IMG/VR virus record: IMGVR_UViG_3300025470_000036
Coordinates: 1-43,318 of that record
Source: a virus
Lineage: Duplodnaviria > Caudoviricetes
Length of the DNA stretch: 43,318 nt
Reading direction: 5' to 3' (one strand)
Under the pieces are notes generated by a model. That model searched no databases and was not told where the DNA came from. It saw only the letters and a list, made by a program, of their open reading frames with translations. Position 1 is the stretch's first letter. Every line of letters begins with the position of its first letter. This document shows positions 1 to 43,318 of the stretch, piece by piece. A program made the position numbers and the translations under genes.

Positions 1-432
1 GTGTTTATGACACAAGGTCTTCCTGTAGGTGGCTCAACAACAACGACGCCTTATGAGAAAATGCGCCTGTCGAGTGTTGGTAATTTAGGTATAGGAACAA
101 CCACGCCTGGAACACTTCTTACTGTCGCCGGTCCTATATCAGTCAATAAGCCAAGCACAATAAACGCCTCAACATATACTGTCGCCTCGACTGATGCGTC
201 TCTTATTTTTACGACGACAGGATGCACGGTGACAATGCCTGCCGCTTCTTCCTATCCAGGAAGAGTTCTTAATGTTAAAAACATTTCTGCTATTACTGTT
301 AACAGTGCGTCTTCAAATATTGTCCCATTGTCGACGGCAACAGCTGGCACAGCAATATTGTCTGCTAGTGCCGGAAAGTGGGCGATGTTACAGTCTGATG
401 GAACAAACTGGGTAATAATGGCGTCTAACTAA
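1..432 (+). CDS. tail-fibre-like virion protein, C-terminal part (probably truncated by the window edge)
   Basis: EKMRLSSVGNLGIGTTTPGTLLTVAG fibre repeat motif; T/S/A-rich; ends LQSDGTNWVIM. Confidence 0.65.
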   Translation: MFMTQGLPVGGSTTTTPYEKMRLSSVGNLGIGTTTPGTLLTVAGPISVNKPSTINASTYTVASTDASLIFTTTGCTVTMPAASSYPGRVLNVKNISAITVNSASSNIVPLSTATAGTAILSASAGKWAMLQSDGTNWVIMASN

Positions 433-441
433 GGATGAGTA

Positions 442-1128
442 ATGTCGACCTCGAACGCATACACGTTCAATCCTTCGCTCGGCGAACTCACCATTTACGC
501 CTACCAGCTGATTGGTGTTCGCCCTACGGCATTGTTGCAGGAACATATAGATGTTGCTCGTGTCGCAACGAACATGATGTTCACGCGATGGAGCAATCAG
601 GGCGTTAATCTTTGGCAAGTGACATCGACAACTCAAGCCTTAACTCAGGGAACTGCAACGTATTCTGTATCTGCAAATACGGTTGTAATTCTTGATGCAT
701 ATGTCACTGTTACAAATGGATCGGTTAATACTGACAGAATAATTTTACCGATAAGCAGGACTGAGTATTTGTCTTTCCCCAACAAAGCACAGCAAGGTTT
801 CCCTACGACTTATTGGTTTAATCGTCTTCTTTCTCCTACAATTACTCTTTGGCCTGTCCCAGATGGAAACGAAGCATCTTTAACATATTACAGTGTATTG
901 CGTCTGCAGGATGCTAACATGAACGGCACCGAGCAGGTGGACATACCGCCTATTTGGTTAGAGGCAATGGCATATGGGTTGGCAGAGCGTCTGGCTCAGA
1001 TTTGGGCACCAGATAAATTGACGTTTTTGAAACCGATGGCTGACGAGGCTTATTCAATAGCTGCAGCTCAGAACATAGAAACGGCGCAACAATATATTTC
1101 GCCACAAATTAGTGGGTATTTCAGGTAA
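442..1128 (+). CDS. putative head-tail adaptor / connector protein
   Basis: 228 aa; WSNQGVNLW, PNKAQQGFP, ITLWPVPD and WLEAMAYGLA motifs typical of podovirus-like connector proteins; late-gene context. Confidence 0.6.
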   Translation: MSTSNAYTFNPSLGELTIYAYQLIGVRPTALLQEHIDVARVATNMMFTRWSNQGVNLWQVTSTTQALTQGTATYSVSANTVVILDAYVTVTNGSVNTDRIILPISRTEYLSFPNKAQQGFPTTYWFNRLLSPTITLWPVPDGNEASLTYYSVLRLQDANMNGTEQVDIPPIWLEAMAYGLAERLAQIWAPDKLTFLKPMADEAYSIAAAQNIETAQQYISPQISGYFR

Positions 1129-1322
1129 TGGCTTATGTTTATTGCCATTTTAAGGAAGATGATATGGAGCCATTCTATGTTGGAATTGGCCGAACAAAAA
1201 AACGCGCTTTTGATATGAGGGGCCGCTCTTCTTGGCATAAAGAAAGAAGTTTAATTGTAAAAAATGGTCACAAAAAACGTAAAATAAATAAATTATTGTC
1301 CATGCAATATTGGGGGGCATAA
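1128..1322 (+). pseudogene. internally deleted GIY-YIG-like homing endonuclease remnant
   Basis: N-terminus AYVYCH...PFYVGIG...RA...GRS..W resembles the intact ORF at 5005, but the ORF is only 64 aa and AT-rich. Confidence 0.65.
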
Positions 1323-5886
<4,564 letters not shown>

Positions 5887-5887
5887 C

Positions 5888-6487
5888 ATGAGCGCATTAC
5901 AATTAAACGCAACAACTGGTGGCGGCAACGTCACGATAACAGTTCCTACGTCTGTTACTGGAACAAATACAATTACTGTTCCTGCTTCAACTGGAACAGT
6001 TGCACTTACAGCAAGCCCAACATTTACGGGAACAACAACTACTGGCGCTCAAAGCGTTGGCGGTAATATTACGTTTAGCTCGGCTAATGCTGGAGTTGTT
6101 TTTAATAAAACAGGCGCTCTAACAAACTCTACACTGAATGATTATGAAGAAGGAACGTGGACGCCAACAATTACACCCGGCACTGGTTCTATTACAACAT
6201 ATTCGGCATCTGGAACATATACAAAAGTTGGTAGAATAGTTACTCTTCAAGCCATTTACACAATAACAACCAATGGGACTGGTGCCAGTTATATTCTTAT
6301 TGGCAATATTCCTTTTGCTGGTTCTGTAAATACTGGCGCAGGGATTATGAAAGAAATTGCGGTAACTGGGATAACTGCGGCATGTTATTTAACAAACTCA
6401 ACAACATTATTAAGCGTAACGTATAACAATGGTTATCCCGGCGGAACAGGCCAAAGTTGGGTAATCACGGTAGTTTATTATGCTTAA
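5888..6487 (+). CDS. tail fibre module
   Basis: TLNDYEEGTWTP and GTYTKVGRIVTL motifs of phage fibre tip domains. Confidence 0.65.
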   Translation: MSALQLNATTGGGNVTITVPTSVTGTNTITVPASTGTVALTASPTFTGTTTTGAQSVGGNITFSSANAGVVFNKTGALTNSTLNDYEEGTWTPTITPGTGSITTYSASGTYTKVGRIVTLQAIYTITTNGTGASYILIGNIPFAGSVNTGAGIMKEIAVTGITAACYLTNSTTLLSVTYNNGYPGGTGQSWVITVVYYA

Positions 6488-6497
6488 CGAGGCCAAA

Positions 6498-6743
6498 ATG
6501 TCACTTACAGAAACTAAAATCATAGATCAGATTACCGTTACAGAAAACGGTATCGTTCTTGTTCGTGAAGCAACGCGGATTTTGCGTGATGGCGTTCCAT
6601 TCACTGAGACATATCATCGTTGGAGCTATACGCCGGGACAAGATTTAACTGACGTTCCAGCAAATGTAGTTGCAATTTGTAACGCTGCATGGACGCCAGA
6701 GGTTATTGCTGCGTATCAAACGCAACTCGCGGGGATTGAATAA
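6498..6743 (+). CDS. small fibre-associated (chaperone-like) protein
   Basis: follows a DYEEGTWTP fibre; YHRW...PGQD...V.AICNAAWTPEVIAAY; start moved to the ATG after a GAGG RBS. Confidence 0.55.
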   Translation: MSLTETKIIDQITVTENGIVLVREATRILRDGVPFTETYHRWSYTPGQDLTDVPANVVAICNAAWTPEVIAAYQTQLAGIE

Positions 6744-7549
6744 TGGCGCTGACGCTCAACGGCACGACAGGCGAAGTCTTCCCTAGCTGGACAACAGCCA
6801 CACGCCCATCGTCACCTGTAGCCGGACAGACAGGTTACAATACGACGCTTGGCGCATTGGAGAGCTACAACACAACGACGACGACTTGGGTTGTGTCTGG
6901 TTCTAATCCAAAGATTACTCAGACGATCTACACATCTGGCTCCGGCACATACACAACACCAACTGGCGTAACGTGGCTTCGCGTTCGTATGGTTGGTGGT
7001 GGTGGGGGCGGAGCGGGTAGCGGAACTGCATCGTGGGGCGCTGGCGGAAATGGAGGAAATACAACTTTTGGTTCGTCATTTTTGACAGCAAACGGAGGAA
7101 CAGGAGGCTACACAGCTTTAGGTTCACCCGGAGCCCCCGGCGGGTCAGCTTCTATCGGGGCAGGCGCTACCGGCATAGCGTTAAGTGGTGGTGCAGGCGC
7201 ATCTACGGGACAAAATTCGACCTCACTCTACATGCCCACCACTGGCGGCGGCGGCAACTCAGCTTTTGGTGGGGGTGGGCAGGGCGCTACTAATGCTAAT
7301 GCTGTGGCCGCAGCGGCAAACACGGGCGGCGGCGGAGCGAGTGGTGGCACTATAAACGGATATGCAGGCAATGTTGGGTCTGCGGGTGGTGCTGGTGGCT
7401 TTATAGATGCAATCATCTCATCACCAAGTGCAACTTATTCTTACGCAGTAGGCGCAGGTGGAACCGCAGGAACCGCAGGAACAAATGGCTACGCAGGCGG
7501 CGCAGGTGCGGCGGGCATCATCATCATTGAAGAACATTACAACTGGTAA
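6743..7549 (+). CDS. glycine-rich tail fibre module
   Basis: TSGSGTYTTPTGV..LRVRMVGGGGGG...GAAGIIIIEE glycine-rich domain. Confidence 0.65.
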   Translation: MALTLNGTTGEVFPSWTTATRPSSPVAGQTGYNTTLGALESYNTTTTTWVVSGSNPKITQTIYTSGSGTYTTPTGVTWLRVRMVGGGGGGAGSGTASWGAGGNGGNTTFGSSFLTANGGTGGYTALGSPGAPGGSASIGAGATGIALSGGAGASTGQNSTSLYMPTTGGGGNSAFGGGGQGATNANAVAAAANTGGGGASGGTINGYAGNVGSAGGAGGFIDAIISSPSATYSYAVGAGGTAGTAGTNGYAGGAGAAGIIIIEEHYNW

Positions 7550-7560
7550 GGCTTGAATAA

Positions 7561-8727
7561 ATGGCAGCTACATTACAAACATCAGTAATACAAGCCTCCG
7601 GCTCAACAACGCCTAACCTAACGCTAGACACGGCTGGCAACGCTACTGTTGGCAATACGCTCGTTATGGGCAGCAGCTTCAAGCGCAATCGTATTATCAA
7701 TGGCAATATGGCCGTGGATCAAAGAAACGCGGGGGCTAGTGTTACAGCTAATAATGCAATATTTCCTGTTGACAGATTTGCTTTTGCTTGCTCTCAAACT
7801 GGCAAAGGAACAGGCCAACAAAATGCCGGTTCCGTTACGCCACCAACTGGCTTTTCTAATTATCTTGGTTTTACATCATCATCAGCATATTCAGTATTGA
7901 CTGGCGATTATTTTATTATTCAACAATCTATAGAAGGATTTAATTTTTCGGATTTAGGATTTGGGTCTAGCAGCGCAAAATCTGTAACCTTGTCGTTTTA
8001 TGTGTATTCTTCCATAACAGGAACACATAGCGGCGCAATGAAAAATTATGCGTCTTCTAGATCTTATCCATTTACATTTACTGTTTCTGCGGCCAATACT
8101 TGGACATATGTAACCATAACTATTCCCGGTGATACTGGCGGAACATGGGTTGGGGCTAGTAACGCGGGGGCAGCACTTATTTGTTTTAATTTTGGCACTG
8201 GTTCAACATATAGCGGCACAGCCGGAGCTTGGGCTTCGGCAAACTATGTTGCAGCCACAGGCGCAGTTTCAATAGTCGGCACCAACGGCGCAACCTTCTA
8301 CATTACCGGCGTCCAACTAGAGCAAGGCTCAGTCGCCACTCCGTATGAGCGGCAGATTTACTCCGATCAGTTGGCGCAATGTCAGAGGTATTTACCGTTT
8401 ATAACGACTGTAGCCTCTACAACATCAGATGTAGGCTTGGGCAGCATAAATGCGTCAAATGGTGGGGTAGCATCATATTATTTCAAAGTTACTCCAAGAG
8501 TTCCACCAACAGGAATAACAGTTACTAATGTTGGCTCGTTTTCTTATACATCACCAACAGTAAATGCTACTGTTTCTGCGCTATCCTTTAGTAATGGTGG
8601 ATTAGATTGTGCAAGAATGAATGTAACTGGTTCTACTTCATCATACACTGTAGCAAACTCAGCGATATTATATGCAAATGGCAGCGCAACAGTTGGAACC
8701 ATAGCTTTTACAGGATGTGAACTATGA
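7561..8727 (+). CDS. tail fibre / receptor-binding module with carbohydrate-binding-like domain
   Basis: RNRIINGNMAVDQR ... ITGVQLEQGSVATPYE ... LAQCQRY motifs. Confidence 0.65.
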   Translation: MAATLQTSVIQASGSTTPNLTLDTAGNATVGNTLVMGSSFKRNRIINGNMAVDQRNAGASVTANNAIFPVDRFAFACSQTGKGTGQQNAGSVTPPTGFSNYLGFTSSSAYSVLTGDYFIIQQSIEGFNFSDLGFGSSSAKSVTLSFYVYSSITGTHSGAMKNYASSRSYPFTFTVSAANTWTYVTITIPGDTGGTWVGASNAGAALICFNFGTGSTYSGTAGAWASANYVAATGAVSIVGTNGATFYITGVQLEQGSVATPYERQIYSDQLAQCQRYLPFITTVASTTSDVGLGSINASNGGVASYYFKVTPRVPPTGITVTNVGSFSYTSPTVNATVSALSFSNGGLDCARMNVTGSTSSYTVANSAILYANGSATVGTIAFTGCEL

Positions 8728-8960
8728 GTGATCCAGTTTGGCAATATGCTAATGCTGATAATTCTATCGTTTGGCGTGAATGGCCTGATGGACGTCAAGA
8801 AAGCTGCCTTGTAGAGGCAATTCAATCTTGGCTTGCTGAAGGCAACACGCCTAACCCATACGTTCCACCACCAGAACCAGCGCCACTAACGCCACAAGAG
8901 AAACTCGCGGCGGCGGGGTTGAGCGTGGATGATTTGAAGGCTTTGCTAGGAATTAAATAA
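8724..8960 (+). CDS. small fibre-associated protein
   Basis: WLAEGNTP and LTPQEKLAAAGLSVDDLKALLG; ATGA-coupled to the fibre. Confidence 0.55.
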   Translation: MSDPVWQYANADNSIVWREWPDGRQESCLVEAIQSWLAEGNTPNPYVPPPEPAPLTPQEKLAAAGLSVDDLKALLGIK

Positions 8961-9029
8961 ACCACCGGCATTCTCAGAAGGGGGAGAAAATGCCATACAG
9001 CTCGGAGAGCGGAAAAGCTTACATCCGCT

Positions 9030-9275
9030 AACAGAATAGAAAATTTGCGCGAAGCAACAAATTCTCAAAATGGTAAAAATTTACCCATTAAGTCAAATAA
9101 CAATTCTGGCTGTCCCGGAGTTTGTTTTGATAAAACAAATAAAAAATGGAGAGCCACGATTAAAGTAGATCATAAGCAAATAAGTTTGGGAAGATTTGAG
9201 GATTTTGAAAAAGCAGTAAGTGCAAGGAAAAATGCAGAAATTAAATATTATGGGGAATGGAGACATTACAAATGA
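9030..9275 (+). pseudogene. 5'-truncated HNH endonuclease with AP2 domain
   Basis: frame reads NRIENLREATNSQN (HNH tail), then NNSGCPGVCF...KWRA.I......LGRF..FEKAV.ARK.AE.KYYGEW (AP2); no N-terminus or proper start. Confidence 0.75.
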
Positions 9276-10333
9276 AAATAGCAATAGCTTCAATAAGTAA
9301 AAACGAAGAGCAATTTGTTAAAAGATTTTGCGACAGTGCAAGAGATGCCGATGCCATATACATTGCAGATACTGGAAGCACCGACAACACCGTAGAAGTT
9401 GCCAAGGAATGTGGCGCAATAGTAAATGAAATATGCATCAGCCCTTGGCGATTTGATCACGCCAGAAACGCTAGTTTAGCTCTTGTCCCAAAGGATATAG
9501 ATATTGTCATATCCCTTGATCTTGACGAGGTAATGGAACCGGGGTGGCGCGAAGAAATAGAGCGTGTATGGATACCCGGAGAAACCACTCGACTAAGATA
9601 TATGTTTGATTGGGGTTGCGGCGTTAAATTTCAGTATGAAAAAATATTTGCAAAACACGGTTATTATTTTTGGCATCCTTGTCATGAGTATCCTCGTCCA
9701 GACGCCCGTATCAACGAGATCTACGCCTACACTGACAAGCTGCTTGTCAGCCATCACCCAGACCCAACAAAGAGCCGCGGGCAGTATCTGGACCTGTTGG
9801 CGCTGTCGGTCAAAGAAGATCCTGTGTGCCCGCGCAACGCCTTCTACTATGCCCGCGAGTTATCATTTTATTCACGCTGGGATGAATCAATTGTAGAGCT
9901 TCAAAGATATCTGGCACTCCCCGGCGCGACGTGGATCAATGAGCGGTCATATGCAATGCGCACACTGGCAAAATGCTATGAAGGGAAAGGCGATCCAGCT
10001 GAGGCTGAGGCTTGGTGGCTGCGGTCGGCGGCTGAAAGCCCTAATACCCGCGAACCTTGGTGTGGGCTGTCAAATCTCTACTATATGCAGGCAAGATGGC
10101 AGGAATGTTATGGTGCTGCAATGCGTGCGCTATCTATAAAAGATAGAGAATTTGTTTACACCGTTGATCCTGCTGTTTGGGGTGCCCATCCCCACGACCT
10201 TGCCGCTATTGCGGCGTGGAACTTGGGTATGAAGGAAATTGCAGCAGAACAAGGGCGCTTGGCGTTGGAATTAAGCCCAGAAGATGGTAGACTAAAAGAG
10301 AACCTGTCTTGGTATTTAGGCGAAAAAGGCTAA
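9272..10333 (+). CDS. GT2-family glycosyltransferase with TPR repeats
   Basis: ISKNEE, ADTGSTDNT, WRFDHARNASL, DLDE (DxD), PCHE; TPR-like C-terminal half. Confidence 0.85.
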   Translation: MKIAIASISKNEEQFVKRFCDSARDADAIYIADTGSTDNTVEVAKECGAIVNEICISPWRFDHARNASLALVPKDIDIVISLDLDEVMEPGWREEIERVWIPGETTRLRYMFDWGCGVKFQYEKIFAKHGYYFWHPCHEYPRPDARINEIYAYTDKLLVSHHPDPTKSRGQYLDLLALSVKEDPVCPRNAFYYARELSFYSRWDESIVELQRYLALPGATWINERSYAMRTLAKCYEGKGDPAEAEAWWLRSAAESPNTREPWCGLSNLYYMQARWQECYGAAMRALSIKDREFVYTVDPAVWGAHPHDLAAIAAWNLGMKEIAAEQGRLALELSPEDGRLKENLSWYLGEKG

Positions 10334-10337
10334 TCAA

Positions 10338-10586
10338 ATGGAACCCCAAACGATCATTAATCTTGTCGCGGGCTCAGTATTGATGGTTGTTGGCTGGTTG
10401 GCCAGAGAATTATGGGTGGCAGTTAAAGAATTAAGGGCCGACCTTCACCGCATAGAGATAGAAATGCCGACAAATTACATTAGGCGGGACGAGTTTTCTG
10501 AAGGCATGAAAGAGATAAAAGAGATGCTGCGGCAGATCTTTGATAAAATGGACGGAAAAGCAGACAAACCTTGGGGGGGCAAATGA
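10338..10586 (+). CDS. small membrane-anchored coiled-coil protein (lysis-associated, holin/antiholin-like)
   Basis: one N-terminal TM helix followed by a charged coiled coil; directly upstream of the endolysin. Confidence 0.5.
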   Translation: MEPQTIINLVAGSVLMVVGWLARELWVAVKELRADLHRIEIEMPTNYIRRDEFSEGMKEIKEMLRQIFDKMDGKADKPWGGK

Positions 10587-11071
10587 CTTGGCCATTACAA
10601 TCACAGTGCGATAGCTACTACGGCAACCCTCGCGGTCGCAACGGCAATGCCTCGGCGCAATGGGAAAAGGCGAACCTAACGCGCATATCACCTCCTTTCA
10701 AAATGTATTTTGCCGGCAAGCCCGTCACGTCAATTTCTATCAATAAGAAGTGCGCCGACAGCCTGTCTCGCGTCTTTGACGCCATTTGGGCGGCAGCAGG
10801 AAAAGACCAAAAGACAATCGACAACTGGGGCGTTTCTGTCTTTTCTGGGTCATACAACTATCGTGTTATGCGTGGGGGCGCTGTGTTGAGTATGCACGCC
10901 TATGGCTGTGCAATTGATCTAGATGCTCCCAGAAACTTCTTTCACGACCAAGACCCCCACTTTGCCCACGTCCCACAAGTCGTAAAAGCCTTCAAGGATG
11001 AGGGCTGGGTATGGGGCGGAGATTGGTCGGGGCGAAGTAAGGACGGGATGCATTTCAAGCAGCCCGTGTAG
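10583..11071 (+). CDS. endolysin, M15-family Zn peptidase
   Basis: YNYR, SMHAYGCAIDL (SxHxxGxAxD), WGGDW...DGMHF; ATGA-coupled start. Confidence 0.85.
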   Translation: MTWPLQSQCDSYYGNPRGRNGNASAQWEKANLTRISPPFKMYFAGKPVTSISINKKCADSLSRVFDAIWAAAGKDQKTIDNWGVSVFSGSYNYRVMRGGAVLSMHAYGCAIDLDAPRNFFHDQDPHFAHVPQVVKAFKDEGWVWGGDWSGRSKDGMHFKQPV

Positions 11072-11108
11072 GTTAGTCCTACAGCTACACGGGCCAAAGG
11101 TAGGAAAA

Positions 11109-11606
11109 TCAATACCAACGGGCAGTAAGCCCGTTGCGTATCCTTAAAACTCTTGTGATGCTTACGTTGTATTTTTCTGCAACTTGTTTCAGTGATCCTT
11201 CTTCTTTTTTTATAGAATTAAATTCTTTCTCAGATATTTTTCTTCCGACCCTTGAGTGTTTATTTTTTCCTAATTCTCTTGAATTGTGAATTTGATTTGT
11301 TCTTCTATCGCACCATTCTAGATTATCGACATTATTATTATGCTTATTCCCATCCTTATGATTTACTTCTGGAAGTTTATTAGGATTAGGGATAAAATGT
11401 GTTGCCACAAGAATGTGGACATAAAAGTTTATTTTGTTTAGTCTAAGTTGCAAATAGCCTCCGGAATGAGGCTGAGGCGATCTCATGCTTGGCGGAGCGT
11501 ATCTTTTGGTTTTTCCAAATTTTCTCCATCCACCAATAAATCTGACTTCGCCAGAAGTAGATACTTCATATGAAGGATGATCAGATATTTCTTTCCAGAT
11601 TGTCAT
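11109..11606 (-). CDS. NUMOD4-HNH homing endonuclease, inverted inside the lysis cassette
   Basis: WKEI...YEVSTSGEVR; YVHILVATHFIPNP...EVNHKDGNKHNNNVDNLEW; C-terminal HTH; AT-rich. Confidence 0.85.
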   Translation of the reverse strand: MTIWKEISDHPSYEVSTSGEVRFIGGWRKFGKTKRYAPPSMRSPQPHSGGYLQLRLNKINFYVHILVATHFIPNPNKLPEVNHKDGNKHNNNVDNLEWCDRRTNQIHNSRELGKNKHSRVGRKISEKEFNSIKKEEGSLKQVAEKYNVSITRVLRIRNGLTARWY

Positions 11607-11627
11607 GCGGAGCTCCTATTGCTGCAA

Positions 11628-11656
11628 TGCATACCATCTGTAGTTAAGAATATCAA
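11628..11656 (-). promoter_or_regulatory. putative sigma70-type promoter for the inverted HNH gene
   Basis: minus strand TTGATA-17 nt-TATGCA, followed by an AGGAG RBS. Confidence 0.45.
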
Positions 11657-11672
11657 TAACTAAGAGGAGAGA

Positions 11673-11891
11673 ATGATGGGTAGCCTTATTCAAACATACT
11701 TTGTAGCAAACTGGAAAACGACTGCGTCTGGCGTTCTGTTGGGCCTCCTTGTTGTCCTGCATTATTTTGGCATCAACATCCCCGGTGTTGTTATTCCGTC
11801 AGACGTCGGCTCTCAGATTGCTATGGTCCTTGCGGCTATTGGCCTTATCTCGGCTAAAGACGCCTCAACGGTCGGCGTCCCCGGTAAATGA
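11673..11891 (+). CDS. putative holin
   Basis: 72 aa, two TM helices, NWKTT..G and AKDA motifs, strong GAGGAG RBS; lies between endolysin and spanins. Confidence 0.65.
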   Translation: MMGSLIQTYFVANWKTTASGVLLGLLVVLHYFGINIPGVVIPSDVGSQIAMVLAAIGLISAKDASTVGVPGK

Positions 11892-12136
11892 GTGCCGCGT
11901 TAATATCCGCAATTGTAAGCCTCCTTGGCGGCTTTATGTCTGCGGTTGTTAACTTTTTTAACTGGCTGCACGAGCAACAGCTTGTGCAGTCGGGAATAGC
12001 TCAAGCACAATTACAGAGCCTGAAAGATCAAGCTCATGAAGCACAAATCGCCATTGCCGCTCGTGAGGCTGTTCGCGCTGATGTTGCCTCTAAGCCTGAC
12101 GGCGTGCCAGTCAACGACCCTTTCCTCAGAGACTAG
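11888..12136 (+). CDS. putative i-spanin (Rz-like)
   Basis: N-terminal TM segment, then Q/A-rich helix, ends DPFLRD; overlapped by a lipoprotein ORF. Confidence 0.6.
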   Translation: MSAALISAIVSLLGGFMSAVVNFFNWLHEQQLVQSGIAQAQLQSLKDQAHEAQIAIAAREAVRADVASKPDGVPVNDPFLRD

Positions 12137-12266
12137 CCACGTTTCTTTCTGTGAGGCTGCTCGTGCTATATACTATTCGAGGCACGACACGGCCCCCACT
12201 AGGGCCCAGATACGCGAGCATAATGCGGTAGGCGTGGCTCTAAAGTGTGGGTGGATTAAGAAATGA
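12036..12266 (+). CDS. putative o-spanin lipoprotein (Rz1-like), overlapping in +1 frame
   Basis: signal peptide with lipobox LTA-C; SFC...IY.S..DT..T..QI..HNA....CGW. Confidence 0.7.
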   Translation: MKHKSPLPLVRLFALMLPLSLTACQSTTLSSETSHVSFCEAARAIYYSRHDTAPTRAQIREHNAVGVALKCGWIKK

Positions 12267-13069
12267 CGACGGGGTTAAGCTTTAACGGAAGTGACGCGGG
12301 GACATCTAGCTACGTCGCGCAAATATCGACGATGGCGGTTGTCGACCCCCTGGACGATGCTTTCGTTACGATCCTGCCCCAAATGATCACATATGCGGAA
12401 AACCGCATATATCGCGATCTAGACTTTCTCTTCACGTCTCTGTCCACTACTTCTTACTCATTAACGACCGGAAGTCGGCAGCTAAATATATTAATTTCTC
12501 CGACAATGACGCCTGGACCGTTTGTCGTCCCAGAGCAAATAAATCTCATCACGCCTGCCGGACAAACAAACCCAGATCTTGGGACGCGCGTCCCTCTTCT
12601 GCCGACGACAAAAGAATTTCTTGACGCCGTCTACGGTAACTCGACAGCAACTGGTCAGCCAAAGTATTGGTGCCCATTTGACGACTACACGTTCCTTGTC
12701 GGGCCATACCCAGACAGTGCCTACACAGTAGAGTTCGTTGGAACTTATCGACCGCAAAGTCTTGGCCCTGGTGTGTCTGGTGATCCTAATTATCCAAGCT
12801 ATCCAAATGCGGCATACACAACGACGAACACATTCATTAGCCTGTATCTGCCTGATCTTTTTATTATGGCAAGCATGATCTACATTTCTGCTTACCAGCG
12901 TAATTTCTCAAGTGCTATGGGCAACGACCCTCAAATGCCTATCACATACGAGACGCAATACCAGGCACTCCTGAAAAGCGCTCTCAGCGAAGAGAACCGC
13001 AAAAAGTTCGAGGCAGCGGCGTGGAGCTCGCAAGGGGCATCCACGTCTGCCACGCCTACGCGGGGATAA
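12263..13069 (+). CDS. putative tail adaptor / tubular protein A-like
   Basis: ITYAENRIYRDL, GQPKYW, VGPYPDSAYTVE, PDLF...YE..YQ motifs. Confidence 0.6.
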   Translation: MTTGLSFNGSDAGTSSYVAQISTMAVVDPLDDAFVTILPQMITYAENRIYRDLDFLFTSLSTTSYSLTTGSRQLNILISPTMTPGPFVVPEQINLITPAGQTNPDLGTRVPLLPTTKEFLDAVYGNSTATGQPKYWCPFDDYTFLVGPYPDSAYTVEFVGTYRPQSLGPGVSGDPNYPSYPNAAYTTTNTFISLYLPDLFIMASMIYISAYQRNFSSAMGNDPQMPITYETQYQALLKSALSEENRKKFEAAAWSSQGASTSATPTRG

Positions 13070-13072
13070 TAA

Positions 13073-15859
13073 ATGCCGCATCAAACACTCAAACTTATAC
13101 CTGGCGTTGACCAAAACAGGACACCAACCCTCAATGAGGCGGCAATATCTACGACAAACCTTGTCCGGTTTGTTCCTGATAAACAGGGTCAGATAGCTCT
13201 TATACAAAAGCTTGGCGGCTGGACAAAATATTTTAGCAATACAGTTGGCTCAATTGTTCGCGCATTATGGGCATGGGAAGACACAAACGCTAATACGTAT
13301 CTTGGTCTTGGCCAAGAAGGAACGGGTGTCGACGGTAATGGGCTGTCTGTTATATATAATGGATCTCGTGCTGTTATAACGCCGCGGACGGATACTTTTA
13401 ATTACTTACTCCCGACCGCGTCTCCCATCGTGATACCAGTAATTTCTGCATCTGAAAGTTCAGGTATTGCAACAATTGTGTTTGACGGAGATTATATTTT
13501 TCACACTGGAGAGACCGTTACATTAAGTGGGTTTACGCCTGGTGCCTATAACGGAACTCAAACAATCCTTGCGACACCTGCCCCCACAAGAAGTAGTTTT
13601 TGCTTCAATATTACGTCAGGGACAGGAAATGCCACAGTTGTTGGAACTCTTTCGTATTCATCACAAAATGGGATCATAACGCGGGCCGGAGATAGTTCTG
13701 TAGACGTCAATGCTTACGGGTCAAATGTTACAAACTATGATACGGTTTACATAAAAACACAAATAGCGGTAGACGGGTTAGTTTTATTTGGAACATATAA
13801 TTGCACATTTTTAAGTGGAGATCAGTTTAGAATTACGTCAATAGACGCAACAGGCTCTCCTCTTCCCGCCACGTCGACTGTTGTATCTCCTGGCGGTGGC
13901 GCTGTTCCGACATACACACTGACGAACACACAGTCTCAAATTATTGTTACGCTTGCAAATCACGGGTATCTTGTCGGGGACACGTTTCCGGCAGTTGTTT
14001 CAACAATAGCCGGCGGTGTTACAATATACGGCAACTACAATGTAGCCTCTGTAGTATCGACGTCTCAATTTACTATTATTGCCGGATACACCGCGTCAAC
14101 CGCGCCAACTATTACTGCCACCTGGTCAGGAGGCGTCGCAAGAGTTGTCTATAGCGGTGATTATGTATTTAATCTTGGAGACACCGTCGTTGTTTCCGGC
14201 GTGTCTCCCTCTGGCTATAATACAGCGTCTACAGGATCTACTGTTGTTGATGCGGCTGATCAGGTTCTTGTTACAAACGCTGTTTGGAGTTCAGGGACGG
14301 CAACGCTTACGTTTAGTGGCGACAGAACATTTCAGGTTGGCGAAACAATATACGTCGCGAGCGTGTCCCCTAGCGGATACAATGGAACTTATACTGTAAC
14401 AGCAAAAACAGACACGACTGTTTCTTATGCCCTAGCAAGCAACCCTGGAACATTCGTATCAATTGGCCTTATTCGCGGGTATGTGGCTTACGCGGTCGCC
14501 GTAAACCCTGGGGCATATACCGCAGACGGAACGGTATTCAGTCTTGTAGCCAGAATGAATGGCGGCGAGGCTAAATACGAATTTTATAGAACACCTGCTC
14601 CTCTTCCTCTTGGCGTGGGATACGGCATTGGCGGATATGGGGCCGGCGGTTACGGGACTGGCGTTATTCCGCCCGCCACAGTTCAGGGAACTCCAATTAC
14701 AACAATTGATTGGACCTTGGATAATTGGGGGTCCATATTTATGGCATGCCCAATAAATGGTGAAATATATACTTGGGCCCCCGGAACTGGGGCGGTTGTT
14801 GCCTCTGTTATTTCTGGAGCTCCAACGGTAAACGATGGAATGTTTGTCGCGATGCCTCAAAGGCAAGTTGTCGCGTGGGGGTCTACGTATAGCGGCATTC
14901 AAGATCCCCTACTTGTCCGCTGGAGCGATGTTAATGATTACACGCAGTGGATTTCGTCAATAACCAACCAGGCTGGATCTTATCGCATTCCAAGAGGCTC
15001 TAAAATAGTCGGAGCTATTCAGGGCCCGCAGCAAGGATTGCTATGGACTGACATAGCTCTTTGGGCGATGCAATACGTTGGGCCTCCGTATGTATATCAA
15101 TTTAACGAGATTGGCACGGGCTGCGGCATGATTGCACGCAAAGGCGCGGCGTCAATGAATGGTGTTGTTTACTGGATGGGTCAAAGCCAATTTTTTAAAT
15201 TGTCTGGGTCCGGTGTTGAGATAATTAAATGTCCGGTTTGGGACGTTATTTTTCAGGATCTTGACCGCAACTATTTATACAAAATACGAGCCGCCGCTAA
15301 TTCGAGATTTGGAGAGATTGCGTGGTATTACCCAACAACAAATAGTAACGGCGAGATAACAAAGTATGTAAAATATAACGTCTATCTTGACCAATGGGAT
15401 TTTGGGACGCTGACAAGAACTGCCTGGATTAATGAAAGCGTCCTTGGCGCACCAATAGGTGCCGGCATATCATCAGGAAGCAATTATGTTTATCAGCACG
15501 AAACATCTCCTGATGCTGATGGCCTTCCAATGGCGTCAACCTTCCAGACTGGCTATTTCGCCATGCAAGAAGGCGAGATGAAAGTATTTGTAGACCAGGT
15601 GTGGCCGGACATGAAATGGGGATACTACGGCGGCGATCAAACCGCTCACGTTCTCATGACTTTCTATGTCGCCGATTATCCTACAGACACCCCTCGCGTA
15701 TATGGACCGTATACGCTGACAAACACGACGCAATACATAACTCCACGCTTCCGCGGCAGGTTGATGGCAATTAATTTGCAGAGCTCGCCAACTGAAGTAG
15801 GAACTTTCTGGCGTATTGGTGGTATACGTTATCGCGTTGAACAAGACGGAAAGTTCTAA
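13073..15859 (+). CDS. tail nozzle / stabilisation protein (P22 gp10 / T7 gp12-like) with inserted repeated beta-domains
   Basis: 928 aa; KLGGW; GYG.GGYG; W.LDNWG; DPLLVRWSD; VYWMG; RFGEIAWYYP; PRFRGR; repeated G.TV..SG..P.GYNG inserts. Confidence 0.7.
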   Translation: MPHQTLKLIPGVDQNRTPTLNEAAISTTNLVRFVPDKQGQIALIQKLGGWTKYFSNTVGSIVRALWAWEDTNANTYLGLGQEGTGVDGNGLSVIYNGSRAVITPRTDTFNYLLPTASPIVIPVISASESSGIATIVFDGDYIFHTGETVTLSGFTPGAYNGTQTILATPAPTRSSFCFNITSGTGNATVVGTLSYSSQNGIITRAGDSSVDVNAYGSNVTNYDTVYIKTQIAVDGLVLFGTYNCTFLSGDQFRITSIDATGSPLPATSTVVSPGGGAVPTYTLTNTQSQIIVTLANHGYLVGDTFPAVVSTIAGGVTIYGNYNVASVVSTSQFTIIAGYTASTAPTITATWSGGVARVVYSGDYVFNLGDTVVVSGVSPSGYNTASTGSTVVDAADQVLVTNAVWSSGTATLTFSGDRTFQVGETIYVASVSPSGYNGTYTVTAKTDTTVSYALASNPGTFVSIGLIRGYVAYAVAVNPGAYTADGTVFSLVARMNGGEAKYEFYRTPAPLPLGVGYGIGGYGAGGYGTGVIPPATVQGTPITTIDWTLDNWGSIFMACPINGEIYTWAPGTGAVVASVISGAPTVNDGMFVAMPQRQVVAWGSTYSGIQDPLLVRWSDVNDYTQWISSITNQAGSYRIPRGSKIVGAIQGPQQGLLWTDIALWAMQYVGPPYVYQFNEIGTGCGMIARKGAASMNGVVYWMGQSQFFKLSGSGVEIIKCPVWDVIFQDLDRNYLYKIRAAANSRFGEIAWYYPTTNSNGEITKYVKYNVYLDQWDFGTLTRTAWINESVLGAPIGAGISSGSNYVYQHETSPDADGLPMASTFQTGYFAMQEGEMKVFVDQVWPDMKWGYYGGDQTAHVLMTFYVADYPTDTPRVYGPYTLTNTTQYITPRFRGRLMAINLQSSPTEVGTFWRIGGIRYRVEQDGKF

Positions 15860-16452
15860 TGGCTACGCTTGACGATATCCTCACAACACAAAAAAACGGC
15901 GTCGTTGCGATTAATAATCTTAATCAGACAATGCAGGCAATTGATAAATTGTATGGATATCTAAATGGTCAATATACATCTCTCGGCTACTCAACATCTG
16001 GCGTTATAACGAATAAACCTGGACGCCTTGTTAGCGTAAATACAGTTGTTGCCGGAACGGCAAGCAGCACATTTTTTAATTATATTACCTACGCCACGAC
16101 TGCAACGGCAGGAACCGGCGGCGCTGGTGGCGTTGCGACAATAACGTATAATGGGGCAAGCTTATTTAGCGTTGGCGACAGCGTGTATGTTGCTGGCGTT
16201 GTTCCTTCTGGATATAACGGTCTTTTTACAGTTACCGGCACACCAACCAGCAATCAAATAACATATGCGCTCCCAAGCGTTACTGGGTCTCAAACTGTTC
16301 CCGGAACGGTTTTCAATGTCAGCACTGCAAATAAAATTGCGGCATCTTCCACGACTATTGGAACGCTACAAGTTGGTTCTCAATTTTCTAATGGAATTTA
16401 TGTATCTATCGGCACTGGTCAAACTGTTGCTGTTAACTACTCACTGGACTGA
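15859..16452 (+). CDS. virion protein carrying the same GDSVYVAGVVPSGYNG domain
   Basis: shares the repeat domain with the upstream nozzle protein; coupled start. Confidence 0.55.
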   Translation: MATLDDILTTQKNGVVAINNLNQTMQAIDKLYGYLNGQYTSLGYSTSGVITNKPGRLVSVNTVVAGTASSTFFNYITYATTATAGTGGAGGVATITYNGASLFSVGDSVYVAGVVPSGYNGLFTVTGTPTSNQITYALPSVTGSQTVPGTVFNVSTANKIAASSTTIGTLQVGSQFSNGIYVSIGTGQTVAVNYSLD

Positions 16453-16460
16453 GGTAAGTC

Positions 16461-16967
16461 ATGCCGCTCAAGCACGGAAAATCTCAGGAAACAATATCTA
16501 GCAATATATCTGAAATGGTCCGCGCTGGGCACCCTCAGAAACAGGCAGTTGCCGCTGCTTTTAATCAAGCACGACAAAAGCGCGCTATGGGCGGAGAAAT
16601 ATCAAACAAAATTCACGTCGGCCCCATACACAGCCCGGTTGCAGGCCGCACGGATCATTTGCCAGTAAATGTTCACTCTGGGTCTTACGTTATTCCTGCG
16701 GACATTATCTCTGCAATGGGCGAGGGGAACACAATGGCGGGATTTCGTATCGCCAATGATGTGTTTGGGATGCAGCATGTTGGCGAAGAGCCGCCAGTAG
16801 AAGTTATCGTGGCAGGGGGCGAGTATGTTATTACGCCTTTTAATGTCTCTCGTATTGGCGGTGGGGATATTGATAGAGGCCACCACACACTTGATGACTT
16901 CGTTACAGACTACCGCGCAAAAACTGTTCAGACACTGAAAAAACTTCCAGGGCCAAAACGCGACTAA
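16461..16967 (+). CDS. putative internal virion protein
   Basis: MPLK.GKS..TIS.NI.E.....PQKQAVA N-terminus; RAMGG motif; two (S/E)YVI copies ([16 protein letters not shown]). Confidence 0.5.
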
Positions 16968-16976
16968 GGGGGAACG

Positions 16977-17492
16977 ATGCCGCGAAAACCTATAGAAGAG
17001 GTAAAGATAAGAGTTGGCGTGCCGCAAGATGTCGACGGCGTCATGGAATTGGCGCTTATGGTGTGCAAGGAAAACGGAATTTTTAAGCCAAATGTCGATA
17101 AGATTTTGTGGGATATTTGGATGTCTTTGCACCAGGACCACGGCCTGGTTGGTGTCATCGGAACCCCTGGCGAGATGGTCGAAGGCTTCGTTTTGTTACG
17201 CGTAGGAACAATGTGGTATTCTGACGCGCCAATAATTGAGGAAAAAACCGTATTTGTTCACCCAAAGCATAGGGGCGCAAGCGGTGGCCGGGCGAGAAAA
17301 CTTTGCGAGTTCAGCAAGCAAGTGGCAGACGAACTTGGTATGCCGCTCATTATTGGTGTATTATCTACCCACAGAACCGAAAGCAAGGTCAAGCTTTATG
17401 AGAGAGTGTTTGGCGCTCCTGCCGGTGCTTTCTTCCTATACGGCGTAAAAACTGGTGGCTGGCAAGAGCCAGCTGTCGAAGTCAGGCAATAA
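16977..17492 (+). CDS. GNAT-fold protein ahead of the ejection genes
   Basis: FVHPKHRG acetyl-CoA-binding-like motif; position typical of podovirus internal-core genes. Confidence 0.6.
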   Translation: MPRKPIEEVKIRVGVPQDVDGVMELALMVCKENGIFKPNVDKILWDIWMSLHQDHGLVGVIGTPGEMVEGFVLLRVGTMWYSDAPIIEEKTVFVHPKHRGASGGRARKLCEFSKQVADELGMPLIIGVLSTHRTESKVKLYERVFGAPAGAFFLYGVKTGGWQEPAVEVRQ

Positions 17493-17504
17493 CGGAGAGA
17501 GTGC

Positions 17505-20500
17505 ATGTGCGGGAAAGGATCACAAAGCGGCGGAGGGACAGGTGCCCTTGGCTGGGGTGGATTGGCTCCCGCACAACAAGCAACGACACAGGCGTCTCCT
17601 CAGGCTCTTGGCTGGTATAATCAGGCAATGGGCATGGCGCAAAATGATGTTGCTCAGCCCTACCAGCAATTTGGCACTACACCAGAGCAATTTGTCGCAC
17701 AGTTAAATCCTACCCAGACCGGCGCTATTCAAAATATTACAAATACGCAAGGCATGGCGCAGCCGTATTACAATATGGCCACTGGCGCGACAATGAACGC
17801 CTTGAACCCTGCCTACAATACAGTTGGGAACTACATGAACCCTTACATGAACCAGGTTGTTAGCCCGGTTCAGCAGGCAGTTCAACAGCAGCAAGGTCAG
17901 CAGTTAGCTCAGCAACAGGCAGACGCCATTAGAGGCGGCGCTTTTGGCGGAGAACGCGCAGGTCTTCAGCGTGCGACGCTTATGGGTCAGCAGAACCTTG
18001 GACTTGGTCAAGCACTAAGCCCGCTGTATCAAACTGGATACGGACAGGCGCTTCAGGCGGCTCAGAACCAGCAGCAATACGGTCTTCAAGGCGCACAGCA
18101 GTTGGGCAATCTTGGCACTGCCGCGCAGCAGGCGGCGCTTGGTCAAGCTCAAGCACAATTGGGGGCAGGCACTCTTGGCCAGCAAACGCAGCAAGCTGGC
18201 ATCAACGCCCTATACAATCAGTTTCAGCAGCAGCAAATGTTCCCATACATGCAGGCGCAGTTCTTTGGCGGACTTGCCGGCGGACTTGGCCCTCTCACTG
18301 GTCAACAGACGTATCAAGCTCAAGCTCAAAATCCATTTGGCATGTTCCTGGCTCGTGGCGGTCGCGCCAAAGGCAAGGAGCGTATGGGCGGCGCTGTAAT
18401 CGATCTAACGCCAGGTAAAGATTATTACCGCGGCGGAGTTGTTGGTCGTAAGGGATACAATCTCACTGGTGCCGTAGACACGGATCCTGCCGCGTTAGCC
18501 CAAGAACAAGCCAAAATGTATGAGGAAATGGACAAGGCTGAGAAGGCTCAAACGATGCCTACCGGACAGATCCAAGGGTCTCATGGGTTAACGCCAGGCG
18601 GCCTTGGTGGTGGGAGCGGCGCTAAGCAAGGGACGTCTTTGTCTGGGTTGCTGGGGCTTGCCAATCAGGCGGTTGACCTTGGTAAAGACATAGGTCTTGG
18701 AAGCTTGTTCAGTAAAGCAGGTGGCGCTTCAACTGCTGCTGACGCAGGGATGAGGGGCACTGTTGGCGCTGCAGGCGACATGATCGTTCCGACTTTTGGT
18801 AAGGCCGCCGAAGGTGCTGGAGCTGCAGCTAATACAGGTTTTCTTGGGGGTCTTAGTGAGCTTGGCTCTTCTATTATGAGCGGCCTTGGATCAATCGGGT
18901 CTTTCTTGGGTCCTGCTGCTGCTTTTTTCGCAAAAGACGGCGGTCGTGTCGGCTATTACGATGGCGGTGTAGTCAACCGTCGTGGGTATGAAGGCGAAGG
19001 CTTTGTTAAGCCGTCAGACGACTTCGAGCGAAATGTAGAGCAGACCTTTAAGTTTGAGGGCGGACTGAACCCAAGCGACACAAACAGAACGCCGTCTATG
19101 TATGGCATCAATCAAGCCGCGCATCCGGGCATTGACGTTAAAAACCTTACGCGCGACCAGGCCAAAGACATCTACCGCAAGGAATACTGGCAAGGCATTA
19201 ATGCTGACCAACTCCCTGAAGGAGTTCGCGGCATGGCTTACGACACTGCAGTCATGGCGGGGCCTGGACGTGCGCGTCAATTCCTGAAGCAATCAGGAAA
19301 TGATCCTGAAAAGTTCATGGCGGCGCGCGAGGCGTTTCTTAATAATCTAGTTGCTAGCGATCCTGAAAAATACGGAAAATACGCAAAAGCTTGGGCAAAT
19401 AGAAATGAAACGCTACGCGGCGGTGTCGGAGACGCCCTTTCTAACTTACCGCCAAATGCAAGAAGCTATTACGCTCAGGCAAATCTTCCTGAAGAAGGAT
19501 CGACAGTAAATCTTTCAGGAGGTGTTAAGCCATCTGAAGAAGGATTTGGCCTTAACCGTCAAACAGTGGTGCCGTTGCTTTCAGGTCTTGGCGCTGCACT
19601 TGAGGGGATGGTTTCGTCTCCGACCACAAGCCTTGGTGGCGCAATGCTAAGAGGCGCGGGTGCGGGTCTTGGCGCTGGCGCTAAGTCTTACATGGATGTC
19701 GGCAAGCAGATCCCAGAGATTGAGAAGCTCAAGGCTGAAGTTCCAAAGCTCGCCGCTGAAACTAAAGAGCGCGAGAACCTCGCGGCACGCGCGGCGGCAG
19801 AGACGAAAGAAAAACTTGCCGGTCTTTACGAGAAGCAGTGGGCACCAAATGTTGGCTGGATGGTCTACGACAAGACGCAGCCATACAAGACGCCTGTTCA
19901 GATTTCTGACGCTGAGGGTAATCCAACGAAAAACGTCGACGTTAATAAAATACCAACACGCGGCGGTGGTGAAAGAATTGAAGATATTGGCAAGAAGTCT
20001 CTTCAAGAAAAGGTTCAAGGCAAAGAGCGTAAAGTGGGTGACGCCATTGACTGGCAGCCGACGCTTGCCGCGCCAAAAGATACAAAGATCCCTGGCGCTC
20101 TTAACATTGCAATGAGCGGAGATCTTCCTAAGCAGCAAGAAGCGGCTAAGAAAGAAGTAGAAGGACTTCGCACAACATCGAAGGCAGCATTTGATCAGCT
20201 ATTTCGTCTTGACGAAATGGACCATCAATTTGATCAACTGCCTAAGGAGGCAAACTTCTTAGAGCCAGGGCCCGCGTCTCAAGCAAGAACAGACCTTGCT
20301 AAGACTGCAAACGAAATAACGACAATGCTTGGCGGCCAACCTTTGTTTGATCCAAACAATGTTGCCGCGGCAGAAGCCTTGTCAAAAGACACCACGCGTC
20401 TTGGTTTTGATGTTGCCAAGTCTCTTGGGCACGAGCCAGGCTTTATTGTTCAAAGCGCAGTAAGAGCAAATCCTGGTATGGAAAACAGCCCGATTGCTTA

Positions 20501-20789
20501 TAAGCGTATTAGCGCGGGCTTACGTGAGGCTGCAAAGTATCAGCAAGACCGCTTAGCGTTTATGGAAGATTATGCGGCGCGCTTTGGCACACTTGCCGGA
20601 GCGGATACAACATTCAGAAAATTTAATACTCCAGAGAGATATGTTAATCGCGCCATCCTTGAAGCAATCGACAAGGACGACATGGGTTACTTGAAGTCTT
20701 TAACAAAAGACCAAGTAAAATCCAGTAAAGGCGAAATTGATAAAATGTATGGTAAAGGCGTCGCGGCGATCCTCCTTGGAGAAAAGTAA
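17505..20789 (+). CDS. internal virion (DNA ejection) protein with GH108 peptidoglycan hydrolase domain
   Basis: Q/G/A-rich N-terminus (YMNPY..QV, GAFGG.R, QQQMFP..Q); central FEGG...D....YGI...KNLT.DQA..IY...YW...D.LP.......D.AV..GPGRA. Confidence 0.75.
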   Translation: MCGKGSQSGGGTGALGWGGLAPAQQATTQASPQALGWYNQAMGMAQNDVAQPYQQFGTTPEQFVAQLNPTQTGAIQNITNTQGMAQPYYNMATGATMNALNPAYNTVGNYMNPYMNQVVSPVQQAVQQQQGQQLAQQQADAIRGGAFGGERAGLQRATLMGQQNLGLGQALSPLYQTGYGQALQAAQNQQQYGLQGAQQLGNLGTAAQQAALGQAQAQLGAGTLGQQTQQAGINALYNQFQQQQMFPYMQAQFFGGLAGGLGPLTGQQTYQAQAQNPFGMFLARGGRAKGKERMGGAVIDLTPGKDYYRGGVVGRKGYNLTGAVDTDPAALAQEQAKMYEEMDKAEKAQTMPTGQIQGSHGLTPGGLGGGSGAKQGTSLSGLLGLANQAVDLGKDIGLGSLFSKAGGASTAADAGMRGTVGAAGDMIVPTFGKAAEGAGAAANTGFLGGLSELGSSIMSGLGSIGSFLGPAAAFFAKDGGRVGYYDGGVVNRRGYEGEGFVKPSDDFERNVEQTFKFEGGLNPSDTNRTPSMYGINQAAHPGIDVKNLTRDQAKDIYRKEYWQGINADQLPEGVRGMAYDTAVMAGPGRARQFLKQSGNDPEKFMAAREAFLNNLVASDPEKYGKYAKAWANRNETLRGGVGDALSNLPPNARSYYAQANLPEEGSTVNLSGGVKPSEEGFGLNRQTVVPLLSGLGAALEGMVSSPTTSLGGAMLRGAGAGLGAGAKSYMDVGKQIPEIEKLKAEVPKLAAETKERENLAARAAAETKEKLAGLYEKQWAPNVGWMVYDKTQPYKTPVQISDAEGNPTKNVDVNKIPTRGGGERIEDIGKKSLQEKVQGKERKVGDAIDWQPTLAAPKDTKIPGALNIAMSGDLPKQQEAAKKEVEGLRTTSKAAFDQLFRLDEMDHQFDQLPKEANFLEPGPASQARTDLAKTANEITTMLGGQPLFDPNNVAAAEALSKDTTRLGFDVAKSLGHEPGFIVQSAVRANPGMENSPIAYKRISAGLREAAKYQQDRLAFMEDYAARFGTLAGADTTFRKFNTPERYVNRAILEAIDKDDMGYLKSLTKDQVKSSKGEIDKMYGKGVAAILLGEK

Positions 20790-23491
20790 TGGCAGAGGAA
20801 GAGAAGAAGGATTTCGTCTTTTCCCCGCCAAGCTTGCGGAGAAAGGAAGCGCCAACCCCCGCATTTGTTGAGGCAGAAAGAAGCGCGACCTCTACGCCTG
20901 AATTTAAGTTCAACCCGCCATCAGCGCGCAAGCCAACACCCCCAGGGTTTGGTGAAGATATCGGTAAAGGGTTTGTGTCTGGGGCAGCAAAAGGCGCAGT
21001 CGGCATCCCCGGCATGCCTGGGTCTTTGGCTCAGCTGTATGATATTGCCGGCGAGTATGGCACGCGCAAACTATCTGAGGGCGCTGAAGCTCTTGGCATG
21101 CTGCCACCAGGAAAAACCGCGGCTGGTTTTATGGAAGCGGGCAAAAAACTTGGCCAGGAGTTCTACAAACCGTCTGAGCGCGAGCTCGCCGGTGAAGTGA
21201 CAACGATCGGCGGCCTTCCCGTCCCGACAGCTCACGGCATGCAGCAAGCAGCAATTCGCGCCGGCATGCCTGAGTATCACCCGCAAACACTTCCGGGACG
21301 TGTCGCAGAAGCAACAGGCGAGCTTACTGGCGGCTCTTTGGCGGGACCTGGCGGCATTGGCACCAGACTGGCCGCAGGCGCATTGGGCGGCCTTGGCTCT
21401 GGCATTGCAGGCGAACTGACGCGCGGCACAAAGTATGAGATGCCTGCCCGCCTTCTTGGCACGCTTCCTGGCGCTGCAGGCGCGGCAGGAATTTCTAAAC
21501 TTCTTGAAGCACGGGCTGCGCCGGCTGTTGCGGAGCGCGCTAGTAAAATTGCGGGACAGGTTGCACGCGAAGCTTTTGCTGAGCCTGAAAAGGCGGCGTC
21601 GCGCCTAGAGACTGAGTTAACGCTACAAGGCCAGCCAGGTCGTTACGTCGAAGAAGTGCAGCCAACAACTGCGCAAGTCCTTGGCGGTGGTGAGGCAAAG
21701 GCGCTTGAGACCAGACTAGAAGGCATGGGCCGCAAGGAAGGCGAGGAGGATATTGCGCGACGCAAGGCGCAAGAGGCTCGCTCGCTTGAGGCGACAACTG
21801 CCGCGGCTCCTCGCGTTCCTGGTGAAGTCGGCACACACATTAAGCCAGTCGACATGGAGACCGCCGCCGGCCTTCCTCCGTCCTTAAACCCACAAGGCGA
21901 CGCGGCAATACAAGTTAAGAATGTTGTGTCTGCCCTGGAGAAGCAAAAAGCAGAAGCAGAGAAGACCGCGTGGGCGCATCCCGGACTTCAGTCTGCCGCG
22001 ATCTACAAAACAAAAACGATGAATGAGCTCGCCGACTTCATCAATTCAATGTCGCCATCAAAGCGTAAGGCTCTCGACGCTGACGCCATGTCTGTCGTTG
22101 AGGCTCTTAGCCAGACTGAAGGCAAAAACATTCCTCTCTTACACTTCCAGGATCTTCGCTCGCAAATACTTTCTGCGGCGCGCAGTGCTGGCGAGAAGGG
22201 TGATTATTTTACGCAACACGCGAATAACGAAGTGGCGGCAAAGCTTGCTGAAATGCTCAACAACGAGAAGAATATTCTCTTTGGTGACAAGACAGGTGCT
22301 CAGCGTAATGCGTGGAACACGGCTCGCGCCGCGACAAAAGATTACCACGACACATTTGGCCCAAAGTTCCTGTCTGAGCTTGTGGCTGATATGCAAGGCG
22401 GCGGCGAGCGTATCGCGGGTGAAGCTGTTTTTGATAAAATGTTTTCAGGACCAAATGCCGCGCAAAACTTGCGTATGGTCCGCGAGCTCCCTGGCGTTAA
22501 CATTGACGAGCCCACAACTAATTGGGTTATTGGCAAGCTCACGAAGAACGGAACGAACTTTAATGTGACGCCAAAAGACGTTCAGAAATTTATTTCTGAT
22601 CCTAAAATGGCGTCAGTGATTGACGAAATTCCTGGGTTGCGGGGAAGAGTGGAGAATATTGCGCAACGTGCGGGAGAAAGTGTCGAGGCAGCGCAAAAGC
22701 GTCAATTGACTGAAGCATTCCAGCGCGAGGCAGACAGTAATAATCCAAAGCGCTTGTCTAACTTTCTCGACAGAAATAAAGACAAGATAAAGGACATTGC
22801 CGCGGGCGATCATGACCTACAAAATTACATTGACGCCTTGCATCGTTCGTCAAAGGTTGTGTCTCAGCTTCCTCATGGCAATCTGACAAGCACGAAGACG
22901 TTAGACAAGCTTGCAAACAACAACATTATGTCGATCCTTTACGGCAGGGCTACTGGCGCAATACCTGACGTGGCCGCCGCGGCTCTTCTTGGTCACATAG
23001 CTGAGGGCGTGTCTACCGCGGCAAGCGGTGCGCCATTTGGCGCTGCCGCGGCTCGGTTTCTGGGCGTCGGCAAAGGTCTTACCGCGCCAATTGTTTCTGG
23101 CATGAACTCATTCCTGTATGGGACGACAAAAGACGCCGCAATGAAGCTTCTGCAAGAGGCGATGCATGACCCTAAGCTAATGGCTCAGCTAATGCGCAAG
23201 CCGTCACCTGAGGCGTTCTCTTCTTTGTCTGGCGCAATTGCTAAGGTGGCAGAAGAGACAGGCAAGACAATTCCGCAGGTTGGCTATCCAGCCGCTATTG
23301 AGCAAGCCGGTCAGCCCCCTCGCTTACAGAGAAAAGCTGGCGGACGTATTCCCGGAGAAATGACGGCGGACATGCTAATGAAAGCAGTCGACCGGTCTAG
23401 AAAGCGCATAAACGACGGCACGAAGCAGATATTAAACGCGCCTGACGAGCACGTCGTTAAGGCTTTAGAAGTAGCAAACAGACACATCTGA
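20789..23491 (+). CDS. internal virion (ejection) protein
   Basis: 900 aa helical A/G/E-rich protein with GxxxG hydrophobic stretches; C-terminal RKAGGRI...LN.PDE.V..AL.VA. Confidence 0.6.
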   Translation: MAEEEKKDFVFSPPSLRRKEAPTPAFVEAERSATSTPEFKFNPPSARKPTPPGFGEDIGKGFVSGAAKGAVGIPGMPGSLAQLYDIAGEYGTRKLSEGAEALGMLPPGKTAAGFMEAGKKLGQEFYKPSERELAGEVTTIGGLPVPTAHGMQQAAIRAGMPEYHPQTLPGRVAEATGELTGGSLAGPGGIGTRLAAGALGGLGSGIAGELTRGTKYEMPARLLGTLPGAAGAAGISKLLEARAAPAVAERASKIAGQVAREAFAEPEKAASRLETELTLQGQPGRYVEEVQPTTAQVLGGGEAKALETRLEGMGRKEGEEDIARRKAQEARSLEATTAAAPRVPGEVGTHIKPVDMETAAGLPPSLNPQGDAAIQVKNVVSALEKQKAEAEKTAWAHPGLQSAAIYKTKTMNELADFINSMSPSKRKALDADAMSVVEALSQTEGKNIPLLHFQDLRSQILSAARSAGEKGDYFTQHANNEVAAKLAEMLNNEKNILFGDKTGAQRNAWNTARAATKDYHDTFGPKFLSELVADMQGGGERIAGEAVFDKMFSGPNAAQNLRMVRELPGVNIDEPTTNWVIGKLTKNGTNFNVTPKDVQKFISDPKMASVIDEIPGLRGRVENIAQRAGESVEAAQKRQLTEAFQREADSNNPKRLSNFLDRNKDKIKDIAAGDHDLQNYIDALHRSSKVVSQLPHGNLTSTKTLDKLANNNIMSILYGRATGAIPDVAAAALLGHIAEGVSTAASGAPFGAAAARFLGVGKGLTAPIVSGMNSFLYGTTKDAAMKLLQEAMHDPKLMAQLMRKPSPEAFSSLSGAIAKVAEETGKTIPQVGYPAAIEQAGQPPRLQRKAGGRIPGEMTADMLMKAVDRSRKRINDGTKQILNAPDEHVVKALEVANRHI

Positions 23492-23501
23492 GGAATGCAA
23501 T

Positions 23502-24368
23502 ATGACCACTACAAATAAAAATCTTAATCAGCCGACGCTTAATTCTCAGTCATGGAACGTCCCGCTAAACGATAATTTTGGTTATATTGATAAGGCTCTT
23601 GGGTCTACTGCCCCTATATATCTTAGCGGCTTGACAGATTATACAATGAGCACATCAGAGGCGCAAAATTTAATTGTTTCTATTACTGGAACTATCGGAA
23701 CAAGCTCATCTCCTGGTAACGTCAATGTAAAGCTTCCAGATAATATTGGCGGATTTTGGATTGTCATTAACGGAACAAGTGACAGTGTTTCAGGAACAAA
23801 TAACACGGTTACATTTAAGACAACGTCAGGGTCAGGCGTTGTCGTAACACGCGGTTATGCAACTATTGTTTATGACACTGGGTCATCTGCAGCAGTCGGA
23901 AATGTTCTTAATGCATTGTCTGACCGCCTATCAATTGCTGGCGGAACTCTTATTGGCAATCTTATTGTCGGCGCTAGTTCAACGTCTGGATCTACATTTG
24001 TCGTCAACAATACTGGCGCAGCAAATGCTCTTGTTGTTAGCGGTGGCAGCGTTTCAACAGTAGGAAACATAACAGCATCAGGCAATGTTACCGCCTATTC
24101 TGATCAAAGATTAAAAGAAGATATACGCACAATAGATGACGCAATTTCTATTGTTAAACAGCTTCGTGGCGTTAGCTACATTAACAAGTCAACAAAAGCG
24201 CCCGGTGTTGGTGTTGTTGCTCAAGAAGTATTGGACGTTCTGCCTGCGGTTGTTCATCACGATGATAATGGTTTTATGCATGTTGCGTATGGTAATATTA
24301 TCGGCGTTCTTATTAACGCAATAAAAGAGCTATCAGTTCGCGTCGAAGAATTGGAGCAGAGTAAATGA
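23502..24368 (+). CDS. tail fibre with C-terminal S74 intramolecular chaperone
   Basis: W..PLN.NF..ID.A N-terminus; AYSDQRLKEDI...LRGVSY...GVVAQEV..VLP..V...VAYGN....LI.AIKEL. Confidence 0.85.
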   Translation: MTTTNKNLNQPTLNSQSWNVPLNDNFGYIDKALGSTAPIYLSGLTDYTMSTSEAQNLIVSITGTIGTSSSPGNVNVKLPDNIGGFWIVINGTSDSVSGTNNTVTFKTTSGSGVVVTRGYATIVYDTGSSAAVGNVLNALSDRLSIAGGTLIGNLIVGASSTSGSTFVVNNTGAANALVVSGGSVSTVGNITASGNVTAYSDQRLKEDIRTIDDAISIVKQLRGVSYINKSTKAPGVGVVAQEVLDVLPAVVHHDDNGFMHVAYGNIIGVLINAIKELSVRVEELEQSK

Positions 24369-25144
24369 CATTACCATCAAGTGGGCCTCTTGCGCTTGCT
24401 GGGTCTGCATCTAACTCAATAAACAACGAGTTTGGATACGGCACCAATCTTAACGCTTATCGCGGTCTGCTTTATACAAATAGTAGCGCAACGGCTACGT
24501 ATCCATTTCCAAACTCCAGCAATCCAATATCTTTTGCAAATTTTTATAGCACCAGAAAAATACCGTCTGGATCTGTTACATACGCAAACGGCCAAAGCGG
24601 CGGCTTCACAATACCTCCGTATAATTACATCACTATTCAGGTTGCGGGCGCGGGAGGCAGCGGCGCAGGTGGTTACGGAAGTTCTGGGAACCAAGGGTGT
24701 CAACCGTCAGCGGGTGGCGTGGGAACAACCGGCGGAACGTCTTATTTTGGGTCAGGCGGTCAAGTTTGGTATCAATATGCGACAGGCGGCGGCGGCGGTA
24801 GGACTGGCGCTGGGACTGGTTACGGAATTAATGGAACACAAGGCGGTGGAGGAAGCGCGGGCAGTGGCGGCGCTCACGGTCCTTGTGGATACTGGCAAAA
24901 CAATGGTGAGTCAGGGTATGCCGGCGGTTACTCATACATCACATTAGCAAATCCGCTTATTGGCGGAAGTGGCCCCTACACTGGAAACGCTTACCCATTT
25001 TATGCCGCGCCAGGAACGACAGGCGGCGGCGGCGGGACGGGCGCTGACTACAATATTTATGTAGGATGTTATGCAGCTGGCGGGTGTAATGGATATCAAG
25101 GCGGAAGCGGCGGAACTGGTTACGTCACAATATCATGGTATTAG
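24365..25144 (+). CDS. glycine-rich fibre tip / adhesin (T-even gp38-like arrangement)
   Basis: MTLPSSGPL...I.NEFG...IS..NFY N-terminus; poly-Gly tracts; follows the S74 fibre. Confidence 0.6.
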   Translation: MTLPSSGPLALAGSASNSINNEFGYGTNLNAYRGLLYTNSSATATYPFPNSSNPISFANFYSTRKIPSGSVTYANGQSGGFTIPPYNYITIQVAGAGGSGAGGYGSSGNQGCQPSAGGVGTTGGTSYFGSGGQVWYQYATGGGGGRTGAGTGYGINGTQGGGGSAGSGGAHGPCGYWQNNGESGYAGGYSYITLANPLIGGSGPYTGNAYPFYAAPGTTGGGGGTGADYNIYVGCYAAGGCNGYQGGSGGTGYVTISWY

Positions 25145-25162
25145 ACAATGCACCCGGAGGAC

Positions 25163-25273
25163 ATGAATAAAATATACACGCTTCTCCGGGTGTTTGTCGC
25201 GTTGCTCATTGTTATTTTTACTGTCAGGTGCTTAAGCGCAGTATTTCACGGCGTATTATCTGCGATCAAGTAG
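25163..25273 (+). CDS. 36-aa hydrophobic peptide (not in ORF track)
   Basis: GGAGGAC-ATG; MNKIYTLLRVFVALLIVIFTVRCLSAVFHGVLSAIK; an in-frame upstream ATG at 25148 is an alternative start. Confidence 0.4.
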   Translation: MNKIYTLLRVFVALLIVIFTVRCLSAVFHGVLSAIK

Positions 25274-25744
25274 TTTTTCCAATTTAATTCTTGCGGGTAT
25301 ATAGCAACGATCGGCGTGCGGCTTACAGTAAGAACCGCGGTCAACACGTTCGCCGCAATATACTGGCGGCTTGTCGTTTTCTGTTGTTACAATAAATCGG
25401 CATGAGTAATAGCTCAGATCAAGCAGTGACACGCCTGTTATTGGTTTGCTAAAGTATTCGTTTATGTCAAAGGCACTTGTTATATCTACTCTGGGCATCT
25501 CCATTCTTATCTTTGGCTTTACTTCTATTTTCTTTTCAATCTTTGCCTTCTTCTTTTCTGCCTTCTCTTTTTCGTTATTCCGCCCAGACGCTCTCTCCTC
25601 TACAAAAACGCCACTTCTTCTTTGTCGGTGAACAAATCCAAGAATTGCGTTCCTGGTTAAGTTAAGGGCGGTGGCTATTTCGCTGCCGCTACTGCCGGCG
25701 TTCCACATTTCTATAATTTTATTTTTAGCTGCGTCGTCGATCAT
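25256..25744 (-). CDS. gcrA: GcrA-family cell-cycle regulator homolog
   Basis: MW.AG.S.SEIA..L..TRNAILG.VHR HTH; VSLLDL....CRFI......YCG......SYC..H..R.Y C-terminal domain. Confidence 0.88.
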   Translation of the reverse strand: MIDDAAKNKIIEMWNAGSSGSEIATALNLTRNAILGFVHRQRRSGVFVEERASGRNNEKEKAEKKKAKIEKKIEVKPKIRMEMPRVDITSAFDINEYFSKPITGVSLLDLSYYSCRFIVTTENDKPPVYCGERVDRGSYCKPHADRCYIPARIKLEKLLDRR

Positions 25745-25870
25745 TTCATCACCTTGCTATATATCGATTTCTAACGTATGATGCGCAACATATTGACGTT
25801 ATTGACAATTCTGTGACGTCCCCTCATGCGCAAATCAAACATTAGTAAGACTTAACCAAAGGTCAATACA

Positions 25871-27187
25871 GTGGCGCGAGAAATCCCCTCAAAAGATGAC
25901 CTAAAAAAATTAATTAAATTAATAGAAAGCCTTCTGCAGGAAGGCTGCAAGCCACAAGGCATCCCAACAAATAGCCACGAGCGGACGGCGATATCGACTG
26001 CCGCGAAGAAGATGGGCGTCCACGCGCAAACGGTTCACCGAAGACTGGCAATCGCCGAAACAGAATACGGCCTTGAGCCAGACTGGTCTCTTTACAAGGA
26101 TCCTGCTTCTTCTGGAGAGGAGAAGTCTGCGGAGCACTTAACGGTCCGCCGCTTAAAGGATAAGCTTGCCAGCGCTGAAGCCAGGGCAGCCGCCGCAGAG
26201 CGCACTACAATTAGCGCAGAGGCCCTCAGGGAGGGCGTATTTAATCTTACCGCTACTCCACTATACCCTCAGCCCTGGAAGCCATCCAAGGACACTGCGG
26301 GACGCGTCAGAAAAGAGGCGCTTATTCTTCAGATATCCGACGTCCACATGGGCGAGTATATCGACAAAGACCAAATGGGCGGCAGGAACTCCTACAGCAA
26401 AGAAATATGCGGAAAGCGCTTGCAGAGGCTATTTCAAAGCGTCGTCAAAATGGGCACGGTTCATTGGTCCGGCCCTCCTCCTGCCATCATATACGTTATA
26501 CTTTGCGGAGATTTAATCTCCGGGGAAATACATGAAGAACTGGCAAAAACCAATGATCTTTTGGCCATTCCTGCTGTGCGTGAGCTTTCTCAGCATCTCA
26601 TATCCGGTCTGGAGCTTCTACTCTCTTCCTTTGACTGTGAAATCCGTGTCGTCTCCGTCCCAGGAAATCACGGTCGAACGACTAAGAAACCGGAAGCCAA
26701 AGGATTTGTTGTCAACTCATATGATACTTTGGTCGCTTGGCTTGTCGAGAGCTGGTTTACTGGAAGACAAACAAAGCGGATATCTTTCTCCGCTCCCATA
26801 TCTGGCGACGCATTAATCAACATAGCAGGCTGGAATTTTCTCTTCACGCATGGCGACAGAATAGGCAGCCGGGGCGGCATGGGCATGATTGGCCCCTCTG
26901 CCACGATCGCCAGGGGCATGCAGCGTATCATACAAGATTATGCATCTGAGCAAGTTGTGGTAGACTGGGTGATGGTTGGTCACTTCCACACTCCTGTGGA
27001 ACTAGAACAGGGGTTTGCCAATGGGTGTTTATCAGGCCCTTCTGAATACTCTCGCTCTGGCCGTATGCGTAGTCATCCTGCTTGTCAGTGGCTTATTTCC
27101 GTTCATCCTGATCACGGCGTTGCTCGCCGCTGGAAACTTGTCGTCGGGACCCCGGATGAGGGAAGTATATATAAGGGAAGGGCGTAA
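25871..27187 (+). CDS. calcineurin-like metallophosphoesterase with N-terminal HTH / coiled coil
   Basis: SDVH, GDLISG.IH, GNHGR, THGD and GHFH motifs; AAKKMGVHAQTVHRRL HTH. Confidence 0.8.
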   Translation: MAREIPSKDDLKKLIKLIESLLQEGCKPQGIPTNSHERTAISTAAKKMGVHAQTVHRRLAIAETEYGLEPDWSLYKDPASSGEEKSAEHLTVRRLKDKLASAEARAAAAERTTISAEALREGVFNLTATPLYPQPWKPSKDTAGRVRKEALILQISDVHMGEYIDKDQMGGRNSYSKEICGKRLQRLFQSVVKMGTVHWSGPPPAIIYVILCGDLISGEIHEELAKTNDLLAIPAVRELSQHLISGLELLLSSFDCEIRVVSVPGNHGRTTKKPEAKGFVVNSYDTLVAWLVESWFTGRQTKRISFSAPISGDALINIAGWNFLFTHGDRIGSRGGMGMIGPSATIARGMQRIIQDYASEQVVVDWVMVGHFHTPVELEQGFANGCLSGPSEYSRSGRMRSHPACQWLISVHPDHGVARRWKLVVGTPDEGSIYKGRA

Positions 27188-27213
27188 GAAGCGTCCATTT
27201 TAAGGGGCAAGTC

Positions 27214-27459
27214 ATGAGTGAGTATGACGACGATGATATCCCAGAGATCGACACGTCAGACGTGGACGAATTTCCGCTAGACGCAGTCGCGGCAAGAGTA
27301 ATTTCCTTCACAAAGCTTATTGCCTTGGTGGATCACATCAAGCACGACGAAGCGCAGAAGGAAGCGGTCATGATGCTTAAGGCCGTTCGTCGCTCGTTCA
27401 AAACAATACCAACGGCAGACGAAATAACGTCAATACCAGGCGGTAAAATAGATAAGTAA
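27214..27459 (+). CDS. hypothetical protein with acidic N-terminus
   Basis: 81-aa ORF with AAGGGG RBS, co-oriented with the phosphoesterase. Confidence 0.55.
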   Translation: MSEYDDDDIPEIDTSDVDEFPLDAVAARVISFTKLIALVDHIKHDEAQKEAVMMLKAVRRSFKTIPTADEITSIPGGKIDK

Positions 27460-27465
27460 TTATCT

Positions 27466-28068
27466 TCAATCAAAATTAAAGTTAATTACAATCCTATTTT
27501 GCGTCAAAACAGGTGTGCTGCTTGAGTGATATATGCGACTGTCAAAACAGACAAACCTGTTAGCCTTTGGTTTTATTTTTTGCCTTAAAGTTACTTTTTT
27601 GTTTAAAACTTTTACGTAATATTCCTCAGGAGCTCCGTTATAATTTTTATCTAATATCTCATTATACAAGTAAGTATCGCCGTCGCTGTCGTTTATATAT
27701 AAAAGACCAGTGTATGCCGTTTTATTTCCGTCTACATGAGGGTCGTGTATTAAGTATTTTTTAACGGCAGGTATTAAACCTGCGCGTATCCTAAATACTC
27801 TTTTTAAATTTACATCGACACGTTCTGCCATAAACGCTAATGACGCCTCAAGTATTGGCGCAAGTTGAGAATTATAATTATACTCGGCCATAAATAAATG
27901 CATAAAACTACCTTGATAAAGGTAGTTATTAATTAGGTCTTTGTCTCCGTATGCGGTTCCTTCAAGATAAAACCACGGCATATTCATCCTGTCATTTATT
28001 GAAGATTGTATTTTATTAAAAATAAATTCTGGCAATGCATCGTCTATGACTATTGGTTCAAATATCAC
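27466..28068 (-). CDS. 2OG-Fe(II) oxygenase
   Basis: PHVD (HxD), LLYINDSDGDT, PKANR.V.FD...YHSS......R.VINFN; markedly AT-rich. Confidence 0.85.
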   Translation of the reverse strand: MIFEPIVIDDALPEFIFNKIQSSINDRMNMPWFYLEGTAYGDKDLINNYLYQGSFMHLFMAEYNYNSQLAPILEASLAFMAERVDVNLKRVFRIRAGLIPAVKKYLIHDPHVDGNKTAYTGLLYINDSDGDTYLYNEILDKNYNGAPEEYYVKVLNKKVTLRQKIKPKANRFVCFDSRIYHSSSTPVLTQNRIVINFNFD

Positions 28069-28367
28069 TTTGATTTCTCCGTTCGAATAATTTCTAGAAC
28101 ATCCTCAAAATCTACGGCGTAGTGACTAATCTTAAATAAAATATTATTCACGTTAGCAATTTCGTCATGCAGCCTATTGCACTCTGCTTCATAACCAATT
28201 GCGTCGTGAGTTATTCTTTCGCTTAATATTTTTACTTCTTCACGAAGCCGCACAATTTCTTCCGCGGCCTCAATCATTACAGGCCCGCACATAACGCGGT
28301 AAAGCTTACTCTCTCTCTTGGCCAATTCGTTAAGACGCTTAACAATGTCTCTACCTGGCCAGCTCAT
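28065..28367 (-). CDS. hypothetical coiled-coil protein (DIVKRL...EAAEEI.RLR type)
   Basis: distant similarity to the 32.1-33.5 kb paralog array. Confidence 0.55.
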   Translation of the reverse strand: MSWPGRDIVKRLNELAKRESKLYRVMCGPVMIEAAEEIVRLREEVKILSERITHDAIGYEAECNRLHDEIANVNNILFKISHYAVDFEDVLEIIRTEKSK

Positions 28368-28376
28368 TTTCCGTTC

Positions 28377-28562
28377 CTATTTGGAGTAACACTTTATCAC
28401 GATTGGCGAAGCAGGTTCGCACTTTACTGGTCGGTATACACCATTTGATCTATACTCATACCCATTTGTGTCTACACTGCACCCAATTACTGGTAATACA
28501 ATTAATGTCGATATTACCAAAGTGAACGCTATTTTGTCAGCTCGCAGAAGTAATGAGCGCAT
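28377..28562 (-). CDS. putative small lipoprotein
   Basis: GGAGG RBS; hydrophobic stretch ending VIG-C lipobox; two further Cys. Confidence 0.5.
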   Translation of the reverse strand: MRSLLLRADKIAFTLVISTLIVLPVIGCSVDTNGYEYRSNGVYRPVKCEPASPIVIKCYSK

Positions 28563-28572
28563 GCATCCTCCA

Positions 28573-28770
28573 TCATTGTATAGTCTTCTCAATATCCTGT
28601 TTGATAAGACCAACTACTTTTAAAATGACCTTCAGGTCATACTCACCATAATTACCATAGTGAGACTGTATGTAGGTCTGTGATTGCCAGGCTTCACAAA
28701 CCTGGACGCATTTAGACCATTCTGTTTTAGTGCCTGCAGAAAATCCTTCAGCATATGGATCGTCAATCAT
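28573..28770 (-). CDS. hypothetical protein
   Basis: AGGAGA RBS before the ATG at 28770. Confidence 0.5.
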   Translation of the reverse strand: MIDDPYAEGFSAGTKTEWSKCVQVCEAWQSQTYIQSHYGNYGEYDLKVILKVVGLIKQDIEKTIQ

Positions 28771-28786
28771 AATGTCTCCTATAGTG

Positions 28787-28810
28787 AAAAAGGCCGCAAC
28801 GTGTGCGGCC
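28787..28810 (-). terminator. rho-independent terminator
   Basis: GGCCGCA-5 nt-TGCGGCC then TTTTT on the minus strand, just after the stop at 28818. Confidence 0.6.
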
Positions 28811-28817
28811 ATTGTTA

Positions 28818-29207
28818 TTACTCAGCGGGGCCAAGTATTTCATCGGACAAAGCGTCCAAGTCTACCGGGACGTTTTTAGTTTTCTTCGTAAAAGAAAGCG
28901 TATTGCCCGGAAGCCCAACACCCTTCATGCCTATTTCTGACGCGACGTGGCCGGCAGCAAACTGGCCAGCAAACGCTAAATAGTTCATGGCGTCAACGTA
29001 ATTATCTTCATACGCACGCTTCTCCTGCATGCGACCAAGCTTCACGCAATGCAAGATCATTGCAATATCGTAAGGCGTGTATTCCTCACCCATTGTCGCC
29101 GTTGCAATGCGCGCAATGATTTCAAAGCATGCGTCAGGTGATCCGTATTGCTTTGATCTGTCGTCAACGATTTTTGCGGCAGTGAGTAATGCTTCCTTGT
29201 GATGCAT
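28818..29207 (-). CDS. DUF6378-like phage protein (nucleotide-metabolism associated)
   Basis: L..A..IV..R..QYG.P...F..IA; VKLGR......DNYVD...Y. Confidence 0.7.
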   Translation of the reverse strand: MHHKEALLTAAKIVDDRSKQYGSPDACFEIIARIATATMGEEYTPYDIAMILHCVKLGRMQEKRAYEDNYVDAMNYLAFAGQFAAGHVASEIGMKGVGLPGNTLSFTKKTKNVPVDLDALSDEILGPAE

Positions 29208-29223
29208 ATCTATCTCCTATTTC

Positions 29224-29469
29224 TCACACATATTGATTGGTAAAAACTTTAACCTTGCCCACGTAGCGATGATTAATCGCGACATTGCCACGACTAATAT
29301 AGTTTGCTGAATAGCGATCTTTATAAAACTCTTCAACGACTACGTAATCATTCTCGTTAAGAGCGCGAACAAAATCCTCAAGACTGTTTGATGATTTGTG
29401 TTCGACATGCATTTGGTGAACAAGGTTATCTGTGTAAGACGGCATGTTCATCGTTATTAAAAATCGCAT
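29224..29469 (-). CDS. hypothetical protein
   Basis: 81 aa; GGGAATTGATATG initiation region. Confidence 0.6.
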   Translation of the reverse strand: MRFLITMNMPSYTDNLVHQMHVEHKSSNSLEDFVRALNENDYVVVEEFYKDRYSANYISRGNVAINHRYVGKVKVFTNQYV

Positions 29470-29562
29470 ATCAATTCCCTATTAAGCCGGGGTGTGATGC
29501 GGCTTTGCATTGTAACACCACACCCCTTTATTAGATGGAAACAATCCACCTAATCTTTCTTA

Positions 29563-30198
29563 TCAACCAAAGTCATCATCCCCACCCGCGGGAGCCGAAA
29601 CTTTAGTAGAGCCAGTTGATGGCGGCGTTGTTGATACTTTAGCCGACGAGCTACGCTCCTTGTGGACAAGATCATCAGGACGAGAAACCCAACCCGTGAT
29701 CTTGAACTTTGGCGCGTAGTTCGTCGACTTACGGGCCCCTTCACCCGAAGTGATTGCTACTGTATCCTCAAGTGATACAATTGGCAATTTGCCTGCATTG
29801 GCGGAAGACTGAGACTTGTATTCGTCATGCAGCTGGTCAAGGCCGCGCATAAACGCCTTAGCGGTTGACGCAAACTCTCTAATGTCTCCGCCGCAATCCT
29901 TGCCAAGCTTAACAATGAAGCGGACGCCTTCGCGGAAAGTGTCGCCTGGCTGCTCTGGCTTTGGGCCAGACCCAAGGACTGCCATTGCAAACTGCGGAGC
30001 TCCGCTCTCAAAATCAATCCACCCAGTCTCAAGGTTCTCCAGGTCAAAGACAGCCTTAAAGCTTCTTGAAATATCCGTATTTTGGCTCTCGCCATTTACG
30101 CGATCGACGCGAAACATCTTGCCGGCGCGGGCGTCATACTTAACGATAGGAAGGAAATCACCACCGCCAGCGCTCTCGTAATTAATGCCTAATGCCAT
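29563..30198 (-). CDS. putative single-stranded DNA-binding / annealing protein
   Basis: next to the exonuclease; flexible P/S/T tail ending GGDDDFG (acidic-aromatic C-terminus). Confidence 0.65.
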   Translation of the reverse strand: MALGINYESAGGGDFLPIVKYDARAGKMFRVDRVNGESQNTDISRSFKAVFDLENLETGWIDFESGAPQFAMAVLGSGPKPEQPGDTFREGVRFIVKLGKDCGGDIREFASTAKAFMRGLDQLHDEYKSQSSANAGKLPIVSLEDTVAITSGEGARKSTNYAPKFKITGWVSRPDDLVHKERSSSAKVSTTPPSTGSTKVSAPAGGDDDFG

Positions 30199-30262
30199 AA
30201 CTATTCTCCATTATGCGACGATCTAGCCCGCCGCTTGCTCTTGTCCTTAATGGACGAAGCTC

Positions 30263-31015
30263 TCACATTTTCCAGATGTCAAAGACTGCCTGACGCGCAA
30301 AGGGATCATTAAAATAAAAGCTGTCAACATCAGGAACAACAAGCGCGGCAAGTTCCATCGGATCGTCACTGATAGATAAAAATTTTTGAATTGCAAGCCC
30401 TATTCTGCCTAACGTCGCGACGTGCTCCTCAACATTCTCCAAGCGATAAACGGCGCTCTTTTTAGTGCTTACGTAAGCCAAACGCGGATCAAGGTCGTTA
30501 CCCTTTGCGGCAGTGTATAGCGCCACTTGTCGCGCGTGGTTCGTCTTTATCTTAGACGGGATGGCGTGTGTCGTTTTAAGGTCTACGATAATCTTGTGAT
30601 TTTGCCATTCAAAATCAAAGTAACCAATGAATGGGACGAGGAGACCCTCAAACCGATACTCAATCTTTCCTTGCGCGCCAGTCGGATGCCCATAAGGTCT
30701 AAGCTCTTTGAGGCCGACGCGGACCATATCTGCAACAGCTGCACGCTCTTTTTCTTTTTGCGGGTCCTGGGAGATCGCAGAAAGCTCATAAAACTTTTCA
30801 TTTGCGACGCGGATGCATTCATCGTCTAAGGCTCCTGTCTCTAAGCCGTGAGCAATTCCGGCCTCTACCGCGGTCCCCCTGAATGCGGCGCAGCCTACCT
30901 GGCCTCGTTGCTTCAAGCATTTCTCAAGGACAAAGGAGGCGGGGCTTCCAACGTATGTGTTGCATGTTGACGGGGACAGGTGCGGTATGCCGTGGATTTC
31001 AAACGGGTTTTTCAT
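30263..31015 (-). CDS. PD-(D/E)XK exonuclease
   Basis: HLSPS, RGTAVE, GYFDF......IVDLKTT, QVALY. Confidence 0.8.
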   Translation of the reverse strand: MKNPFEIHGIPHLSPSTCNTYVGSPASFVLEKCLKQRGQVGCAAFRGTAVEAGIAHGLETGALDDECIRVANEKFYELSAISQDPQKEKERAAVADMVRVGLKELRPYGHPTGAQGKIEYRFEGLLVPFIGYFDFEWQNHKIIVDLKTTHAIPSKIKTNHARQVALYTAAKGNDLDPRLAYVSTKKSAVYRLENVEEHVATLGRIGLAIQKFLSISDDPMELAALVVPDVDSFYFNDPFARQAVFDIWKM

Positions 31016-31044
31016 AATATCCAATCTCAATTTTGATTTGTGTC

Positions 31045-31107
31045 ACCCTGACTACACAAAACCGCCCCGTCAACCCACTTGACAAAAAAAATCCGGGAGG
31101 GCAGCTT
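31045..31107. promoter_or_regulatory. back-to-back divergent promoters
   Basis: minus TTGACG(31073-31068)-17-CAGGGT and plus TTGACA(31079-31084)-17-CAGCTT, at the strand switch. Confidence 0.55.
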
Positions 31108-31140
31108 GAGCGTCAAAATATGCACTAAGGGGAAATTGAT

Positions 31141-31632
31141 ATGAATAAGCGCGATGGAAATAAGGGTCTTACATTTGAAGGAAAGGTCGATTTATCTCAT
31201 TGGGATCTTTTTTCTATAGATAAAAAAATTGAAGATGCTTTTGATGATTTTGAAACAATGATGGAACAAACAATCCAAAAAGCCAGGGATAATATAGAAA
31301 AAGCAATTGGAAAAACGGAAGACCGCGTCAGAGAAATATCAAGCGACGTTCTTCAGATAGCATTAGAGGAAGACCTCACTGTAGGGTTTTGGGAAATAGC
31401 AGAACATCCTGAGAAATTAACGATCTATTTATCTGAGTTTGCAGAGGACGGCTATCACGTCCACGTAGACATAAAAAAAGCTATTCACGAACTCCTTATT
31501 GACGCCTGTCGCCAAGACAGTGACGGATACGTCAGCGACGAATATGAAGAGCATATAATTAAATTTGCTTCTATGCTTGATGATATTTCAAATGAGTTAA
31601 AAACCGCCATCAGGCCAAAGGAAAAAGAATGA
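31141..31632 (+). CDS. hypothetical acidic protein
   Basis: 163 aa, D/E-rich; GGGGAAATTGATATG start. Confidence 0.6.
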   Translation: MNKRDGNKGLTFEGKVDLSHWDLFSIDKKIEDAFDDFETMMEQTIQKARDNIEKAIGKTEDRVREISSDVLQIALEEDLTVGFWEIAEHPEKLTIYLSEFAEDGYHVHVDIKKAIHELLIDACRQDSDGYVSDEYEEHIIKFASMLDDISNELKTAIRPKEKE

Positions 31633-32087
31633 CATACAAATGCATAATGGGCGTTGATCCTGGCGCGTCAGGAGCCGTGGCGTTTTACTACACAAACGAC
31701 ATCCACCTCATTGCGGCGTATGACGTGCCGATTATAGGAAAAGAAATAAATGCGACGGCATTGTTTGAGCTCATTAAGCATCACGCGCCGGATATGGCAG
31801 TTGTCGAAAGCGTCCACGCGATGCCGAAGCAAGGCGTTAGTTCGGTCTTCAATTTTGGTATGGCATATGGCGTCGCAAAAGGCGTTATCGGAGCGGCAGG
31901 CATCAGAAGAGTTGATGTGTCCCCCGGTAAGTGGAAGAGGCATTTTGGCCTTTCGGCGGATAAAGAGTCTGCAAGGGCGCTGGCTATTAGCCAATGGCCT
32001 AAGAGCGAACATTTTCGCCGCAAGAAAGATCACGGCAGGGCAGAGGCGGCGTTACTAGCTTTGTATGGTGCTCAAACACAAATGTAA
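31629..32087 (+). CDS. RuvC-like Holliday junction resolvase
   Basis: MGVDPGASGAVA, VVESV, S.F.FG..YG, V.P..WK, DHGRAEAALLA. Confidence 0.82.
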   Translation: MTYKCIMGVDPGASGAVAFYYTNDIHLIAAYDVPIIGKEINATALFELIKHHAPDMAVVESVHAMPKQGVSSVFNFGMAYGVAKGVIGAAGIRRVDVSPGKWKRHFGLSADKESARALAISQWPKSEHFRRKKDHGRAEAALLALYGAQTQM

Positions 32088-32098
32088 TGGAGATTGAC

Positions 32099-32440
32099 GT
32101 GAGTGAATATTCAGACCTCGTGAAGCGATTGCGAACAGAATGGTATGATGGCGAAATTGATTGCGAAGCCGCCGACGTTATTGAGCTCTTACAGCGTGAA
32201 CTAAAGTGCGCGAATGAACTATGGGAGCAGCAAAAGGAACTGGCTTTGGAATATTTGGCTGACATAGAAAAAGCTAATGAGCGGATTGCTGAACTAGAGG
32301 CAGCGTTAAAGCCGTTCGCGCTAGGAGGGACAGCAATAGAAGCCGGACATAATGCTGCATCAGACGACTATCCTTTGATGCAAGTTGTATCATGTGGCGA
32401 CCTACGCCAAGCTCGTAAGGTATTGGGAGAGGAGGAATGA
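32099..32440 (+). CDS. paralog array member 1 (YSDLVKRLR family)
   Basis: GGAGATTGAC-GTG start; shared blocks with the next three ORFs. Confidence 0.7.
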   Translation: MSEYSDLVKRLRTEWYDGEIDCEAADVIELLQRELKCANELWEQQKELALEYLADIEKANERIAELEAALKPFALGGTAIEAGHNAASDDYPLMQVVSCGDLRQARKVLGEEE

Positions 32441-32838
32441 GAGATTACTCCGACCTTGTGAAGCGATTGCGCGGCAAAAAGTTAAACTGCACTTGTGCCG
32501 CTAAGTCAGCCAGCGAATGCTGTTGCAATACAGATTGGCCTGAAAGTTCTTGTGATGAAGCCGCCGACGCATTAGAGGCCCAAGCAAAACGCATTGCTGA
32601 ACTAGAACATCAAATGAAATTCGAGTGTGATACTTATCTCTGGAAACGCAAACAAATGTCGAGACGTATTGCGATGTTAGAATATTGGATGGAAAGGCTG
32701 TTTAAATACGGCAGTTCGCCAGAAGCAAGACGCAATGAACTGACAATGATGACAGAGATACCTGACTATTTGATTAGAGAGGGAGAGGATATTTTGCATC
32801 ATCTTGAGGAAAGATCAGATTTGGAGAAGGGGGAATGA
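32437..32838 (+). CDS. paralog array member 2 (Cys-rich insert)
   Basis: MRDYSDLVKRLR...EAADALEAQAKRIAELE; ATGA overlap. Confidence 0.7.
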   Translation: MRDYSDLVKRLRGKKLNCTCAAKSASECCCNTDWPESSCDEAADALEAQAKRIAELEHQMKFECDTYLWKRKQMSRRIAMLEYWMERLFKYGSSPEARRNELTMMTEIPDYLIREGEDILHHLEERSDLEKGE

Positions 32839-33179
32839 CTGACTATTCAGACCTTGTGAAGCGATTGCGGTCTATCCCTCAACGCATCAAAAATGGTTTC
32901 ATTGTTTATATGTCAAATGAATTTCCTTTATGCAGAGAAGCCGCCGACGCTATTGAGGTATTAGAACGGGACGCCGTTTTGGTTACGGACGCAATGGTTG
33001 CTCTGACAGACCGTGTGCAGGAATTAAAGGCGGCGTTAAAACCGTTTGAGGAAGAACTAAAAAATCAAGAATTGGAAGTTCCGCACGTTATTGATGGCGA
33101 CAGTCTAATTCACAACTACGGGCTGAGGCTGCGTGATTTACGCTCTGTCCGCGCCGCTTTGGAGAAGAAAAATGACTGA
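32835..33179 (+). CDS. paralog array member 3
   Basis: MTDYSDLVKRLR...EAADAIE...ELKAALKPF...DLR. Confidence 0.7.
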   Translation: MTDYSDLVKRLRSIPQRIKNGFIVYMSNEFPLCREAADAIEVLERDAVLVTDAMVALTDRVQELKAALKPFEEELKNQELEVPHVIDGDSLIHNYGLRLRDLRSVRAALEKKND

Positions 33180-33498
33180 CCACACCGACCTTATCTTACG
33201 GCTGCGCAACATGCTTAACAACGAGACTGTCAAAGATAGGTTCTATGCGATAGCTGACGCCTCTGACGCATTAGAGGCGCAAGCAAAGCGTATCGCTGAA
33301 TTGACGGCAGCATTAGAGCCATTTGCTGAGGTAGTGGAAAGATATGCTTATTGTTTGCCGGAGTCCGGCATGCCAGCAGTAGCAGAAGATGATGTTATTA
33401 TGTTTGAGCTAATGTATTTTCTTCAAGCCCGTAAGGTATTAGAAAACTCTGCGGCAGATTGGGAGGCGCAAGACCGCGCTTTGGGAGAGAAGGAATGA
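33172..33498 (+). CDS. paralog array member 4
   Basis: MTDHTDLILRLR...DALEAQAKRIAEL.AALEPFA...QARKVL...ALGEKE. Confidence 0.7.
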   Translation: MTDHTDLILRLRNMLNNETVKDRFYAIADASDALEAQAKRIAELTAALEPFAEVVERYAYCLPESGMPAVAEDDVIMFELMYFLQARKVLENSAADWEAQDRALGEKE

Positions 33499-33707
33499 TA
33501 TTTCCCTGTCGGGAATAACAAATGTGAAATTAACCAGTAAAAGTAATATTTTTACTGAGCGGTAAATATTATAAATTCCGCATAAACAAGAATTATGTCT
33601 CATTTAACATACGGCAAAATGCCGTTCGTAATACAAAATGCTTCAAATATGACCCACAAAAGCGACTGGTGATCCATATTTAGATATTTTAGGAAAGGGA
33701 CGTTGTA

Positions 33708-33893
33708 ATGAACACCAAGCTTCCTGAGCAATATTATGCTTACGTGCCTCACTCTCGTGTTGACGCGTATGTTGAAATTGGCTGGGAGTTCGAAAGTGAA
33801 TTGCCGCCGCCGCATTGTTTCTATGCATGCCTATACAGATGGATTGGCGAGGGGGAGCCATTAATGCCAAAACGAACAGATCAAAAAGAATAA
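33708..33893 (+). CDS. small hypothetical protein
   Basis: AAGGGA RBS; YVPH.RVDAY...GW.......H..YA.L..W. Confidence 0.55.
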   Translation: MNTKLPEQYYAYVPHSRVDAYVEIGWEFESELPPPHCFYACLYRWIGEGEPLMPKRTDQKE

Positions 33894-33964
33894 AAAAAGA
33901 CCCGGCTGCAACCGGGCCTAAAAGGTTAACCATTGGAAGAGACATCACCAAAAAGGAAATGGCT

Positions 33965-36244
33965 ATGTCGAGCGATAAGCTATCAGACATTGATGTATTG
34001 CGTCAAGATTTTGAGCAAGAATACGCGTCACCATCACAGTGGGCGCGTATGTATCGATCACTTGGGTGGCAGGTTGTTCCTGTCATGCTGCCGTCAGAGG
34101 CAAAGCCAGGCAAGAGCTGCAAGCAGCCTATTGTAAAGTGGGCGGAGCACGAGCGTGAGCTTACGTCAGACGACTTATTCAACAAGTGGTATGGCGCTGA
34201 CGGTCTTTACTCTAAGCGCATTAATATGGGCATCATCACTGGCGAGTGCTCGCAGTCTTTATTCGTCATCGATCTAGACCTACACAAGAACACATTTCCT
34301 GCGGTGTGGTGGCAAGGCATTCACGACGATCACGCGGGCGGCATACTGCCTGACACGCCACGGTCGACGACTGGCGGTGGCGGCAAGCATTATTTTTTCA
34401 GAGCTCCTCCGGGATGGGTGCCGCCTACAATAAAGACGCCTCAAGGCATCGACATTAGAGGGCGCGGCGGCTTTGTCGTGTCTGCGCCGTCACTGCACGA
34501 GACCGGCAATAATTACATATGGGACGAAGGCTTCGAGCCCTGGAACATAGAGGTCGCGGTTGCCACGACGTGGCTGTGCGAGGAGGTCGAGCGTCTCGTA
34601 TTAGAGAACGGCGGCAACATGCCTCACGAGGCCGTCAATCCAAGAACCTATGAAATATTGCCGCCGGTTCCTGGTCACGGTATGACGGGCGTCCAAAAGA
34701 ACGAGTTCGGTATGATAACCGACGGGCGCGAAAGCCAGATGGCCAAGATGATCTTTGGCCGTATGCTAGACGAGCGGCGCAAAGACCCAACATTCCCCGA
34801 CCCCGACCGCATACAGCGCATAGCGATTGATTTGTTCAAGCAATATGTGTCGCTGGTTAAGACGCGGATTGATGACCCCATTGCGCAAAAGCATGACTTG
34901 CTTGAGCGCGAGGGCCGCGGCCTTACGCTCTTCACGGAGAAGATGCACGACGCCCTGCGCAAGTGGGACACGAAGATCAAGCAATACGCGGAGGCCGGCC
35001 CTCCCCCAAAGCATGAGAGGCTTGAGCACAGACAAGACGCAACAGACAGCGTTAATCCCGACGAGGAAGAGTTTAATCTCAAGCCTGAGCAAATATCCAC
35101 ACTGATGAGAGACCCCAGCGTCTTCAGGACGCTGACCATCCAGGAAATATACGACCTCCCTGATCCGCGTTACTTGATCAAGGATCTCTTAATCGAGAAT
35201 GGCCTTTGCTTCGTCTACGGAGCTCCCGGATGCTGCAAAACCTTTATCGTGCTGGATATGGCGCTCTCCATTGCTGCCGGCCTTCCTGACTGGTGGGAGA
35301 AGCCTATAGAGCGGTCTGGGCCGGTCCTATACATCAGCTCTGAAGGCGTGACCGACATGAAATTCCGCATCAAGGCGTGGTCGGAAAACAACGGTCTTGG
35401 CGCTCCCCCTCTTCCTTTTCGCCTGCTTGATGAGAGCATGAACTTTATGAATGAGGAGGACATCGACAAGCTCATACGCACAATCGACAAGGCTATCCAA
35501 GGCATGGAAGGAGAGGTGCCGGTCCTTATCGTCATCGACACTGTCTCTCGTGTCCTGCCTGGCGCAGACGAGAACCTGCAGAAGGACATGACGCTGTTCA
35601 TCAGGGCGTGCGACCGCATCAAATCCAAGTTCGGCTGCTGCACCCTTGGCGTTCATCACACGGGCCGTCAGGGGGCAAATATGAGAGGCTCAACGGTATT
35701 TGACGGTGCCGCCGACGGGTCTTTCCTGATCGCTCGTGAGGAGGGCGCAATGGAAGGCCAGATCATGGCCAAGAAGATCAAGTCTGCGCCTGACGGGTGG
35801 ACGTGGGACTTTGGCATTCACTTGACGCCACTGATCTCAGGAAACACGTCACTGACTGTTACGCGAATGTTCGACGCAACGACAAAAAAAGATAATGAAC
35901 CGGTTCGTTCTCATGCTGACTTTGGCAATGCCCAGGAGACTGGACGCATCCACGTCGGCGGAAAGAAGAGGGACGCCGTCCTGTGCTTCAACATCTTGAA
36001 CGCCCTTCAAGACGACTTTGAGGACGGTCGTGGGTGGTCTATGGCAAAGAATACGTCCAGGGACTTCAGGAAGAACATGCACACACTCTTTAAAATTGAA
36101 CACAAGGAAGCGGAAGAAATCATAGACGACTGGTATGCGCGCCGTATCATTTCCGAAGAGTATAACAAGAACACAAAGGTCACGAGCTACAAGCTTGGTG
36201 ACAATTGGCTGCCCGACTTTAAGCGCAAAAAATACGACCGGTAA
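33965..36244 (+). CDS. bifunctional primase-polymerase (Prim-Pol) fused to an AAA_25/RepA-type helicase
   Basis: NMGIITG...LFVIDLD, TGGGGKHYFF, GIDIRGRGGFVV.APSLH; Walker A GAPGCCKT; VIDTVSR, DEN...DM, HHTGR...RGST...AAD; start placed after the AAGGA RBS. Confidence 0.88.
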   Translation: MSSDKLSDIDVLRQDFEQEYASPSQWARMYRSLGWQVVPVMLPSEAKPGKSCKQPIVKWAEHERELTSDDLFNKWYGADGLYSKRINMGIITGECSQSLFVIDLDLHKNTFPAVWWQGIHDDHAGGILPDTPRSTTGGGGKHYFFRAPPGWVPPTIKTPQGIDIRGRGGFVVSAPSLHETGNNYIWDEGFEPWNIEVAVATTWLCEEVERLVLENGGNMPHEAVNPRTYEILPPVPGHGMTGVQKNEFGMITDGRESQMAKMIFGRMLDERRKDPTFPDPDRIQRIAIDLFKQYVSLVKTRIDDPIAQKHDLLEREGRGLTLFTEKMHDALRKWDTKIKQYAEAGPPPKHERLEHRQDATDSVNPDEEEFNLKPEQISTLMRDPSVFRTLTIQEIYDLPDPRYLIKDLLIENGLCFVYGAPGCCKTFIVLDMALSIAAGLPDWWEKPIERSGPVLYISSEGVTDMKFRIKAWSENNGLGAPPLPFRLLDESMNFMNEEDIDKLIRTIDKAIQGMEGEVPVLIVIDTVSRVLPGADENLQKDMTLFIRACDRIKSKFGCCTLGVHHTGRQGANMRGSTVFDGAADGSFLIAREEGAMEGQIMAKKIKSAPDGWTWDFGIHLTPLISGNTSLTVTRMFDATTKKDNEPVRSHADFGNAQETGRIHVGGKKRDAVLCFNILNALQDDFEDGRGWSMAKNTSRDFRKNMHTLFKIEHKEAEEIIDDWYARRIISEEYNKNTKVTSYKLGDNWLPDFKRKKYDR

Positions 36245-36452
36245 TTGCGGAAGTAACCAAAAGACACTTCCGCAAATTAACCAGAAAAAAATTACTTCCG
36301 CAAATAAGGCACTGAAAACAAATGAAATACTTACTTCCGCAAATTACTTCCGCAAACACTTCCGGTCACTTTCTCAAAACATTTAAAATCAAAGACTTAA
36401 CTTGCGGAAGTAATTTGCGGAAGTGGGGCCTTATACACATTAGTGTATAAGG
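36245..36452. repeat. putative replication origin: TTGCGGAAGT(AA) iterons, IHF-like site and hairpin
   Basis: forward copies at 36245, 36402, 36415; inverted copies (ACTTCCGCAA) at 36266, 36294, 36333, 36346; partial at 36357; AATCAA-N4-TTA at 36387-36399; 10-bp stem 36429-36452; starts right at the primase-helicase stop. Confidence 0.75.
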
Positions 36453-36503
36453 GCTTCGCGGGGCGCTCCCTCAGGGTCGCGCGCCCGCTCGCCGACACAC
36501 AGG

Positions 36504-36896
36504 GTGGTTGACAAAAATGGACTTAGTAGGAAGGATCATTGGGTGATGGGCAAAAAGGACAATGGGCCGGCGGGAGTTCAGACGGTGGGAAGCCGGATGA
36601 TTGGCAATCGGTCGTATAAGATTAGGTCGGACGAGCGGCTCATCGGCGAACGCGACGGTTGGGAGTTGAGCGAGTTGACGGCGTGGTCGAGGGACGGCTG
36701 GTTAAGCTTACGCGTGTTGGACGCGAGGACTGACAGACCGAAGGGTAATGGGACGCCCCGCATGCGGGTGTATCAGATTGGATACAACACGGCGCAAGGG
36801 CGCGTGGCCAGGAACTTGTATTGGTGGAGACTGACGGAGCACTGGCCTGAGGTATCGGCGTGGGTGCTGGACAAGATCAAGGAGGATACGCAATGA
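36504..36896 (+). CDS. hypothetical protein (start uncertain; the ATG at 36546 is possible)
   Basis: ORF track; ends with a GGAGGA RBS coupled to the next ORF. Confidence 0.5.
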   Translation: MVDKNGLSRKDHWVMGKKDNGPAGVQTVGSRMIGNRSYKIRSDERLIGERDGWELSELTAWSRDGWLSLRVLDARTDRPKGNGTPRMRVYQIGYNTAQGRVARNLYWWRLTEHWPEVSAWVLDKIKEDTQ

Positions 36897-36988
36897 CCGG
36901 CGAAGATGTTATGGGTTACGCGATTTGTATTATTATCGCAGCATTCGTCGCCTACCTTGCGGACGGGTTGCTTAATGGGTGGGACTGA
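36893..36988 (+). CDS. 31-aa single-TM peptide
   Basis: GGAGGA RBS, ATGA overlap; MTGEDVMGYAICIIIAAFVAYLADGLLNGWD. Confidence 0.5.
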   Translation: MTGEDVMGYAICIIIAAFVAYLADGLLNGWD

Positions 36989-37100
36989 TGGCGATATTGA
37001 AAAGGTTGTTTGACGCCGTCGGCTTTGCGATAGCATTAGTGGTGATTTGGGTATTGGTTGTCGGGCTAATCTTTCAAATGCATTGGAAGGGGAAAAAACT

Positions 37101-37532
37101 ATGATTGACTGGACAGACAAGGCGCTTGACGCGGCGGTAATGGCAATGGGTGAGGGATCGTATCCCCGCCTGTCTTGGGGCAATCGCCTGAAGTGCCGCG
37201 AAGACTTCAGAAAGATCCTCAACGCCGCCATAGAGGCGCAAGAGGCAAACTGCGAAGAGTTCGACGTAGACGAAGTTACTGACGAAGGCGAGGAGGAAGA
37301 AGACTTTGAGCTTCTTGTCGAGAGGCCGTCGGCAACAAAATCTTATTTGATTGAGATGACGCTAGAACAGATTGATGCAATTATCATTCAAGAAATGAAA
37401 GGCACGTATTTGCTTTGCAAGTTAGACACAGAAACAGGCGACAAAAAAGTATTGGAAGCGGCAGATGTAATTCTTGATTATTTCATGTCGCCTGAAGAAT
37501 ATGAAAAATGGTTAAAAGAAATTGAGGATTGA
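37101..37532 (+). CDS. hypothetical acidic protein
   Basis: GGAAGGGG RBS; central D/E tract. Confidence 0.55.
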   Translation: MIDWTDKALDAAVMAMGEGSYPRLSWGNRLKCREDFRKILNAAIEAQEANCEEFDVDEVTDEGEEEEDFELLVERPSATKSYLIEMTLEQIDAIIIQEMKGTYLLCKLDTETGDKKVLEAADVILDYFMSPEEYEKWLKEIED

Positions 37533-37645
37533 TGTCGATGTCAGAGACGAAAGAAGACCCTATCGCCTTACTGGCGCAGGAGATTAAGAAGTTACGCAAG
37601 AAGATTAAAAAATTGAAGCATGCCGTGAGGGGAATAAAGAAATGA
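37532..37645 (+). CDS. 37-aa basic coiled-coil peptide
   Basis: TGATG coupling with GAGG RBS; LAQEIKKLRKKIKKLK. Confidence 0.4.
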   Translation: MSMSETKEDPIALLAQEIKKLRKKIKKLKHAVRGIKK

Positions 37646-37718
37646 CGGAAGAGAAAAATACTTAGATAGGCTACACATTTCCATAATATGACGCACGAAG
37701 CTTACAAAAGGCAATCAA

Positions 37719-38321
37719 ATGAGCAATCCAATATTTGTCCCGGCATACTGGCCGTTGTTTAAGACGCATGAGCTAAGACGGTTTGACTATACGTCTTCAG
37801 ATGAGCCGTCATTTACGTCAGTGTTTTCGTATGACACTGGCAGCGACAGTATGCTTTACAATAATTACGACAGAGACGGCGTTTGGCTTAACAAGTGGTA
37901 TTACCGGTATAATGTTGGGTCAGGGATAAATGAGTGGCGTGACGACTATCCGGGAGACAAGAAGGTTGTCATGCTGCCGCCAATTGGCTGGGGAGAGTTT
38001 CAGGGGATACCCTCGCTATACGAGAGTAAGCCGCAGTTTAATCCATTGATGTGTTGGCCGCCGGCATTTGGGTCAGGAGAACAGATTGTTGCGTTTGAAG
38101 AGCAGACGTCAATGATTGTGCAAAACGTCCATTACGATGACGTTATTGTTTTTTCTTACCTGCAATCGTGGAACGGTAAGCCAGCAACAGGCGCGAGATA
38201 CTGGATGGCGTTAGGCGTTGGCCCAATTGCCACGCAGTTTATCACGCAAGACGCGACAGACAGAACAAAGCTCATTACAACATCACGCTGGGACGCAAAG
38301 GTGACAAGATACAATGTCTGA
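37719..38321 (+). CDS. hypothetical aromatic-rich beta protein
   Basis: 200-aa ORF, W/Y-rich; ARYWMALGVGP. Confidence 0.55.
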   Translation: MSNPIFVPAYWPLFKTHELRRFDYTSSDEPSFTSVFSYDTGSDSMLYNNYDRDGVWLNKWYYRYNVGSGINEWRDDYPGDKKVVMLPPIGWGEFQGIPSLYESKPQFNPLMCWPPAFGSGEQIVAFEEQTSMIVQNVHYDDVIVFSYLQSWNGKPATGARYWMALGVGPIATQFITQDATDRTKLITTSRWDAKVTRYNV

Positions 38322-38538
38322 GATAGATCACAGAGGAATTGCAATAAAGGCGTTTCTTAGCCGTATGGTATACGAGGAGCCTACAAGAGAATTGATGGAT
38401 GAGGCCGCAGATCTTATTGCGGCATTGTATGACACAAAAGAGTTTTGGTTTGAGCAGCACAAATTGATGTCTGATTTGATATATGAGGAGATAAGAAATG
38501 GCTTCGCGTTTACGGAAGAGCAAAACACCGCCAACTAA
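38314..38538 (+). CDS. hypothetical protein
   Basis: 74 aa; LMDEAADLI motif; overlaps neighbours. Confidence 0.45.
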   Translation: MSEIDHRGIAIKAFLSRMVYEEPTRELMDEAADLIAALYDTKEFWFEQHKLMSDLIYEEIRNGFAFTEEQNTAN

Positions 38539-39202
38539 AGCCGACAGAGGCGTCCCCGTCTCTGCCTACACGCCACCGCCGTGGCAATGCACTGAGGGCT
38601 GCTACCTTGCCGGCAAGGAGGCGCTCGACGAGGCAGATCATCTTGGCGAGGAGATGGAGAGGTATTGGGGCCGCGGGCGTCTGAGGCTCCTGGTCAATAA
38701 GGAGCTCGCGGAAAGGTTTGACCGTCAGAGATACCTGACGGCTCAGGCCCGCTGGGAAGGTCAGCTAGAAGACGTCAAGCGAGAAGCTGGCCGCATGGTG
38801 AAGGCATACCGCGCGCTGGATAGTGCCGCAAAGGCCGTAGGAGCGTCACCAGTAGACGATGAGACGTGGGAGGCTACTATCCCCCACGGAGTAATGGAAG
38901 GCGCTGTATTGGTCATTGTGAAGAACGAGGAGGCTATTCTTAAAGTCACGAAGACTGTTGACGGCAGGAATGTTGTCGTCATGACGCTCAAAGATATTGC
39001 GCATCACATCAGCATGGATCACGACTTGCTGCAGATACGTCAGTCTTTTCCGGGGGCGGCAGTTGAGGCCAGGTCACGGATAATAGATCCCCTGCAGCCA
39101 TCTTTGCGTAAAACTGAGGATGGAGTAATAGACGTCAGTGTGCCGATTGACGGCATACAAGGCTTTCCAGACTGGGAGTATGGGGATGAAGTGCCCTTCT
39201 GA
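38498..39202 (+). CDS. conserved phage hypothetical protein
   Basis: GAGGAG RBS; MERYWGRGRLRLLV; FPGA.V; ends GDEVPF. Confidence 0.65.
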   Translation: MASRLRKSKTPPTKADRGVPVSAYTPPPWQCTEGCYLAGKEALDEADHLGEEMERYWGRGRLRLLVNKELAERFDRQRYLTAQARWEGQLEDVKREAGRMVKAYRALDSAAKAVGASPVDDETWEATIPHGVMEGAVLVIVKNEEAILKVTKTVDGRNVVVMTLKDIAHHISMDHDLLQIRQSFPGAAVEARSRIIDPLQPSLRKTEDGVIDVSVPIDGIQGFPDWEYGDEVPF

Positions 39203-39383
39203 CGAAGAAGAAAAGACGCCATTTAAAATTGAGAAGGTGACAAAAATAGTTTTGGCCTGCAATCACTTTGTTGGACACGCGCGAGTAGATGAGGACATGC
39301 TGCCGACAACGTCGTCAAGCAGACGAAAGATCCCAATGTCATTGCCCAGGGTTAAATTCCTGGAGGGGCCTGATCCAAAATAA
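39186..39383 (+). CDS. small hypothetical protein
   Basis: GGGAG upstream; ends SLPRVKFLE; stops immediately before the terminator. Confidence 0.45.
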   Translation: MKCPSDEEEKTPFKIEKVTKIVLACNHFVGHARVDEDMLPTTSSSRRKIPMSLPRVKFLEGPDPK

Positions 39384-39410
39384 AAGGCGGGGAAATCCCC
39401 GCCCTTTTTT
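39382..39410. terminator. bidirectional rho-independent terminator
   Basis: AAAA-GGCGGGG-aaat-CCCCGCC-c-TTTTTT between convergent operons. Confidence 0.85.
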
Positions 39411-39768
39411 ATAACTGCTTTTCTTGTTTCTTTTTCTTTTCTCTTTCCTTTTTCAAAAACACTATTTCTTCTTTGAGCTCTTTAATTTCATCGTTAAGCG
39501 TTTCTATTTTTGTTTCTGCTGATTTTTTTGCTGACGTCATACGCTTTAGCGCGTCTTCTGCCGTTAGTGCTCGCGTCTCAAGTTCGCCAATGGCGTCTCC
39601 AAACTCTTTATCGCCATTTAAATAAAATTTCTGCCTCATGTCATTGTAATACGGCATCTTGTCTTTGATCGCGATATACGATCTTTCTCCTACCGCAAAA
39701 TTTCCGGGGCTTATTTCCAGCGGACCAAGCACATACATTTTCTCTTTGTGTAGTTTCTCTAGCGACAT
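39409..39768 (-). CDS. hypothetical coiled-coil protein
   Basis: AGGAGATTGATATG start; K/E-rich heptads. Confidence 0.6.
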   Translation of the reverse strand: MSLEKLHKEKMYVLGPLEISPGNFAVGERSYIAIKDKMPYYNDMRQKFYLNGDKEFGDAIGELETRALTAEDALKRMTSAKKSAETKIETLNDEIKELKEEIVFLKKEREKKKKQEKQL

Positions 39769-39777
39769 ATCAATCTC

Positions 39778-40014
39778 CTAAATAGTTGCGTCAGCCTCTT
39801 GTCTCAATTCGTGGCACACCACCTCAAGCAGCCAGTCTCTGTCAATTGCTCCCTCCTTCAAGCCGTGCATGACAATTGCCACGAGGCGTGGCACTGGGTG
39901 CGTCGCGGAAAGCCAGGAAGTAACCTGACGCGGTGTCTTGCCTGTAATGGTAGCCAAGTCATTATTTGACAGACCTTGGGCCGCCATTGCTTGTTTGAGC
40001 TCTAGAGGGGACAT
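39778..40014 (-). CDS. XRE/Cro-like HTH DNA-binding protein
   Basis: M.P.EL.......GLS..DLA..TG.T.RQV..W.....PVP..V. Confidence 0.75.
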   Translation of the reverse strand: MSPLELKQAMAAQGLSNNDLATITGKTPRQVTSWLSATHPVPRLVAIVMHGLKEGAIDRDWLLEVVCHELRQEADATI

Positions 40015-40196
40015 AGCCTTCTCACTCCTGGTTTTTCTTGTTCGTGTCCCTCCCGCTTTGCCTGTAGATAGTTGTGGACGTCAAGCTCTGTCCAATTGGG
40101 GGAAGTATAGGTCGGATCACGACGCGTAAGCTTGCAAAACTCTTTCCAAAGATTTGGGTTAATCTCCCAGCAAGGTTCTAGCGACACGCTGCACAT
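40002..40196 (-). CDS. hypothetical protein
   Basis: GGAGACTGATATG start. Confidence 0.45.
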   Translation of the reverse strand: MCSVSLEPCWEINPNLWKEFCKLTRRDPTYTSPNWTELDVHNYLQAKREGHEQEKPGVRRLCPL

Positions 40197-40197
40197 A

Positions 40198-40302
40198 TCA
40201 GTCTCCGTATTTAGTCATGAACCAGACAACCAGGGCGGCGCTTAATACACCGCCCACTAAGAACGATAACGCTACTACAATTGTGGCAAGCGTCTCGCAC
40301 AT
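40198..40302 (-). CDS. 34-aa single-TM peptide
   Basis: TGATG coupling, GGAG RBS; MCETLATIVVALSFLVGGVLSAALVVWFMTKYGD. Confidence 0.5.
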   Translation of the reverse strand: MCETLATIVVALSFLVGGVLSAALVVWFMTKYGD

Positions 40303-40556
40303 CAGTTGTCTCCGACAAAAAATCCGTAGCGTGGGTTAAGGATCTTGAAGCCATTGTGGTAGAGATACGTAGCCAATTGCTGAGCCGGACGGTGGTCGAC
40401 TGCAATTCCGTTTCTCATATGCGCCCACTCATCTACTTCTATCTCATTCTCAAAGAATTCTTTGGCTGCGTCTGACACTGGTTCGAACATCCAAATGGTC
40501 GCAAAGCCCTCAGCGTGAACCAATACGTCTACGTCACTTGTATCTATATTTGTCAT
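40302..40556 (-). CDS. hypothetical early protein
   Basis: GGAGATTGACATG start. Confidence 0.6.
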   Translation of the reverse strand: MTNIDTSDVDVLVHAEGFATIWMFEPVSDAAKEFFENEIEVDEWAHMRNGIAVDHRPAQQLATYLYHNGFKILNPRYGFFVGDN

Positions 40557-40567
40557 GTCAATCTCCA

Positions 40568-40861
40568 TCAGTCTCTGTCAGAATATTCGTCAATTTTGTG
40601 CTCAGCTATTTCTGTCCAATTAACCTGGCTAATAAACGCAAAGGCGAATTCAGCTGCTAAATTTTGTTGGTTCAGTCCTCCGTCGCCGCATCCAGATAAG
40701 ATAATTTCTTCCGCGTATTCTTTTAGGCACAACCCAATATTGTAAGCGTCATCATCTAATGAACGCCCAAGTATTTCGTAAGGATCAAAGCTGTCAAACA
40801 GCTCAAGGTTAACGCGCCACGTCGCGTAATTTGTCCAGCCATTGTATTTATTGTCTGACAT
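40568..40861 (-). CDS. conserved phage early protein (YNGWTNYATW...VNW.EIA family)
   Basis: recognisable terminal motifs; GGAGATTGATATG start. Confidence 0.7.
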   Translation of the reverse strand: MSDNKYNGWTNYATWRVNLELFDSFDPYEILGRSLDDDAYNIGLCLKEYAEEIILSGCGDGGLNQQNLAAEFAFAFISQVNWTEIAEHKIDEYSDRD

Positions 40862-40872
40862 ATCAATCTCCA

Positions 40873-41037
40873 TTATTTATACTGACCATTGACTAAACGC
40901 TGCACTCTAAAGATCTGGTTATTTTTTCTGTATACTTCCATCTGGAACGCAATGGACTTGACGTCCCAGGCGTGGGTAATGACAAGCCATTTGTTGTTAT
41001 ACATGAGCTGCAGGCGAAATTCTGGATATACGCGCAT
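40873..41037 (-). CDS. hypothetical early protein directly downstream of the ribozyme
   Basis: GGAGATTGACATG start. Confidence 0.55.
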   Translation of the reverse strand: MRVYPEFRLQLMYNNKWLVITHAWDVKSIAFQMEVYRKNNQIFRVQRLVNGQYK

Positions 41038-41050
41038 GTCAATCTCCATT

Positions 41051-41102
41051 GGTCTCATCAGTGCCCGCGTGACGGACAGACGGGGCGGACCCCGTTTCGA
41101 CC
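41051..41102 (-). ncRNA. type II hammerhead ribozyme
   Basis: minus strand GGUC-GAAA-CGGGG(UCCG)CCCCG-UC^-UGUCCG(UCACG)CGGGCA-CUGAUGA-GACC: both core motifs, GUC cleavage triplet and three paired stems. Confidence 0.95.
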
Positions 41103-41399
41103 TTATGCCGCGTCGGCTAAAGACGCCTTGACGCGCAGGGTGGTAATGACTTTGGTCTCAGTGACCAGCGCGACGTCCTCAGGGCTGAGCAGCTCCTTGA
41201 CCAACGTAGCGCTGACGCTGGAGCGTGGAGCCTTGGTGATGTTGACTGTGAAGTGCAGGCCAACAATAGCGTCGAGGGATGGGTCCTGGTTAACAAGCGC
41301 GTAGATCTCTTCCTTGATCTTCTCCAGGTCTTTGGCCGCCTTGTCAGCGATAACCTTGGCTTGAGCGTAACGGTCAGCGAGGATGTTGAGGTTTGTCAT
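41103..41399 (-). CDS. hypothetical early protein
   Basis: GGAGATTGATATG start; first gene after the 41435-41463 promoter. Confidence 0.65.
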   Translation of the reverse strand: MTNLNILADRYAQAKVIADKAAKDLEKIKEEIYALVNQDPSLDAIVGLHFTVNITKAPRSSVSATLVKELLSPEDVALVTETKVITTLRVKASLADAA

Positions 41400-41434
41400 A
41401 TCAATCTCCATACAATGTGTGTTTCGATGATTTG

Positions 41435-41463
41435 AAGGTAGAGGAAGTTACTTCCTATGTCAA
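41435..41463 (-). promoter_or_regulatory. early promoter with palindromic operator in the spacer
   Basis: TTGACA-17-TACCTT; AGGAAGT-N-ACTTCCT at 41442-41456; AT-rich upstream tract. Confidence 0.75.
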
Positions 41464-41502
41464 TACACTTAGTGCGTTTTTTTAAAAATATTTTGGCCCC
41501 CC

Positions 41503-43023
41503 TTATTGGGGGACCATGACTTCGATAAGTGAAGACTTGGCTCTTGTTGCCGCCACGTAGCAAAGATTGTCTTCCTGGTCCTGCTGCCACTTCTGCGTAG
41601 CGTAGGGGCTAGGCAGTGTGCCTTCACGGTCAAGCCAGTAAACCGTCTCCCACTCGCGGCCCTTTGCCTTGTGGATGGTGCTGAGCGTCAGCATGTTGCT
41701 GACATTGTCCTCGAACAAAGACTGGATGCTGTCGACCACTGCCTCAATGCTGTCGTTGCCAGCCCTGCGGCATTCGCCAGTGATAACCATGATCGTGTCA
41801 GCCTGGTCCTTGATCTGCTGAGCCAGTGCGCCATTGCCCTTGGCCTTAGCGCGGACGATCTGAGCCTCTGACCAATTGGTGACGCGGGTCTCAAGGCCAT
41901 GCAGCGTTTTGGCTGTCTTCCACTTGGTAGCCAGGTTGATCAGGCCCTTGCCAATGTCTCTGCCTTCTACCTTGCAGGCGACACGGGCGCGGATGAGCTC
42001 GAAGGCTAAAGAGACAAGAGGCTTTGTGTTGCGGCACAGAATAGCCGCGGAGCCATCCAGGTCATTGCGGCCAAATACGTCAGCGCGGTCAATAACGCTG
42101 TAAGATCCTTCAGGGGCGCTGTCGTGGGCCTCAATGTGATTAACCCACTGATGAGCCACCCTGACCACTTCCTTAGGGCATCGGTAGGTCACTGTGAGCG
42201 GCATGTCGACCGCATTGAAGTCTTCCTTAATCAAGTCAAGAGCGTCAGCGTCAGCGCCAGTGAAGCCGTAGATCGCCTGACGACGATCGCCAACGGCCAC
42301 AACCCGACCGCCTGGAGCAAGCAAAGCCTTAACCAAAGCGCGACGCGCTGGGTTCGTGTCCTGGGCTTCGTCAACAAACACCCAGGGATACGTCCAGAAA
42401 CGCAGCTTCAGGAAAACAGGCAGGTAGACCATGTCGTCGAAGTCAACGACCGACGTGGTGCTGTTAGACTTCTTTAGGACCTCAATGGCCGTGGCAACAA
42501 TATCGCCTAATCGCTTCTCAGCCTTGTCGGTCTTTTCATTAGCCAGGATGTCGAAGTGCTCGACAATCTCATACCACTGGGAGGTGTCGTCAATAGCGCC
42601 AAAAACACCCAGGGCGCGCTGCTTAGCCAGAGACACAAGGTTAGCCACGATTGAAGAAAACAAGCGGACGGCATGCTCTGGGTGAGCTGACTTGCCCATA
42701 GACACCAGGATGTCTGTGACCTTGTTGCCGTCGACGCGGACGCCTGGGAATGATTTTTTGTATGCGCCAAGGCCAAAGCCGTGAACCGTATTGGCATTGG
42801 CCTTCTGCCAGTCAATCTTGCGGGCCTTGAGCTTGCCCTTGATCTCGTCAGCAATCTTGCGGTTGTAGGCAAGAATAGCGACTGGCTTGTCAGTGCGCTC
42901 GACAGCCTCAATCAGCGTGGTGGTCTTGCCAGCGCCAGCGACAGCCTCAAGAACGCAAGAGCCCTTGCCGGTCTCAACCCAGTCTAGGAAGGCAGCTTGT
43001 TGTGGTGACGGAATAAAGGCCAT
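41503..43023 (-). CDS. UvrD/Rep-like superfamily 1 helicase
   Basis: AVAGAGKTT, VDEAQD, VGD.RQAIYGF.GAD, TYRCP, STIHKAKGREW, YVAATRAK. Confidence 0.92.
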   Translation of the reverse strand: MAFIPSPQQAAFLDWVETGKGSCVLEAVAGAGKTTTLIEAVERTDKPVAILAYNRKIADEIKGKLKARKIDWQKANANTVHGFGLGAYKKSFPGVRVDGNKVTDILVSMGKSAHPEHAVRLFSSIVANLVSLAKQRALGVFGAIDDTSQWYEIVEHFDILANEKTDKAEKRLGDIVATAIEVLKKSNSTTSVVDFDDMVYLPVFLKLRFWTYPWVFVDEAQDTNPARRALVKALLAPGGRVVAVGDRRQAIYGFTGADADALDLIKEDFNAVDMPLTVTYRCPKEVVRVAHQWVNHIEAHDSAPEGSYSVIDRADVFGRNDLDGSAAILCRNTKPLVSLAFELIRARVACKVEGRDIGKGLINLATKWKTAKTLHGLETRVTNWSEAQIVRAKAKGNGALAQQIKDQADTIMVITGECRRAGNDSIEAVVDSIQSLFEDNVSNMLTLSTIHKAKGREWETVYWLDREGTLPSPYATQKWQQDQEDNLCYVAATRAKSSLIEVMVPQ

Positions 43024-43066
43024 ATCAATCTCCATAAAATCTAAAGGACGCCGTAGCGCCCTTTGA

Positions 43067-43095
43067 TTGGTATAGAAGTTACTTCTACTTGTCAA
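43067..43095 (-). promoter_or_regulatory. early promoter with palindromic operator in the spacer
   Basis: TTGACA-17-TACCAA; TAGAAGT-N-ACTTCTA at 43073-43087; followed by a C(UACG)G hairpin. Confidence 0.65.
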
Positions 43096-43316
43096 TCTTT
43101 ATTTTTATCTAGCCAATTTAATTTTGGCAGACTGACTGGCTTTTCAGCCGCCCGCCGCCTGGCTTGAGCGAACATGGACTTGCGCTTGTATTCCTCGCGG
43201 TATTCAGTGTCCCACTTCAGTCTGTCTGCCCTCTCAACAATGTTGCGGTATCCCTCGCTGTCGAGCTTGTTTTGATACTCAACGGAGGTCAGTGTGCCGT
43301 TATCTAGAATAGCCAT
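43092..43316 (-). CDS. hypothetical protein
   Basis: 74-aa ORF at the window end; ends SLPKLNWLD. Confidence 0.5.
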   Translation of the reverse strand: MAILDNGTLTSVEYQNKLDSEGYRNIVERADRLKWDTEYREEYKRKSMFAQARRRAAEKPVSLPKLNWLDKNKD

Positions 43317-43318
43317 AT

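Follow-up and report, generated by a model that had tools for sequence, protein, structure and literature searches.

A compact type II hammerhead ribozyme behind the leading gene of a predicted phage operon: a probable read-through substitute for a terminator

In this analysis, an intact type II hammerhead ribozyme of a compact class was read on the minus strand (41102-41051) of the window, by which we mean the whole 43,318-nt stretch of viral DNA analysed here. It occupies the first junction of a predicted seven-gene operon. The element is a real, ordinary hammerhead of a known kind, in a class that is poorly scored by Rfam. We consider that, behind gene A (the first gene), it probably takes the place of a terminator while allowing read-through, and leaves hairpin-capped ends. 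This proposal draws on what was observed of the sequence, the structure class, the family conservation, the gene context and the content of the same slot in relatives.

Anatomy and detection of the ribozyme

The letters at 41102-41051 agree with those quoted in the first-pass annotation, which had placed a hammerhead between a stop codon and the next RBS, and the type II topology and the predicted cut between 41079 and 41078 given there were confirmed by the sequence and a descriptor search (Table 1). Loops close stems I and III, and stem II is open. The CUGANGA core, the GAAA and the NUH site carry no deviation, and all three stems are present, with A15.1-U16.1 and G10.1-C11.1 beside the core. 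Stem I has 6 bp, to which a seventh U-G pair could be added, and a 5-nt loop, the open stem II has 4 bp, and stem III has 6 bp and a tetraloop. The 4-bp stem II adjoins the upstream stop codon as previously described, TAA at 41105-41103 touching 41102, and the predicted cut, put at about 30 nt before the RBS, measures 31 nt upstream of the SD. The SD lies only 3 nt past stem II (family median 10) and the AUG 13 nt past it. The motif is letter-identical in 6 of 6 near-identical viral contigs and in 5 of 5 near-identical metagenome contigs.

Table 1. Coordinates of the ribozyme, its parts and the surrounding operon features in the window
Feature	Position	Strand	Basis
Type II hammerhead ribozyme, compact class	41051..41102	-	Sequence, descriptor, fold, RF02276 26.9 bits (below cut-off)
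Gene A stop TAA	41105-41103	-	Sequence; directly before stem II 5' strand
Stem II 5' strand GGUC	41102-41099	-	Sequence
Core G12-A13-A14 (GAA)	41096..41098	-	Sequence
Stem III ACGGGG / loop UCCG / CCCCGU	41095-41090 / loop / 41085-41080	-	Sequence
C17	41079	-	Last base of GUC triplet
Predicted cleavage site, after GUC (C17)	41078..41079	-	Hammerhead consensus
Stem I UGUCCG / loop UCACG / CGGGCA	41078-41073 / loop / 41067-41062	-	Sequence
Core CUGAUGA (C3-A9)	41055..41061	-	Sequence
Stem II 3' strand GACC	41054-41051	-	Sequence
SD GGAG	41047-41044	-	Sequence
Gene B start AUG	41037-41035	-	Sequence
Stem III hairpin; predicted to form the 3' end of the gene A message once cut	41080..41095	-	Fold of 5' product
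Stem I hairpin; predicted 5'-terminal (5'-OH) hairpin of downstream message	41062..41078	-	Fold of 3' product
First U of loop I, 7 nt past the cut; predicted U-A tertiary partner	41072	-	Family counts; PMC9217987 (available portion)
A just 5' of stem II, last base of gene A stop; predicted tertiary partner	41103	-	Family counts
Gene A, 98 aa, first gene of predicted operon	41103..41399	-	ORF; 8 homologous proteins
Repeated RBS motif ATGGAGATTGAnATG and gene B start	41035..41049	-	Motif scan of window
Gene B, 54 aa, no family	40873..41037	-	ORF; PHROG/Pfam searches
Promoter-like site TTGACA, 17 nt, TACCTT	41435..41463	-	By eye; palindrome 41443-41455 in spacer
Terminator-like hairpin, 3' of UvrD-like helicase gene, upstream of promoter-like site	41494..41516	-	Terminator scan
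Terminator-like hairpin, predicted operon end	39382..39407	-	Terminator scan

A descriptor for all three hammerhead topologies matched once in the window when both strands were searched, and gave no match on either strand of 60 first-order Markov simulations of the window. No second hammerhead was detected by the descriptor in the 43,318 nt, and the clustered arrangement, in which at least two ribozymes bracket a gene, was not found; this single-copy count covers the window, the viral record being estimated as 69% complete. A second similarity match within the window was considered as another ribozyme copy and rejected, as it corresponds to the RBS repeat. The minimum-energy fold is the three-way hammerhead junction, with a stem II pairing probability of about 0.79 in a 101-nt context. 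The folding z-score was -0.51, which is not significant on its own, and 50 of 200 shuffles folded equally well. At the gathering score, Rfam gave no match for the element. A search with the Rfam hammerhead models had been proposed as a check in the first-pass annotation; RF02276 (Hammerhead_II) scored the element at 26.9 bits (E 0.0053 in a 1.1-kb search), below its cut-off of 37 bits. The sub-threshold score, the weak z-score and the missing pseudoknot (see below) would suit an inactive or chance look-alike, but the simulated windows gave no match and the core is free of any deviation. Moreover, only 1 of 27 compact-class copies, taken from 20 loci of the scan with fixed core and stem II, reached the RF02276 cut-off, which traces the low score to the model; among 20 loci of the A-loop variant described below, the cut-off was passed by 3 copies, all in L575. 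Thus, we regard a look-alike as very improbable.

The surroundings are those of a phage operon of small genes. The order is a UvrD-like helicase gene, a terminator-like hairpin, a promoter-like site, seven small genes and a final terminator-like hairpin, and from this layout we infer that the operon is early. The repeated RBS motif, with six window matches at up to one mismatch against 0.02 expected, precedes the first four of the seven genes, and an HTH gene is among the later ones. At other junctions of the operon, the SD stands right behind the stop. Phage context, small non-conserved ORFs and sense-strand placement were all found for the hammerhead. Gene A gave no PHROG or Pfam match; seven of nine gene A homologues matched DUF7307 weakly (best E 0.0066; the window gene A itself did not), and beyond that only unnamed viral clusters came up for gene A. 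A homologue of gene B (56%) is found in L509 without a preceding hammerhead. In an annotated phage collection, only the helicase was matched (67-71% identity, 10 records, mostly Brevundimonas and Dinoroseobacter phages) and nothing informative on the ribozyme was obtained; these helicase matches, about 70% identical as DNA, are mostly to alphaproteobacterial phages. No RNA dataset was listed among the sequencing runs for this DNA, which counts neither way. The promoter-like site was missed by a consensus promoter scan and its -10 matches at 3 of 6 positions; of 10 representative loci, 8 have a -35-like pentamer at -64/-65 relative to the AUG. The palindrome in its spacer is kept in most gene A homologue loci and is likely the operator for the HTH gene at 39778-40014. 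A copy with two mismatches lies at 43074-43086, upstream of the helicase gene; 4 palindrome matches were counted where 1.19 are expected by chance, which makes the additional copies weak. A Prim-Pol plus AAA_25 primase-helicase is encoded at 33815-36244 (plus strand), transcribed toward the operon.

The compact class and its loop contact

The family was surveyed by pattern scans of viral and bacterial DNA; these are samples, and the counts cover the matches listed. When the core and the window stem II were fixed, 126 loci of an estimated 350 were listed, with 129 distinct copies. A stem I of at least 6 bp and a paired stem III occurred together in 123 of the 129 listed, and the stem I segment was 17 nt long in 120, a length not imposed by the pattern. 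With stem II left free, an estimated 1,600 viral stretches match the compact pattern; stem II had 4 bp in 100 of 113 copies listed, with at least 25 different 4-mer pairs. Covariation across related phages had also been named as a check in advance, and judged by counts the stems covary, including the 4-bp stem II of the compact class. The G10.1-C11.1 pair was fixed by the pattern of the pooled family scan, and its count there is no independent test.

When the length of stem I was left free, 117 type II copies were obtained from 91 of 131 loci (the other 40 lacked a structured match and were dropped), and two architectures appeared among those listed, with stem I segments of 17-19 nt (43 copies) and 21-26 nt (73 copies). 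In the long class, the pseudoknot of Perreault 2011 (at least 4 bp joining loop I to the tail behind stem II, as in Fig. 2A of that paper) occurs in 49 of 68 copies, against 0.20 for shuffled tails. For the compact class the pseudoknot was rejected, its frequency (19/348) being at the shuffle level of 0.05, and the window copy, in which pairing between loop I and the 3' tail is absent by eye, does not belong to the pseudoknot class. The compact class makes up 43 of the 117 copies listed in this sample, which is unbiased for stem I length, and the Rfam cut-off misses most compact copies tested. A better model would recover many unannotated ribozymes.

Compact copies were also found in 67 of 123 genome loci listed, whose titles span many bacterial phyla and many metagenome bins; the 56 loci without a structured match were dropped. 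Context counts kept 235 or 314 of 348 compact copies, short-flank copies being left out. Of 314 copies, 233 have an SD and AUG no more than 45 nt away on the sense side, whereas the controls gave 11 (shifted by 90 nt) and 1 (antisense side), and most copies have an A-rich spacer (median 10 nt) before the SD. Long arrays of about 8-9 compact hammerheads occur in L072-L074 and L153-L155, and another array (L448-L450) belongs to a record whose title names Phycicoccus jejuensis, a strain in culture. In some compact copies ATCAG stands 3' of stem II, often together with a loop I ending in U (by eye).

In fast hammerheads, a U seven bases past the cut pairs trans-Hoogsteen with an A of loop II, according to the available portions of PMC9217987 and PMC6155905. 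Among the 129 copies listed with the window stem II, the seventh base of the stem I segment is U in 127 and the base directly before stem II is A in 128, neither being imposed by the scan; with stem II free, this A stands in 111 of 113 copies listed. A scan for loops starting with other bases listed 118 matches, of which 66 unstructured ones were dropped and 52 were structured, 49 of them starting with A. In the pooled scans, 291 of the 294 listed copies whose loop begins with U have a flanking A, whereas the 45 beginning with A are flanked by U (32 copies), A (9) or C (4); thus, the need for the flanking A is relaxed once the loop U is lost (9/45 vs 291/294). These two positions had the highest mutual information of 11 columns (0.41 bits), a class-level value that is partly confounded by the stop codon, in a pooled set whose design over-represents both classes and in which relatedness is disregarded. 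Two observations favour a swapped contact: among listed copies sharing a stem II that begins with A, the flank is A in 33 of 35 of the U class and U in 27 of 28 of the A class, and in 8 of the 32 A-loop copies with a flanking U, the upstream gene ends elsewhere. From these sequence counts we take the coupling between the loop I base and the flank base as real, with the flank base as a candidate partner. A clean swap of U-A to A-U is weakened as an interpretation, as in 19 of the 32 the flanking U is the first base of a real UAG stop; the A-loop variant also deviates at loop position 5 and at the 3' flank. The window copy fits the motif U(N)mYN - R(N)mA at all four bases (U and C of loop UCACG, 5' flank A and 3' flank A), a full fit seen in only 134 of 294 U-class copies listed.

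Several further features of these loops were recorded. The A-loop variant (loop A...A, flanks U and U) occurs with a flanking U at 26 loci, including L522, L523, L545, L562, L575, L584 and L618, and its upstream UAG stop is often part of stem II. In the U class, loop I position 5 is G, U or A, never C, in the 294 copies listed, and may pair with the first U in a U-A-U-type triple. A Twister-P5 ribozyme above the Rfam cut-off lies in L523 (528-582), about 180 nt past an A-loop hammerhead.

The slot behind gene A and the effect of cleavage

Homologues of gene A were collected from 9 viral and 18 metagenome loci. Five near-identical metagenome loci have the same ribozyme behind gene A, and none of the 13 divergent metagenome loci (40-66% identity) has a hammerhead there. 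As the first-pass annotation had missed, relatives fill this slot with a hairpin or an element like a terminator: a GC-rich hairpin lies within about 40 nt of the stop in 11 of the 13 divergent loci, that is, in six of seven lineages sorted by eye and not from a tree. The hairpin is U-tailed and terminator-like in four lineages (L653, L654, L655/L656 and L665) and has no U-run in L657-L661 and L664; the U-tailed hairpin of L508 was flagged by a second scan as well. In L662/L663 neither hairpin nor hammerhead was found behind gene A, so one lineage manages without the slot element. Of 9 divergent representatives, 8 have a local hairpin of -12 kcal/mol or lower behind gene A, as have only 4 of the 24 other genes in those loci, three of these four being HTH genes at the operon end; L657, L660, L661, L662 and three near-identical loci were excluded from this comparison as near duplicates. 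Homologues of the genes downstream in the window are retained in L655/L656 (via the matching loci L508, L509 and L511), L658, L664 and L665. In L508 (5938-6135) and L509 (5235-5432), a 65-aa hydrophobic ORF overlaps gene A by TAATG, and a U-tailed hairpin falls within its first 25 codons, an attenuation-like arrangement.

Several of these loci count against the substitute reading. In L653 and L654, gene A seems to be the last gene of its own transcription unit, where a terminator is expected regardless; in L655/L656 the hairpin sits inside the coupled 65-aa ORF; L662/L663 have an empty slot; and genes that follow a hammerhead occur elsewhere without one (gene B in L509, the L090 gene in L508/L509/L511). 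The ribozyme might instead be a hitch-hiking module, a ribozyme and RBS cassette that passes from one early operon to another through recombination at the repeated RBS and cuts with little effect on the gene pair. Such movement would suit L090, where two hammerheads, one with a nearly identical stem I, stand before the same RBS motif between different genes. It would also suit the same genes being found with and without the hammerhead, and the divergent lineages that do with a hairpin (6 of 7) or with nothing (1). However, the stems covary and the U and A are near-invariant over hundreds of copies, which requires selection for fast cutting, and a strong hairpin is far commoner behind gene A than at other junctions. 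We think such a module quite unlikely.

For the substitute reading, activity, transcription, product stability and purpose are inferred as follows. The operon message would cut itself, likely soon after synthesis. Cleavage behind C41079 would give the gene A message the GC-rich stem III hairpin as its terminus, a 3' end resembling the one made by a hairpin or terminator in relatives, and the downstream piece would begin with the 5'-OH stem I hairpin 31 nt ahead of the next SD. Because the 4-bp stem II alone links the pieces, they would part after the cut, making cleavage effectively one-way and freeing bases beside the downstream ribosome-binding site. RNA polymerase would not be halted, so the genes downstream would still be transcribed. 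Fast cleavage would rest on pairing of the loop-I U with the A 5' of stem II, not on a pseudoknot. This mechanism is supported by the intact core and three stems, by the structured family copies listed (123 of 129) and by the sense orientation ahead of genes. In PMC3088659, cleavage of tandem prophage hammerheads is described both in vitro and in E. coli, and the authors proposed in 2011 that messages are processed to the size of single genes. The first-pass annotation had suggested that cleavage splits the mRNA and gives the downstream piece a hairpin-capped 5'-OH end, which is consistent with the anatomy, the family context and Perreault 2011; it had missed that the stem III hairpin would also end the upstream piece.

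As for the downstream piece, RppH and RNase E favour single-stranded, monophosphate 5' ends (PMC3997798, available portion), and the paired, non-phosphorylated end should be a poor substrate for both. The effect could be the opposite, because RNase J can degrade the 5'-OH end that follows glmS cleavage (same source). The downstream piece may even be the main target, stepped down because its 5'-OH hastens decay, or affected because the cut uncovers an RBS partly hidden by the ribozyme fold. There is the glmS precedent (PMC3997798, in part), the SD and AUG lie close behind stem II in the window copy (3 and 13 nt), and the U-tailed hairpins of relatives would likewise reduce downstream expression. 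But protection would be expected from a 6-7 bp hairpin at the very 5' end of the downstream piece, and the A-rich spacer of most copies (median 10 nt) means that occlusion is not general. We give this step-down reading little credence.

Cleavage could also be gated by translation. A ribosome footprint extends about 9 nt beyond the stop codon. The first-pass annotation had proposed gating by terminating ribosomes. On finishing gene A, a ribosome would sit over the tertiary A, the stem II 5' strand and the GAAA, and cutting would then track gene A translation. Gating is sterically plausible, and the stop geometry proved to be general: in 171 of 235 compact copies listed, the end of an ORF lies 2-12 nt ahead of G12 (1-9 in control windows), the stop includes the conserved A in 76 of 235 (48 + 28), and in 19 of 45 A-loop copies a real UAG stop gives the flanking base and two stem II bases. 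However, 64 of the 235 copies have no called stop there, and the pseudoknot class adjoins stops too (24/40). The non-catalytic hairpins of gene A homologues adjoin the same stop, so the closeness is not ribozyme-specific and points to compact genomes; other junctions of this operon are also tight, with the SD immediately behind the stop. A passing ribosome would slow the cut and would not block it unless stalled, and no signal altering gene A translation was found at the locus. Since the SD begins 3 nt past stem II in the window copy, an initiating ribosome could compete as well. On balance, a translation-gated switch appears unlikely. The same holds for a wider reading, which we advance only tentatively, in which phages swap compact hammerheads, as read-through terminators, and intrinsic terminators in one slot, and a stop codon built into the docking site lets gene A termination set how often the early message is cut. 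In this scheme, the docking base would be the A of UAA, UGA or UAG, or, with the contact swapped, the U of UAG in the A-loop variant.

Relation to known systems

That type II hammerheads lie between small phage genes has been in print since 2011 (PMC3088659), and a U-A contact class for type II is not new in principle, as Fig. S5 of that paper had already scored it. The role of phage hammerheads is called open in the available parts of PMC6155905 and PMC6765202, and PMC13725137 and PMC13481778 contribute nothing further on phage operons. In a search of mainly openly accessible papers, we found no published report of an interchange of hammerhead and terminator, of stop-codon gating of a phage hammerhead or of the A-loop variant. 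The slot behind gene A offers a natural series (hammerhead, U-tailed hairpin, plain hairpin and nothing), and the job of the ribozyme can thus be tested by slot swapping.

Compared with the type II hammerheads of RF02276 and Perreault 2011 (PMC3088659, available portion), the window copy shares the core, the GUC site, the open stem II, the placement among small phage genes and the proposed processing of polycistronic RNA. It differs in having no loop I-tail pseudoknot, a stem I segment of 17 nt instead of 21-24, a stem II of 4 bp instead of 2-3, and one copy in the window instead of a cluster. The U(N)mYN - R(N)mA contact, which it matches at 4 of 4 bases, was scored for types I-III in Fig. 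S5 of the same paper. In the reverse-Hoogsteen U-A pair of types I and III (PMC6155905 and PMC9217987, in part), the U likewise lies 7 nt past the cut. Loop II, however, is open in the window copy, and the A would come from the 5' flank as the last base of the stop codon; in the A-loop variant, this flanking A is dropped.

The terminators and 3' hairpins of relatives (L653-L665, L508) share with the hammerhead the slot, a GC-rich hairpin behind the stop and a predicted protected 3' end of gene A. With the hammerhead, in contrast, the end would be made after transcription, the polymerase would not be stopped and the downstream piece would be capped too. In the early message of T7, RNase III sites cut a long message ahead of the RBS and give structured ends, with a host enzyme needed and a 5'-phosphate left, and the engineered RiboJ insulator trims the leader just ahead of the RBS to a structured end. 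Compared with these two, the window hammerhead is natural and protein-free. The glmS ribozyme (PMC3997798, available portion) likewise produces a 5'-OH mRNA by self-cleavage, but it is ligand-gated and leads to decay, whereas the window copy showed no ligand element and its new 5' end is predicted to be base-paired.
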